A DNA stretch of 64,000 nucleotides from an uncultured Actinomycetes bacterium (GTDB lineage Bacteria; Actinomycetota; Thermoleophilia; UBA2241), in the NCBI GenBank assembly GCA_963725665.1, contig CAVRZA010000008.1, positions 96,001-160,000 of the forward strand, given 5' to 3'. The translations under genes and the position numbers were made by a program. The notes beneath the pieces were generated by a model. It was not told where the DNA came from. It saw nothing but the letters and a program-made list of their open reading frames with translations, and did not search any database. Shown in pieces: positions 1 to 64,000 of the stretch (the first letter of the stretch is position 1; each line of letters starts with the position of its first letter).

Positions 1-131
1 TTCGGGCGGCGCATCTACTGAGGCGACGGGGCGCGGCGCCGGGGGCGCGAAGGCCCCCGGCGCCGCGCCCCGTCGCCTTCTTGCCGTGCCGCGCTGGGGT
101 GTGTGCGGCGCTTTCGTCCTGCCGCGACCGC

Positions 132-178
132 TTGTCGGGCGTCCGGTCGTTGCGATACACTACGAACATACGTTCGTA
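132..178 (+). promoter_or_regulatory. sigma70-type promoter (TTGTCG-N18-TACACT) with LexA SOS box upstream of dinB
   Basis: CGAAC-ATAC-GTTCG at 163-176 (palindrome extends 161-178) matches the Gram-positive LexA box CGAAC-N4-GTTCG and lies just after the -10 TACACT (156-161). Confidence 0.85.
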
Positions 179-188
179 TTCTACTTCC

Positions 189-1397
189 ATGAGGGCCATC
201 ATCCACATCGACATGGACGCCTTCTTCGCCTCCGTCGAGCAGGCGCGGCGACCCGAGCTGCGCGGCCTGCCGGTGATCGTCGGCGGCCGGCCGGGCTCGC
301 GTGGCGTGGTGGCCACGGCCTCCTACGAGGCACGGGCGTGTGGGGTGCGCACGGCCATGCCCATAGCGCAGGCGCAGCGCCTCTGCCCTGAAGGGGTGTA
401 CCTGCCGGTCGACATGGCCGCCTACTCCGCCGTGCATCGCCGCCTGCAGGAGCTCTACGGACGCTTCACCGACCTGGTCGAGCCACTCTCCATCGACGAG
501 GCGTGCCTCGACGTGACCGGCAGCCGCCGCCTCTTCGGACCGCCGCAGACGATCGCCCGCCGCCTGCAGGAGCTGGTCCGCGACGAGCACGACCTCACCT
601 GCTCGCTCGGCATCGGCTCCACCAAGCTGCTGGCCAAGATCGCCTCCAACCTGAGCAAGCCCTGCGGCATCGGTGAACTGACCGACGACGACGTCGGCGG
701 CCGCCTGCGCGAGCTCTCGGTCGGCGAGCTCTGGGGCATCGGCCCGGCCACCGAGGAGCGGCTGCGCTCACTGGGGCTGGCGACGGTGGGCGCCCTGCAG
801 GACGTCCCCCTGTCCGTGCTGGCGGCCGCCTTCGGCAAGGGCGCGTACGGCCTCAAGCGGCTCGCTGTGGGGAGCGGCGGCTCCGCGGTACACGCCGGGC
901 ACGCGGGGCCCAAGTCGCTCGGCCACGAGGTGACGTTCGCAGAAGACGTCAACGACCCCGAGTTTCTGCGCGCGACGCTGCTCTCTCTCACCGACGCCAC
1001 CATGTCGGGCCTGCGCGCCAAGGGCTTCTCGGCGCGCACCGTCGCCCTCAAGGTGCGCTACAGCACCTTCCACACGCTGACCCGTCGCTGTACGTTGCCG
1101 GTGCCGGCGATGAGCACCCGTCCCGTCTACGAGGTGATCCTCGAGCTGCTCGCCGAGCTCGATCTGCGCGGACGCTGGGTACGCCTCCTCGGCGTCGCGG
1201 CGAGCAACCTGCACACCAAGGCGTTCCAGCTCACCTTCGACGACCACTGGAAGGAGATCGCTCTGAGCGACGCGGTCGACCAGGTGCGTGCCAAGTACGG
1301 CGCGCGCGCCTTGCGGCTGGCGGCCACCGACCTCGCTCCGCGAGGCTCTCCGGCGCCAGCCGCAGGCCCGCGCGCCGCCTCCACCGCCGTATGCTAG
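189..1397 (+). CDS. dinB: DNA polymerase IV (Y family)
   Basis: HIDMDAFFASVE, ASYEAR and SIDEA motifs; ATG 189 directly precedes the first motif; SOS box upstream. Confidence 0.95.
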   Translation: MRAIIHIDMDAFFASVEQARRPELRGLPVIVGGRPGSRGVVATASYEARACGVRTAMPIAQAQRLCPEGVYLPVDMAAYSAVHRRLQELYGRFTDLVEPLSIDEACLDVTGSRRLFGPPQTIARRLQELVRDEHDLTCSLGIGSTKLLAKIASNLSKPCGIGELTDDDVGGRLRELSVGELWGIGPATEERLRSLGLATVGALQDVPLSVLAAAFGKGAYGLKRLAVGSGGSAVHAGHAGPKSLGHEVTFAEDVNDPEFLRATLLSLTDATMSGLRAKGFSARTVALKVRYSTFHTLTRRCTLPVPAMSTRPVYEVILELLAELDLRGRWVRLLGVAASNLHTKAFQLTFDDHWKEIALSDAVDQVRAKYGARALRLAATDLAPRGSPAPAAGPRAASTAVC

Positions 1398-1527
1398 ACT
1401 TCACCATTTGCGGGCCCGCTCGCCGGCATCGCCGGCGGCCCCGCCATCTTAGGCTGTGCACCGACGCGGTCCTCCAGGCGGCAGTGCCGCGCCCGCCGGG
1501 GAGCCGTCCGACAAGGAGACAACGAGC

Positions 1528-3603
1528 ATGACAGACCCGGGCAAGATCAGGAACATCGCACTCGTCGGTCACCGAGGGACGGGCAAGACGGCGCTCTTCG
1601 AGGCCCTGCTCTACCGGGGCGGCGTCGTGAATCGTCTCGGCAAGGTCGAAGAGGGCACGACCGTGTCCGACTACGACGACGACGAGAAGCGGCGTCAGCT
1701 CAGCCTGCAGGGCACGCTGGCGCACGTCGAGCGCGGCGGCCTCACCCTCAACCTGATCGACACCCCCGGCGATCCCAGCTTCCAGGCCGACACGATCGCG
1801 GCGCTGCGCGTCGTCGAGACGGCCCTCATCACCGTCAACTCCGTGCCCGGTGTCGAGGTGCAGACCGAGCGTCTCTGGGGTCGCGCCGCCGAGCAGGGGC
1901 TGGCGAGGCTCTTCTTCTGCAACATGCTCGACCGCGAGCGCGCCGATCTGGCCGCTACGGTCGCGGCGCTACGCGCGGCCTTCGGCCAGCAAGTGGTGCC
2001 GGTGCAGCTGCCCATCGGCGCCGAGCACGAGTTCAAGGGAGTCGTCGACCTCCTCACGATGAAGGCGCACATGGTCGACGGTCAGAAGGCCCTCGTCGGC
2101 GATGTCCCGGCCGAGCTCGCCGACGCGGCGGCCGAGGCTCGCGCGACGCTCATCGAGGTGGTCGCCGAGACCAGCGACGAGCTGCTCGAGAAGTTCTTCG
2201 CCGACGAGGAGATCAGCGAAGCCGAGCTCAAGGTGGCCATGGCGGCGGCGATCGCCGGCGGCCAGCTGTTCCCGGCGGCCGCCGGCTCGGCGGTGCACCT
2301 CGTGGGCGTCGACCCGCTGCTCGATCTTCTCGGGGCGACCCCGGCGCCGACCGCCGTCGCCGGTACCGTCGTGAGCACCGCCGACGGCTCGGAGGCGCAG
2401 CTCGTCTGCGACCCGGCTAAGCCGGCGGCGGCGTTCGTCTTCAAGACGCTCGCCGACCCCTTTAGCGGACGCATCAACGTGTTCCGCGTCTTCCAGGGCA
2501 CCGTGAGCGGCGACAGCACCGCGGTAGTCATGCGCGACGCTCACAAGGAGCGGTTCGGACAGCTCCTCAAGCCACAGGGCAAGGAGAACAAGCCGGTCGA
2601 GAAGCTGGTCGCGGGCGACATCGGGGCCGTGGCGAAGCTCAAAGACGTCGTCACCGGCGACTCGCTCTGCGCTGAGGGCGAGCTTGTCACCTTCCCCGCT
2701 ATCAGCTTCCCGGCGCCTCTCATGTCGTTCGCCGTGAGCGCCAAGAGCAAGGGCGACGAAGACAAGGTGATCGCCGCCCTGCGCCGTCTCGCCGAAGAAG
2801 ATCCCATGATGGAGCTCCATCGCGACGAGCAGACCGGCGAGACGATCGTCGGTGGCATGAGCCAGGTGCACGTTGAAGTGATCGTCGAACGCGTCAAGCG
2901 ACGTTTCGGCGTCGAGGTCGACCTCAAGCCGCCGCGCGTGCCCTACCGCGAGACGGTCAAGATGAGCGCCAAGGCCCAGGGGCGGCACAAGAAGCAGACG
3001 GGCGGCCGCGGACAGTTCGGCGACACGTGGGTCGAGCTGCAGCCGATGGGGCGCGGCGAGGGTTTCGAGTTCGTCGACAAGATCGTCGGCGGGGTCATCC
3101 CGCGCAACTACATACCCGCGGTCGAGAAGGGCATCGTCGAGGCCATGCGCGACGGTTACCTGGCCGGCTACCCCGTGGTCGACGTGCGCGTCATCCTTTA
3201 CGACGGCTCGCACCACCCGGTCGACTCGTCGGAGATGGCGTTCAAGATCGCCGGGTCGATCGGCTTCAAGAACGCCATCGAGAAGGCGCAGCCGGTGTTG
3301 CTCGAGCCCATCATGACCGTCGAGGTCACGGTGCCCGAGGAGAACGTCGGCGACATCATCGGCGACCTCAACTCCCGCCGCGGCAGGGTCCTGGGCATGA
3401 ACCCGCGCGGCACCTACAGCGTGGTCGCCGCCGAAGTGCCGCTGGCCGAGATGCTCACCTACGCGCCCGACCTCACGTCGATGACCGGCGGGCGCGGCGA
3501 CTACTCGATGGAGTTCCTGCGCTACGAAGAAGTGCCGGCGCACCTGGCGCAGAAGATCATCGACGCGGCCAAGAAAGAGAAAGAAGCCGCCCAGAAGGGC
3601 TAG
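1528..3603 (+). CDS. Elongation factor G-like protein (EF-G2 type paralog)
   Basis: Full EF-G architecture (KKQTGGRGQFG, DGSHHPVDSSEMAF, LLEPIM) with deviant G motifs GHRGTGKT, DTPGD, NMLD; AAGGAG before ATG 1528; not in the str operon. Confidence 0.9.
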   Translation: MTDPGKIRNIALVGHRGTGKTALFEALLYRGGVVNRLGKVEEGTTVSDYDDDEKRRQLSLQGTLAHVERGGLTLNLIDTPGDPSFQADTIAALRVVETALITVNSVPGVEVQTERLWGRAAEQGLARLFFCNMLDRERADLAATVAALRAAFGQQVVPVQLPIGAEHEFKGVVDLLTMKAHMVDGQKALVGDVPAELADAAAEARATLIEVVAETSDELLEKFFADEEISEAELKVAMAAAIAGGQLFPAAAGSAVHLVGVDPLLDLLGATPAPTAVAGTVVSTADGSEAQLVCDPAKPAAAFVFKTLADPFSGRINVFRVFQGTVSGDSTAVVMRDAHKERFGQLLKPQGKENKPVEKLVAGDIGAVAKLKDVVTGDSLCAEGELVTFPAISFPAPLMSFAVSAKSKGDEDKVIAALRRLAEEDPMMELHRDEQTGETIVGGMSQVHVEVIVERVKRRFGVEVDLKPPRVPYRETVKMSAKAQGRHKKQTGGRGQFGDTWVELQPMGRGEGFEFVDKIVGGVIPRNYIPAVEKGIVEAMRDGYLAGYPVVDVRVILYDGSHHPVDSSEMAFKIAGSIGFKNAIEKAQPVLLEPIMTVEVTVPEENVGDIIGDLNSRRGRVLGMNPRGTYSVVAAEVPLAEMLTYAPDLTSMTGGRGDYSMEFLRYEEVPAHLAQKIIDAAKKEKEAAQKG

Positions 3604-3719
3604 GCGGGTCGCGGCTCGCCGCCGCTCCCACTCCTCGCGCCGGCGGGTGTTTGGTCCTGCAAATCGGCGCAGAATGATACGCTACGCGAGCACAGGCAGA
3701 GTCGGGAGGTGACTTCCTG

Positions 3720-4469
3720 ATGTCCGGACACTCGAAGTGGTCGACGATCAAGCACAAGAAGGGCAAGGAAGACGCCAAGCGAGGCCAGCTCTTCTCGAAG
3801 CTGGCGCGCGCCATCATGGTGGCGGCGCGCGAGGGTGGAGCCGACGTCGGCTCGAACACGGCTCTGGCGGCCGCCATCGAGAAGGCGCGCAGCTACAGCA
3901 TGCCCAAAGACAACATCGACCGCGCGATACAGCGCGGCTCCGGTGAGGGCGGCGGTGATGCGTTCGAGCGCATCACCTACGAAGGTTACGGTCCCGCCGG
4001 GGTGGCGATCATCGTCGAGGTGCTCACCGACAACCGCAACCGTTCCGCCTCAAGCGTGCGCAGCGTCTTCACCAAGCACAACGGCGCCCTGGGGCAGCCC
4101 GGCTCGGTGGCGTGGATCTTCGAGCGTCGCGGCTCTGTCGTGGTCGACGCCGGCAAGTACACCGAGGACGACGTCATGGCGGCGGCCATCGAGGGCGGCG
4201 CCGACGACGTGGTGCGCGACGGCGAGACCTTCCAGGTGCTCTGCGAGCCGAGCGAGCTCTCTGTAGTGCGCGAGGCCATCGAGCAAGCCGGGATTGAGTA
4301 CGAGCAGGCCGAGCTGACGCTGCAGCCCAAGTCGACCGTGCAGCTCGACGAGGCTGAGGCGCGCAAGACGCTGCGCCTCGTCGACGCGCTCGAGGACATC
4401 GACGACGTCCAGGACGTCTACGCCAACTTCGACATCCCCGAAGAGGTGCTCGAGGCGGTCGCGGGCTAG
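3720..4469 (+). CDS. yebC: YebC/PmpR family protein
   Basis: MSGHSKWSTIKHKK start, YEGYGP and TDNRNR motifs; usual position before ruvC. Confidence 0.95.
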   Translation: MSGHSKWSTIKHKKGKEDAKRGQLFSKLARAIMVAAREGGADVGSNTALAAAIEKARSYSMPKDNIDRAIQRGSGEGGGDAFERITYEGYGPAGVAIIVEVLTDNRNRSASSVRSVFTKHNGALGQPGSVAWIFERRGSVVVDAGKYTEDDVMAAAIEGGADDVVRDGETFQVLCEPSELSVVREAIEQAGIEYEQAELTLQPKSTVQLDEAEARKTLRLVDALEDIDDVQDVYANFDIPEEVLEAVAG

Positions 4470-4525
4470 CCTCGCGGCTCGTCTGTGAGGCGCCGGCCGG
4501 ATGTGAGCAGCGAAAGGGGAACAGG

Positions 4526-5020
4526 GTGATCGTGCTGGGGATCGATCCGGGCACGGCCAGCACTGGGTGGGGTGCGGTCGAGCAGGAAGGCAACCGGTTG
4601 CGCTCGGTGGGGCACGGGTGCATCGTCACCTCCGCCAAGGCCGAGACCCATCTGCGTCTGCGCCAGATTTACGACGAGAGCCTGGCGCTGCTCGAGCGCT
4701 TCGCGCCCGACGCCGTGGCGATTGAGGAGCTCTTCGTCAACGTCAACGTGAAGACCGCGCTGGCTGTGGGGCACGCGCGCGGGGTGATCATCCTGGCCGC
4801 CTCGCGGCACGACATCTCGCCGGCCGAGTACACGCCCCTGGCCATCAAGCAGGCCGTCACCGGGTACGGCAGGGCGAGCAAGGTGCAGGTGCAGGAGATG
4901 ACCAAGGTGCTCCTGGGACTGCCCAAGATCCCGCAGCCCGACCACGCCGCCGACGCCCTGGCGGTCGCCATCTGCCATTTGCACACGTCGAAGCTGCTGG
5001 CGGGGGTGCCGCGCCCGTGA
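4526..5020 (+). CDS. ruvC: Holliday junction resolvase RuvC
   Basis: LGIDPG, AIEELF, DHAADALAVAICH. Confidence 0.95.
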   Translation: MIVLGIDPGTASTGWGAVEQEGNRLRSVGHGCIVTSAKAETHLRLRQIYDESLALLERFAPDAVAIEELFVNVNVKTALAVGHARGVIILAASRHDISPAEYTPLAIKQAVTGYGRASKVQVQEMTKVLLGLPKIPQPDHAADALAVAICHLHTSKLLAGVPRP

Positions 5021-5658
5021 TCGCGTCGCTGCGCGGCACGGTCTTGAGCGTTGAGGCCGACCGAGCGATCGTCGAGACCGGCGGGGTCGGTTTCGCTGTG
5101 CAGGCGCCGGCTACGCTCCTCGCGCGGCTCTCACGCGACATAGACTCCGAAGTGTTCGTGTACACCTACCTGCACGTGCGCGACGACGCGCTGCAGCTCT
5201 TCGGCTTCGCCTCATCGCGCGAACGGGAGTTCTTCCTCACCCTGATCGGCATCAGCGGGGTCGGTCCCAAGGTCGGTCTGGCCATCCTCTCGGCCTATCC
5301 GATCGACCAGCTCGAGACCGCCGTCATGCGCGACGACACGCGCAAGTTCGAGGCTATCCCGGGCATCGGCAAGAAGCTCGCCCAGCGGCTCATGATCGAG
5401 CTCAAAGACAAGGTGGGACCCGACCTCTCTGAGGTCGGCGTGAGCGCTGGCGGCCTCGCCGGCGGCGAGGCCGCCAGCGCGTTCGTCCTCGCGCGGCGAG
5501 CGCTCGAGAACCTGGGCCTGACGCTGCGCGAGGCCGAAGAAGCCCTCAAGGGCGCGCCCGAGGAGGCGCCGCTCGAGGAGCTTGTGCGCTACGCGCTCAA
5601 GCGCAAGCCGGCGCCGGCGCCGGGTGCGCCTCCCGCCTCGGAGCCGTCCGATGACTGA
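5017..5658 (+). CDS. ruvA: Holliday junction branch migration protein RuvA
   Basis: MIASLRG start, HhH motifs SGVGPK and IPGIGKK; lies between ruvC and ruvB. Confidence 0.95.
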
Positions 5659-6685
5659 GTACCGACCGCGTATCGCCGATCCCAAGGAGTCCGCCGACGA
5701 CCGCGATGTCGAGCTGTCGCTGCGGCCGCGTCGCTTCGTCGACTTCGTCGGGCAGCACAACGTCAAGGAGCAGCTCGAGATCTTCGTGCAGGCGGCCAAG
5801 AACCGCGGCGAGACGCTCGATCACGTGCTGCTCGCCGGGCCTCCCGGCTTGGGCAAGACGACGCTCGCGGGCATCATCGCCACCGAGCTCGAGGTGAGCG
5901 TGCACACGACCTCTGGGCCGGCGCTGGAGCGCAAGGTCGACGTCGCCGGCATCCTCACCAACCTGCAGCCCGGCGACGTGCTCTTCGTCGACGAGATCCA
6001 CCGTCTCAACGCCGCCGTCGAGGAGGTCCTCTACCCGGCCATGGAGGACTTCGAGATCGACATCATGATCGGCGAGGGCCCCGCGGCGCGCAGCATCCGC
6101 ATGTCGGTGCCGTCGTTCACGCTGATCGGGGCCACGACACGGACCGGTCTGTTGACGACGCCGCTGCGCGACCGCTTCGGGGTGTGGCAGCGGCTGGAGT
6201 ACTACGACGAGGACGAGCTGGCCACCATCGTGCGGCGCTCCGCCGGCATCCTCGGGGTGAGCATCGACGGTGAGTCGGCTGAGGCCATCGCCGCCCGGGC
6301 ACGCGGCACGCCGCGCGTCGCCAACCGCCTGCTGCGCCGTGTGCGCGACTACGCCGAGGTGCGCCACGAAGGTGACATCGACGCCGAGATCTGCCTGAAG
6401 GCGCTGCAGCTCTTCCAGGTCGACGGCGAGGGGCTCGACAAGCTCGACCGCGACATCCTGCAGGCGATCTGCACCAAGTTCGACGGCGGGCCGGTGGGCC
6501 TCGATACCCTGGCGGTCGCGCTCGGCGAAGAGGCTGACACCCTCATGGACGTCTACGAGCCCTACCTCATCATGCGCGGCTTTCTCAAGCGCACGCCGCG
6601 GGGCCGCGTGCTGACCAAGAGCGGGTTCAGGCACTGCGGCGTCGAGCCGCCGGCGAGCACCGTCGGCGAGACGCTCTTCGACTGA
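5651..6685 (+). CDS. ruvB: Holliday junction branch migration ATPase RuvB
   Basis: [34 protein letters not shown] motifs; ATG 5651 overlaps the end of ruvA. Confidence 0.96.
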
Positions 6686-6788
6686 TCCGGGCGGTGGGCT
6701 GCGGTGGCACCCAGGAGTGCGCCGCGTTGCGAGGGCGCCGAGCCAGGCGGCCCGGCGTCCCTGAGTGAGGCGCGCGTATAATCGAGGC

Positions 6789-7385
6789 ATGGACGGCCTC
6801 CTGCTTCACGCGTGCTGCGGGCCCTGCAGCACGGTCTCGGTGCCGGCTTGGCGGTGCACCGGTCTCGAGCCCACGTTGCTGTTCGTGAACCCCAACATCC
6901 ACCCGGCGACCGAGCTCGCGCGACGTCTCGAGTCGCTCGAGCGTTTCGCCGAGGTCGCGGGGGTCGGGCTCGTGGCCGACGCGAGCCTCGGCCCGGCCGA
7001 CTGGCTGGCGGCGCTTGGGGCAGGGAACGAGGACGTCGCCGCCGTGGCCGCCGACGACGAGGTGCGCTGCGCCGCCTGCCTGCGGCTGCGCTTGCGCGCA
7101 ACGGCGCGGCAGGCGGCGCAGCGTGGGCTGCCCCGTTTCTCGACCACACTCACGGTGAGCCCGCACCAGCGACACGACCTGATCGAGAGGGCCGGGGACG
7201 AAGCGGCCGCGGAGTGGGGCGTCGAGTTCCTCTACCGCGACCTGCGTCCGCACTTCCGCCGCAGCTACGACGAGAGCCGTCGCCTCGGTCTCTACCGCCA
7301 GCGCTACTGCGGCTGTGCGGTGAGCAAGTGGCGCGCCTGGGAGTCACGCCGCGCCCGCCGCGACGCCGCGGCGCGGGCGAGCTAG
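6789..7385 (+). CDS. queH: Epoxyqueuosine reductase QueH (DUF208)
   Basis: LLHACCGPCS, NPNIHP, RCxxC..RL, TTL, YRQRYCGC; adjacent to queA/tgt; TATAAT 6 nt upstream. Confidence 0.88.
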   Translation: MDGLLLHACCGPCSTVSVPAWRCTGLEPTLLFVNPNIHPATELARRLESLERFAEVAGVGLVADASLGPADWLAALGAGNEDVAAVAADDEVRCAACLRLRLRATARQAAQRGLPRFSTTLTVSPHQRHDLIERAGDEAAAEWGVEFLYRDLRPHFRRSYDESRRLGLYRQRYCGCAVSKWRAWESRRARRDAAARAS

Positions 7386-7386
7386 C

Positions 7387-7475
7387 GTGACGCTCTTCGC
7401 CGTCGGCGCCCCCGTCGGCGTCATGGTCGCCGTTAGCGTGCTGCTGACGGTGCTGCTCAACCTGCTGCCGCGCGG

Positions 7476-7479
<4 letters not shown>
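7387..7479 (+). CDS. 30-aa hydrophobic peptide resembling the C-terminal helix of DUF2905 (YrzS-like)
   Basis: GTG...TGA ORF MTLFAVGAPVGVMVAVSVLLTVLLNLLPRG fills the queH-queA gap and overlaps the queA start (ATGA). Confidence 0.5.
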
Positions 7480-9732
<2,253 letters not shown>

Positions 9733-9738
9733 GCACTT

Positions 9739-10209
9739 ATGGGAGGCGGCGGCGCCATCATCTTCGTCTACATCATCTTGTTCGTGGGTGTGTTCTACTT
9801 CCTCGCCGTGCGGCCGCAGCGCCGCCAGCGCCGGGCGCACCAGGAGATGCTGACCATGCTCAAGAAGGGCGACGAGATCGTCACCATCGGGGGCATGTTC
9901 GGCACCATCAAGGAGCTGCGCGAGGACTACGTGGTCCTCGAGATAGCCAACCGTGTGAAGGTGAAGTACCTCAAGCGCGCCATCTCCCAGATCGTGAGCG
10001 AGGAAGAAGAAGAGGACTACGAGGAGTACGAGGAGTACGAGGAGGAAGCCGAGGAGGAACCCGAGGAGCTCGAAGCGGCCGACGAAGAGGCGGATGACGA
10101 GCCCCTCGATGAGGCGGGCGACGAAGCCGAGGAGGACACCGGCGAGACCGAGGCCGAGGAACCTACACCTCCCGAGGCTCCCGAGGCACCCAAAGCGCCC
10201 AAGACCTGA
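9739..10209 (+). CDS. yajC: Preprotein translocase subunit YajC with acidic C-terminal tail
   Basis: N-terminal TM helix, RPQRRQ, LKKGDEIVTIGGMFGTI; follows tgt. Confidence 0.9.
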   Translation: MGGGGAIIFVYIILFVGVFYFLAVRPQRRQRRAHQEMLTMLKKGDEIVTIGGMFGTIKELREDYVVLEIANRVKVKYLKRAISQIVSEEEEEDYEEYEEYEEEAEEEPEELEAADEEADDEPLDEAGDEAEEDTGETEAEEPTPPEAPEAPKAPKT

Positions 10210-10227
10210 GATCGGCGGCGGCGCGTC

Positions 10228-10274
10228 GGAGCGCGCGGGAGGGCGGCTCGTCGAGCCGCCCTCCCGCGCGCTCC
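10228..10274. terminator. Perfect 23-bp inverted repeat (1-nt spacer) after yajC; probable terminator hairpin without U-tail
   Basis: GGAGCGCGCGGGAGGGCGGCTCG-T-CGAGCCGCCCTCCCGCGCGCTCC. Confidence 0.55.
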
Positions 10275-10345
10275 AGCCATGCAGGGTTTCGCCTGCGGCG
10301 CCAGAAAATAGTGCGGAACACCCGCGATCCAAGGAGCTGGGGCCA

Positions 10346-11104
10346 ATGGCTCACGTGCTTGCGTTCGCCAACCAGAAGGGCGGCGTAGCCAAGACGACCT
10401 CGACCCTGAACCTGGGCGTAGCGCTCAGGGAGCGCGGCCTGCGCGTGCTGGGCGTCGACATGGACCCGCAGGGCAACCTGACGATGAGCCAGGGGATCGA
10501 CCCAGAGACGCTCGACAAGAGCATGTACGACGTACTCGTGCACCACACGCCGATCGAGGACGTGATCGTGGAGCGCGAGATCGACATCGCCACGTCGACG
10601 ATCGACCTCGCCGGGGCCGAGATGGCCCTCTCGACGATGATCGGCCGGGAACGCACCCTCGAGCGCGCCCTCTCCCACGTCAAACGGCGCTACGACTACA
10701 TCCTCATCGATACCCCGCCCTCGCTCGGACTTCTGACTATCAACGCGCTCACCGCCTCTGAGGGTGTCATCGTGCCGGTGCAGTGCGAGTACCTGTCCCT
10801 GCGTGGTCTGCTCCAGCTCGAGCACACGCTGCGCATGATCCGCGACAACCTCAACCCCAAGGTGCGCATCAAGGGCATCCTGCCGACGCTGCTCGATGCG
10901 CGTACGCTGCACGGCAAGGAGGCCGTGGAAGTGCTGCGCGAGAACTACGGGTCCCTCGTCTTCAACACGACGGTACGCAAGACGATCAAGTTCGCCGAGG
11001 CGCCGGTGAAGGGCTCGTCGGTGCTGAGATACGACCCCAAGAGCGCTGCCGCGGAGGCCTACCGGGCCCTTGCCGGGGAGGTATTGAATGGGAAGTCGCG
11101 CTAG
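10346..11104 (+). CDS. ParA/Soj family ATPase (orphan, no adjacent parB)
   Basis: NQKGGVAKTT deviant Walker A, DMDPQGNLT, IDTPPSLG, PVQCEY, AEAP; AAGGAG before ATG 10346. Confidence 0.93.
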   Translation: MAHVLAFANQKGGVAKTTSTLNLGVALRERGLRVLGVDMDPQGNLTMSQGIDPETLDKSMYDVLVHHTPIEDVIVEREIDIATSTIDLAGAEMALSTMIGRERTLERALSHVKRRYDYILIDTPPSLGLLTINALTASEGVIVPVQCEYLSLRGLLQLEHTLRMIRDNLNPKVRIKGILPTLLDARTLHGKEAVEVLRENYGSLVFNTTVRKTIKFAEAPVKGSSVLRYDPKSAAAEAYRALAGEVLNGKSR

Positions 11105-12275
11105 CATGCGGGACGGCCTGAACGAGCTCTTCCGTCGCAGCGAGGAGCGCGGCGGCGGTGAACCGCCCGACCGCTCGCGCGACGACCCCTTCGCGTCGGG
11201 GCGCGGCTATGTGACCACCATCAAGGTGGTCGGGGTCGGCGGCGCCGGCACGAACGCCGTCAACCGCATGGTCGACGAGGGCATCCGCGGCGTCGAGTTC
11301 ATCGCCGTAAACACAGACACTCAGGCTCTCGAGATGTGCGACGCCGATGTGAAAGTGCATATCGGTCAAGAGATCACCCACGGCCTGGGCGGGGGCGCTG
11401 ACCCCGATGTCGGTCGCGAAGCCATGGAGGCCTCGCGCGATCAGGTCAAACAGGCGCTGCGCGGCTCCGACATGGTGTTCATCACGGCCGGGGAGGGTGG
11501 CGGCACAGGTACGGGAGCCTCGCCTGTCATCGCCGCCGTGGCGCGGGAGCTCGACGCCCTCACAGTAGCCATCGTGACGCGGCCGTTCACCTTCGAGGGC
11601 CGCAAGCGTTCGCAGCAGGCATCCGAGGGCATCGAAGAGCTGCGCCGCATGGCCGACGCCGTCATCATCATCCCCAACGAGCGCCTGCTGCAGGTCGTCG
11701 AGCGCACGACCACGATGGTGGAGGCGTTCCGGTTCGCCGACGACGTGCTGCGCCAGGGCGTGCAGGGCATCACCGACCTCATCACGGTGCCTGGCCTCAT
11801 CAACCTCGACTTCGCCGACGTGCGCACCATCATGAAGGATGCCGGCACGGCGCTCATGGGCATCGGCTCGGCGACCGGCGACACCAGGGCCGGCGAAGCG
11901 GCCACTCAGGCAATCGCCTCGCCGTTGCTCGAGACGTCGATCTCGGGCGCGCGCGGGATCCTCCTGAACATCACCGGCGGCAAGGACCTGTCGCTCTACG
12001 AGGTCAACGACGCCGCGCAGACGATCGCCGAGGCCACCCACGACGAGGCCAACATCATCTTCGGCGCCGTGGTCGACGAGCGTCTCGAGGGTCGCATGAC
12101 GGTCACGGTGATCGCCACCGGCTTCGATGGGCAGTCGCTGGCGCTGGAGCCGTCAAGCCGGGAGGAGAACGAGCCAAGCGGACCTCGCCGGCCTACGGAG
12201 CCGATCTTCGAGCCACCGCCGCGCTTCGACGATGAGCTCGACGTGCCGTCGTTCGTGCGCCGGCCCGAGGAGTAG
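11088..12275 (+). CDS. ftsZ: Cell division protein FtsZ with N-terminal extension
   Basis: GVGGAGTNAVNRM, GGGTGTG signature, INLDFADV T7 loop, C-terminal DELDVPSFVRR; GGAGG 6 nt before ATG 11088. Confidence 0.96.
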   Translation: MGSRASMRDGLNELFRRSEERGGGEPPDRSRDDPFASGRGYVTTIKVVGVGGAGTNAVNRMVDEGIRGVEFIAVNTDTQALEMCDADVKVHIGQEITHGLGGGADPDVGREAMEASRDQVKQALRGSDMVFITAGEGGGTGTGASPVIAAVARELDALTVAIVTRPFTFEGRKRSQQASEGIEELRRMADAVIIIPNERLLQVVERTTTMVEAFRFADDVLRQGVQGITDLITVPGLINLDFADVRTIMKDAGTALMGIGSATGDTRAGEAATQAIASPLLETSISGARGILLNITGGKDLSLYEVNDAAQTIAEATHDEANIIFGAVVDERLEGRMTVTVIATGFDGQSLALEPSSREENEPSGPRRPTEPIFEPPPRFDDELDVPSFVRRPEE

Positions 12276-12284
12276 TCGCCCCGC

Positions 12285-13139
12285 ATGACGGCCATCGGCA
12301 CGGCAGCGACGCGACCTCTCGGGGCCGCGCCCTCAGGCTTGCCGCAGCTTGAGTTCGACCTCGACGTCTTCCACGGGCCTTTCGACCTGCTTGTTACGCT
12401 GATCCTGCGCGAGGAGATCGACCTCTGGGAGGTCAGCGTCTCGCGTCTCATCGCCGAGTACGTCGTGCACTTGGCCGACAGCGGCGAGTTCGATCTCGAG
12501 GCGACCTCACAGTTCGTCGTGCTGGTCGCGTCGCTGCTCGAGATGAAGTCGCGCCTCCTCGTGACCGGCGACCTGTTCGCTGACGAAGAGGAGCCCAACG
12601 ACGAGGGGACGGCCGAGGAATTGCTGGCCGCGCTCGTGCGTTACACGCAGTTCAGGCGCGCCGGCGAGGCGCTTGCCGGCGGCTACGCTGAGCACGCCGG
12701 TCGCGTCTACCGGCAGGCGCCGGTGCCGGCGCGCTTCTTGCGCTCATCGCAGGACGGTCCGACGCTCGCCTCGGCGCTGCTCGTCTCGGCTCTGACGCCG
12801 CTCTTGCGTGAGCCGCCGGCGCCCGACGCGAGCCACATCACCGACCTGGCCGTATCGCTCGTGGCGGAGCTGCGCCGCCTGCGCCGGCGGCTCATCGACG
12901 GTGGGTCGTTCACGTTCGCCGCCGTGGCGCCCCGCGACCGGCTGCGCAAGGCGCTCACGTTCTTCGCTCTGCTGGAGCTGCACAGCCGGGGCGAAGTGCG
13001 CCTCGCGCAGACGCGGCCGTTCGCGGATATCACGGTGACGCCGACGGACGGTCGGGCGCCCGCGAAGGGTGGGCGTGACTGGTCGAGGGGTGGACGCGAC
13101 GGGACGAGGCGTGATCTCACGCTGGTGTCCGAGAGGTGA
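12285..13139 (+). CDS. scpA: Segregation/condensation protein A (kleisin)
   Basis: FHGPFDLLVTLI, LLEMKSRLL, TFFALLEL. Confidence 0.92.
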   Translation: MTAIGTAATRPLGAAPSGLPQLEFDLDVFHGPFDLLVTLILREEIDLWEVSVSRLIAEYVVHLADSGEFDLEATSQFVVLVASLLEMKSRLLVTGDLFADEEEPNDEGTAEELLAALVRYTQFRRAGEALAGGYAEHAGRVYRQAPVPARFLRSSQDGPTLASALLVSALTPLLREPPAPDASHITDLAVSLVAELRRLRRRLIDGGSFTFAAVAPRDRLRKALTFFALLELHSRGEVRLAQTRPFADITVTPTDGRAPAKGGRDWSRGGRDGTRRDLTLVSER

Positions 13140-13200
13140 TGGCGGCGGCGCTTGAGGGTAGGATGACGCCCGGTCGGAAGCGGCTCGAACGACGGGACCT

Positions 13201-13773
13201 ATGGATGAAGTGACACGACTGACCGAGGCCATCCTCTTCGTCTCACCGCGACCGGTGTCGCGCGAGGAGCTCGCCGCCGCGTGCGAGCTCGAGGTGGCCC
13301 GCGTGGAGGAGGCACTCGCTGAGCTGCGCCGCGAGTACGACGGTCGCCACGGCATCGAGCTGCGAGCGGTGGCGGGAGGCAACGCCTTCGCCGTAGCTCG
13401 CGACTGCGAGGCGGCGGTCGAGCGCTTCGCCGGCGCCCGCCGCCCCGACGAGCTGTCGCCGGCGTTGCTCGAGGCGTTGAGCGTCGTCGCCTACCTGCAG
13501 CCGGCGACACGCGCTGAGGTGGCCCAGGTGCGCGGCGTATCCTCGGATTGGGCGTTGGCGGCCCTCGAGGAGCGCGGCCTCGTCGAAGAGGCGGGCCGCG
13601 CCGACTCGCCGGGCGCCCCGATCCTCTACCGCACGACGCGGCTCTTCCTGCAGCTCTTCGGACTGCACGACCTCGGCGAGCTACCGCCGCTGGCCGAGTT
13701 CGAGCTCACGGCGGCCGAGGTCGACGAGCTGCGCTCGCGACTCCAGGCGAATGCCGAGAGGAGGGGCGCCTGA
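13201..13773 (+). CDS. scpB: Segregation/condensation protein B
   Basis: EAILF, LSPALLEALSVVAYLQPATRAEV..RGV, PILYRTT..FL..FGL. Confidence 0.93.
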   Translation: MDEVTRLTEAILFVSPRPVSREELAAACELEVARVEEALAELRREYDGRHGIELRAVAGGNAFAVARDCEAAVERFAGARRPDELSPALLEALSVVAYLQPATRAEVAQVRGVSSDWALAALEERGLVEEAGRADSPGAPILYRTTRLFLQLFGLHDLGELPPLAEFELTAAEVDELRSRLQANAERRGA

Positions 13774-14726
13774 TGCTTGAGGACGCCGAGGGGCCGGGCG
13801 CGGCCGAGGACCCGCGCGACGGGGACGCCGCGCAAGATGGAAACGACGACCAGCGCGACGAGGGCGCAGCGGACGACGAAGAGCGCGGCCCCGACCTGCG
13901 CGGCGAGGGCCGACACGGGCGCGGAGAGCGTGACGAGCGCCGCCGCCGCGGCGTCTACCTGTCCGTCTACCTCGCGCGTTCGGGGGCCGGCTCGCGGCGT
14001 CACTGCGACGAGGTCGTCAAGCAGGGCAGGGTAACGGTCAACGGCGTCGTCGTCACCTTTCCGCGGGAGCAGGTGGGGCCCGACGACGAGGTGGCCGTCG
14101 ACGGCGAGATCGTGACGCCGCGCGAGCTACGCTACGTCCTCGTGAACAAGCCACGCGGCGTCGCCTCGACGCGCAGCGACCCGCACGCCGACCGCGTGCT
14201 CATCGAGCTCGTGCCCGACGGTCGCATCCTGTTCCCGGTAGGGCGCCTCGACGTCGAGACGACCGGACTCATCGTGCTCACCAACGACGGCGTGCTGGCC
14301 AACCGGCTCATGCACCCGCGCTACGGCGTGCCCAAGACGTACGTGGCGCGAGTGCAAGGCCGCATCGCGAAGAACGACTTGGCGGAGCTGCGTCGCGGCG
14401 TCCAGCTCGAGGACGGGGTGACGGCACCGGCCGAGGCGCGGCTCATCAAGCAGAGCCCGAAGACGGCCCTCGTGGAGCTCACGCTCCACGAGGGCCGCAA
14501 ACGCCAGGTGCGGCGCATGTTGGAGGCACTCGGCTTGGGCGTCGAGGAACTGCACCGCCGCCGCTACGGCCCCCTTTCCGACAAGGGGCTGGGCGTCGGG
14601 CAGCACCGCGACCTGACGCAGGAGGAGGTCGACGCGCTGCGCCGCGCCGGCGAGGAGTCAGACAGCAGGGTGCGCGCCGAAGACCCCGCAGACGTGCTGG
14701 GCCCAGAGACGGCGGTCGAGCCCTAG
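13773..14726 (+). CDS. rluB: rRNA pseudouridine synthase (RluB/RsuA family) with charged N-terminal extension
   Basis: S4-like SRR..GRVTVNG, NKPRG, PVGRLD, EGRKRQVRRM; follows scpB. Confidence 0.88.
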   Translation: MLEDAEGPGAAEDPRDGDAAQDGNDDQRDEGAADDEERGPDLRGEGRHGRGERDERRRRGVYLSVYLARSGAGSRRHCDEVVKQGRVTVNGVVVTFPREQVGPDDEVAVDGEIVTPRELRYVLVNKPRGVASTRSDPHADRVLIELVPDGRILFPVGRLDVETTGLIVLTNDGVLANRLMHPRYGVPKTYVARVQGRIAKNDLAELRRGVQLEDGVTAPAEARLIKQSPKTALVELTLHEGRKRQVRRMLEALGLGVEELHRRRYGPLSDKGLGVGQHRDLTQEEVDALRRAGEESDSRVRAEDPADVLGPETAVEP

Positions 14727-14989
14727 GCGGCCGTCGCCGAGCAGATGATGGCGCCGGCCGGGCTCCACTCTGGTCACGGGTCGCGCTCGCCGGGCGACCG
14801 TTTCAAGGTCCGGCACGTCGCGCCGCATCCGGCTCTTCGCTGCGCGGCCGGTGTATACTCCACTCTCTTGACGAAGGAGGGCGGTGCGGCTCTTCGCAGT
14901 GCCGCCGTCGCCGGTGCGACCTCGCTCACACCGCCCTGCAGCGACCGCGCCCGTTATCGAGGATCCCAGAGCAACGAGGACGACCGACC

Positions 14990-15124
14990 GTGAACGATGC
15001 GACCGTCAACGAAGCGATCGAGCTGAGGCCGAGAGCCCTCCGCGCAGCGACGACCGCCGACGGGGATACGAGCCAGGAGATCGCCTCGTTCACCGAGCGG
15101 TTCCGCCTCGACATGCGGGAGTAG
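14990..15124 (+). pseudogene. aroH: Internally deleted AroH-type chorismate mutase remnant (44 aa)
   Basis: RALRAATTADGDTSQEIASFTE resembles the AroH N-terminus (RGIRGATTV..D...EI...T) and joins FRLD (like terminal LRPD); GAGGA upstream; expected position in the aro operon. Confidence 0.65.
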
Positions 15125-15127
15125 CGC

Positions 15128-15547
15128 ATGCGATTCCTGGCGCACCGCGACCGCACCGTGCCGTACAAGCCCGGCTCTCCGGCCGAACTGGTCAAGCCAG
15201 CCCAGGTCGCTGCGATCGAGGCGCTCAAGCATCAGGACGAGGTGGTCGAGCGCCGGCGGTTGAACGCCGAGATGCGCGCCTACATGGTGCAGCGCGCCTA
15301 CATGGTGCAGCGGCTCGCCGCCATGGGGCGGGCCACGGTGCCCAGCGAGGCCAACTTCATGCTCGTCGAAGTGGGCGACCTCTGCCCGCCCGACGTGGGA
15401 GTCTGCCAGCGGCTGCTCGAGCTCGGCGCCATCGTTCGCGACGGAGCCAAGATCGGCTGTCCGGGCTGGGCGCGTGTGGGTGTGGGCACGCGGGCCGAGA
15501 TCGACTTCTTTCTCGACAAGCTGAGCGCCGCGGGCGCCGGCGGCTGA
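15128..15547 (+). pseudogene. hisC: Internally deleted histidinol-phosphate/aromatic aminotransferase remnant (139 aa)
   Basis: N-terminal PYKPG joined in frame to C-terminal AQVAAIEAL..PSEANFMLV..IVRD..RVGVGT; the central PLP-binding part is missing. Confidence 0.75.
15275..15310 (+). repeat. Exact 18-bp tandem duplication (RAYMVQ x2)
   Basis: CGCGCCTACATGGTGCAG occurs twice in tandem. Confidence 0.95.
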
Positions 15548-15564
15548 GGGAGGCCACGTTGGGC

Positions 15565-16581
15565 ATGATGATCATCATGGATGAGGGGGCGACCGAGGAA
15601 GAGGTCGCCCACGTCGTCGCGCGCCTGGCGGAGGTCGGTGCGACGGGGCACGTGTCGAGGGGCGACCGCGTGACGGTGATCGGAGCAATAGGCGACAGGG
15701 AGGAGATCACCGCCTTGCCGCTCGAGGCTTGCCCGGGCGTCGACCGTGTGGTGGCAATCCTCAAGCCCTACAAGCTCGTCAGCCGCGAGTTCCATCCCGC
15801 GGACACCGTGATCGACGTGCGCGGGGTGAAGGTCGGCGGCGGCCACTTCGCGCTCATCGCCGGCCCGTGCTCCATAGAGAACGAGGAGCAGGTGATGGCC
15901 GCCGCGCGGGCGGTCAAGGAGCACGGCGGCAGCATGCTGCGCGGCGGCGCCTTCAAACCGCGCAGCTCCCCGTACAGCTTTCAGGGGCTCGGCGTCGAAG
16001 GCCTGCGCCTGCTGGCGGCGGCCCGTGACGAGACCGGCCTGCCGATCGTCACCGAGCTGATGGACCCGCGCGACCTGGAGCCGGTGCTCGAGTACGCTGA
16101 CATCATCCAGATCGGCGCCCGCAACATGCAGAACTTTCAGCTGCTCTCCGAGTGCGGCCAGGTCGAGAAGCCTATCCTGCTCAAGCGCGGCCTCGCGGCG
16201 ACCATCGAGGAGTGGCTGATGGCGGCCGAGTACATCGTGAAGGAGGGCAATCGCCGGGTCATCCTCTGCGAACGGGGCATCCGCACGTTCGAGACGGCGA
16301 CGCGCAACACGTTCGACGTGAGCGCCGTCCCGGTCGTGAAGCTCGCCTCCCACCTGCCCATCCTCGTCGATCCCAGCCACGCCACGGGACGCCCAGAGCT
16401 GGTGCTGCCGCTCTCGCTGGCCGGTATCGCAGCCGGCGCCGACGGCGTCCTCATCGAGACGCACCCCAATCCCGAGCAGGCCCTGTCGGACGGACCCCAG
16501 TCGATCTCGACGGCGGCCTTCGCCGAGTACGCCGCGCGGGTGCACGACCTGGTCGCCTGGGTCGGCAAACGGGTCTCCTGA
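15565..16581 (+). CDS. aroF: DAHP synthase type I-beta with N-terminal regulatory domain
   Basis: IAGPCSIE, GGAFKPRSSPYSFQGLG, QIGARNMQNF, LKRG, DPSH. Confidence 0.95.
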   Translation: MMIIMDEGATEEEVAHVVARLAEVGATGHVSRGDRVTVIGAIGDREEITALPLEACPGVDRVVAILKPYKLVSREFHPADTVIDVRGVKVGGGHFALIAGPCSIENEEQVMAAARAVKEHGGSMLRGGAFKPRSSPYSFQGLGVEGLRLLAAARDETGLPIVTELMDPRDLEPVLEYADIIQIGARNMQNFQLLSECGQVEKPILLKRGLAATIEEWLMAAEYIVKEGNRRVILCERGIRTFETATRNTFDVSAVPVVKLASHLPILVDPSHATGRPELVLPLSLAGIAAGADGVLIETHPNPEQALSDGPQSISTAAFAEYAARVHDLVAWVGKRVS

Positions 16582-16672
16582 AAGTGCGGCGGCCGGTGCT
16601 CTGGCGGCGGCATCAGGTTAGGCGGCGGGGCGACGGTTCGCCGGCGCGCATGCCGGTGACGGTTGGTGTGAC

Positions 16673-17839
16673 ATGACCTCCGGGGACGCCACGAACGTCG
16701 GCCCGCGCGGTCAGTCGGGTCGAGGCGAGAGCGGCTCTGCGCGTCGCACGGTGGCCATCGTCGGCGTGGGCCTGATGGGAGGGTCGCTGGGCCTCGCTGC
16801 GCAGATCAGGGCCGGGGTCCAGCGCGTCGTGGGTTACAGCCGTACCTCCGCGACGCTCGAGCAGGCCCTGGCGCTGGGAGCGATCACCGAGGCCGCCGCG
16901 TCGCTCGAAGAGGCGGTAGCGGAGGCCGATCTCGTCTTCATCTGCACGCCCGTGTGCGAGGTCGTCGAGCACGTACGGCGCGCCTACGCGGCGGCCCGTC
17001 TCGGCTGCGTCGTCACCGACGTGGGCAGCACCAAGACGCGTGTTATGGAGTCGCTCTCCTGGGAGCAGCAGGCGACGTGTATCGGCGGGCACCCTCTGTG
17101 CGGCGCCGAGACCGCCGGCGTGGGCAACGCGCGTGCTTCGCTCTACGAGGGAGCCACGTACTTCCTCACGCCCGGGGCGCACGTGCGCCACGGCGCCTTT
17201 CAGGAGCTCTTCGACTTCGTCGCCGCTCTGGGTGCACGGCCGGTGGCGATCGACGCCGCCGAGCACGATCGCCTGATGGCGGTCGTCAGCCATCTGCCGC
17301 ACGTGCTCGCCAACACGCTCATGACGCAAGCGGGCGGCCGCGAGAGCGGCCGCGATGCTCTGCTGAGCGCAGGCCCGAGCTTCCGCGACCTCACTCGCAT
17401 CGCGGGCAGCAACAGGCGGGTCTGGACCGACATCTTCCTCGAGAACCGCGCCGCCTTGCTTGAGGCGTTGCGCGCCTTTCGCGCCGGCCTCGACGAGGTC
17501 GAGGGCGCTCTCGAGGCGGCCGACGCCGAGCTGCTCACCGAGCAGATCGGGGCCGCGGCCGCCCACCGGCAGCGCATGCTGGTCGACTCGAGCCTCGTGC
17601 CCGAGGCGCTCTACCGGCTCGAGGTGCAGATGCCGGATCGGCCCGGCGTGCTCAAGGAGATCATGACGGCCTTGGGCGACGAGATCATCAACGTCGAGGA
17701 CCTCGCCCTGCATCACATGAGCGCCGAGCTCGGCGGCACGCTCACGGTGTACGTGTCGGGCGACGACGTCTGCCGCCGCGCGGCGGACGTCGTCGCAGAG
17801 CTGGGCTACCCCGTGAGCACGGCCAAGGTCGTGGAGTGA
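16673..17839 (+). CDS. tyrA: Prephenate/arogenate dehydrogenase with C-terminal ACT domain
   Basis: GVGLMGGS, DVGSTK, GGHP, HD..SHLPH, FRDLTRIA, PDRPG. Confidence 0.93.
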   Translation: MTSGDATNVGPRGQSGRGESGSARRTVAIVGVGLMGGSLGLAAQIRAGVQRVVGYSRTSATLEQALALGAITEAAASLEEAVAEADLVFICTPVCEVVEHVRRAYAAARLGCVVTDVGSTKTRVMESLSWEQQATCIGGHPLCGAETAGVGNARASLYEGATYFLTPGAHVRHGAFQELFDFVAALGARPVAIDAAEHDRLMAVVSHLPHVLANTLMTQAGGRESGRDALLSAGPSFRDLTRIAGSNRRVWTDIFLENRAALLEALRAFRAGLDEVEGALEAADAELLTEQIGAAAAHRQRMLVDSSLVPEALYRLEVQMPDRPGVLKEIMTALGDEIINVEDLALHHMSAELGGTLTVYVSGDDVCRRAADVVAELGYPVSTAKVVE

Positions 17840-17850
17840 GCGGGGCGGCG

Positions 17851-19176
17851 ATGACCGAGACCGCCACCTTCGCGCCGTCGGGCCCGCTGCGCGGAACCGT
17901 GCGCGTGCCGGCGGACAAGTCGATCACGCAGCGGGCACTGCTCATCGGCGCCGTGAGCGACGCCGTCGTGGAGGTGCGCGACCCGCTGTGGGCCGGCGAC
18001 ACCGAGGCGACGGCGGGCATGCTCGCCCAGCTCGGCGTGCGCGTCGAGCGCGACGCCGGCGGCCGCCTGGCGCGCGTCTACGGCGTGGGCCTGCGCGGCC
18101 TGCGCCCGCCGGTGGACAGGCTCGACGCGCGCAACTCCGGCACGGCGATGCGCCTGCTCGCCGGGCTTCTGGCCGGTCAGCGAGGGACGTTCGTCATCGA
18201 CGGCGACGAGAGCCTGCGGCGGCGCCCGATGGCGCGCGTCGCCGATCCTCTCCTGGCGATGGGCGTCTCGGTGAGCACCGACGGCGGCCGCCCGCCGCTG
18301 ACGATCACCGGTGGTGAGGTCCGCCCGGTGACCTACGAGTTGCCGCAGGCGAGCGCTCAGGTGAAGTCATGCATCCTTCTGGCCGGACTCTTCGCCAGCG
18401 GCGAGACGCGCGTGCGCGAACCGCACCGCAGCCGCGACCACACAGAGCGCATGCTCGCCGCGGCCGGCGTCGAGGTGACGGTGGAGACGCTGGGTGCCGT
18501 CTCAGGCGGGCGGCAGATCGTCCTTCGCGGCCCCGCCCAGCCTCGCCTGCGGGCAATCGACGTGCCCGGCGACCCCTCGTCGGCCGCCTTCCTCGTCGCG
18601 GCGGCCGTCGTCGCGCCCGGCTCAGAGCTCGCGGTCGAGGGGCTCGGCCTCAACGAGACGCGCATGGGCTTCTTCGAGGTGCTGCGTCGCATGGGGGCGC
18701 CGGTGGAGTGGCGCGTCGAGAGTGAGAGCGGCGGCGAGCCGGCCGGCCGCCTCACGGCGTCGGCGGCCGGCCGGCTCGCCGCGGTCACTGTGTCGGCCCG
18801 CGAAGTGCCGCTCCTCGTCGACGAGCTGCCGCTCGTCGCCCTCGTCGCGGCCTTCGCCGACGGGGAGACGGTGGTCGAAGGCGCAGCCGAGCTGCGTGTC
18901 AAGGAGACGGACCGGCTCGCCGCCACGGTCGAGCTGCTCTCTGCTCTCGGCGTCGACATCGTAGCCACCGACGATGGTTTCGTCGTGCGCGGCGGATCCG
19001 GGCTGCTCGGAGGCTCCGTGGAGAGCCGCGGCGATCACCGGCTCGCGCTCTTGGGCGCGGTCGCCGGTCTTGTCGCCGCCGGGCCCGTGACGGTCGCCGG
19101 CTTCGACGCCGCCGACGTCTCGTTCCCCGGCTTCCGCGACCTCCTGGGGGAGGTGGCACCGCAGCCGTGGCGGTGA
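17851..19176 (+). CDS. aroA: EPSP synthase
   Basis: PADKSITQRA, NSGTAMRL, ASAQVKS, RDHTE, ELRVKETDR, DHR; alternative start at 17836. Confidence 0.95.
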   Translation: MTETATFAPSGPLRGTVRVPADKSITQRALLIGAVSDAVVEVRDPLWAGDTEATAGMLAQLGVRVERDAGGRLARVYGVGLRGLRPPVDRLDARNSGTAMRLLAGLLAGQRGTFVIDGDESLRRRPMARVADPLLAMGVSVSTDGGRPPLTITGGEVRPVTYELPQASAQVKSCILLAGLFASGETRVREPHRSRDHTERMLAAAGVEVTVETLGAVSGGRQIVLRGPAQPRLRAIDVPGDPSSAAFLVAAAVVAPGSELAVEGLGLNETRMGFFEVLRRMGAPVEWRVESESGGEPAGRLTASAAGRLAAVTVSAREVPLLVDELPLVALVAAFADGETVVEGAAELRVKETDRLAATVELLSALGVDIVATDDGFVVRGGSGLLGGSVESRGDHRLALLGAVAGLVAAGPVTVAGFDAADVSFPGFRDLLGEVAPQPWR

Positions 19177-19829
19177 TCGCCATCGACGGACCGGCCGGCT
19201 CGGGCAAGAGCACGCTCGCGCGCCTGCTGGCCGAGCGCCTCGGGTTCGCCTTTCTCGACACCGGCGCGATGTACCGCGCCGTGACCCTGCTCGCGCTGCG
19301 CGATGGGGTGGCGCTCGACGACGGCGCCTCGCTGGCCGCGCTGGCCCGCTCGGCGCACCTCGGCTTCGACGAGCGGGGACACGTCACGGCCGGCGAGCGC
19401 GACGTCAGCGACGAGATCCGCCGCCCGGCGGTGTCCGCGGCGGTCTCGCAGGTCTCCGCTCACGCCCAGGTCCGCGATGTGCTCGTGGCCGAGCAGCGGC
19501 ACATCGCCGAGGCGTCCGACGTAGTCATGGAGGGGCGCGATATCGGGACGGTGGTGTGCCCCGACGCCGCCGTGAAGATCTTCCTCGTCGCAGACGCGCC
19601 TGTGCGCGCCGAGCGTCGGCGCAAGGAGCTCGTGGCCAACGGGGAGCACGTCGATCCCCACGAGACCCTGACGGCCATCGAGGCGCGGGACGCCTACGAC
19701 TCGTCGCGGGTCGTGGCGCCACTGAAGGCGGCGCCCGACGCGGTGCAGCTCGATTCCTCGCAGCTCGACATCGCAGCCATGGTCGACGCCGCGACGGACA
19801 TCGTCCGTGAGAGATTGGGGGAGAAGTGA
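19167..19829 (+). CDS. cmk: Cytidylate kinase
   Basis: IAIDGPAGSGKST, DTGAMYRA, EGRDIGTVV. Confidence 0.95.
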   Translation: MAVIAIDGPAGSGKSTLARLLAERLGFAFLDTGAMYRAVTLLALRDGVALDDGASLAALARSAHLGFDERGHVTAGERDVSDEIRRPAVSAAVSQVSAHAQVRDVLVAEQRHIAEASDVVMEGRDIGTVVCPDAAVKIFLVADAPVRAERRRKELVANGEHVDPHETLTAIEARDAYDSSRVVAPLKAAPDAVQLDSSQLDIAAMVDAATDIVRERLGEK

Positions 19830-20564
19830 CGATCGACGAAGAATCCGCGCGGCGAGACGCGGATCGGCGGCCGGTCGCCGAGGCTGGGGGAGACCCTCCC
19901 GGCGTACACCGGCTGCCCCAACCGATGGGCCGTCTGCCGATCTACGTGCCTGAGGACCCCTGGTTCTACAAGGTCGCCCGGGTCGTCCTGCCGACCACTC
20001 TAGCGACAGTTTTACCATCTGCGTACGTCGGGGACCGAACACCTGCCCCCGCGAGGACCGGCCATCGTGGTCATCAACCACCAGAGCGACTTCGACCCGC
20101 CGTTCATCGGCGTGTCCTTCGCGAGACCCTTGCGCTTCATGGCCAAGAGCGAGCTCTTCGAACAGGCTTGGTTCCGTTGGATGATCGAGCACCTGGGCGC
20201 GTATCCCATCCACCGCGGTGAGGGCGATCGCGAGGCGCTGCGCCGTTCCCTCGAGGTGCTCGCGGCCGGGCAGGTGCTCCTCATGTTCCCCGAGGGCACG
20301 CGACACGATGACGGCCGGGTGCACTCCTTCGAGCCGGGTGTCGGCTTGCTGGCCCTGCGCAGCGGCGCGCCGGTGATCCCGGCGGCCATGAAGGGCACCG
20401 AAGAGATACGACGCGACGGGCGGCTCGGCCTCGCGTCGGTGCGCCTCGTGGCCGGGCCGCCCGTCGCCCTCGACGACCTCGAGGGGCGCGGGAGCAAGGT
20501 GTACGCGGAGGCGTCACAGCGCATGATGGAGGCCGTGAGCGCCCTCTACGACAGACTGCCGTGA
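19826..20564 (+). CDS. plsC: 1-acyl-sn-glycerol-3-phosphate acyltransferase (one apparent frameshift near 20030)
   Basis: NHQSDFD, FMAKSELF, FPEGTR; removing one G from GGGG 20030-20033 restores YVGTEHLPPRGPAIVVINH. Confidence 0.85.
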
Positions 20565-21415
20565 GCGACGTCGAGATCGTCGTGGCGCCGTACGCGGGGT
20601 ACTGCTACGGGGTCGAGCGCGCCTTGCGCCTGGCGCAGGAGGCGTCAGGCGAGGTGCCGGCGCCCATCCACACGCTGGGTCCGATCATCCACAATCCATC
20701 GGTCGTCGAGCGCCTCGCCCAGCGGGGCATCGAGGCCGTCGAAAGCCTCGACGCGATCGCGGAGGGGAGCGTCATCATCCGCACCCACGGCGTGCCGCCC
20801 GGCGTGGTCGCCGAGGCGCGCCGGCGCGGCCTCGAGGTCATCGACGCCACCTGTCCCTTCGTCACCGTCGCCCAGCGCAAGGCGAGCGAACTGCAGGAGA
20901 AGGGTTACGTCCCCGTGATCCTGGGTGAGCGCGACCACCCCGAGGTGGTCGGTCTCACTGCCTGCGCCGGCGAGAAGGCGATCGTCGTCGAGGACGCCGG
21001 CGAGCTCGCTGCAGGTGCGGTGCGCGGCCGGCGCGTGGGCGTCGTCGTGCAGACGACACAGACACGCGAGAACCTGTCCCGCCTAGCTGCGACACTGGCG
21101 CCGCTGGCACGCGAGCTGCTTGTCTTCAACACCATCTGCGACGCCACCGAGAAGCGCCAGGCGGCCGCCCGCGAGCTGGCGGCGACGGTCGACGCCATGG
21201 TCGTCGTGGGCGGCCGCAACAGCGCCAACACGACGCGCCTGGCCAGCCTCTGCCGCGAGCTGCAGCCGCGCACCTGGCACATTGAGCGCGCGGCGGAGCT
21301 CGAACGCGAGTGGCTCGCCGGCCTGCGCCGCATCGGCGTGGCGGCCGGGGCCTCGACACCCGAGGAGGAGATCGAGGCAGCCGTGGCGCGCATCCGGGAG
21401 CTCGTTGCCGACTGA
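20561..21415 (+). CDS. ispH: 4-hydroxy-3-methylbut-2-enyl diphosphate reductase
   Basis: GYCYGVERA, IIHN, DATCPFV, HPEV, TICDAT..RQ, SANT, GASTP. Confidence 0.95.
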   Translation: MSDVEIVVAPYAGYCYGVERALRLAQEASGEVPAPIHTLGPIIHNPSVVERLAQRGIEAVESLDAIAEGSVIIRTHGVPPGVVAEARRRGLEVIDATCPFVTVAQRKASELQEKGYVPVILGERDHPEVVGLTACAGEKAIVVEDAGELAAGAVRGRRVGVVVQTTQTRENLSRLAATLAPLARELLVFNTICDATEKRQAAARELAATVDAMVVVGGRNSANTTRLASLCRELQPRTWHIERAAELEREWLAGLRRIGVAAGASTPEEEIEAAVARIRELVAD

Positions 21416-21422
21416 GGCGCAG

Positions 21423-22777
21423 ATGCGTGGATTGCCGGTCGAGGCAGCGCGAGGGGCCGCCGAACGGGCGGGCCTGCGAGCCGGCGACGAGATCGTCACC
21501 GTCGACGGCAGGCCCGCCGTCGATGTGCTCGACCTCGAAGCGGCTGCCGCCGACGATTCGTTCGCGTTGACCGTGCGGCGCGCCGGTCGCGAGCTTGCCC
21601 TGAACGTTGACCTCGAGCGCGGCGAGAGCCACGGGGTGGCTCTCGCAGGCGGGCTGGGCGCTCCGGTCCGTCGCTGCCGCAACGACTGTCGGTTCTGCTT
21701 CATCGACCAGGTGCCGGCGGGGTTGCGACCGTCGCTACGCGTCAAGGACGACGACTACCGCCTCTCGTTCCTGCGCGCCACGTTCATCACGCTCACCAAC
21801 ATGGACGAGGACGACCTCGCGCGCGTGGAGCGCCTGCGACTGTCCCCGCTGTTCGTCTCGTTGCACGACTGGGACGACGAGCGCCGGGCGCGGCTCATGG
21901 GTGAACCGGCGCGCGCGAGCCGCGCGAAGCTCGCGCGGCTCGCGCGCGCCGGCATCGAGCTACACGTCCAGGTGGTGCTGTGCCCGGGATGGAACGACGG
22001 CGTCGCGCTTGCCGAGACCATCGCCGGCCTCGCGGCGGTGTCCGCGGTGGCCGACGTGGGCGTCGTACCGGTCTCGCTGACGGCCGAGGGCGAGCTGCGA
22101 CGGGCCACGGCCGACGACGCGGCGCGGGCGATTGCTCTGATCGAGGCCGCGCAGGGCCGGGCGAAGTCGAGCCGAAGGAAGGACTTCGCGCACGCCGCCG
22201 ACGAGCTCTACCTGCTGGCGGGCCGCCGGCCGCCGGCGAGCGACGCCGAGCTGCAGTACGAGAACGGCGTCGGTCTTGTCGCGGCGACGCTCGCGGAAGT
22301 CGACGAAGCGCGGCTCGGCGAGGCGCCGGCCGCTCGCCCTCCCGGCGATGGACGACGCTTCGCCTTGCTGACCGGCGTCCTCGCGTGGCCCGTCATCGAG
22401 GAGGTCTGCGACCGTCTCGGGTCCCGTGGCGGAGAGCCTGCCGAGGGGGCGCGCGACCGCGCCGCGCGTCCGACGCGGCTGCGGCGGGACGAGCGGCGCG
22501 AGCCGCGGCGCGCGCGCGTCCCTACGTCGTGGGCAACGAGCTCTTCGGGCCGCACGTCACGGTCACCGGTCTGCTCGGAGGCGGCGACGTGCTGCGCGGT
22601 CTGCGCGAGCAGCCGCTCGCCGCCGGCGAGTGGCTGCTCGCGCCCGAGGCCTTTCTGCCGTCCGAGCTGGGTGTGACGCTCGACGACGTGCCGTTCGAGA
22701 CGCTACGAGAGGCCTGTGACGGGCGCTTCGCCGTCGGCAGGAGCCTGGCCGAGGCCTTCGCGAGAGCGGGCCGATGA
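21423..22777 (+). CDS. PDZ + radical-SAM-like DUF512 protein (apparent frameshift around 22420-22520)
   Basis: [28 protein letters not shown]; the C-terminal [16 protein letters not shown] is in another frame; usual position before der. Confidence 0.8.
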
Positions 22778-22847
22778 GCGGCCCAGTATGCCCTTGTGGG
22801 CCCGCTCCCCCCGCGCGGCGGCAGCTCACGATCGGCGAGGCAGAGCC

Positions 22848-24149
22848 GTGAGCCCGATCCCCGTCATCGCCGTGGTCGGCTACCCCAACGCGGGCAAATC
22901 GACCCTGGTCAATCGTCTCAGCGGCACCCGGACCACTGTCGTGCATGAGACGCCGGGCGTGACACGTGACCGCAAAGCGATCGACGTGGAGTGGAACGGG
23001 CGCCACCTGACGCTTCTCGACACCGGCGGCTTCGACGTGGCCGATCACTCGCGACTCGCCGAGGAGATCCGCTCGCAGGTCGATGCGGCCATCGCCGAGG
23101 CCGACGCAGTGCTCTTCGTGGTCGACGCGCGCGCGGGACCGCTGCCGGGGGACCACGAGATCGCCGACCGCCTGCGTCGTGCTCACGTGCCCGTCGTGCT
23201 CGTGGCGAACAAGATCGACGATCCCCGCCGGGACGATCTCGCAGCGCAGTTCTACGAGCTCGGCCTCGACGAGCCACTGCCTGTGTCGGCCATGCACGGC
23301 ACGGGCACGGGTGACCTGCTCGACAGCCTGCTGGAGCTGGTGCCCGAACCTGGCGATGCGCTGGGATCCGTCGAGGAGGCGGCTATCCCCGTCGCCATCG
23401 TCGGTCGGCCGAACGCCGGCAAGTCGTCGCTCCTCAACGCTCTCGTCGGCGAGAAGCGCGTCATCGTGAGCGAGGCGCCGGGCACGACGCGCGACGCCAT
23501 CGACACGACGGTCAAGCTGCCCCAGGGCCTCTTTCGCTTCATCGACACCGCCGGCATGCGCAAGGCGGCCAAGGTCTCCGGCGTCGAGTACTACAGCTAC
23601 CTGCGCAGCCTTGCCAGCCTCGAGCGCGCCCACGTGGCCGTCGTCGTCCTCGACACGACCGTGGGCATGGGCGAGCTCGATGTCAACGTCGCCGCCGAGG
23701 CCGCGAGGCGCGGCTGCGCCACGGTGCTCGCGGCCAACAAGAGCGATCTCGCGCCGCCCGACTTCGACGAGCTGCGCGGGGTCGCTCGCCGCAAGCTGCG
23801 CCAGCAGCCGCCGGTCATCGCCGTATCGGCCCTCACAGGCGCCGGCCTGGGCGAGCTGCTCGACGTAGTCGCCCTACTCGAGAGCCGCTATACTGCCCAC
23901 ATCCCGACCCCGGAGCTCAATCGGGCGCTCGCGGCCGCCAACGCGCTGCGGCCCCTACCGCGCCGAGGGAGGCGCACGCTGAAGACGTACTTCATCGCGC
24001 AGTACGCCACGACGCCGCCCCGCTTTGCGGTCGATGTCAACGACCGTGGGCTCGTCACCCGTGACTACGGCTACTTCCTCGAGAACCGCTTGCGCGAGCG
24101 CTTCCGGCTCGCCGGCGTGCCGGTGATCATCGACTTCAAGGAGAAGTAG
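22848..24149 (+). CDS. der: Ribosome biogenesis GTPase Der (EngA)
   Basis: Two G domains: [19 protein letters not shown] and [18 protein letters not shown]. Confidence 0.95.
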
Positions 24150-24782
24150 GTGCTCGACGTCGTGCTCGCCCTTGGACTCGTCATCGTTGCCTACCTCGTC
24201 GGGTCCATTCCGTTCGGCGTGCTCATCGGGCGCTGGTTCTGGGGCACCGACGTGCGCGACTACGGTTCGGGCAACATCGGCACGACCAACGTCTTCCGGG
24301 TGCTCGGCACCAAGGCGGGCATCCTCGTCCTCGCCTGCGACATGGGCAAGGGGTTCCTGCCGACGTTCCTGGCGACGCTCTTCCTGGCGCCGTGGGTGGC
24401 GGTCGTCGTCGGGCTCGTGACTCTCCTCGGGCACACCTACTCGGTCTTCTTGCGCGGCAACGGTGGCAAGGGGGTCGCCACGGGAGCCGGGGTGATCCTC
24501 GCTCTCATGCCGGTGGTGTTCCTTGTGCTGCTGGTGACCTGGGTCGTCGTCATCCTTGTGACGCGCATCGTGAGCTTGGCGTCGATCTTAGCCGCCATAG
24601 CCTTCTGCGTGTCTACCTTCGTCACCCACCAGCCCCTCTCGTACCGCATCGCCGCGGTCATCGGCACGCTGGTGGTGATCTACGCACACCGCAGCAACAT
24701 CCGGCGCATCGCCCTGCGCGCGGAGAACCGTGTCAGACTGCCTTGGAGCGATCGCGGCGACGCGCAGCCGCACGGTCAATGA
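24150..24782 (+). CDS. plsY: Glycerol-3-phosphate acyltransferase PlsY
   Basis: GSIPFG, GSGNIGTTN, DMGKG, GGKGVAT, HRSNI. Confidence 0.95.
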   Translation: MLDVVLALGLVIVAYLVGSIPFGVLIGRWFWGTDVRDYGSGNIGTTNVFRVLGTKAGILVLACDMGKGFLPTFLATLFLAPWVAVVVGLVTLLGHTYSVFLRGNGGKGVATGAGVILALMPVVFLVLLVTWVVVILVTRIVSLASILAAIAFCVSTFVTHQPLSYRIAAVIGTLVVIYAHRSNIRRIALRAENRVRLPWSDRGDAQPHGQ

Positions 24783-24833
24783 GAGCGGACCGGTGACCGA
24801 CGCTGTGCAGCCGAACGGGCCGAGGGAGTTGCC

Positions 24834-25908
24834 ATGAAGGTCACCGTCATCGGCTCGGGGAGCTGGGGATGCGCCTTCGGGCGGCTCCTCGTGCGCCGAG
24901 GACACGACGTGCAGGTGCTGACTCGTGACCCGTGATGAGGCCGTCGAGATCAACGGCGCGCACGCCAACCCACACTTCCTGCCGGGTATCGAGCTGCCCG
25001 CGGAGCTCAGGTTCATCGCCATGGACGAGGCCTCGCTGAGTGGTTGTGAGCTCGTGGTCTACGCCGTCCCGACCCAGGTCGTGCGCGAGGTCGCCCGCTG
25101 GGTCGAGGCTCGCCGGCCGGCGCGGGCGCTGCAGCTCTCGCTGGCGAAGGGCCTCGAGCGCGGCTCCCTCCGGCGGCCGACCGAGGTCATCGGCGAGGAG
25201 ACGTTCGTCGTCGCCGCGGCGCTCTCGGGTCCCAACCACGCCGAAGAGGTCGCGCGCGACATGCCGGCCGGCACGGTGATCGCCTGCTCAGACCAGGGCG
25301 TGGCCAAGCAGCTGCAAGGCGCGGTGACGGGTGACACGCTGCGCGTCTACACCAACGAGGACGTGGTCGGGGTGGAGTTCTGCGGCGCGGCCAAGAACCC
25401 CATCGCGCTCGCCGTGGGCATGGCCGACGGACTCGGCTTCGGCGACAACACGCGGGCCACACTGATGACGCGCAGCCTGGCCGAGATCGCGCGCATCGGC
25501 ATGCGCCTGGGAGCCGACTTCGCCACCTTCGCCGGTCTCGCCGGCATCGGTGACCTCATCGCCACCTGCACCTCGCAGCACAGCCGCAACCGGCGCGCCG
25601 GCGAGCTCATCGCCAAGGGAGAGGACCCGCGGCGCGTCGAGGAGGTCGTGGGCCAGACCGTGGAGGGCATCCCCACGACCTACGCGCTGCACGATCTGAG
25701 CGCCAAGCTCGGTGTCGAGATGCCGGTGACGGAGGCCGTCTATCAGGTGCTCGAGCACGGCGTCGGCCCCGCGGCCGGGGTGCGCAGCCTGATGGGCCGG
25801 GAGCTGACCTCGGAGCAGGCGAGCCAGGATCTCCTCACGCTCATCGCGCAGATCAGGCAGACGGCGAGCAAGACCGCGAGGCGGACCGCTCGCCGTCTGC
25901 TGTCATAG
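24834..25908 (+). CDS. gpsA: NAD(P)H-dependent glycerol-3-phosphate dehydrogenase (apparent frameshift near 24924)
   Basis: MKVTVIGSGSWG from ATG 24834; SGPNHA, GAAKN, GLAGIGDL.ATC.S.HSRN continue in another frame. Confidence 0.88.
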
Positions 25909-26021
25909 GCGATCGTCGCGGCATCACGGCGGTGTCTCCATCCGGTCAGTTGCCTCTCCGCCGGGTGGTCATCGTTGTCGTCCGTGCGAGCCGTCTGCTA
26001 GACTGCGGACGGCCGCAGGGA

Positions 26022-26146
26022 CTCATCGAGAGGAAGCCCCGCCTGGCGCGGGGCGGCTGAGGGACTGGCCCTGAGAAGCCCGGCAACCGGCCGCACGGCA
26101 CGGTGCCAACTCCAGCAGGTCGCTCGCGTGCGGCCTGGCAGATGAG
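26022..26146 (+). ncRNA. SAM-I (S-box) riboswitch upstream of metK
   Basis: P1 CTCATC/GATGAG, GAGAG, GAGGGACTGGCCC..GAAGCC, GGCAACC..GGTGCCAACTCC, P4 CAGG..CCTG; extended -10 TGcTAGACT at 25996-26004. Confidence 0.92.
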
Positions 26147-26225
26147 CCGGCCAGGTTCTTGACGACGACACAGCGACGCGCCCATGCGGCGTCGCCGATG
26201 CGCACGAGGAGGCAGCGTGGAGGAC

Positions 26226-27458
<1,233 letters not shown>

Positions 27459-27591
27459 GCCCCAGCCGCGGATCGCCGGTCGGGGTGGCGCCGGTCTCGT
27501 CGTGCGAACGGCCGGCGGATCGTCACCCGAACGCCGGTGCGCGCCCCCTGTCGGGCGTCCCCCTGGGCGGGTAGACTCGCGGTGATCTGAC

Positions 27592-29943
<2,352 letters not shown>

Positions 29944-30063
29944 GCAGTCGACCGGCTGGCTCGGGCCGCGAGCGAGGGGATACCATACCCGTGGCGAAAG
30001 GGGCGTGCGGTCCGTGCCGATAAGAAGACCGCAGACAGTCGAGTCGAGGTAGCAAGAGGAGTC

Positions 30064-30621
30064 TTGAGCGAGGTCGTACAAACCAGCGTCGAGGAGAGCG
30101 CCGAGCTGACCGAGAGGCGCCGGGCGGCTCTGCGCCAGGTGCGCGTGTTCGGCGATCCCGTGCTGCGCGAAAAGGCGCAGCCCGTCACCAGTTTCGACGA
30201 CGAGCTCGCCACGCTCGCCGAACGTATGACGGGGATCATGCGCGACGCCCCCGGCATCGGTCTCGCCGCGACCCAGGTGGGCGTCGTGCGACGCCTGCTC
30301 GTCTACCAGATCGAAGACGAGGCTCACGCCCTCGTCAACCCCGAGGTCGAGGCCGTCGTCGACGAGGCCGAGATCGCCGAAGAGGGCTGTCTCAGCGTGC
30401 CGGGGATCGTCGTGCCGGTCGAGCGGCCACTCGTGGTCGATGTGCGCGCTCAGGACCTGCACGGGGAACGGCTGGAGTTCACGGCTGAGGGGCTTGAGGC
30501 GCGTGTGATCCAGCACGAGCTCGATCATCTGGACGGCGTGCTGATCATCGACCGTACGACCAGACAGGAGCGCGCCAAGGCGTTACGTGCGCTCCGTGAG
30601 GGCGAGCTCAACCGGGTCTGA
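30064..30621 (+). CDS. def: Peptide deformylase
   Basis: GIGLAATQVG, EGCLS, QHELDHLDG. Confidence 0.96.
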   Translation: MSEVVQTSVEESAELTERRRAALRQVRVFGDPVLREKAQPVTSFDDELATLAERMTGIMRDAPGIGLAATQVGVVRRLLVYQIEDEAHALVNPEVEAVVDEAEIAEEGCLSVPGIVVPVERPLVVDVRAQDLHGERLEFTAEGLEARVIQHELDHLDGVLIIDRTTRQERAKALRALREGELNRV

Positions 30622-30628
30622 CCGCGGC

Positions 30629-31534
30629 ATGGATCTGGCCTACGCGGGTACCGCCCGCTTCGCTTCGCTCGTTCTCGACCGCTTGCTTGCCTCAGCCGAG
30701 TTCACCGCCCTTCACTGTGTCGTCGCCTGCGTGACGACGCCCGATCGCCCCCGGGGGCGCCACGGCACCCCGCAGCCCTCGCTTCTCAAGGAGACCGCGC
30801 TCGCCGCCGACCTGGCTGTGTTGCAGCCCGATCGCCTCGACGAGGCGTTCGCCGATGACGTGCTCTCACGTGGTGCGGGAGCGCTCGTGGTCTGCGCCTA
30901 CGGGCGCATCATCCCCACGGCAGTCCTCGAACGTATCGAGACCCTCGTCGTCCATCCTTCACTCCTGCCGCGCTGGCGCGGTGCGGCGCCTGTGCAGCGC
31001 GCGCTGATGGCCGGCGAGACCGAACTCGGTGTGGCTACGCTGCACATGACACCGGGCGTCGACGAGGGCCCCATCGGCGACCTGCGCCTGGTGCACGTGC
31101 CGCGCGAGGCCGACGCCGGCCAGGCCTACGAGGCGTTGGCGCAGCCGGCCGCCGAGGGCCTCATGGCGGTGCTCGACGGCCTCGCGCATGGGGGCGTCGA
31201 GTGGCGCCCGCAGGAGGGCGAGTCGACCTACGCCGCCAAGATCGGCGACGCCGACCGGCCTATCGACTGGCGTCGCCCTGCACGCGAGATCGCCGACCAG
31301 GTGCGGGCGCTGTCGCCGCAGGTCGGGGCGGTCGCCGAGCTCGGCGGTCAGCGCACGCTTATCTGGCGTGCGCGCCCACTCGACGAGCCGCCCTCGGAGG
31401 CCGACCGCGACCGCCTCGTCATGGCCACCGGTGAGGGATGGCTGGAGATCCTCGAGCTGCAGGAGGCGGGCAAACGGCGGATCACGACCCAGGAGTACCT
31501 GCGCGGCGCGGGCCGGCGCCTGGCAGGTCAGTAG
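30629..31534 (+). CDS. fmt: Methionyl-tRNA formyltransferase
   Basis: PDRPRGR, AYGRII, HPSLLPRWRGAAP, TYAAKI. Confidence 0.93.
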   Translation: MDLAYAGTARFASLVLDRLLASAEFTALHCVVACVTTPDRPRGRHGTPQPSLLKETALAADLAVLQPDRLDEAFADDVLSRGAGALVVCAYGRIIPTAVLERIETLVVHPSLLPRWRGAAPVQRALMAGETELGVATLHMTPGVDEGPIGDLRLVHVPREADAGQAYEALAQPAAEGLMAVLDGLAHGGVEWRPQEGESTYAAKIGDADRPIDWRRPAREIADQVRALSPQVGAVAELGGQRTLIWRARPLDEPPSEADRDRLVMATGEGWLEILELQEAGKRRITTQEYLRGAGRRLAGQ

Positions 31535-32937
31535 CCGGCGCGGCGCCGGCCCGCGAGGCGGCCTACGCTGTGCTGCTACGGGCCGAGCGCGAGCCCGGCC
31601 GTCTCGACCTCGCCCTCGGGGCGAGGCCCGAGTTCGCCGGGCTCGCCCCCCGCGACCGCTCCCTCGCCTCCGAACTCGTCTCGGGCACCCTCAAGCGGCG
31701 CAACAGCCTCGACGCTGTGCTCGCGGTATCCACCGGCGGACGACCGCTTACCCGTGTCGACGTGGGTGTGCGCACGGCGCTGCGCCTCGGCGCCTTTCAG
31801 CTTCTCTACCTCGACCGCGTGCCGGCGCACGCGGCGGTCGACGACTCCGTCGAGCTGGCGAAGCGCAGTAGTCGGCGCGCCGGTGGGTTCGCCAATGCCG
31901 TGCTGCGACGGGTCGCGGCGGAGGGACGCGAGCGGCTCGCCGGCCTGTCCGAGGGCGCGTCGCTCGGGGCAGTGGCCCTGCGCACCTCTCACCCCCAGTG
32001 GCTCGTGCGACTGTGGCAGCGCGAGCTCGGCGACGGCATCGCCCTTGCGCTGCTCGAGGCCGACAACGAGCCGGCGCCGCGCTGCCTGCGCGTCAACGCG
32101 CGGCTTGGTACACCCGCTGAGGCCGTCGCGGCACTGGCGGCCGACGGCGTCACGGCGTCGCCGGTCGACGGCTTCCCACGGGCACTCGAGATCTCGGGCC
32201 CGCCCATCGAGTGGTCGGCCGCCTTTCGCGACGGTCTCGTGACACCGCAGTCTCTGGGCTCGCAGCTCGCCGCACAGGTCGTGCTCGACGGGCTGGACGT
32301 GGGTGCCGGGGGCGGCGCGGGGGGCGGCGAGATCGCCGATCTTTGCGCCGCCCCCGGCACCAAGACCTCGCAGCTTGGCGACGCGTGGCCGGCGGCGCGC
32401 GTCGTCGCCGTTGAGGCCGACGAGACACGCGCCGCCGGCCTGCGCGCGAATCTCGCCCGCCAGCGCCTGGCAGAGGTGCAGGTCGTGGTCGCCGACGTGC
32501 TGGCGCTCAGTCCGGAGTACGACGGCCGCTTTGGGGCCGTGTTGCTCGATCCGCCCTGCAGCGGCCTCGGTACGCTGGCTTCGCGTCCCGACCTGCGCTG
32601 GCGGCACCGGCCGGCCGACATCGAACGGCTCGCGGAGCTGCAGAGCCGCCTGCTGGAGCGCGCCGCCGGGCTCGTCGAGCCCGGCGGCGCGCTCACCTAC
32701 TCGGTCTGCACACTCACCGACGCCGAGACGCTCAGAGCCGTCGACCGCTTCCTCGCACGCGGCGGCTGGTCGCTCGATGACCTTTCGGCCACCCACCCGC
32801 GCTTCGCCCATCCACGGCGCGGCGGGTTCCTCTTGACTCTACCGTCACGCGACCGGACGAGTGGCTTCTTCATCGCCAGGCTCCGACGCGACACCGTGGC
32901 GGGCAAGGAACTGGGTAGCCGGAGGGAGAATACCTAG
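31438..32937 (+). CDS. rsmB: 16S rRNA m5C967 methyltransferase RsmB (start uncertain; homology begins near 31550)
   Basis: NusB-like N-terminus (FANAVLR), SHP.WL, DLCAAPGTKT, DPPCSGLG, YSVCT; follows def-fmt. Confidence 0.88.
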   Translation: MAGDPRAAGGGQTADHDPGVPARRGPAPGRSVAGAAPAREAAYAVLLRAEREPGRLDLALGARPEFAGLAPRDRSLASELVSGTLKRRNSLDAVLAVSTGGRPLTRVDVGVRTALRLGAFQLLYLDRVPAHAAVDDSVELAKRSSRRAGGFANAVLRRVAAEGRERLAGLSEGASLGAVALRTSHPQWLVRLWQRELGDGIALALLEADNEPAPRCLRVNARLGTPAEAVAALAADGVTASPVDGFPRALEISGPPIEWSAAFRDGLVTPQSLGSQLAAQVVLDGLDVGAGGGAGGGEIADLCAAPGTKTSQLGDAWPAARVVAVEADETRAAGLRANLARQRLAEVQVVVADVLALSPEYDGRFGAVLLDPPCSGLGTLASRPDLRWRHRPADIERLAELQSRLLERAAGLVEPGGALTYSVCTLTDAETLRAVDRFLARGGWSLDDLSATHPRFAHPRRGGFLLTLPSRDRTSGFFIARLRRDTVAGKELGSRRENT

Positions 32938-32940
32938 GTC

Positions 32941-33654
32941 GTGGAGACGGCACCCGACAGCCGCGCGGCACAGACGAAGGAGAGGCTGCGTCACCGCCTG
33001 ATAGCGCCCTCGATCCTCTCCTCCGACTTCGGACGTCTCGCCGAATCCATCGATAGCGTGATGGAGGCCGGCGCGACCCTGATCCACGTCGACGTCATGG
33101 ACGGGCACTTCGTGCCCAACATCACCATCGGGCCGCCCGTCGTCGCCGCCGTCGCGCCGCTCATCCACGGACGTGGCGGCACCGTCGATTGCCACCTGAT
33201 GATCGAGTCTCCAGAGCGATACGTGGAGCGGTTCGCCGAGGCGGGGGCCGACATCATCGCAGTTCATCAGGAAGCCTGCGTGCACCTCCATCGCGTTGTG
33301 GCCCAGATCCACGACGCCGGCGCCCTCGCCGGCGTGGCGCTCAACCCGGCCACTCCGGTCGCCTCTCTCGATGAGATCCGCCACTACTGCGACATGGTGC
33401 TCATCATGTCGGTGAACCCGGGCTTCGGGGGGCAGAGCTTCATCCCGACCTCATTGGCGAAGCTTGCGCGAGCCCGCCAGAGCCTGCCTGCCGATGTGGC
33501 TGTGCAGGTCGACGGCGGCGTCGCCGAAGGCAACGTGGCGACGCTGGTCGAAGCGGGGGCGAACCTACTCGTGGCCGGCAACAGCGTCTTCGGCAAGCCT
33601 GATCCCGGCCAAGCCTACAAGCACCTGGCCGCGCTGGCCGCGAGTGAGGTCTAG
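32941..33654 (+). CDS. rpe: Ribulose-phosphate 3-epimerase
   Basis: IAPSILS, HVDVMDGHFVPN, MSVNPGFGGQ, VDGG. Confidence 0.96.
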   Translation: METAPDSRAAQTKERLRHRLIAPSILSSDFGRLAESIDSVMEAGATLIHVDVMDGHFVPNITIGPPVVAAVAPLIHGRGGTVDCHLMIESPERYVERFAEAGADIIAVHQEACVHLHRVVAQIHDAGALAGVALNPATPVASLDEIRHYCDMVLIMSVNPGFGGQSFIPTSLAKLARARQSLPADVAVQVDGGVAEGNVATLVEAGANLLVAGNSVFGKPDPGQAYKHLAALAASEV

Positions 33655-33666
33655 CGGCGCATCCCC

Positions 33667-34080
33667 GTGACCGCGGCAATCATTGTAGCGTGCGCCGATG
33701 GCCGTCTCAGGGAGTACCTCCTGGCGCTCGAGACGAGGCTCGATATCGACGGTGCCGACCGGCTGCTCGTACCCGGCGGGCCACTTGCCTTCCTGCGTCA
33801 ACACGAACGCACGACCATGCTGGGCTGGCTCGATATGCTGGTGCGCGTTCGCGGCACCGAACTGCTCTGCCTGGTGTCGCACGAGGACTGCCTCGCCTAT
33901 GCGGACAGGCTCGCCGACACGGGCCTTACCGAGAGACGGGCGCTCGAACGCGATCTGGCTCAGGCCGGACAGGTAGTGGCTTCACGGTTCGCGTCCTTGC
34001 GCATCGAAGGCTTCATCGTCCCACGCGATCCCGCTCTGCGTCCCGGGCGCCTCTCTGCGCCGGAACGCATCGCCTTGTGA
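33667..34080 (+). CDS. Small beta-carbonic-anhydrase-like protein
   Basis: C-x-D-x-R (CADGR), PGG and H-x-x-C (HEDC) zinc-ligand pattern. Confidence 0.55.
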   Translation: MTAAIIVACADGRLREYLLALETRLDIDGADRLLVPGGPLAFLRQHERTTMLGWLDMLVRVRGTELLCLVSHEDCLAYADRLADTGLTERRALERDLAQAGQVVASRFASLRIEGFIVPRDPALRPGRLSAPERIAL

Positions 34081-34125
34081 GCGTCGGTCGCCGCGGCGTA
34101 TACTGAGCTCGAGAAAAGCGGCAAG

Positions 34126-34243
34126 CGTCTTCAGGGCGGGGTGGAAGTCCCCACCGGCGGTGAGAGCCCGCGACCCGTTCGAGAGAGCGGTGGACCAGGT
34201 GGAACTCCTGGGCCGACGGTGAGAGTCCGGATGGGAGAAGACG
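34126..34243 (+). ncRNA. FMN riboswitch (RFN element)
   Basis: CGTCTTCAGGGCGGGGTGGAAGTCCCCACCGGCGGT..AGCCCGCGA..GCCGACGGT..AGTCCGGATGGGAGAAGACG; TATACT -10 at 34099-34104; upstream of the rib operon. Confidence 0.96.
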
Positions 34244-34271
34244 GCTGGCCGAGCCACGAGGCTCGGCCAGC

Positions 34272-34307
34272 GACCCTGGAGCGCGGTGTGCGCTTCGGGG
34301 TCTTTTT
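34272..34307 (+). terminator. Riboswitch-associated intrinsic terminator
   Basis: Stem GACCCTGGAGCGC/GCGCTTCGGGGTC (two G-U pairs) followed by TTTTT. Confidence 0.75.
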
Positions 34308-35435
34308 GTGACTGAAGTCAGCGACAGCGACAGACGGCATCTGGAGCGAGCCCTCGAGCTCGCCGAGCTGGGTCGTGGGCGGACGCATCCGAACCCCCTC
34401 GTGGGAGCGGTCTTGGTGTCCGGCGCAGACGTGGTCGGCGAGGGATTCCACGAGAGGCTCGGCGGCGACCACGCCGAGGTCGTCGCCTTGCATGCAGCGG
34501 GGGAGCGCGCCCGTGGAGCCACCCTGTACTGCACGCTGGAGCCGTGCTGTCACCAGGGGCGCACGGGACCGTGCACGGAGGCGATCATCGCCGCCGGAGT
34601 CGCGCGGGTGGTCGTCGGGCTGCAGGACCCCAATCCGCTGGTCAACGGAGGCGGAATCGGGCGGCTGCGCGCAGCGGGCCTCGAGGTGGATCTCGTCGAC
34701 GGCGACGTGCGCCGCCGCGCCGAGCAGCAGAACGAGGCGTTCCTACACTTCGTGGACACCGGTCTGCCGCTGCTCACCTACAAAGCTGCCGTCTCCCTCG
34801 ACGGCAAGGTGGCCGCCGCCGACGGCGGTGCGCGCTGGATCTCGTCGGCCGAGAGTCGCCGGCTCGTGCACGAGCTGCGAGCGCGCGCCGACGCGGTCCT
34901 CGTCGGGGCCGGCACGGTGCGCCGCGATGACCCCTCGCTGACGGTGCGCGACGCCGAGGGCAGGGACCCTGTGCGCGTCGTTCTGGCGCGGCACGGGGAT
35001 GTGCCCCTCGATGCGACGCTCGTCAGGACGGCGCGCCAGACACCGACACTGGTCGTCGCCGAGACGATCGACGACGACCGCGAGGCCGCGCTGCGCGAGC
35101 GCGGCATCGAGGTCGTCGTGACCGGCGCAGCCGGTCTGCGCGCCGCGCTGGCCGCGCTCGCGCAGCGCGGCCTCCTCGATGTGCTCTGCGAGGGTGGGCC
35201 TACGATGGCCGCGGCCCTTCTCCGCGAGGGGCTGGTGGAGCACTTGCTGCTCTTCGTCGCGCCGCTGCTCGTCGGTCACGGCGCGCCCGAGCTGCTCGCG
35301 CTGCCGGCCGCGGCCACGATGGAGATGGTCCTCCGACTCGACGAAGTGTCGTGGGAGCAAGTCGGCGGTGACATCCTCGTACGCGCTCGCGTGCCGCATC
35401 GTGCGGGCGAAGCGATGTTGGGGGGAGGCCGCTGA
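34308..35435 (+). CDS. ribD: Riboflavin biosynthesis deaminase/reductase
   Basis: PNPLVGAV, HAE, TLEPCCH, SLDGK, EGG. Confidence 0.95.
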   Translation: MTEVSDSDRRHLERALELAELGRGRTHPNPLVGAVLVSGADVVGEGFHERLGGDHAEVVALHAAGERARGATLYCTLEPCCHQGRTGPCTEAIIAAGVARVVVGLQDPNPLVNGGGIGRLRAAGLEVDLVDGDVRRRAEQQNEAFLHFVDTGLPLLTYKAAVSLDGKVAAADGGARWISSAESRRLVHELRARADAVLVGAGTVRRDDPSLTVRDAEGRDPVRVVLARHGDVPLDATLVRTARQTPTLVVAETIDDDREAALRERGIEVVVTGAAGLRAALAALAQRGLLDVLCEGGPTMAAALLREGLVEHLLLFVAPLLVGHGAPELLALPAAATMEMVLRLDEVSWEQVGGDILVRARVPHRAGEAMLGGGR

Positions 35436-36076
35436 TGTTCACAGGCATCGTCGAAGAGGTTGGCACCGTCGTCGAGACGCGCGTGGGCGAGCAGAGCGCG
35501 CTGCTGACGGTGCGCGCTGTGACCGTGCTCGAAGGCGCCTCCGTCGGGGATTCGATCCTCAGTGACGGGGTCTGCCTGACGGTCGCCGCCCTCGGCGGCG
35601 ACCGCTTCACGGCCGACGTCATGCCCGAGACCTTCAAGCGCACCACACTGGCCGAAAAGGCGATCGGTGCGCCAGTGAACCTCGAACGTGCGCTCACCCT
35701 GCGCTCGCGCCTCGGCGGGCATCTCGTCACGGGGCACATCGACGGCGTCGGCGTCGTCACGCGCGTCGAGAAGCGTGACAACGCTCTGGTCGTGCGTCTT
35801 GCCGCTCCGCGCGCGGTGGCGACGCTCTGCGTCGACCAGGGGTCGCTCGCCGTCGACGGCGTGAGCCTCACCGTCGTCTCGGCCGGCGAGGGCGAGCTCG
35901 AGGTGTCGCTGATCCCGCACACGGCAGCGCTCACCACCCTGGGCGCGCTGCGCCCGGGCTCGCGGGTGAATCTCGAGGCCGACCTGATCGCAAAGTACGT
36001 GGCGGCGTTCCTCGGCCGTGCCAAGCCGGGCGAGGGACTGACCTGGGAGAAGCTGGCGGAAGCGGGGTTCGTATGA
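35435..36076 (+). CDS. ribE: Riboflavin synthase alpha chain
   Basis: MFTGIVEE start, [20 protein letters not shown]. Confidence 0.95.
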
Positions 36077-37483
36077 GTGGCGACGGAGACAAGCAGGCGC
36101 GTGCGGGCCGGGCCGGCGGCGCCGAACGTACCCTCAGCGAAGCTGGCGGTGCCGACCGCCGACCCGCGCGCGCCCTCGACATCGTGTGCGACACTGAGCA
36201 CTCCGGCGATCCGCGTGGGGTGATGGCGGTCGAGGCCTGCGCCAAGGAGCCGCCGTTCGCGACCATCGAGGAGGCGCTCGCGGAGATCCGCGCCGGCAGG
36301 CTGGTGGTCGTCTGCGACGACGAGGACCGCGAGAACGAGGGCGACCTCACGATGGCGGCCGAGTCCGCGACCAAGGAGACCATCAATTTCATGGCGAAGC
36401 ACGGCCGCGGCCTCGTGTGTCTCTGCCTCACACCGGAGCGCTGCGACGAGCTGCTCCTGCCGCCGATGGTGAGCCAGAACCGGGCTCGCCTGCAGACGGC
36501 GTTCACCGTGTCGATCGAGGCGCGCGAGGGCGTGACGACGGGCATCTCCGCCGCCGACCGCGCACGCACCATCCAGGTCGCCATCGACCCGGAAAGAGGG
36601 CCCGAAGACCTCGTCCAGCCCGGTCACGTCTTCCCGCTGCGCGCCAAGCCCGGCGGCGTGCTCGAGCGCACCGGCCAGACCGAGGCCGGCGTTGACTTGG
36701 CCCGTCTTGCCGGCCTCACACCGGCGGCCGTTATCTGCGAGATCATGAACGACGACGGCACCATGGCGCGTGTGCCTGACCTGATCCCCTACTGTCTCGA
36801 ACACGGCCTCAAGCTCATCACGGTCGCCGACCTCATCGAGTACCGGCGACGCACCGAGAAGCTGATCGAGCGCGTGGCCGAAGCGACGCTACCCACCAAG
36901 TACGGGACCTTCCGCGGCGATCGGCTACGAATCGACGATCGATGGCGCCCATCACCTGGCGCTTGTGAAGGGCGACGTCGCCGGCAAGCAGGAGGTGCTC
37001 GTGCGCGTGCATTCCGAGTGCCTGACGGGAGACGCCCTCGGTTCCCTACGCTGCGACTGCGGCGACCAGCTCGCGGCGGCGATGCGGCGCGTCGAGGCCG
37101 AGGGGCTCGGCGTGGTCCTCTACATGCACCAGGAGGGGCGCGGCATCGGCCTTCTCAACAAGCTCAAGGCCTACGCCCTGCAGGAGCAAGGACGCGACAC
37201 GGTCGAGGCCAATCTCGAGCTCGGCTTTCCGGCAGACCTGCGCGACTACGGCATCGGGGCGCAGATCCTCGTCGATCTGGGCCTGACCACGATTCGCACG
37301 ATGACCAACAATCCGCGCAAGATCATCGGTCTCGAGGGCTACGGCCTGCGCGTGACCGAGCGCGTGGCCATCGAGATCGCCCCCAAAAAGGAGAACCGGC
37401 GCTACTTGCGCGCCAAGCGGGAGAAGCTGGGGCATCTGCTGGCCCAGGACGGGCTGGTGGTCGAAGAGGGCGAGGAAGGGTAG
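36073..37483 (+). CDS. ribBA: Bifunctional DHBP synthase / GTP cyclohydrolase II (apparent frameshift near 36917; start may be 36222)
   Basis: [17 protein letters not shown]; then [22 protein letters not shown] in the next frame; removing one G gives [21 protein letters not shown]. Confidence 0.9.
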
Positions 37484-37554
37484 GGGGACGAGGCGAGGAG
37501 CAGTACCGGCGGCGCTCACGAGCGTGCCGGTGAGAACGAAAGGAGCAGCACGAG

Positions 37555-38034
37555 ATGACGACCTTCGAAGGCAAGCTCAGCGGCAAAGGACTCAAGTTCG
37601 GCATCGTGGTGGGGCGCTTCAACGAGTTCATCTCGACGCGGCTCCTCGACGGCGCCCTCGACAACCTCAAGCGGCACGACGTCGACGAAGACGACATAGA
37701 GGTGGCCTGGGTGCCGGGTGCCTTCGAGCTGCCGCTGGTCGCCCAGCGGATGGCCGCCAGCCGGCGCTACCATGCCCTGATCTGTCTCGGCGCCGTGATC
37801 CGCGGCGGGACACCGCACTTCGACTACGTCGCCGCCGAGACGGCCAAGGGCATCGCCAAAGTGAGCCTCGACAGCGGCGTGCCGGTGGTCTTCGGCGTGC
37901 TTACGACGGACACAATCGAGCAGGCCGTCGAGCGCGCCGGCACGAAGGCCGGCAACAAGGGCTGGGAGGCCGCCATGAGCGCCATCGAGATGGCCAACCT
38001 GCTGCAGACGCTGCCGGCTCCTCCCGACGCGTGA
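37555..38034 (+). CDS. ribH: 6,7-dimethyl-8-ribityllumazine synthase
   Basis: [31 protein letters not shown]. Confidence 0.96.
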
Positions 38035-38513
38035 TGGAGGTCGGCCGGGTCAGGGGGCTGCCCAAGCGACCCTCCCTGGCGACCGCGCTCGTCGTCATCT
38101 TGATCTTCCTGGGCGTTAGCGGCCTCGCCGGCGGGATCGCCTTCATCGCCGCACCCGACGGGAGCATCATCCACGCTCCCAAGAGCTGGCTCGAGGACAT
38201 ACCGTTCTCGAGTTTCCTCATCCCCGGACTGCTTCTCTTCTTCGTTGTCGGCGTATTGCCGCTGCTCGTGTCGGTGGTCCTCCTCCGGCGTCCGGCCTGG
38301 CCAGGCTTGCAGCGTATCGCACCCTTCAAGGGCCAATACTGGGGCTGGACGGCGAGCGGCCTGGCCGGGTTCGGCATCATCATCTTCGAGATCGTCGAGT
38401 CGGCGTTCATCGGCCTGAGCTGGCCGCAGATGCTCTACGGCGGGATCGGTGCAGCCATCGTCCTGCTGGCGCTGGGCAAGCCCGTGCGCGAGTACTACAG
38501 GGTGCGGCGCTAG
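38034..38513 (+). CDS. Hypothetical membrane protein (about 4 TM)
   Basis: ATG overlaps the ribH stop; hydrophobic segments; APDGS..WL..PF..FLIPGL.LF pattern. Confidence 0.7.
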   Translation: MEVGRVRGLPKRPSLATALVVILIFLGVSGLAGGIAFIAAPDGSIIHAPKSWLEDIPFSSFLIPGLLLFFVVGVLPLLVSVVLLRRPAWPGLQRIAPFKGQYWGWTASGLAGFGIIIFEIVESAFIGLSWPQMLYGGIGAAIVLLALGKPVREYYRVRR

Positions 38514-38560
38514 GCAAAAGGGCCCGCGTGCGGTGCACCGCTCGCGGACGGCGGGAACGG

Positions 38561-38610
38561 CGAGGCGGGGGCGGCGACGGCTCCTTGGAGCCGTCGCCGC
38601 CCCCGCCTCG
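38561..38610. terminator. Perfect 24-bp inverted repeat between convergent genes
   Basis: CGAGGCGGGGGCGGCGACGGCTCC-TT-GGAGCCGTCGCCGCCCCCGCCTCG. Confidence 0.65.
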
Positions 38611-38619
38611 CTCGAGACG

Positions 38620-38811
38620 CTAGACGGCTTTGCGGACCTTACCGGCGCGCAGACAGCGGGCGCAGACGTAGGCCGACTGCGGCCTGCCGTCGAGGATGAT
38701 GCGCACGCGCTGCAGGTTGGGGTCGAAGCGGCGCTTGGTAGCCACGTTGGAATGGCTGCGGTTGTTGCCCATCGCGGGCGCCTTGCCGCAGCTCACGCAG
38801 ACTCGGGACAT
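38620..38811 (-). CDS. rpmB: 50S ribosomal protein L28 (two CxxC, zinc-binding type)
   Basis: [33 protein letters not shown]; divergent from asp23-fakA. Confidence 0.95.
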
Positions 38812-38880
38812 GCTCTTCCTCGGCTTGCTTGGATAACGGCCCGTAAGTATGCTACACGCTGCCGCGAGACGCAAATATGG

Positions 38881-39023
38881 CCGCTAGCGGGCATAAACTG
38901 CGTCCTCACTAGCGGGCACAAACTACGTTACCGCTAGCGGGCACAGACTACGTTACCGCTAGCGGGCATAAACTACGGTACCGCCAGCGGGCATAAACTA
39001 CGTTAGCGCTAGTGGGCACAAAC
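38881..39023. repeat. Non-coding tandem array of about 5.7 x 25 bp (consensus CCGCTAGCGGGCAYAAACTACGTTA)
   Basis: Units start at 38881, 38906, 38931, 38956, 38981 and 39006 (partial); no spacers. Confidence 0.95.
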
Positions 39024-39073
39024 GGTGTGACGGCGTGTCTGTGAGTGGACTCTGGGGGGGTGCAGGTGCATTC

Positions 39074-39280
39074 ATGGTGACCTTTGCGAAAGACATGTCT
39101 ATCCTCGAGGCCCTCGAAGCGCACCCCCGATCGCGCCGGGTCTTTGAGTACCACGGCATGGCCTGCTGTCTCTGCATCGGCGCCAACCTCGAGACCATCG
39201 AGGCAGGGGCCATCATGCATGATGTCGATCCCGACCTCATCGTCGACGAGCTGAACCGCCTCGGCGACGCGGAGAGCTGA
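39074..39280 (+). CDS. DUF1858-like small redox-disulfide domain protein
   Basis: KDMSI.E.L..HP....VF..HGMACCLC....ETIE.GA..H.VD. Confidence 0.8.
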   Translation: MVTFAKDMSILEALEAHPRSRRVFEYHGMACCLCIGANLETIEAGAIMHDVDPDLIVDELNRLGDAES

Positions 39281-39305
39281 ACGGGAGCCGGGGCGGCAGT
39301 CGCTC

Positions 39306-39671
39306 ATGGCCGAATCCGAGATAAAGCTGGCCGGCTCGCGCGCTGACGTGGGCGGCGACATCGCGGTCGCCGACCTGGTTATCGCCAAGCTCGCCGGTCG
39401 AGCGGCACAGCTCACTTACGGCGTCCTGGGCATGCGCGAGTCGCCTCTTGCCGGTATCGCGCGCCTGTTCAAGGGACCCTTCACCAAGGGCGTCGCTGTC
39501 GATCTTCACGAAGGTTGCGCCGATGTCACGTTGCACGTGGTGATGGAACGCGGTATCAACCTGGCCCAAGTGACCGAGAACTTGCGCGAGCAGGTGCGTT
39601 TCGAGGTCGAGAGTCAGAGCGGCGTCAAGCTGGGGCAGGTCAACGTGCGCGTCGAGGACGTGCGCGAGTGA
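39306..39671 (+). CDS. Asp23/Gls24 family protein (YloU-like)
   Basis: G.I.VAD.VIAKLAG.AA...YGV.GM, V.V.VEDV; precedes the DAK2 gene. Confidence 0.88.
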   Translation: MAESEIKLAGSRADVGGDIAVADLVIAKLAGRAAQLTYGVLGMRESPLAGIARLFKGPFTKGVAVDLHEGCADVTLHVVMERGINLAQVTENLREQVRFEVESQSGVKLGQVNVRVEDVRE

Positions 39672-41302
39672 CGGCGCGCGAACAGGCCATCCTGCTCGTG
39701 CGCGGGGCCCTCGACGCTATCGAAGCCGAGCGTCAGTTCGTCAACGATCTGAACGTCTATCCGGTGCCCGACGGTGACACCGGGACGAACCTGGCCCTCA
39801 CCGTGCGCGCCGTGCTCGAGGAGCTCGAGCGCGCCCACGGCGACGGCATCCACGACGTCGCCCTGGCGGTGACGAAAGGCTCGCTCATGGGCGCTCGGGG
39901 CAACTCGGGCGTGATCCTCTCGCAGATCGTGCGCGGCGTGTGCGAGGTCTTCTCGTCGTCGGGTCGTCTCGACACCGCTTACGCCAAGCGGGCCCTTCAA
40001 GAGGGCACGGTCGCCGCCTACCGCGCCGTGCGCCAACCCGTCGAGGGGACCATGCTCACCGTCGTACGCGAGATGGCCACGGCCGGCCAGGACCTGCCCG
40101 ACGGTGCGCCACTGGCGGCACTCGTCGCACAGGTGGCCGAGGCCGGTCGCCTGGCCGTCGAGCGCACACCGCAGCAGCTCGCCGTGTTGCGCAAGGCGGG
40201 CGTGGTCGATGCGGGAGGCTACGGTCTTCTGGTGCTCTTCCGCGGGCTGCTCGCCGGAGCCACCGGGGAGCCGGCGGGAGAGGCCGGCGAGATCGCCGCG
40301 CGGGCCGCCGCGGGCATCGCCGTGGTCGACACGCGCGACGTGCGCGTCGAAGAGCCCAGCGAGCTCTCGCGCTACCGCTACTGCACGAGCTTCGTCATCA
40401 CGGGCGATGGCCTCGGGCACGACGACGTCGAGGAGTTCGTGGCCGCTCGCGGCGACAGCGCGCTCGTCGTCGGCGACCCTTCGACGCTCAAGATCCATGT
40501 GCACACCGACGACCCCGGCGAGCTCTTGAGCTACGCGGCCAAGCTGGGTGCGATCGGAGGCGTCGAGATCAACGATATGCACGCGCAGACCTTCGCCCGC
40601 GACGAACGTCTCGGCGGCGGCGCGCACGACGAGGAGGAGGCGCCGGCGACTTCCGTTGCCGCCGTCGTCGCCGGCGCCGGCAACCAGGAGCTCTTCCGCT
40701 CGCTCGGCTGCACGGCCGTGGTCGACGGTGGGCAGTCGATGAACCCCAGCGCGGCGCAGCTCGTCGAGGCCGTCTCCGGGCTGCGCGCTCGCGAGGTTGT
40801 CGTGCTGCCGAACAACTCGAACGTGGTGCTCACGGCCGAGCAGGCGGCGACCATGGCGGGAGACCGGCCGGTCTTCGTCGTGCCGGCGAAGTCGATCCCG
40901 GCCGGTCTGGCGGCCATGGTCGCCTTCGACCCCGAGCGTAGCGGCGCCGAGAACGACGCCGCCATGCGCGAGGCCATCGAGCGCGTGCACAGCGCCGAGG
41001 TCACGCACGCCGTGCGCGACTCCGAGGTCGACGGCCTGCACGTGCGCAAAGGCCAGGTCATCGGCCTCGTCGACGACGGCCTCGTGGCCGCCGGCGACGA
41101 CCTTGTGGAGGTCTTTCGCGAGGTCATGCGCCGGCTCGTCAAGACGGATGTCGAGTTGGTCACGGTGTTGACGTCCCTGAACGGCTGGCGTGTGACGCAC
41201 GAGGAGTTGAGCGCCGCTGTCGCCGAGGTCTGCCCCGCCTGCGAGGTGAGCCTGCACGACGGCGGCCAGCCGCTGTATCCTCTCCTCGTGAGCGCCGAAT
41301 GA
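39668..41302 (+). CDS. fakA: DAK2-domain fatty acid kinase subunit A
   Basis: LNVYPVPDGDTGTN, GARGNSGVILSQ, VVDAGG, GGQSMNPS, GGQPLY. Confidence 0.92.
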   Translation: MTAREQAILLVRGALDAIEAERQFVNDLNVYPVPDGDTGTNLALTVRAVLEELERAHGDGIHDVALAVTKGSLMGARGNSGVILSQIVRGVCEVFSSSGRLDTAYAKRALQEGTVAAYRAVRQPVEGTMLTVVREMATAGQDLPDGAPLAALVAQVAEAGRLAVERTPQQLAVLRKAGVVDAGGYGLLVLFRGLLAGATGEPAGEAGEIAARAAAGIAVVDTRDVRVEEPSELSRYRYCTSFVITGDGLGHDDVEEFVAARGDSALVVGDPSTLKIHVHTDDPGELLSYAAKLGAIGGVEINDMHAQTFARDERLGGGAHDEEEAPATSVAAVVAGAGNQELFRSLGCTAVVDGGQSMNPSAAQLVEAVSGLRAREVVVLPNNSNVVLTAEQAATMAGDRPVFVVPAKSIPAGLAAMVAFDPERSGAENDAAMREAIERVHSAEVTHAVRDSEVDGLHVRKGQVIGLVDDGLVAAGDDLVEVFREVMRRLVKTDVELVTVLTSLNGWRVTHEELSAAVAEVCPACEVSLHDGGQPLYPLLVSAE

Positions 41303-41341
41303 TCGGCCTCGATGAGGGCGCCGGCCATCGGCGGAGGTGAC

Positions 41342-42202
41342 GTGAGCGACCTCCTCACACGCGAGAACACCGCCATCGTGACCGACTCGACGGCCGACCC
41401 ACCCGCCGACTGGTTCGGCCGCGACGACCTGCGCATCGTCCCCCTCAAGGTCCATTTCGGTGACGAGACCTACCGCGACGGCTACGACCTCACGCCGGAG
41501 CAGTTCTTCGCCAAGCTGGCGACGTCGTCGGTCCTGCCGACGACGTCACAGCCCTCGGTGAGCGAGTTCGAGACCGTCTACCGCGAGCTGCGCGAGCGCT
41601 ACGAGCATGTCGTCTCCGTGCACATCACCCACTTCATGAGCGGCACCTTCGAGGCGGCGCGAGCCGCGGCCGAGCGCGTGCCGGGGGTCGAGGTCTTCGA
41701 CTCGGGTAACGTCACGACGACGATCTCACTCGAGGTGGTGCGCCTGTGGGCGCGGCTAGACCGCGGGGTGCCGATCGACGAGCTGCGCGACTACTGCCAT
41801 CACTTCGAGAGCGACAGCCGGCTGCTGATCCACGCGGCGACGCTCGAGTATCTGCGCCGCGGCGGGCGCATCGACCGCGCCCAGTCGATGATCGGCGACG
41901 TCTTCGGTATCAGGCCGCTGGTCGAGACCTACCAGGGGCACCTGAACGCTTACGCCAAGGTGCGCGGCGAGAGACGCACGCTGGAGGCCATGGTCGGCTA
42001 CCTCGAGAAGTACTCGCGACCCGACGACGAGCTGCACCTCTCGCTGACGCATGCCGCCAACCCGGAACCGATGAAGGCCCTCGGCCAGGCGCTGCTGGCG
42101 GCGCGTCCTAAGGCTGTGATCGACGTCGTGGGCGCCGTCGCCGCCGTCGTCGGCACCCACATTGGCCCCGGCGCCGTCGCCTTCAGTATGATTGTGGAGT
42201 GA
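41342..42202 (+). CDS. DegV family fatty-acid-binding protein (FakB-like)
   Basis: IVTDSTAD, PTTSQPS, SGT, LEYLRRGGRI, GTHIGPG. Confidence 0.93.
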   Translation: MSDLLTRENTAIVTDSTADPPADWFGRDDLRIVPLKVHFGDETYRDGYDLTPEQFFAKLATSSVLPTTSQPSVSEFETVYRELRERYEHVVSVHITHFMSGTFEAARAAAERVPGVEVFDSGNVTTTISLEVVRLWARLDRGVPIDELRDYCHHFESDSRLLIHAATLEYLRRGGRIDRAQSMIGDVFGIRPLVETYQGHLNAYAKVRGERRTLEAMVGYLEKYSRPDDELHLSLTHAANPEPMKALGQALLAARPKAVIDVVGAVAAVVGTHIGPGAVAFSMIVE

Positions 42203-44358
42203 CTGAGGCGCCAACGCCGCTCGCCTTCGCCGGCGGTCACTACGCTTCACGGCCGCCGCGCCCGCACCGCTTCTTCGACCCCGCTCTTCTGCGCGCACCG
42301 CTGTCGGCGCTGCCCGGGGTCGGCACCGTCCTCACGCGCCGTCTGGCCGGCCTCGGGCTCGTCACCGTCGGCGACCTGATCGAGCACTACCCGCGTCGCT
42401 ATGAGGACTTCACGCAGCGCAAGCGGATCGCTGATATCAAGCTTGGAGAGGAGGCCACGGTGCGTGGCGTGGTCGAGCGGGTGCGCGCCGAGCGCACGGC
42501 GCGGCGTAATGTCCGCCTGACCAGGGTGACGCTGCGCGACGAGTCGGGTGTGCTCGAGGCGGTATGGTTCAACCAGCCCTACCTGGTCGACGTGTTCGCC
42601 GAGGGCATGCAGATCAGCCTGCGCGGCACCTATAAGCCCCAGGGGCGTCGCCCCACCTACGTCGTCAAGGCGCACGAGATCCTCGCCGAGAAGGGGGAGA
42701 CCGTGCACACGGAGGGCATCGTGCCGGTCTACCCGGCGAGCGAGGAGGTCTCGGCACGCTTTCTGCGCACGCTGGTGCACCTCGTGACGCCCGTCATGCG
42801 AGTGCTGCCCGACCCTTTGCCGGCGGAGCTGTGCGCACGGGAGCGTCTGCCGTCGCGGGCGGCCGCCGTCGTGGCAGTGCACGCGCCCAAGTCACTGGGC
42901 GAGGCGCGGGCCGCGCGAGAGCGCCTCGTGCTCGAGGAACTGCTGCTCATGCAGCTCGGGCTGCTCCTGCACAAGCGCCACGAGGAGGCGTCGGCGCTCG
43001 CTCTCGCGCTGCCCGCGCCCGCCGGACTCGCCCGCGGGTTCCTGGCCGACCTGCCCTTCACGCTCACGCACTACCAGGAGCACGCCATCACCGAGATCGA
43101 GGGCGACCTTACGCGGACGGTGCCGATGCGTCGTCTACTGCAAGGCGACGTCGGCTCGGGCAAGACGGTAGTGGCTCTCTACGCGCTCTTGCGCGCCGTC
43201 GAAGGTCGCGCACAGGGGGCCTTCATGGCGCCTACCGAGACATTGGCCGAGCAGCACTTCGAGACGATCAACGCGCTCGGCGGCGGCCGGGCGCGAGTCG
43301 AGCTTCTCACCTCGCGCCTGACCGCCGCCGAGCGCCGCGACACCCTCGCCCGCATTGGCGCCGGCGGGACCGAGGTGGTCGTGGGCACGCACGCCCTCAT
43401 CCAGGGCGACGTACGCTTCGCCAACCTGGCCGTCGTCGTCGTCGACGAGCAGCACCGCTTCGGCGTCGCCCAGCGCGACGAGCTGGCGGCCCGGGCGACA
43501 GACGACGGCCGCAGCCCGCACCTCCTCTACATGACGGCGACGCCGATCCCACGCACCCTGGCACTCACCTTCTACGGCGACCTCGACGTGACCACCATCG
43601 AGGGCTCGCCGGCCGGACGCACGCCGGTCGTCACGCGCCTCGTCGGCGAGGAGAAGCGCCCGCAAGGCTACGAGTTCATGCGCAAACAGCTCGACAAGGG
43701 TCGTCAGGCCTACGTCGTCTGTCCCAACATCGAGGAGTCGGAGGCGCTGCAGACTGCCGCCGCGCTCGAGGAGGCCGAGCGCCTACGCCGGGGGGAGTTC
43801 CGCGACTACCGCGTCGAGGTCATCCACGGTCAGCTCAAGACGGCCGCACGCGAGCGCGTCATGGCCGCCTTCAAGGCGGGCGAGATCGACGTGCTGGTGG
43901 CCACGACCGTGATCGAGGTCGGCATCGATGTGCCCAACGCCACCGTCATGATGATCGAGAGCGCCGAGCGCTTCGGTCTCGCGCAATTGCACCAGTTGCG
44001 CGGCCGCGTGGGGAGGGGGACGCAGAAGTCGTACTGCCTGCTTTTCGCCGAGACGACGACGCGCAACGCCGACGCCCGGCTCAAAGCCATGCTCGAGACC
44101 AACGACGGCTTCGTCCTCGCCGACAAGGACCTCGAGATACGCGGCGAGGGCCAGCTCTTCGGCACGCGCCAGTCGGGTCTGCCCGATCTCAAGGTCGCCA
44201 AGTTGACGCGCGATCGCGAGACGGTGGTCCGGGCCCGCCGACTGGCGCGTGCCGTCCTCGACGCCGACCCGGAGCTGGAGCATCCGCGAAACGGTCCCCT
44301 GAGCGATGCCTTGCACGAGGCCTTCGGTGGCGATGTCGCTTGGCTGCTCAAGGCCTGA
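42199..44358 (+). CDS. recG: ATP-dependent DNA helicase RecG
   Basis: QGDVGSGKT, DEQHRFG, TATPIPRT, QLHQLRGRVGR, DLEIRG.G. Confidence 0.97.
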   Translation: MTEAPTPLAFAGGHYASRPPRPHRFFDPALLRAPLSALPGVGTVLTRRLAGLGLVTVGDLIEHYPRRYEDFTQRKRIADIKLGEEATVRGVVERVRAERTARRNVRLTRVTLRDESGVLEAVWFNQPYLVDVFAEGMQISLRGTYKPQGRRPTYVVKAHEILAEKGETVHTEGIVPVYPASEEVSARFLRTLVHLVTPVMRVLPDPLPAELCARERLPSRAAAVVAVHAPKSLGEARAARERLVLEELLLMQLGLLLHKRHEEASALALALPAPAGLARGFLADLPFTLTHYQEHAITEIEGDLTRTVPMRRLLQGDVGSGKTVVALYALLRAVEGRAQGAFMAPTETLAEQHFETINALGGGRARVELLTSRLTAAERRDTLARIGAGGTEVVVGTHALIQGDVRFANLAVVVVDEQHRFGVAQRDELAARATDDGRSPHLLYMTATPIPRTLALTFYGDLDVTTIEGSPAGRTPVVTRLVGEEKRPQGYEFMRKQLDKGRQAYVVCPNIEESEALQTAAALEEAERLRRGEFRDYRVEVIHGQLKTAARERVMAAFKAGEIDVLVATTVIEVGIDVPNATVMMIESAERFGLAQLHQLRGRVGRGTQKSYCLLFAETTTRNADARLKAMLETNDGFVLADKDLEIRGEGQLFGTRQSGLPDLKVAKLTRDRETVVRARRLARAVLDADPELEHPRNGPLSDALHEAFGGDVAWLLKA

Positions 44359-44376
44359 GAGCGGCAGCTGCTCCCC

Positions 44377-45125
44377 TCAAGTGCCTGCGCCTCCGTTTGC
44401 TCGACCGGCTGACATGCGGCCCGTCATCATGAGGATGATCGTCCCGAGCTCGATGCGCGTGCGCTCGAGGTGAGACTCCATCGCGCTGGCCGCAGCTCGA
44501 GCGTCTCCGGAACGGATGGCCTGCAGGATCATGGAGTGTCCCCCGAACGTGGGTGCCACGTAGACGGGATGCGGCAGCCAGTCGAAGGGGAAGAAGATGT
44601 CGTCTCGCGCGGCCCGTATGGCACGGTAGAGCCGCTCGTTGCGCGAGGCCTGGGCGACAACCTCGTGGAACGTCGCGTCGGCTCGGCGAAAGGCGACCCG
44701 GAAGTCGCTCGTCGCCGCGTCGCCCCTGTTCTCGAGTATGCGGATGCTCTCGCGCATCGCCGCCAGGTCGCTCCCGTTCCTCCGGTTGGCGGCGAGAAAG
44801 GCACTCCTGGTCTCGAGGGCGATACGGTAGTCGAAGAGCTCGTCGAGCTCCGCCGGGTTCTCGCGTATGCGTTCGTACCACAGCTCCTGCGGCAGTGTCA
44901 GGTCGGTGACGAAGTTGCCGCCCACGCGCCCGCGGACCGTCTCGACGAAGCCCTCCTGTCTCAAGGCCTGCAGGGCCTCGCGGATGGTGGTGCGGGAGAC
45001 GGCCAGCTCCTCCGCCAGCTCGCGCTCGGTCGGCAGGCGTTGCCCTTGGGGCAGCTCCCCCCGCGGATGCGGCGTCGCAGCTCCTCGGCTATCTCCCACC
45101 GGGTGCCGCGTGGGGAAGGGAGCAT
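44377..45125 (-). CDS. GntR/FadR family regulator (apparent frameshift in the C-run 45057-45062)
   Basis: MLPSPRG..EIAEELRRRIR, then LPTERELAEELAVSRTTIREAL winged HTH and an FCD domain (D..FH..AS.N, H..I..AI). Confidence 0.85.
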
Positions 45126-45154
45126 GTCCTGCCAGGCACTCACTGTGCCGCCTC

Positions 45155-45388
45155 TCAACCGCCGGCTATCGACGGGATCGCGATGATCTCGTCGCCATCT
45201 TGCGGTTGGAACTCCGGTGGTCGAACTCGGCCGTTGACCGCGTAGGCCATCGTCGTCCCGTCCGGAACGTCCAGTAGCCGCATCACATCTGCGAGGGTAC
45301 TGCCGCGTGTAGCTTCGACTGCCAGCGCCGACGCGGGCTTGCTCAGCACGGACGGCAGGATGCCCGAGAATGTGACCTTCACCCACAC
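45155..45388 (-). CDS. MoaD/ThiS family sulfur carrier
   Basis: 77 aa, AVNG, DGDEI..IP.IAGG with C-terminal GG; follows the AOR fragment. Confidence 0.85.
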   Translation of the reverse strand: MWVKVTFSGILPSVLSKPASALAVEATRGSTLADVMRLLDVPDGTTMAYAVNGRVRPPEFQPQDGDEIIAIPSIAGG

Positions 45389-45393
45389 GCTCG

Positions 45394-45950
45394 TCAGGCC
45401 CCCTCCGAACGCCCGCTGGTCACCAGTGCCGGGATGGCCCAGTCGAGCCCGAGGTCCATGAGCTTCCCGTCTGAGGGAACACCCGTCTCCGGGTCCCGGC
45501 CCATCATCTCGTAGTACTCGGAGCGCGCCTCGTCGAAGCGCGAGCTGTCGACCCGGGCGCCGTCGCGCGTCCCTTCCCGGAGAGGCTCGAACATCCTCGC
45601 CGGCAGCACGTCGGACTCGATCCCCGGGTCTTCCCTCGAATTGAAGGCCTTCATCAGGTCCACCCGCCGCTCGCCTGCCCTCATCAACTCCCAGAAGCTC
45701 ATCGACCAGCCTGTCACGTGGCGCACGAAAGCGCACAACTCGTCGTATGTGTAGACCGCTCCCGGCCCCAAATGAAGTGGCAGACCGTGAGCGTGTCCAT
45801 GGCGCTGTAGAAGAGCTGCGAGAGCAGGGTGGCCTTGACCTTGGCCCGGTCGAGACTCTCGAGGTCGGTCAGGTCGGTGATGCCCAGACCTCGCGAGAGG
45901 TCGTTGTCGGAGGCACCGATCCAGTCGTGCTCACAGGCCATGTGGTCGCG
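45394..45950 (-). pseudogene. C-terminal fragment of aldehyde ferredoxin oxidoreductase (AOR family), 5'-truncated
   Basis: DHM..EHD, DTLTVCHF, VTGW, GER....KAFN.RE, D.LP.R, EYY.MMG.D..TG.P...L..LGL; frameshift near 45768; N-terminal two-thirds absent. Confidence 0.8.
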
Positions 45951-46027
45951 CGGAGTACTTTCTGGGCGGTCGGCCAGCGGTCTGACCGGGAAGAGTCGAG
46001 CGTCGTGGGGGGAGAGCCTGTTCGGCG

Positions 46028-46882
46028 ATGCGCGTCGCGGCAGTGCAGATGAACGTCGGCGAGCGCAAGAGCGACAACGTCGCTCTTGCGCTCGCACTAG
46101 TCGATGAGGCGGCGGCTCGGGGAGCACGATTCATCGTGCTCCCCGAGCTGATGACCTACCACGGCTCGCCGTCGCGTTACCCCGAGGTCGCAGAGTCAAT
46201 TCCCGGTCCCACGTCGGATCAGCTCGCCGCCAAGGCGCGGGAGCACGGCTGCTTCATCCACGGGGGGAGTCTCGTCGAGCCTGGTCCGTCGGCGGACCTC
46301 TACTACAACGCGAGCTACATCCTCGATCCCAGCGGGTCGGTGAGCGCCGTCTATCGCAAGCTGCACCTGTTCGACGTCGCGGTGTCGAAGGAGGTCTCGG
46401 CGCACGAGTCAGCGTCGATCGCACCCGGCGACGTTCTTGTAGCCGTTGGGCTTCCCGAGTTCGTCGTCGGCATGTCGATCTGCTTCGACCTTCGCTTCCC
46501 GGAGCTCTATCGCGCGCTCGCCGCGGCTGGCGCCCAGGTGCTGGTGGTGGCCGCGGCCTTCCGAGAGATCACCGGCAGGGTTCACTGGGATGCCCTCGTG
46601 CGGGCGCGGGCGATCGAGAACCACGCCTACGTCATCGCTGCGGCCCAGAGGGGCGTCGCCGGCGGAAACGTCGCCATGCACGGGCACAGCGTGATCGTCG
46701 ACCCGTGGGGAGGAGTGTTGGCGGCGCTACCCGACGACGACGGTGTGATCGTGGCCGAGGTCGATGCGGCCGAGGTGGTGAGGAGGCGAGGGCAGATCCC
46801 GGTCCTCGCGGCCAGACGCGGCGACGTTTATGCGCGCCCGGTGCGCCTTTACGGGACGGACGGGTCCGCGCGGACGACGTGA
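46028..46882 (+). CDS. Carbon-nitrogen hydrolase (Nit1/deaminated-glutathione amidase-like)
   Basis: E-K-C triad: LPE, YRKLHLFD, ICFDLRFPE; also RARAIEN, GHS.IVDPWG. Confidence 0.92.
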   Translation: MRVAAVQMNVGERKSDNVALALALVDEAAARGARFIVLPELMTYHGSPSRYPEVAESIPGPTSDQLAAKAREHGCFIHGGSLVEPGPSADLYYNASYILDPSGSVSAVYRKLHLFDVAVSKEVSAHESASIAPGDVLVAVGLPEFVVGMSICFDLRFPELYRALAAAGAQVLVVAAAFREITGRVHWDALVRARAIENHAYVIAAAQRGVAGGNVAMHGHSVIVDPWGGVLAALPDDDGVIVAEVDAAEVVRRRGQIPVLAARRGDVYARPVRLYGTDGSARTT

Positions 46883-46935
46883 GCTGCGGCCTTGGAGGCG
46901 CACGCAGGCGTCCGTGTGTCGACTAGGCAAGCGGC

Positions 46936-46982
46936 AGAAAGAAGAGGCGGCCACCGCCTGGGGGGAGGGCGGTGGCCGCCTC
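46936..46982 (-). terminator. Intrinsic terminator for htrA (possibly bidirectional)
   Basis: Perfect 15-bp inverted repeat 46944-46958/46968-46982, followed on the minus strand by TTCTTTCT. Confidence 0.7.
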
Positions 46983-47068
46983 GGGCAAGCACGCGGGAGC
47001 CAACGCGTGCCGGGGAGGGGGTCAGAGATCGTTCAGCTTCTGCCTGTACTCCTCGCGGGACGTCGCCG

Positions 47069-48277
47069 TCAGAAGGAAGCCGGCCGCTCGCCCAACTTCA
47101 CCGTAAGGGTCTTCGTCGACGACCCGTGGACGATCGTGAGCTTCACCGTGTCGCCGGTCTTGTGGGAGTTGATGATGCCGGCGAGCTGGTCCATGCCCGT
47201 CAGGGCGGTGCCGTCGATGGACGTTATGATGTCGCCGCCGGTGACATAGGTCTGTCCCTGGATCGACTGCTGCTGAGAGCCGCCCTTGATGCCCGCCTTG
47301 GCTGCAGGGCTGCCCGAGACCACGCGGGCCACGAGGACCCCCTCGGTCGTCTTGAGGCCGAGCGTCTTGGCCACGTCGGGCGACAGCGTCTGCCCCTCGA
47401 TGCCCAGCCAGGCGTAGCTCACGCTGCCGCTGGTGCGCAGTTGGTTCATCACGTTCTCGGCGGTGTCGATGGGCACGGCGAAGCCCAGACCGGTATTGGC
47501 TCCGGTCGTCGAGGCGATCTGCTCGTTGATGCCGATCACCTGTCCGCTGCTGTCGATGAGGGGGCCGCCGGAGTTGCCTTCGTTGATGGCGGCGTCGGTC
47601 TGAATGCCGTTGGAGATCGTGGAGCCGTTGGGCGATTGGAGATTGCGATTGGTCGCCGAGACGATGCCCTCGGTGATCGAGAAGTCGTAGCCGAGTGGGT
47701 TGCCTATGGCCACCACCGGCTCGCCGGGTTGCACCGTGCTCGAGTCTCCGAGCGGGATCGGGTCGAGGGTGCCCACCTTGCTGGGGTCGACCTTGATCAG
47801 GGCCACGTCGCTCGTGTTGTCGGCGCCCACGACGGTGCCGGTGACGGTCTTGGTCTGCGTGCCCGTCCCCTTGAAGACGACCTGGACCGTCTTGACCGTC
47901 TGGCCGTTGTCGCTGACCACGTGGGCGTTGGTGAGGATGTAGCCGTCGTTCGTGACGACGAAGCCGGAGCCCAGTGCCTGCTGCGTCTGGGGACCGAAGA
48001 ACTGCTGGTTGGCGCTGCTGGAGAACGTGGAGATGATCTCGACTACGCCTTGAGCGTACTTCTGGTAGATCTCACTCGCGGAGAGGCCGCCGCTCGTTGA
48101 AGCGACCGGTTGTGTGGCCGACGATGTCGTCGTCGACGACGTCGCCGCGGCCGCACGCTCCACGACCGTCGTCTGCGTTGTCTTGACCGGAACGATGCCG
48201 GCGGCCATCAGGGCGATCAACAGCAGGATCGTGACGGCGACACCGAACAGAAAGACAGTGATGTGCGAGCGCCTCAT
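47069..48277 (-). CDS. htrA: HtrA/DegP-family serine protease with one PDZ domain
   Basis: N-terminal TM, S/T linker, LTNAHVV, DVALIK, IQTDAAINEGNSGGPL, PDZ. Confidence 0.93.
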   Translation of the reverse strand: MRRSHITVFLFGVAVTILLLIALMAAGIVPVKTTQTTVVERAAAATSSTTTSSATQPVASTSGGLSASEIYQKYAQGVVEIISTFSSSANQQFFGPQTQQALGSGFVVTNDGYILTNAHVVSDNGQTVKTVQVVFKGTGTQTKTVTGTVVGADNTSDVALIKVDPSKVGTLDPIPLGDSSTVQPGEPVVAIGNPLGYDFSITEGIVSATNRNLQSPNGSTISNGIQTDAAINEGNSGGPLIDSSGQVIGINEQIASTTGANTGLGFAVPIDTAENVMNQLRTSGSVSYAWLGIEGQTLSPDVAKTLGLKTTEGVLVARVVSGSPAAKAGIKGGSQQQSIQGQTYVTGGDIITSIDGTALTGMDQLAGIINSHKTGDTVKLTIVHGSSTKTLTVKLGERPASF

Positions 48278-48353
48278 TCGTGCCTCCTTCGCGGCCGTAC
48301 ATGCACAATCGCGACCGCCCTCGAACAGATCATCCCTCTTGTAGCCGAGGCAG

Positions 48354-48472
48354 CTATGGCGAACCTGTACCGTTGCTTGGAGATAGCTGTGACTCTCGCC
48401 GCGAAAGGTGTGAAACGCGGCGCAGGCGAGTACTCTTGAGACATGCACAGGTCCTTCACAGGAAGGGCACAG
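48354..48472. promoter_or_regulatory. Divergent OmpR-type binding arrays (hexamers at 11-bp period)
   Basis: Minus strand TCACAG/TCCAAG/GTACAG/CCATAG (48392-48354) towards htrA; plus strand GCACAG/TCACAG/GCACAG (48445-48472) towards the regulator. Confidence 0.7.
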
Positions 48473-48528
48473 TCTCCTCCAACGGGGCGACCGTAACCTC
48501 CGGTCGTAGCGAAGGAGAGGGGGATGAT

Positions 48529-49221
48529 GTGGGCGCGCAACAGAAGGTCCTCGTCGTAGACGACGAAGAAAGCCTCACCGATCTCATCGGCCTGGCGCTG
48601 CGCTACGAGCAGTTCGAGGTCGCCGTCGCCCACACGGGCCACGAGGCGTTGAGCTCGGTGCACTCCTTCCACCCCGACCTGGTGGTGCTGGATGTCATGA
48701 TGCCCGGCATCGACGGCTTCGAGGTCGCCCGGCGCCTGGCCGGCGAGGCGCCCTCGACGCCGATACTCTTTCTCACCGCCCGCGACGCGACCGAGGATAA
48801 GATCCGCGGCCTCACGTTGGGCGGCGACGACTACATGACGAAACCCTTCAGTCTCGAGGAGCTCGTCGCTCGCATCCGCGCCGTCCTGCGGCGCACCCAG
48901 CGCGCCGGCGAGGAGCCCGCCGTGCTCTCGTTTGCCGATCTGGAGATGAACGAAGACACCTACGAAGTGCACCGCAACGGCACGCCGGTCGAGCTGACCG
49001 CCACGGAGTACAAGCTGCTGCGTTACCTCATGATGAATCCTCGGCGCGTGCTCTCGAAGGCGCAGATCCTCGATCGCGTGTGGAACTACGATTTCGGCGG
49101 CGACGCCAACGTCGTGGAGATCTACATCAGCTACCTGCGCAAGAAGCTCGACCCCCTCGGCTCGCCGCTCATCCACACCGTGCGCGGCTTCGGCTACTGC
49201 CTGCGCGAAGCGCGGGAGTAG
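48529..49221 (+). CDS. OmpR/PhoB family response regulator (MprA/PhoP-like)
   Basis: VVDDE, LDVMMP, FLTA, DDYMTKPF, NVVEIYISYLRKKL, IHTVRGFGY. Confidence 0.95.
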   Translation: MGAQQKVLVVDDEESLTDLIGLALRYEQFEVAVAHTGHEALSSVHSFHPDLVVLDVMMPGIDGFEVARRLAGEAPSTPILFLTARDATEDKIRGLTLGGDDYMTKPFSLEELVARIRAVLRRTQRAGEEPAVLSFADLEMNEDTYEVHRNGTPVELTATEYKLLRYLMMNPRRVLSKAQILDRVWNYDFGGDANVVEIYISYLRKKLDPLGSPLIHTVRGFGYCLREARE

Positions 49222-49223
49222 GC

Positions 49224-50726
49224 GTGTCACTGCGGCTCCGCCTCCTGCTGGCGCTCGTCGCCCTCGTCGCCGTCGGGCTGCTGGTCGCCGACGCGGTGAC
49301 CTACGCGTCGCTGCGCTCGTTTCTCGTCACTCGCGTGGACCAGCAACTCGAGCAGGCTCGCGGCCCGGCCGTGCGAGCGCTGCTGGAGTCGGGCAGCGGC
49401 GGCTCGCCGTCGCTCCCCGGCGGGCCGCCCGGCGGCGTGCCGAACCTGCCTCCCGGCACCTACGTGGCCATCATCGACAGCTCAGGCAGGACGGTGAGCG
49501 CGACCGCGTTCACCTACGGGGGAGAGTCCGTGGCGCCTCCCTCGCTGCCGAGCGACCTCAGCAAGCTCGTCACTACGAACCCCGAAGGGGCGACCGTAAC
49601 GGTCGGCGCTACGGGCTCGCGGCTCACCTATCGCGTGCTTGTCTGGGGGGTGACGGCGACGACCGGTGCTGACTACATCGTCGTGGTGGCCGTCCCGCTG
49701 AGCGACCTCAAGCAGACGCTCGGGCGGCTCCTGCTGATCGAGGTTCTGGTGACGGTCGGCGTGCTGCTTGGTCTCGGCGGGCTGGCGTGGTGGATCGTGC
49801 GCCGCGAGATGCGCCCGCTCGAGGACATGGCGGTGACCGCCGGCGCCATCGCCGCCGGCGATCTCACGCGGCGCGTCGAGCCCGCCGAGCCGCGCACGGA
49901 AGTCGGGCGGCTCGGCCTGGCCCTCAACGCCATGCTGGCACAGATCGAGCAGGCGTTCGCGCGCCGCAAGGCTTCCGAAGACGCCTTGCGGCGCTTCCTG
50001 GCGCAAGCCTCCCACGAGCTGCGCACGCCGCTGGCCTCGATCCGCGGCTACGCTGAACTGTTCCGGCGTGGCGCCAAGGACCGCCCTGAGGACCTCGAGC
50101 TCGCCATGCGCCGGATCGAGCAGGAGGGAGCGCGCATGGGCGTGCTCGTCGAGGAGCTGCTGTTGCTGGCGAGGCTCGACGAGGGGCGACCGCTCAAACG
50201 CGAGCCCGTCGATCTCGCACAGGTGGCGACCGACGCCGTGGCCGATGCCCGGATCACGGACCCCGGGCGCGTCATCGACCTTGCCGTGAGCGATCCCGTC
50301 GTCCTTGAGGGTGACGAGGTCCGGCTACGCCAGGTCGCTGCGAATCTCGTGATGAACGCCTTGGTCCATGCCGGGCCGGAGGCGCAGGTTCTTGTCGGCG
50401 CTCGGGCCCACGACGGCTGGGCCGAGCTCGAGGTGTCCGACGATGGCGTCGGCATGTCTCCGGAGGTGGCGGAGCACGTCTTCGAGCCGTTCTTCCACGC
50501 CGACGGCGAACCGGGCGAGGAGTCGTCGCCCGGCGAGGCCAAGGCCAAGAGCACGACGGGTCTCGGCCTCGCCATCGCGCTGGGCATCGCCCAGGCGCAC
50601 GGGGGGACGATCGATCTGCGCACTGCGCCCGGACAAGGCTCTGACTTCATCGTGCGTCTGCCGCTCGACACTGGGGAGCGCTCCGCGCCGGAGTCGCCAG
50701 AGCCGTTGCGCGCGCAGCAGCCCTGA
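49224..50726 (+). CDS. HAMP-domain sensor histidine kinase
   Basis: Two TMs, HAMP, ASHELRTPL, NL..NA..H, DDGVG, GLGLAI. Confidence 0.95.
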   Translation: MSLRLRLLLALVALVAVGLLVADAVTYASLRSFLVTRVDQQLEQARGPAVRALLESGSGGSPSLPGGPPGGVPNLPPGTYVAIIDSSGRTVSATAFTYGGESVAPPSLPSDLSKLVTTNPEGATVTVGATGSRLTYRVLVWGVTATTGADYIVVVAVPLSDLKQTLGRLLLIEVLVTVGVLLGLGGLAWWIVRREMRPLEDMAVTAGAIAAGDLTRRVEPAEPRTEVGRLGLALNAMLAQIEQAFARRKASEDALRRFLAQASHELRTPLASIRGYAELFRRGAKDRPEDLELAMRRIEQEGARMGVLVEELLLLARLDEGRPLKREPVDLAQVATDAVADARITDPGRVIDLAVSDPVVLEGDEVRLRQVAANLVMNALVHAGPEAQVLVGARAHDGWAELEVSDDGVGMSPEVAEHVFEPFFHADGEPGEESSPGEAKAKSTTGLGLAIALGIAQAHGGTIDLRTAPGQGSDFIVRLPLDTGERSAPESPEPLRAQQP

Positions 50727-50760
50727 CGCGGACCCATCCGACTCGGGACTCGTCCGACAC

Positions 50761-51615
50761 TCATGCGGAGCGTGTCCAGGTCGACTTCGCCCAGGCGGGC
50801 TCCACATCGACGAGGGGATGCCGGCGGACCTTTGCCGGCCGGGCCGAGGGTCTCGCCACGACAGCGGCTCCCAGCTGCCCATGGAGGAACTGGTCGAGCG
50901 ACGGCCCTATCCACGCCGCCAGCGTCTCGTGGTCGGCGCTCGCCAGGGGCTCCTGCCAGAGGAGGTAGCGGCTCACCGCGAGGCCGAGGAGCTGTGCGAA
51001 GGCCAGGCGGGCGCGAGGGTAGGCGTCGGTGGTCGGACGCTCCTCGACGAAGGGCCGGATGAGCGCGCCGAGGATGTGACCTTCCAGGGCCGCCGCGAGG
51101 CGGCGATCGCGGCAGGCGGCGCGCAGAAGCTCACGCAGGATCGGGCCGTTCTCGTCGCGCTCCCAGAACGCCAGGCAGCGGAGGACGATCTCATGGCCCG
51201 GCAGGGTGAGCGCCGCTTGTGACCAGTCGCCATCGCCGAGCGCCGACAGCACGAGCTCGGCCTTCGAGGGGAGGACCCGCTCGAGGTCCTCTGTCTCGAT
51301 GCCTGCCAGACGGGCGACGTAGGGGTAGGTCATCGCCTCGTAACCGACCTCGGCGAGAGCCTGCGCGACGACCGCGCTGGCGGCCCGGCGCACGCGGTCG
51401 TCGCGCAGGCGCCGCGTGAGACGCCGTGCAGCCTCCTCGTCGACAGGGTTGAAGGCGGACGTACCGTCGAGCCCGGGGAGGCTGCCGTTCGTCTGGCGAA
51501 GGACAACGGTCCCCTCGTCCCAGCCGTGGCTGTCCGCCTGTTGCGTCTGGGCGGACAGGGTGCACGGCCGGCCCTCCGGAGGGCGCCGCTTCGTCGGTGT
51601 GCACGGGATGCTCAT
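50761..51615 (-). CDS. TetR family regulator with degenerate HTH (start uncertain)
   Basis: GYEAMT...VARLAGI......PSKAEL; C-terminal RA.L..AQLLGL...RY....EPLASAD..L..WIGP. Confidence 0.7.
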   Translation of the reverse strand: MSIPCTPTKRRPPEGRPCTLSAQTQQADSHGWDEGTVVLRQTNGSLPGLDGTSAFNPVDEEAARRLTRRLRDDRVRRAASAVVAQALAEVGYEAMTYPYVARLAGIETEDLERVLPSKAELVLSALGDGDWSQAALTLPGHEIVLRCLAFWERDENGPILRELLRAACRDRRLAAALEGHILGALIRPFVEERPTTDAYPRARLAFAQLLGLAVSRYLLWQEPLASADHETLAAWIGPSLDQFLHGQLGAAVVARPSARPAKVRRHPLVDVEPAWAKSTWTRSA

Positions 51616-51688
51616 CTCACGATCCTTCCGGTCGATGCTCTGCGTCACTCTGCACACGAACGTTCTAGTCGGCGGAAATGTGGGGGGG

Positions 51689-51841
51689 CTGAGAGGTCGG
51701 TGGGGCAGGGCTGAGACTCCGCGCAGGGACTGTGGGCAGCGTGGCAGGGGATGACGTCCAGCCTCGCGCGGGCGAGATGCCTCTTGCTTTCTTCGTTCGA
51801 ATCCTCAGGGCCCTCACAGGTCGCCCAAAGGTTCTCTTCAG
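51689..51841. promoter_or_regulatory. Divergent OmpR-type binding arrays before the TetR gene and the ABC operon
   Basis: Minus strand TCTCAG/CCCCAC/TCTCAG (51716-51689); plus strand CCTCAG/TCACAG/CCAAAG/CTTCAG (51803-51841); 11-bp period. Confidence 0.65.
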
Positions 51842-51884
51842 GGCGGGGCGCGAGAGTGATGAAAAACGACCGAAGGAGTCAGGG

Positions 51885-52625
51885 GTGAGTCGTTCGGGGA
51901 CGCCTCCCGTCCCGACGAGGGGGAACGGAACAGACGTCATTCTTGACGCGGTCGGCATCGAACGCACCTACCGTCACGGCGACATCGCCTTGCCCGTCCT
52001 TTACGACCTCGACCTGCAGGTCCGCCGCGGCGAGTGGGTCGCTTGCACCGGCCGCTCCGGTTCGGGAAAGTCGACCTTGCTCAACGTGCTTGGACTCCTC
52101 GATCGTGCCGACGCGGGCTCGTACTTCCTCGCCGGCCAGGACGTCTCGGGGCTCGACGACATCGGCAGGGCTCAGCTGCGCAATCGACTGCTTGGGTTTG
52201 TCTTCCAGCTTCACAACCTGCTCCCGCGCACGAGCGCGCTCGAGAACGTGGCGACACCACTCGTCTATCGCGGCGTACGTCGGCCCGAGCGCCTGCGGCG
52301 GGCGCGTGAGGCGCTTGCTGCGGTCGGGCTCGAAGATCGCGCCGATTACGATCCCGGTCGTCTCTCAGGGGGCCAAATGCAGCGGGTGGCCATCGCACGA
52401 GCCCTGGTCGGCGACCCCGAGCTGCTACTCGTCGATGAGCCCACCGGCAACCTCGACCTCGTAGCAACCAGCGAGGTCCTCGAGCTCCTGGACCGACTCC
52501 ATGACTGGGGCCGCACCATCGTCATGATCACCCATGAGGAAGACGTCGCCGAGCACGCCGATAGGCGGCTGGTACTCGCCGATGGCAGGTTGCACGACCA
52601 CGACTCCGCGGAGGCACATCTATGA
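51885..52625 (+). CDS. ABC transporter ATP-binding protein (MacB/LolD type)
   Basis: GRSGSGKST, GFVFQ, LSGGQMQRVAIARAL, DEPTGNLD, ITH; AAGGAG upstream. Confidence 0.93.
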   Translation: MSRSGTPPVPTRGNGTDVILDAVGIERTYRHGDIALPVLYDLDLQVRRGEWVACTGRSGSGKSTLLNVLGLLDRADAGSYFLAGQDVSGLDDIGRAQLRNRLLGFVFQLHNLLPRTSALENVATPLVYRGVRRPERLRRAREALAAVGLEDRADYDPGRLSGGQMQRVAIARALVGDPELLLVDEPTGNLDLVATSEVLELLDRLHDWGRTIVMITHEEDVAEHADRRLVLADGRLHDHDSAEAHL

Positions 52626-53623
52626 AGTCATCGGACAGACGTCCGGCGAGGCCATTGGGCCAGAGCGGCCAACGAGGCTCGGGTGCAGTCGCCGTCGTCG
52701 CCCTGCTTGCTGTGACGGCGGCCGCGACCGTTGGCTGTGGCAGCTCCAGCAGTACAGCCTCGACGGGCAATCAGGGCGGTGTCCCCACCTCCATCCAGGT
52801 CGTCGCCACGGTCCAACGCGGCGATATCGTGCAGTCGGTGACCGGCAGCGCGAAGCTCGCGACCTCGAACGGCAAGACGGTTGCGGTCACACAGGTCACC
52901 CAGCAGAACGCGGCCTTTGTCGCCGTCGGCCAGAAGGCCACGGTGATGGTCGTTCGCCCGCGCACAGGGGCTCAGGGCGCCTCCGCGCTGCCCCAGCCCG
53001 GTCAGAGTGGGATGCCCCAACCGGGTCAGAGTGGGATGCCCCAACCGGGTCAGAGCGGCATGCCCCAACCGGGTCAGAGCGGCATGCCCCAACCGGGTCA
53101 GAGCGGCATGCCCCAGCCTGGTCAGAGTGGCTTTCCTGGCGGCCAGGACGGACAGGGGGGCTTCAACGGTGGTGGCTTCGGCGGGAACGCGTTCGGCGGA
53201 CTTGGCACGTCCGGCACGGTGACCAAGGTGACGAGCAACGCCGACGGCTCGGCGACGGTGACGGTCACGCTCAGCAAGAAGCCGGCCAACGCGTCAGCCG
53301 CCTCAACAGGCTTCGCGAGCATCCAGACCAAGGTACTGGCCGCCGACGTGCTGATCATCCCCACGGCCGCGATCAAGGGCAGCGGTAGCTCGGCCACCGT
53401 GCAGGTTCTGACGAGCGGCAAGACCAGCACGGTGTCGGTCGAGGTCGGCCAGCAGTCGGGCGGCGAGTCTGAGATCGTGTCGGGCCTGAGCGAGGGCCAG
53501 AACGTGGTGTACACGCGCTCGTTCCGGCGAGGCGCGTTCCCCGGCAACGGGAATGGTCCGGCTCCGGGCCAGAGCGGCGCTCCCTTCCCGCCCGGCGGTC
53601 AGTCGAACGGAGGTTCCCTGTGA
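52622..53623 (+). CDS. Putative lipoprotein, short efflux-adaptor (YknX/MacA-like) with Q/G/P repeats
   Basis: Lipobox-like TVGC; V.RGDI..SVTG; VL.IP.AI...V.VG....EIVSGL.EG..V C-terminal domain. Confidence 0.65.
   Translation: MKSSDRRPARPLGQSGQRGSGAVAVVALLAVTAAATVGCGSSSSTASTGNQGGVPTSIQVVATVQRGDIVQSVTGSAKLATSNGKTVAVTQVTQQNAAFVAVGQKATVMVVRPRTGAQGASALPQPGQSGMPQPGQSGMPQPGQSGMPQPGQSGMPQPGQSGMPQPGQSGFPGGQDGQGGFNGGGFGGNAFGGLGTSGTVTKVTSNADGSATVTVTLSKKPANASAASTGFASIQTKVLAADVLIIPTAAIKGSGSSATVQVLTSGKTSTVSVEVGQQSGGESEIVSGLSEGQNVVYTRSFRRGAFPGNGNGPAPGQSGAPFPPGGQSNGGSL
52991..53131 (+). repeat. Six 24-bp coding repeats (PQPGQSGM)
   Basis: CCCCA(A/G)CCNGGTCAGAG(T/C)GGNATG x5 plus a sixth unit ending in F. 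Confidence 0.95.
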
Positions 53624-55506
53624 GCGCGAGTCAAGCCGCGGCGTCCGAGACTCTCGCTCCGGAGGCGGCCGCAGCGACCACGGCGATCGTGAAGAAGCGT
53701 AGGCGCTGGTGGATCGTCGCGATCTTCGTGATCGCCATCGCGGCCGCAGTGGCAGGTTGGTACTTCTGGTTCGGCCGCAACACGACAGCGGCTGTGCACT
53801 ACCTCACGGCTACCGCCTCCACCGGCACCATCGCCCAGTCGGTCCGAGTCGACTTCACGTTGGGCTCGACCAACGGGGTGACGACCATCGCGCTGGGTGG
53901 TTCGTCGGCCAGTAGCTCGTCGAGCAGCAGCTCCACAGGCAGCAGCTCGACGGCCAGCACTTCGGCGACCGCGAGCGTCGGTGCGACGGCGAGTCTGGCG
54001 TCCAGCCGTAAGGCAGCCGTAAGCAGCGAGAGCCTCACCACGTTCGCCGCCATGAGCACCGGTGGCGAAAGCTTGGCGGATGTCGCGGCGCCGGCAATCA
54101 CGGCCTTGATTCCAACCTACGGCCCGGTGGGTAGCAGCGTGACCATGGTCGGCAGCGGTTTCACCGGCGCTACGGCGGTCGCCTTCAACGGCCGTGCGGC
54201 AACCTTCACCGTGAACAGCGACACGCAGATCACGGCGATTGTGCCCGCCGGTGCCACAAGCGGCTCGGTCACTGTCACCGCTCCAGGCGGCACGGCCACC
54301 AGCGCGGCGAGCTTCACGGTCAAGCCCACGGTCAAGCCGACCCCGTCGAGCAGTAGCAGGCCCTCGCCCACGCCGACTTCATCGAGCAGGAGCGGCGGCG
54401 GTGGCTCGTTTAGCGGTAGCGCCAACAGCGGCGCCAGCACGACGTCAGGCAGCCTCAGCAGCGGCAGTACGTCCTCGGGGAGCAGCTCATCGGCTTCGTC
54501 CGGCCTCAGCGGAGTGGTCACCCACATCTGGCTGCGAGCCGGCGCTACGCCGCATACCCTGCAGCGCCTGCTCACCGTCTCGGGTACGCAGGTGTACGCG
54601 TTCGTGAGCCCCACGCCGCTGTGGAAGAACCTCTCCACGGATCTGGCGACGGGATCGCAGCGGGCCAACGTCGCCGCCCTGCAACGTGCCCTCAAGAAGG
54701 GCGGCTACTACACGGGCACGATCAACGGGGACTTCACATCGGCCACGGCGACCGCCTATGAGGCGTGGCAGGCCGACCATGGGATGACCAAGACGGGAGT
54801 CGTGAGCGTCACCCGCTTCGTGTGGATACCGACGGGGAGCATCATCACCTCCTGGAGCGTGAACCCGGGCAACCGGGTGAGCTCGGGAACCGCTCTGGCC
54901 TCCGTGGTCGCCCCCAACGAGCTGAGCGCCACGGCTCTTGTGAGCCAGGCCGACATCGCCAGTCTTAAGGTCGGTCAGAAGGCGCAGATGACGATCGATG
55001 GCTACACCAGCGACACGTTCACGGGGACCGTCAGCTACATCTCGAGCCAGCCGGCGTCCTCCTCCTCCGCAAGCTCGTCCAGCTCAGCGCAGTACTCGAT
55101 CACCATCAGGCCCCGCGGCCTTCCCAAGGTAGCCAAATCCGGGATGACCGGGACGCTCGAGATCGTCATCGCCCAACGCAAGAACGTGCTGCTCGTGCCC
55201 ACCAGCGCCGTGTCGGGGACGGGAACCACCTCCTATGTGCGCGTGATGATGAACGGCTCGCCCCAGTACAGGCAGGTGCAGACCGGCATGGCCACGTCGT
55301 CCTACACGCAGATAACGAGCGGGCTCACCGCCGGAGAGGTCGTGGTGACCGGCCAGTACACGAACAACGCCACGAGTGGCAGCAGCACCGGCACGAACGG
55401 CTCCAACGGTGGGGGCTTCTTCCGCCAGGGTGGTGGCGGCTTCCCGCAGGGCGGCTTCCCGCAGGGCGGCTTCCCGCAGGGCGGCTTGCCGGGCGGTGGC
55501 CAGTGA
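53620..55506 (+). CDS. Membrane-anchored efflux-adaptor-like protein with IPT/TIG and peptidoglycan-binding domains
   Basis: TM; P.IT...PT.GPVG..VT..GSGF...V.FNG (IPT/TIG); V.ALQ.AL...GY..G.I.G.F...T..A..AWQ..HG (PG-binding); VSQADI..LKVGQKA beta-barrel; VL.VP.SAV. Confidence 0.75.
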   Translation: MSASQAAASETLAPEAAAATTAIVKKRRRWWIVAIFVIAIAAAVAGWYFWFGRNTTAAVHYLTATASTGTIAQSVRVDFTLGSTNGVTTIALGGSSASSSSSSSSTGSSSTASTSATASVGATASLASSRKAAVSSESLTTFAAMSTGGESLADVAAPAITALIPTYGPVGSSVTMVGSGFTGATAVAFNGRAATFTVNSDTQITAIVPAGATSGSVTVTAPGGTATSAASFTVKPTVKPTPSSSSRPSPTPTSSSRSGGGGSFSGSANSGASTTSGSLSSGSTSSGSSSSASSGLSGVVTHIWLRAGATPHTLQRLLTVSGTQVYAFVSPTPLWKNLSTDLATGSQRANVAALQRALKKGGYYTGTINGDFTSATATAYEAWQADHGMTKTGVVSVTRFVWIPTGSIITSWSVNPGNRVSSGTALASVVAPNELSATALVSQADIASLKVGQKAQMTIDGYTSDTFTGTVSYISSQPASSSSASSSSSAQYSITIRPRGLPKVAKSGMTGTLEIVIAQRKNVLLVPTSAVSGTGTTSYVRVMMNGSPQYRQVQTGMATSSYTQITSGLTAGEVVVTGQYTNNATSGSSTGTNGSNGGGFFRQGGGGFPQGGFPQGGFPQGGLPGGGQ

Positions 55507-56696
55507 TCGTCTTCCTCGAATCGCTGCGCCTGGCGTTCGCGAGCCTGCGCGCTCACCCGCTACGTGCCGTCCTGACCATCCTGGGGATCGTCATCGGTGT
55601 CGCGGCGGTGGTCGCGCTGACCTCGATCGGCTCAGGCTCCACGCGTGCCGTGGAGAACCGCTTCAACGCCTTCGGCACGGACACCATCACCGTGCAGACG
55701 AGCCGCTTCTCGTCCAACGCGACGCCGATCTCAACGAGCGATCTCGCCGCCATCAAGGCGACACCTGGGGTGAAGGGCACGGTCTACTCGGTCGACACCA
55801 GCGCGACGGTCAGGTACGGCTCGTCGACCGCCATGGAGACCGTCACGGGCACGTTCCCGCAGTTCAAGACGATCGACCACCTGACGGTCGCAGCCGGCAC
55901 CTTCTTCAGTCAGTTCGATGTCGATCACGGCCTACCCGTGGCGGTGCTCGGATCGACGGTCGCCGACGACCTCAACCTGACCCCGCTGCGCGCCGTGGGC
56001 CAGACGATCAACGTGGGTGGCGTGCAGTTCCAGGTAGTCGGCGTGCTGGCGGAGCAGGGCGGCGTGGGTTTCGCATCGGTCGACTCGAGCATCCTCGTTC
56101 CCCTGACCTCCATCGAAGGCCGGCTCGTCGCCTTCCATCCTGACATCTCCGAGGTGCGTGTGCAGGCGCAGCCCGGCTCTCAGGACACCTTCGAGGCCGC
56201 TGTCGAGAGCACACTGCGCACCCAACACAACCTGAGTGCCAGTGAGCAGAACGACTTCCAAATCGTCAACGCCAGCTCGATTGCCTCGGCGGTCTCATCC
56301 AGCACCGCTACCCTCACCAAGCTGATGGCGGCCATCGCCGCCATCAGCCTCGTCGTGGGCGGTATCGGGGTCGCCAACGTGATGCTCGTCACCGTGCGCG
56401 AACGGACGCGAGAGATCGGCGTGCGGCGCGCTGTGGGAGCGATGCGGAGAGACATCGTCGTCCAGTTCCTCGTCTACTCGATCGTGATCAGCGTGATCGG
56501 TGGCATCCTGGGTCTGGGTGCGGGCATCGCCAGCGCCTTCGTCGGTGGTTCCGCGATGAGCGTCTCGCCGGTGTTCTCCGCGACAACGGTCACGCTGGCG
56601 ATCGTCGTGGCGACCGCCGTGGGCATCCTCGCCGGCATCGGACCCGCAGCGCAGGCAGCCTCTGTGGAGCCGACCACGGCGCTGCGCTACGAGTAA
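55503..56696 (+). CDS. MacB/FtsX family ABC permease
   Basis: R..LTILGIVIGVAAVV, IAAISL.VGGIGV.NVML.TV.ERTREIG.RRAVGA, ALRYE end. Confidence 0.95.
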   Translation: MIVFLESLRLAFASLRAHPLRAVLTILGIVIGVAAVVALTSIGSGSTRAVENRFNAFGTDTITVQTSRFSSNATPISTSDLAAIKATPGVKGTVYSVDTSATVRYGSSTAMETVTGTFPQFKTIDHLTVAAGTFFSQFDVDHGLPVAVLGSTVADDLNLTPLRAVGQTINVGGVQFQVVGVLAEQGGVGFASVDSSILVPLTSIEGRLVAFHPDISEVRVQAQPGSQDTFEAAVESTLRTQHNLSASEQNDFQIVNASSIASAVSSSTATLTKLMAAIAAISLVVGGIGVANVMLVTVRERTREIGVRRAVGAMRRDIVVQFLVYSIVISVIGGILGLGAGIASAFVGGSAMSVSPVFSATTVTLAIVVATAVGILAGIGPAAQAASVEPTTALRYE

Positions 56697-56734
56697 CAGG
56701 GATCTTCTGCACGTACGCTGACGCACCGGCAGGC

Positions 56735-56789
56735 ACTCACCGTCCCTTCAGCGACTTCTCAGGATCGTCTCAGGGAGTGTCCCTACCAT
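56735..56789 (+). promoter_or_regulatory. OmpR-type array and -10 element before the DUF4405-ferredoxin gene
   Basis: ACTCAC/CTTCAG/TCTCAG/TCTCAG at 56735, 56746, 56757, 56768; TACCAT at 56784-56789. Confidence 0.7.
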
Positions 56790-56861
56790 CCTCGTCTAAG
56801 GCCAATGGCGCGGCGGCTTAGTCTCAGGACGCCGCGGTGTAAGGATGCAGAGAAGGGAGCG

Positions 56862-57677
56862 GTGAAGTCGTCGATGAGGAGAGCGACCGTCAACTACTGG
56901 ATCGACGTCGTCATCGCTGTCGCGTTCCTGCTTAGCACCTTGACCGGCATCCTGTTCCTGCTGCCGGGGCTACGCTCAGTCTCGCCCGCGGGAGCGGTCA
57001 CCATCCTGGGCGTGAGCACCCTGACGTGGCACACGATCCACGACTGGAGTGGGGTGATCGCCGCTGCCGGGGTCATCGCGCACGTCTTGCTCCACTTGCG
57101 CTGGATCGCCACGATGACCCGCCGTATGGCCCTGCCGGAGGGCCGGGCTGCACGGCGGGTGACCACCCCACCCGCCGCGCAGCCCGGCCCCGCGACCCAG
57201 ACACAGCCGACGGTCTCGGCATCCTCGGTCGGGGTCCGTGCGGCGGGCGTCGAGCGCGACGCCGGAGACGACGACCGGCTCTCGCGGCGCACGTTTCTGC
57301 TCGGCCTGGGCGCAGCGGCCGGCGCGACGGCCTTCCTGGGAGTCACAGCTTTGCTGAAGGCTCAACCCGGAAGCGCCGCCGGGACGCAGGTGGCGAGTTC
57401 GCAACAGAGCGGCTCGGGAGGTTGGTCTCAGGGCGGCGGACAGGGCGGCGGCTCCACCCAGGGCGACGGTGGCTCGACGGGGTCGACTGACAGCGTCCAG
57501 CGGGTGATCGTCGATTCCGCGGCGTGCGTGGGCTGCGGGCGCTGCCTGGATGTCTGTCCCTACGATGTCTTCGCTTGGAACGGCGGCAAGGCAGCGGCGC
57601 AGAGTCCCGGCGCCTGCCGCCTGTGCGGCCACTGCCTGCAGGTCTGCCCGGCGGGCGCTATCACGCTGAACGGCTGA
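56862..57677 (+). CDS. DUF4405-like membrane protein with internal twin-arginine motif and 2x[4Fe-4S] ferredoxin
   Basis: NYWID..TGIL, IHDWSG..H..LH..W; SRRTFL + hydrophobic helix; CVGCGRCLDVCP and CRLCGHCLQVCP; start 56862 or 56874. Confidence 0.75.
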   Translation: MKSSMRRATVNYWIDVVIAVAFLLSTLTGILFLLPGLRSVSPAGAVTILGVSTLTWHTIHDWSGVIAAAGVIAHVLLHLRWIATMTRRMALPEGRAARRVTTPPAAQPGPATQTQPTVSASSVGVRAAGVERDAGDDDRLSRRTFLLGLGAAAGATAFLGVTALLKAQPGSAAGTQVASSQQSGSGGWSQGGGQGGGSTQGDGGSTGSTDSVQRVIVDSAACVGCGRCLDVCPYDVFAWNGGKAAAQSPGACRLCGHCLQVCPAGAITLNG

Positions 57678-57779
57678 AGCGGCGGCAACCGGCCTCCGCC
57701 GGTCGCCGCCGCGACCGGGGCACCCTGGAGCGCCCTCGCGCTCGCGAGCGCGCCGTGAGCCGGGTATACACTCGCTGCC

Positions 57780-60397
57780 ATGAGGATCCGCGAGCTCATC
57801 GTCACGCACTCCAACACCGACTTCGACGCCTTCGCCGGCATGGTCGCGGCGCACAAGCTCTACCCGGAGGCGACGATCGTCCTGTCGGGGGCTCTGAACC
57901 GCAACGTGCGCGAGTTCGCCACTCTGCATGCCGAGCAGATCGAGACGGCGGAGGCGGCGGCCGTCGAGCCGCGCTACGTCAAACGCCTGATCCTGGTGGA
58001 GACGATGCACCCCAACCGCCTCGGCGAGCTGGGGCCTCTCTGCTACCAGAAGGGCGTCGAGGTGGTCGTCTTCGACCACCACCGGCCCGAGGTGGAGCCG
58101 CCCGACTTCGTGCACGAGAACAACTTCATCACCTCGCGAGGACGGCTCCCTGGTGACGCTCATGCTGCGCATCATCGCCGAGCGCGGCATCGAGGTGACG
58201 CTCCCTCGAGGCGACCGTGTTCGCACTCGGCATCCACGAGGACACCGGCTCGCTCGGCTTCTCGACGGCGACCGTGCGCGACGCGGAGGCGCTCGCCTTC
58301 TGCATGCGTCAGGGCGCCAGCCAGACGCTGATCGAGCGCTACCTGCACAACCCGCTCACGCAGCAGCAGCGCGAGCTCCTGCGCCACGTGCTCGACACCG
58401 TCGAGAGCCTCTCCGTGGCCGGTCTCGAGGTGCTCATCGGCGCCGTGAAGGAGACGGAGTACGTCGAGGGCGTGAGCGTGGTGGCGCACAAGGTCGTCGA
58501 CCTCACCAACTGCGACGCCTTCTTCCTGCTCGTGGAGATGGAGAAGCGCGTGTTCGTGACGGCGCGCGGCCGCGGCGGCCTGCTCGACGTGGCGGCGGTG
58601 CTCAGGCCGCTCGGCGGCGGCGGCCACGTCGCCGCCGCCTCGGGCATCCTCAAGGACCAGAGCCTGACGCAGGTCAAGCGGCGGCTGCGCGCTTCGCTGC
58701 GCGTGGTCGCGGCCCAAGTGCGCACGGCCGAGTCGGTGATGTCGAAGCCGCTGCACTGGGTGACCACCGAGGCCACCGTAGACGAGGCCCTGGTGACCTG
58801 CCAGCGCTACGGCTACGGCGGGCTGTCGGTGATCGACGACGGCCTGCTCGTCGGCTCGGTGGCGCGCCGTGACCTCGACCGCGCCGTCTCCCACCGTCTC
58901 GGGCACGCTCCCGTCAAGGCGGTCATGACCAGCGAGGCGCCCTACGCCCGCGCCTCGACGCCCGTCGAAGAGCTCGCCAAGCTGATGGCGCGCGATCCTC
59001 TGGGGCGCGTGCCCATCGTGCGTGACGACGCCGACGAGCCCGTCGCTCTCGACGATGTCGTCGGCGTCGTCACGCGCTCGGACCTGTTGCGCGAGTTGCA
59101 CAGGCGCGCGGCGCCGGAGCGCGTACCGACGGCGGTCAACGTGGCCGAGCGCCTGCGCGCGCTGGGGCTCGACGAGTTCTTCGCGCTGGTCGAGGCCGTC
59201 GCGGTGACGTATCGCGGCGTCTACCTGGTCGGCGGCTTCGTGCGCGACCTGCTCCTTGAAGAGCGCAACCTCGACGTCGACATCGCCGTCGAGGGCGACG
59301 GCATCGAGTTCGCACGGGAGCTGGCGCGGCGGCTCAAGGGGCGCGTGCGCGCGCACAGCAAGTTCCAGACCGCGGTCGTCATCGCCCCGGCGAGCTACGG
59401 CCGCGAACGCTTCCGCGTCGACGTCGCCTCGACGCGCACGGAGTTCTACGACTTCCCGGCCGCTCTGCCGAAGGTGGAACACACCACGATCCGCAACGAC
59501 CTGGCGCGGCGTGACTTCGCCATCAACGCCATGGCTGTCTCTCTCAAGCCCGAGGACTTCGGCGTCTTGCTCGACTACTTCGGCGGCCTCGAGGACCTGC
59601 ACCGCAAGCGCATCCGCGTGCTGCACAACCTGAGCTTCATCGAGGACCCGACGCGCATCTTCCGCGCCATCCGCTACGAGAGCCGCTACGGCTTGCGTAT
59701 GGACCGCCACACGCTCAGCCTGGCCAAGAGCTGCAGCGACATGGACCTGATCGGCGACCTCTCCTCGGCGCGGCTGCGTGACGAGCTGATCCTGCTCTTC
59801 AGCGAGCCCAAGGTGGAGTTCGCCTTGCGCCGTCTGCGCGACCTCGAGCTGCAGAACGCCGTCCACCCGCGCCTCGTCCTGGGCGAAGAGACGGATCGCC
59901 TGCTACGCGCCGGCGACGCCGCTTGGCGGCGCTTCAAGCTCGCCGGCGAGGTGCCGCTCTGGCGGCTGCGGCTGGTGTGGCTCCTGCGCCGTCTGAAGCC
60001 GGAGGAGATCGAGTCGTGGACGGTGCGCATGCGCTTCAGGGCGCGCGACGGCGAGGTGTTGTCGCGCTCGTGGGTGATCGGCCGACGTCTGACGGAGCGC
60101 GTCGCCGCGGGGATGGGCGACGCCGACCTCTACGAGGCGGCGCGGGGCGAGCCGCTCGAGGCGGTGCTCGTCGCCCTCGTCAGCGCCCGCGGCTCGGCCG
60201 CCGAGGAGCGGCTCGCGCACTTCCTGGAGACGACGCGCTTCGTGCACCTCGATGTCTCGGGGGATGACCTGCTGGCGCTCGGCTTCGATGAGTCACCGCA
60301 GCTCGGCGAGGTCTTGCGCACGCTGCTGCGCCTGAAGCTCAACGGCGTCATCGCGTCGCGGGAGGAGGCGCTCGAGACGGCGCGGCGCCTGCGCTAG
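57780..60397 (+). CDS. cca: DHH-CBS-tRNA nucleotidyltransferase (two apparent frameshifts near 58137 and 58202)
   Basis: H.NTDFD, DHH, GIHEDTG, GGGGH, CBS pair, VGGFVRD..DVD, DLARRDF.INAMA, EDPTR; pieces lie in three frames. Confidence 0.85.
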
Positions 60398-60438
60398 CGC
60401 TGCGCCGCGCCGTCGAAGCGGCTACACTTAGACGGACC

Positions 60439-61074
60439 ATGCAAGGACCGTCCCTCGACCTCCTCCTCATCCTTCCGGTGCTGCTCGTGAGCCTCGTGCT
60501 GCACGAGCTGGCGCACGGCCTGGTGGCCGACGCCCTTGGCGACCCGACGCCGCGCGCCATGGGACGCCTGACACTGAACCCGCTGCCACACCTCGATCTC
60601 TTCGGGACGCTGATGCTCGTCATCACCTCGCTGTCGGGGAGCGTGCTCTTCGGCTGGGCCAAGCCGGTGCCCGTCGACCCGCGTCATTTCCGCTCGCCGC
60701 AGCACGGCATGATGCTCGTGGGCGCTGCGGGGCCGCTGACGAACTTCGCCATAGCCGTGTGCGCATCGCAGGTGGTGCGCCTGGCGGGCAGCTCCCAGGG
60801 ACTGCTCTTTGAGCTGGGCTGGGACCTCTACGTCCTCAACCTCTTCCTGGGCTTCCTCAACCTCATCCCGATACCGCCCCTCGACGGGTCGCGCGTGCTG
60901 GGCGGCATCCTGCCTGCGCGCCTCTATCCCGCCTGGACGTCGCTGGACCGCTTCGGCAACGTGCTGTTCGTGGCTGTCTTTCTCCTGCTCATCACGAACC
61001 CGACAGCGCTCGGCAACGTGTTCGAGCCCTTCTTCCGCGGCATCTCCAGCGTGCTCTTGCCGGGGTGGGTCTGA
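60439..61074 (+). CDS. Site-2 protease (M50 family)
   Basis: HELAH, GRLTLNP, GWAKPVP, AGP, NLIPIPPLDG. Confidence 0.93.
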   Translation: MQGPSLDLLLILPVLLVSLVLHELAHGLVADALGDPTPRAMGRLTLNPLPHLDLFGTLMLVITSLSGSVLFGWAKPVPVDPRHFRSPQHGMMLVGAAGPLTNFAIAVCASQVVRLAGSSQGLLFELGWDLYVLNLFLGFLNLIPIPPLDGSRVLGGILPARLYPAWTSLDRFGNVLFVAVFLLLITNPTALGNVFEPFFRGISSVLLPGWV

Positions 61075-61943
61075 TGACCGCTGTCGAGGTGAGGGAGCGC
61101 CGCGACGGTGAGCTCGTCTGGTTCGAAGCCGGCGGCGACGGCTGGCGCGCGGCGTTCTCGACACGCCTGGGCGGCGTGTCGCAAGCCCCGTACGACACGC
61201 TCAACATCGGCTACTCCGTGGCCGACCAGCAACGCGCTGTGGCTGAGAACCGGCGCCGCCTCACCGCCGGGCTCGGCCTCGAGGTGCGCGACCTAGTCGT
61301 GCCCGGTCAGGTACACGGCACGACGCTCTCGACCGTCGGCCTCGGCGAGCGGGGGAGAGGTGCCTTCGGCAGGGAGACTGTCCTGCACGACACCGACGGT
61401 CTCGTGACCCGAGACGCCGGCGTGCCGCTGATGGTCACCTTCGCCGACTGCGTGCCGGTCTTGATCGTGGCGAACGGCGCGCGAGGCGCCGCGCGCATCG
61501 CCCTGGTGCACGCCGGTTGGCGGGGCATGCTCGCCGGCATCGTCGCCAAGGCCGCGCGGGAGTTGGTCTCGTCGCTGCGCGTGGCAGACTCAGGAGGTCG
61601 CCACGCGCCGGCGGACGACAGGTATTCGCCGCGGGGCGGCGACGCGGCGCGCGGGCAGCCCGCACGCCTCCTCGCCGCCCTCGTCGGCCCCTCGATCGGC
61701 CCCTGCAGCTTCGAGGTAGGCGACGACATCGGTCGTCGCTTCGAGGCCGCCTTCCCGGGCACGTGGCGGGGGGGCAGTGTCGATCTCTGGTGGGCAGCGG
61801 AGCAACAACTGGTCGCGGTAGGCCTCGCCTCCGAGGCCGTCGTCAATCCGCGCCTCTGCACCGCCTGCGACGAACGCTTCTTCTCGCACCGGCGTGACAG
61901 AGGCCTCACCGGGCGCCAGGCGGCGATAGCGTGGCTCGCGTGA
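61074..61943 (+). CDS. pgeF: YfiH/PgeF family protein
   Basis: STR.GGVS, QVHG, DGLVT, ADCVP, HAGWRG, GPSIG, FFSHRR..TGRQ. Confidence 0.92.
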   Translation: MTAVEVRERRDGELVWFEAGGDGWRAAFSTRLGGVSQAPYDTLNIGYSVADQQRAVAENRRRLTAGLGLEVRDLVVPGQVHGTTLSTVGLGERGRGAFGRETVLHDTDGLVTRDAGVPLMVTFADCVPVLIVANGARGAARIALVHAGWRGMLAGIVAKAARELVSSLRVADSGGRHAPADDRYSPRGGDAARGQPARLLAALVGPSIGPCSFEVGDDIGRRFEAAFPGTWRGGSVDLWWAAEQQLVAVGLASEAVVNPRLCTACDERFFSHRRDRGLTGRQAAIAWLA

Positions 61944-62016
61944 ACAGCGCGGCCTGCGGCCTGGGCCGCTCGAGTCGCTGGTCTGAGCAATGCGGCGGAT
62001 CGGGAATGAGTAGGGC

Positions 62017-62706
62017 GTGACCGAGCATCGCGGGAGCGCCGAGAGCGTGCGCGAGCACTTCGCCGCGGTGCGGGCGCGGGTCGACGAGGCGGCGGCCGCG
62101 GCGGGGAGATCCGGCGCAGAGGTCGAGATCCTCGTGGCCACGAAGTACGTCGATGTCGACGGCATGCAGGTGCTGATCGATGCCGGGGTCGGCCTGGTGG
62201 GCGAGAACCGGGCGCAGGATCTGGCGGCCAAGCACGAGCGCTACGGCGACGGGTTCGTGTGGGACTTCATCGGCCACCTGCAGAGTCGCAAGACGAAGAT
62301 CGTCCTGCCGCTGGTGCGCCTCATCCACAGCGTCGACAGCGTGAGCGTCGTAAAGGAGTTGCAGGCTCGCTCGACGAACACCACGAGAGCCCTGCTCGAA
62401 GTGAACATTGGCGGGGAAGAGACGAAGAGCGGGGTCCCGATCGAGCGGGTGGACGTGTTCTTGGAGGAGGCGGCCACGTACGACCGCGTCGAGTTCGCCG
62501 GGCTCATGTGCATGCCGCCCCTGGGCTCCGACGCATCGTCGTCGGCGCCCTACTTCGCCCGTACGCGAGAGCTCGCGGAACGCCTTTCGGCGGCGTGGCG
62601 GGGCCGATATACTTTCGCGGTACTGTCGATGGGTACGAGCGCGGACTACGACGTCGCCGTCAGAGAAGGGGCGACCATCGTGCGTGTGGGAAGCGTCTTG
62701 TTCTGA
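62017..62706 (+). CDS. yggS: PLP homeostasis protein YggS
   Basis: VATKY, GENRAQ, FIGHLQS.K, GLMCM, LSMG.S.DY..A..EGAT.VRVG. Confidence 0.95.
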   Translation: MTEHRGSAESVREHFAAVRARVDEAAAAAGRSGAEVEILVATKYVDVDGMQVLIDAGVGLVGENRAQDLAAKHERYGDGFVWDFIGHLQSRKTKIVLPLVRLIHSVDSVSVVKELQARSTNTTRALLEVNIGGEETKSGVPIERVDVFLEEAATYDRVEFAGLMCMPPLGSDASSSAPYFARTRELAERLSAAWRGRYTFAVLSMGTSADYDVAVREGATIVRVGSVLF

Positions 62707-62724
62707 GGGCGACCTGGAGGAGCG

Positions 62725-63249
62725 ATGGGTCTGGGCGATACGTGGCACAAGGTGATGGTCTACTTCGGCATCGCCGAAGAGGATGAGTACGACGAGGACG
62801 AGACGCTGGCGCCGCACGATGAGCTCGAGCGTTCCTACCAGGAGCGCCCCAACGTGCGCAAGCTGAACCGCGGCCGCTCGCGCTCCGACTACGACGACAT
62901 CTTCGCCGACGAGCAGCCGCGGCCGGTGCCGCAACGCGTCGTGCGGCCGATCGAGGCGCCGCGTCAGCAGCGCGTCGAGGTACACCTCGTGGTGCCCAAG
63001 AACTTCAACGACGCGCAGCAGATCGCCGATAAGTTCAAGGTCGATATCCCGGTGATCATCAACCTACAGGGCGCCGAGGTGGAGCTCTCGAAGCGGCTGA
63101 TCGACTTCGGCAGCGGGCTTACCTACGCCCTTGACGGCGGCATGCAGCGCGTGGCCGACAAGGTGTTCCTCTTGACCCCGCGCAACGTCGAGGTCTCGGC
63201 GGAGGAGAAGGCCCGCCTCATGGAAAAGGGCTTCTTCAACCAGTTCTGA
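62725..63249 (+). CDS. sepF: Cell division protein SepF
   Basis: N-terminal amphipathic helix (WHKVMVYFGI), P..FNDAQ, PVIINL, RLIDF.SG, FLLTP. Confidence 0.95.
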   Translation: MGLGDTWHKVMVYFGIAEEDEYDEDETLAPHDELERSYQERPNVRKLNRGRSRSDYDDIFADEQPRPVPQRVVRPIEAPRQQRVEVHLVVPKNFNDAQQIADKFKVDIPVIINLQGAEVELSKRLIDFGSGLTYALDGGMQRVADKVFLLTPRNVEVSAEEKARLMEKGFFNQF

Positions 63250-63262
63250 GAGCCCCACGCAC

Positions 63263-64000
63263 ATGAAGGTCGGTCTCCTCGGCGCAGGCCGCATCGCCAC
63301 GGCGTTCGCCGAGGGGTGGAGCCGTCCCGGTCTCGCGGCTTCTGAGCGTCCCCAGCTCTGGCTCTTCGACATCGCCGAGGAGCGGGCGCGCGAACTCGCC
63401 CGGCGCACCGACGGCCACGCTGCCGACTCGCCCGGCGAGCTCGCGCGCGCCGTCGACCTGATCGTCCTCGCCGTCGAGCCCACGGCCGTGGACGCGGCCC
63501 TGACGGCGGTCGCACCCGACGTCGGTGATACGCCGCTGGTGTCTCTGGCGGCCTTCGTGGACTTGGCCGCCCTGCGCGCGCCGCTCTCGCCGCTCGCCCG
63601 CGTGGGCCGCGTCATGCCCAACGTCGCCGCCGCCCAGGGGCGCGCGGTACTGCTCTTCGTGTCCGGCACGCTCGGCGACGCCGAGCCTGGCGTGCGTGCC
63701 GCGATCGAGCTGCTGGGAACGGTGGTGCCGATCGCGGAGGACGTGTTCGACCTCTACACGGCGGTCTCCGGGTGCGGCCCCGGTTTCATCGCTTACTTCG
63801 CCGAAGCGCTCGAGCGCGCCGCCGTCGCGGCCGGCGTGCCGGCCGCCACGGCGCGCTTGTTGGTCGCCGAGTCGGCGGCCGGCATCGGGCTCGTGATCGG
63901 CGCGCGCGGCGACCCCGGCGCGGTGCGCGAGACGATCGTGACGCCGGGCGGCATGACGGGGGCGGGCGTCAAGGTCCTCCACGACGGGGGCCTCGAGGAT
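63263..64000 (+). CDS. proC: Pyrroline-5-carboxylate reductase (runs off the window end)
   Basis: MKVGLLGAGRIA, RVMPN, SGCGPGF, VTPGGMT; no stop in the window, so absent from the ORF track. Confidence 0.9.
   Translation, partial: MKVGLLGAGRIATAFAEGWSRPGLAASERPQLWLFDIAEERARELARRTDGHAADSPGELARAVDLIVLAVEPTAVDAALTAVAPDVGDTPLVSLAAFVDLAALRAPLSPLARVGRVMPNVAAAQGRAVLLFVSGTLGDAEPGVRAAIELLGTVVPIAEDVFDLYTAVSGCGPGFIAYFAEALERAAVAAGVPAATARLLVAESAAGIGLVIGARGDPGAVRETIVTPGGMTGAGVKVLHDGGLED

What the first reader, a model, noticed from the sequence alone, without database searches (positions are those of the whole stretch)
10346..12275. Orphan ParA coupled to an FtsZ carrying a ParB-like N-terminal peptide: candidate direct division-positioning system
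Seen: parA overlaps ftsZ by 17 nt, and ftsZ has its own GGAGG. No parB is adjacent. FtsZ has about 43 residues before the GTPase core: MGSRASMRDGLNELFRRS, then a charged, Pro/Gly-rich linker. The GTPase motifs and C-terminal peptide are intact. ParA keeps the basic positions used by Soj for nonspecific DNA binding (LDAR, RKTIK). Established: ParB/Spo0J stimulate ParA through a short basic N-terminal peptide of type (K/R)xLGRGLxAL(I/F). ParA-like ATPases position FtsZ in several bacteria (MinD, MipZ, PomZ, Corynebacterium PldP); in the Min, MipZ and Pom systems the activator is a separate protein. Inference: the activator peptide here is fused to FtsZ, so FtsZ polymers could be the cargo that triggers ParA release from the nucleoid and self-position. 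The operon continues into scpAB, linking division to condensin.
Basis: partly seen in the sequence, partly recalled or inferred. Interest (0 to 1): 0.85.

Follow-up and report, generated by a model that had tools for sequence, protein, structure and literature searches.

The report
FtsZ paralog carrying a ParA-partner tag
A whole class of soil actinobacteria keeps a second copy of the division protein FtsZ, encoded directly behind a ParA-type positioning ATPase, whose tip carries the short peptide that in other actinobacteria marks that ATPase's partner protein, so the ATPase probably handles FtsZ directly.

Summary
parA (10346-11104) overlaps ftsZ (11088-12275) by 17 nt, and scpA and scpB follow. 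This FtsZ has about 44 extra N-terminal residues. It is not the only FtsZ: a canonical ftsQ-linked FtsZ1 and a normal parA-parB pair lie elsewhere in the genome.

The parA-ftsZ2 pair is found across the class Thermoleophilia. All 49 ParA-linked FtsZ loci examined carry an N-terminal tag of the form R-x-S-[ML]-x(2-4)-L-x-[ED]-L-F-R-x-T. None of 46 ftsQ-linked loci has it.

The decisive new result comes from other Actinomycetota. There, the gene directly after the related parA (the ParA2/PldP clade) encodes a small unannotated protein that begins with the same tag (RRASLPGADELFRxT). This partner was found in 48 of 201 sampled genomes and in 0 of 41 Thermoleophilia. In family f27 it sits between parA and scpAB, the position FtsZ2 occupies here.

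The tag is therefore best read as the ParA2-docking peptide, with FtsZ2 in the partner's place. I found no paper describing this arrangement.

The parts
10228..10274 (+). Perfect 23-nt inverted repeat (GC-rich hairpin) after the yajC stop; a likely transcript end that sets the parA operon apart
   Evidence: (MFE -90.9 kcal/mol, z -5.5). In same-family loci a strong stem stands at the same place with a different sequence.
10280..10336 (+). Conserved upstream region: TGCAGGG (10280-10286), about 17 nt, then a GAA-containing box, and AGGAG (10332-10336) before the parA ATG. Candidate own promoter and ribosome-binding site.
   Evidence: GCAGG and GAA are invariant in 18 of 18 aligned same-family upstream regions. 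The consensus promoter scan found nothing.
10346..11104 (+). parA: a ParA2/PldP-clade deviant Walker-A ATPase, 252 aa, with KGGVAKT
11075..11081 (+). GGGGAGG Shine-Dalgarno for ftsZ2, embedded in the last parA codons
   Evidence: A GGGAGGTG or GCGAGGTG box stands at the same place in the same-family loci.
11088..12275 (+). ftsZ2: a full-length FtsZ paralog, 395 aa, overlapping parA by 17 nt
11097..11141 (+). N-terminal tag, residues 4-18 (R-A-S-M-R-D-G-L-N-E-L-F-R-R-S); proposed ParA2-docking peptide
   Evidence: (L11, L14 and F15 invariant in 40 of 40; R4, S6, M7, G10, R16 and T18 at 90% or more).
11142..11216 (+). Variable Pro/Gly/acidic linker, residues 19-43
   Evidence: The stretch before the G-V-G-G motif ranges from 44 to 175 residues across 40 orthologs.
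11220..12128 (+). FtsZ GTPase core and FtsZ_C domain
   Evidence: G-box in 39 of 40 and T7 loop in 40 of 40 orthologs.
12228..12263 (+). C-terminal peptide DDELDVPSFVRR (partner-binding CTP)
   Evidence: A CTP-like motif is present in 37 of 40 orthologs.
12285..13139 (+). scpA
13201..13773 (+). scpB

Best explanation
The window holds a two-gene module that is conserved across the class Thermoleophilia. A ParA2/PldP-clade ATPase is translationally coupled to a second, complete FtsZ (FtsZ2). The first ~18 residues of FtsZ2 are the docking tag of that ATPase's partner protein.

In other Actinomycetota the same tag heads a small protein (113-175 aa in the loci read here, about 190 aa in family f27) encoded directly after the related parA. 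In Thermoleophilia that small protein was not found, and FtsZ2 carries the tag instead.

Proposed mechanism. ATP-bound ParA dimers sit on the nucleoid. FtsZ2 filaments, alone or mixed with FtsZ1, display many tags on flexible linkers. The tags bind at the ParA dimer and stimulate ATP hydrolysis and ParA release. The FtsZ2 assembly is thereby tethered to the nucleoid and positioned relative to it. FtsZ2 then connects to the ordinary divisome through its FtsZ core and C-terminal peptide.

Shown here: gene anatomy, paralogy, class-wide linkage, purifying selection on the tag, the same tag on the partner of related ParAs, and the complementary distribution of partner and FtsZ2.

Inferred: tag-ParA binding, ATPase activation, nucleoid binding by this ParA, and any role in placing the division site.
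For: Linkage:
- 22 of 22 same-family loci show parA-ftsZ2-scpA.
- 9 of 9 and 18 of 18 ParA-linked FtsZ loci of other Thermoleophilia carry the tag.
- In one locus of another family that I examined (L128), the pair is flanked by unrelated genes.

Specificity of the tag:
- 0 of 46 ftsQ-linked FtsZ loci and 0 of 27 FtsZ loci with neither neighbour have it; 9 of 9 parA-linked loci do.
- In a six-frame scan of the whole genome the motif hit FtsZ2 plus three sites that I take to be chance matches.

Selection:
- Residues 9-18 are constant while their codons vary (for example 4 Gly codons, 4 Leu codons, 4 Thr codons), and residues 19 onward vary freely.
- The tag is present in 40 of 40 orthologs and a CTP-like motif in only 37 of 40.

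Partner homology:
- In 14 of 20 best out-of-class ParA loci, the ORF directly after parA starts with [KR]RA[SR]LPGA[DE]ELFRxT. In 0 of 5 ParB-linked loci does it do so.
- A regex written from the FtsZ2 sequences alone found 13 of these 14.
- hhalign aligned only the two N-termini (22 columns, E 0.0037).
- 100 of 150 representatives of the partner family carry the tag core in their first 40 residues.

Complementary distribution:
- The partner profile hit 48 of 201 genomes across the phylum and 0 of 41 Thermoleophilia. The control gave 5 of 5.
- In all 20 genomes shared, the partner lies directly after a ParA hit.

Same slot: family f27 shows parA-partner-scpA-scpB.

Trees:
- ParB-linked Soj proteins split from the rest at 100/99 support, and the FtsZ2-linked ParAs form one clade at 100/99.
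- FtsZ2 forms one clade at SH-aLRT 97.

Principle from the literature:
- Activators of ParA/MinD ATPases are modular, with a short N-terminal peptide grafted onto a cargo-binding domain (PMC7993993, passages read).

Context: no MinC or MinE match in this 97.5% complete genome.
Against:
- The profile match between the tags is short: hhalign probability is only 9%.
- In the window's family the tag is not net basic: 4 K/R and net charge 0 in the first 20 residues.
- The central basic residue of the ParB motif has no exact counterpart in the tag.
- In the ParA tree the FtsZ2-linked clade is sister (93/87, not starred) to a third subclade that is followed by a small zinc-ribbon ORF. It is not nested within the partner-linked subclade, so strict orthology to the partner-linked ParA2 or to PldP is not shown.
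- The fold and function of the small partner's C-terminal domain are unknown: no Pfam, NCBIfam or PDB match.
- A canonical FtsZ1 exists, so FtsZ2 may be accessory.
- The true start codon (codon 1 or codon 7) is not determined experimentally.
- Two same-family genomes, G002 and G023, show FtsZ2 in pieces. Whether this is an assembly fault or gene decay was not resolved.
Confidence: 0.55

Rival explanations
1. The N-terminal peptide tunes FtsZ2 polymerisation or binds another divisome protein, as reported for the N-terminal peptide of FtsZ in heterocyst-forming cyanobacteria. On this view the parA neighbourhood only reflects co-expression.
For: FtsZ N-terminal peptides with roles in polymerisation exist (PMC6175996; title and start of abstract seen in the listing). 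No binding data exist for the present pair.
Against: The same peptide heads a non-FtsZ protein after related ParAs in other classes, so its function follows the ParA and not FtsZ. It is absent from 46 of 46 ftsQ-linked FtsZ loci.
Confidence: 0.1
2. ParA-FtsZ2 acts on the chromosome rather than on division. FtsZ2 would be a filament used with ParA for DNA or condensin placement, having replaced a DNA-binding partner, and would play no part in the Z-ring.
For: The slot lies next to scpAB in the window's family and in other classes. The replaced partner may bind DNA, but the only support is weak Atlas leads to RHH and ParB-C families, all below 0.9. Mycobacterial Rv1708 was reported to bind ScpA and ParB (PMC10482377; abstract and passages read).
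Against: FtsZ2 keeps a CTP-like peptide in 37 of 40 orthologs and is 67% identical to FtsZ1 over the core, which points to shared divisome partners. scpAB linkage was seen in 0 of 18 loci of other Thermoleophilia families.
Confidence: 0.12
3. ParA acts as an inhibitor, in the manner of MipZ or MinCD. It would hold FtsZ2 by the tag and block assembly over the nucleoid, a form of nucleoid occlusion, rather than positioning a cargo.
For: A weak MipZ Pfam match (42 bits) covers part of the ParA. No MinC or MinE was found.
Against: The tag architecture (N-terminal peptide, then flexible linker, then multimeric cargo) is that of ATPase activators (PMC7993993). There is no MinC-like partner. The ParA clusters with the ParA2/PldP-type proteins.
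Confidence: 0.13
4. The conserved 5' end reflects constraints at the nucleic-acid level (gene overlap, translational coupling, RNA structure) and not a functional peptide.
For: Codons 1-6 overlap the end of parA, and a Shine-Dalgarno box lies within parA.
Against: Codons 9-18 lie beyond the parA stop and show synonymous variation with fixed residues. The tag persists where the overlap geometry differs and in long-linker forms.
Confidence: 0.02

Closest known systems
ParG-ParF of plasmid TP228 and other type Ib partition pairs (small centromere-binding protein with a flexible N-terminal activating tail, plus a small ParA)
   Same: A small ParA is followed by a partner whose extreme N-terminus is a short conserved peptide on a disordered linker. 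That is the architecture of the actinobacterial small partner found here. It is cited as the model for activation in PMC7993993 and PMC12462528 (passages read).
   Different: In the window the cargo domain is a full FtsZ, not a DNA-binding fold. The small partner's own fold could not be confirmed as ribbon-helix-helix.
[quoted passage not shown]
   Same: A short N-terminal peptide, with basic residues followed by G-x-x-x-L-hydrophobic, is encoded directly after parA. The genome's own ParB reads ...RALGRGLSALI.
   Different: LG(R/K)GL is absent. There is no ParB fold, no CTPase domain and no parS. The ParA lies outside the ParB-linked Soj clade.
PomXYZ of Myxococcus xanthus
   Same: A nucleoid-bound ParA-like ATPase positions FtsZ positively, and the activator uses a 22-residue N-terminal peptide (PMC7993993).
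   Different: There FtsZ is recruited through the separate proteins PomX and PomY. Here the tag sits on an FtsZ itself and only two genes form the module.
PldP (Corynebacterium glutamicum) / Rv1708 and MSMEG_3743 / ParA2 SCO1772
   Same: All are second, non-Soj ParAs of Actinomycetota encoded next to scpAB. PldP forms foci at septa and its loss gives minicells (PMC3989709, passages). The best solved relatives of the window ParA are 4pfs, 5ihp and 5if9, which share KGGVAKT. That these entries are mycobacterial is recalled and comes from no call.
   Different: No partner or cargo is established for PldP (10.1101/2025.07.02.662783, passages). One parA-scpA-scpB locus of that type examined here (L158) has no tagged ORF, and the motif pattern was found in 0 of 5 genomes of its family.
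MinCDE and MipZ
   Same: ParA/MinD-family ATPases that govern where FtsZ assembles.
   Different: They act as inhibitors through separate proteins or directly, and FtsZ carries no activator tag. MinC and MinE were not found here.
Other FtsZ duplications (truncated paralogs in Hyphomicrobiales; tandem ftsZ-ftsZ in two actinobacterial families seen here)
   Same: A second FtsZ is maintained beside the dcw copy (10.1101/2025.09.29.679267, passages).
   Different: Those paralogs are mostly truncated or tandem, without a ParA and without the tag. FtsZ2 here is complete and gains an N-terminal module.

Membership tests
FtsZ (TIGR00065 / PF00091 + PF12327) | Tubulin-type GTPase domain with G-box GGGTG[ST]G and T7 loop NxDxxD | tested here: met
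   (427.8 bits against a cut-off of 295.2). G-box in 39 of 40 and T7 loop in 40 of 40 orthologs, window included.
FtsZ (TIGR00065 / PF00091 + PF12327) | C-terminal conserved peptide after a variable linker | tested here: met
   DVPSFVRR in the window. A CTP-like motif is present in 37 of 40 orthologs.
Canonical division FtsZ of the dcw cluster | Encoded after ftsQ (or ftsA) in the dcw cluster, with a short N-terminus | tested here: not met
   The window copy follows parA. The ftsQ-linked copy lies on another contig. The two copies form separate clades.
ParA/MinD deviant Walker-A ATPases | Deviant Walker A with the signature lysine (KGGxxKT) and conserved Asp motifs | tested here: met
   N9-T18 (NQKGGVAKTT), D38, D40 and D122 are invariant in 40 of 40 sequences. 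Pfam AAA_31 scores 199 bits.
Chromosomal Soj/ParA of ParABS | Adjacent parB; membership of the ParB-linked clade | tested here: not met
   No parB is adjacent. The ParB-linked ParAs split off at 100/99 support. No NCBIfam equivalog reaches its cut-off.
ParA2/PldP-type second ParA of Actinomycetota | Non-Soj clade, and a locus next to scpA-scpB | tested here: met
   Clade of 60 rows. scpAB lies downstream in the window and in 22 of 22 same-family loci. Strict orthology to PldP itself is inconclusive, because the FtsZ2-linked clade is sister to another subclade at 93/87 support.
ParB-type ParA-activating peptide | (K/R)x0-2 LG(R/K)GLxAL(I/L) at the N-terminus | tested here: not met
   The window reads RASMRDGLNELFRR, whereas ParB of the same genome and five others read LG[RK]GL..L[IL]. 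Only the outline is shared.
Tag of the ParA2-clade partner (defined here) | [KR]-x-[SR]-[LM]-x(2-4)-[AL]-x-[DE]-L-F-R-x-T within the first ~20 residues of the gene directly after parA | tested here: met
[quoted passage not shown] | The peptide binds the ATPase dimer and stimulates ATP hydrolysis | not testable with these tools
This needs biochemistry.
MinD | C-terminal amphipathic membrane-targeting helix, with MinC and MinE partners | tested here: not met
   The ParA ends ...AGEVLNGKSR with no such helix (read directly). MinC and MinE gave 0 matches. TIGR01968 scores 47.5 bits against a cut-off of 212.9.
Ribbon-helix-helix centromere-binding proteins (for the small partner of other classes) | beta-alpha-alpha fold that binds DNA as a dimer | tested here: inconclusive
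   The pattern H-[DE]-E-K-[VI]-T-[FV]-Y followed by helix-like segments is suggestive. There is no Pfam, NCBIfam or PDB match. Atlas leads to RHH and ParB-C families are all below 0.9.

The most novel reading that the evidence does not exclude
FtsZ2 filaments are both the cargo and the activator of a nucleoid-bound ParA. This would be a two-protein, self-positioning division-ring system, created when the cargo domain of a ParG-like partner was exchanged for a whole FtsZ. The same tag would define a previously unrecognised partner family that explains what the 'orphan' ParA2/PldP of Actinomycetota works with.
Probability: 0.35. Interest if true: 0.9.

Novelty: new variant of a known kind. Interest (0 to 1): 0.8.

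Why it matters
How actinobacteria place their division site without Min or Noc systems is unresolved. The cargo of their near-universal second ParA (PldP, ParA2) was still unknown in a 2025 preprint (10.1101/2025.07.02.662783).

This locus gives two testable handles. First, a conserved ~15-residue tag marks the protein encoded after that ParA in many Actinomycetota; the family has 7,491 database proteins, and every name shown among the 120 best is 'hypothetical' or an evident mis-call. Second, in one whole class the tag sits on FtsZ itself, which links this ParA clade genetically to the division ring.

If binding is confirmed, this would be the simplest known ParA-based FtsZ positioning system. 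It would also be a natural example of a 'luggage tag' transplanted from one cargo to another.

Tried and rejected
The fold of its C-terminal domain and the shape of the tag therefore remain unmodelled.
- No RNA holder was listed among public runs, so no reads were laid.
- The small partner was searched against Pfam, NCBIfam and PDB sequences. Nothing usable came back; the MexA and designed-repeat hits are chance matches.
- A search for longer proteins carrying the partner tag found only P0124, a frameshifted ParA+partner gene call.
- The FtsZ2 tip was searched against proteins of similar length. All 13 hits are FtsZ, so no other cargo was found this way.
- The DNA pattern for PGA[DE]ELFR gave 0 matches in 5 genomes of the family with a direct parA-scpA-scpB arrangement.
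- The consensus promoter and terminator scan was uninformative.
- A repeat search upstream of parA and of two partner loci found no convincing centromere-like repeats.
- The hydrophobic-moment calculation was uninformative.
- SepF duplication does not track FtsZ2: 8 of 31 class genomes have two copies.
- I rejected the idea that two FtsZ genes are a wider actinobacterial trait. Outside the class, 8 of 186 sampled genomes gave two matches. Four of the five I examined are tandem dcw duplicates without a ParA or the tag, and the fifth is a weak fragment. G076, G162 and G210 were not examined.
- Supplementary files of papers were not consulted. Figure 7 of PMC7993993 and Table S2 of 10.1101/2022.06.09.495121 may list activator peptides or docking residues that bear on the comparison.
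Full report
ANATOMY. parA runs from 10346 to 11104 and ftsZ from 11088 to 12275, so they share 17 nt. GGGGAGG lies 6 nt before the ftsZ ATG. Pfam and NCBIfam name the genes: ParA-type ATPase, FtsZ (TIGR00065, 427.8 bits, cut-off 295.2), ScpA and ScpB. Upstream lie queA, tgt and yajC, and an S4/pseudouridine synthase gene follows scpB. The Tubulin domain starts at residue 45, so about 44 residues precede the core. The G-box, the T7 loop and a C-terminal peptide are present. A perfect 23-nt inverted repeat follows yajC. After it comes an upstream block conserved within the family. parA-ftsZ-scpAB may therefore be its own transcription unit.

NOT THE ONLY FtsZ, NOT THE ONLY ParA. The window lies in a 3.73 Mb assembly, 97.5% complete. 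That assembly holds a second ftsZ on another contig, directly after ftsQ, with a short N-terminus and 67% identity over the core. I call the dcw copy FtsZ1 and the window copy FtsZ2. The genome also has an ordinary parA-parB pair, whose ParB starts with ...RALGRGLSALI. No MinC or MinE match was found. Two SepF genes exist.

A TRAIT OF THE WHOLE CLASS. Record titles of the closest public contigs name uncultured Thermoleophilia. All 41 genomes searched (the window's own, 24 of the same family and 16 of the same class) gave at least two FtsZ matches. In two same-family genomes, G002 and G023, the FtsZ2-type copy is in pieces. In a phylum-wide sample of 201 genomes, 14 of 14 same-class genomes had two matches. 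Only 8 of 186 outside the class did, and 2 had none. Of those 8, four are tandem ftsZ-ftsZ pairs after ftsQ without a ParA or the tag, one is a weak fragment, and three were not examined.

In 22 of 22 same-family loci the order is parA-ftsZ2-scpA. yajC lies upstream in the 20 loci that reach far enough. In other Thermoleophilia the non-dcw FtsZ also follows parA directly: 9 of 9 public contigs and 18 of 18 fetched loci. In those loci scpA and scpB were not found within about 3.5 kb (0 of 18). One locus is flanked by a cupin gene and a gamma-glutamyltranspeptidase gene. The conserved unit is therefore the pair parA-ftsZ2.

THE TAG. An alignment of 40 FtsZ2 proteins shows L11, L14 and F15 invariant, with R4, S6, M7, G10, R16 and T18 at 90% or more. 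The next 20-150 residues are unalignable. The motif is roughly [KR]-x-S-[ML]-[RK]-[DE]-[GS]-(P/A/G)-L-x-[ED]-L-F-R-x-T. It is present in 40 of 40 orthologs, while a CTP-like motif is kept in only 37 of 40.

Within the family, residues 9-18 stay fixed while their codons vary, and from residue 19 onward residues vary freely (27 sequences). This shows selection on the peptide and not on the RNA. Codons 1-6 overlap parA. However, R4 and S6 are also kept where the overlap geometry differs, which favours the upstream start. Public gene calls use the same 395-residue form.

Controls support specificity. Among 82 other FtsZ loci, the tag is in 0 of 46 ftsQ-linked, 0 of 27 with neither neighbour, and 9 of 9 parA-linked. 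A six-frame scan of the whole genome hit FtsZ2 plus three sites that I take to be chance matches.

THE KEY RESULT: THE SAME TAG ON ANOTHER PROTEIN. I took the 20 best ParA matches outside the class (47-54% identity) and read what follows parA. In 14 of 20 loci the next ORF begins [KR]RA[SR]LPGA[DE]ELFRxT; one further pair, in family f27, has V in place of the A. It starts within a few bases of the parA stop. The motif is followed by a disordered stretch and a conserved ~68-residue C-terminal domain. These proteins are 113-175 residues long. None of 5 ParB-linked loci has the motif. Thirteen of the 14 were found with a pattern I had written from FtsZ2 sequences alone.

A profile-profile comparison of the FtsZ2 and partner alignments aligned only the two N-termini (22 columns, E 0.0037, probability 9%). 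The partner family is large and unnamed. A word-based search gave 7,491 proteins, and among the 120 best listed the only names are 'hypothetical protein' and two 'capsid protein' labels. An exhaustive search gave 653 representatives, and 100 of the best 150 carry the tag core in their first 40 residues. Many of the remainder are truncated gene calls or variants.

The partner profile hit 48 of 201 genomes across the phylum: 14 of 14, 12 of 13, 10 of 11, 4 of 4 and 4 of 9 in five families. It hit 0 of 15 Thermoleophilia in that sample and 0 of 41 in a class sample. The control on five genomes whose sequences built the model gave 5 of 5. In all 20 genomes that appear in both samples, the partner lies directly after a ParA hit (my comparison of coordinates).

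In a family with 7.5-9.2 Mb genomes the order is parA-partner-scpA-scpB. In two other families it is parA-partner-M50 peptidase-scpA. FtsZ2 in the window thus occupies the partner's slot.

TREES. In a 66-row ParA tree, the ParB-linked Soj proteins separate at 100/99 support from a clade of 60. That clade has three parts: the partner-linked ParAs together with one direct parA-scpA-scpB locus (99/97); a subclade followed by a small zinc-ribbon ORF; and the FtsZ2-linked ParAs (one clade, 100/99). The last two are joined at 93/87, which is not starred. The best solved relatives are 4pfs, 5ihp and 5if9, which share the unusual KGGVAKT, ahead of the Soj structures. In a quick 60-row FtsZ tree, the 25 FtsZ2 sequences form one clade (SH-aLRT 97) apart from the dcw copies.

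WHAT IS KNOWN.
- Activators of ParA/MinD ATPases are modular. A short N-terminal peptide, often basic, is grafted onto a domain that holds the cargo. Peptides of 20-52 residues suffice for ParB, SopB, MinE and PomX (PMC7993993, passages). The peptide has been called a luggage tag (10.1101/2022.06.09.495121, passages).
[quoted passage not shown] Juxtaposed peptides act more strongly through avidity (PMC12462528, passages).
- Actinobacteria carry a second ParA next to scpAB. PldP forms septal foci and its loss gives minicells (PMC3989709). ParA2/SCO1772 is said to be present in all actinobacteria (PMC4255298). Rv1708 was reported to bind ScpA and ParB (PMC10482377). The cargo was still open in 2025 (10.1101/2025.07.02.662783).
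- My searches found no paper on a Thermoleophilia FtsZ paralog, on a ParA-tagged FtsZ, or on the small partner. These searches cover only the held library.

MECHANISM, WITH ITS STATUS.
- Shown: a ParA of the non-Soj actinobacterial clade is co-encoded and probably co-translated with a complete FtsZ paralog. That paralog bears, on a flexible linker, the peptide that marks the partner of related ParAs. The partner itself was not found wherever FtsZ2 exists.
- Inferred: the tag docks on the ATP-bound ParA dimer and stimulates hydrolysis. The ParA binds the nucleoid; basic residues at the positions used by Soj are kept (R186, K212), but the mapping of those positions is recalled from Hester and Lutkenhaus as cited in PMC3989709. 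FtsZ2 polymers present many tags and so act as a high-avidity cargo. The assembly is positioned over the nucleoid and seeds or guides the ring through its FtsZ core and C-terminal peptide.
- An inhibitory reading (nucleoid occlusion) and a chromosome-centred reading are not excluded.

LIMITS. No interaction test was possible. The tag similarity rests on a short motif plus position and synteny. The window family's tag is not net basic. Orthology of this ParA to PldP proper is unsettled. The partner's C-terminal fold is unknown. The FtsZ1 gene of this assembly has a one-base frame break before its C-terminal peptide. If that break is real, it would make FtsZ2 the only copy with that peptide in this organism; if it is an assembly error, it means nothing.

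VERDICT. This is a new variant of the ParA-plus-activator kind, with FtsZ itself as the tagged partner. It comes with a previously unannotated partner family for the second ParA of Actinomycetota.

Noticed in passing
L142:2255-2617, L153:2328-2669, L149:1128-1466, L175:1595-2158 and others: An unannotated small-protein family of Actinomycetota is encoded directly after the second ParA. It has an N-terminal RRASLPGADELFRxT tag, a disordered linker and a conserved ~68-residue C-terminal domain (H-[DE]-E-K-[VI]-T-[FV]-Y...DRGRIVREA). A word search gave 7,491 database proteins. No Pfam or NCBIfam model matches it. It is probably the missing partner of ParA2/PldP-type ATPases.
   Followed up: partly
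L002:2490-2590 (G000 contig C4, dcw ftsZ): The canonical FtsZ1 of this assembly has a one-base frame break in its C-terminal linker, so its ...DIPSFLKDR peptide lies in another frame. Whether this is an assembly error or a real loss was not resolved.
   Followed up: partly
window 10228-10274: A perfect 23-nt inverted repeat lies between yajC and parA (z -5.5 against shuffles). Same-family genomes have a strong stem at the same place with unrelated sequence, as expected for a terminator-like element.
   Followed up: partly
window 10280-10345: An upstream block is conserved in 18 of 18 aligned same-family loci: TGCAGGG, about 17 nt, then a GAA box, then AGGAG before the parA ATG. It is a candidate promoter for the parA-ftsZ2 operon and was missed by the consensus scan.
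   Followed up: partly
L058, L070, L086, L101, L128, L131, L132 (FtsZ2 linkers); L127, L129, L133, L134: The long N-terminal linkers of FtsZ2 in other Thermoleophilia hold conserved islands: E-[ET]-V-E-H-V-x-[DE]-[WF] and LEPLPEPPPRLHR in one group, and IPSPQERLRxAFSSDIP in another. These may be further binding motifs.
   Followed up: no
L143:2256-2489, L156 (also L152 and L157, from unpublished genomes): A third ParA subclade, sister to the FtsZ2-linked ParAs, is followed by a small zinc-ribbon ORF. Its N-terminus (for example G-R-Y-A-L-Y-S-A-T-E) loosely resembles the end of the tag (A-E-L-F-R-A-T-E). This may be a third cargo type.
   Followed up: no
L165-L172 (genomes G083, G124, G137, G221): Two actinobacterial families outside Thermoleophilia carry tandem ftsZ-ftsZ duplicates after ftsQ. 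They have no ParA and no tag, so this is an independent FtsZ duplication.
   Followed up: partly
window 62017-63249: A yggS-like PLP-binding gene and sepF (174 aa) lie here, far from the dcw ftsZ. A second sepF lies on contig C2. Two SepF copies occur in 8 of 31 class genomes and do not track FtsZ2.
   Followed up: partly
L119, L120, L122 (family f2 FtsZ2): In one Thermoleophilia family FtsZ2 has lost the C-terminal peptide but keeps the N-terminal tag.
   Followed up: no
P0124: A database protein of 344 aa is a ParA fused in frame to the whole small partner after a break near the ParA C-terminus. It is most likely a sequencing frameshift and not a natural fusion.
   Followed up: partly
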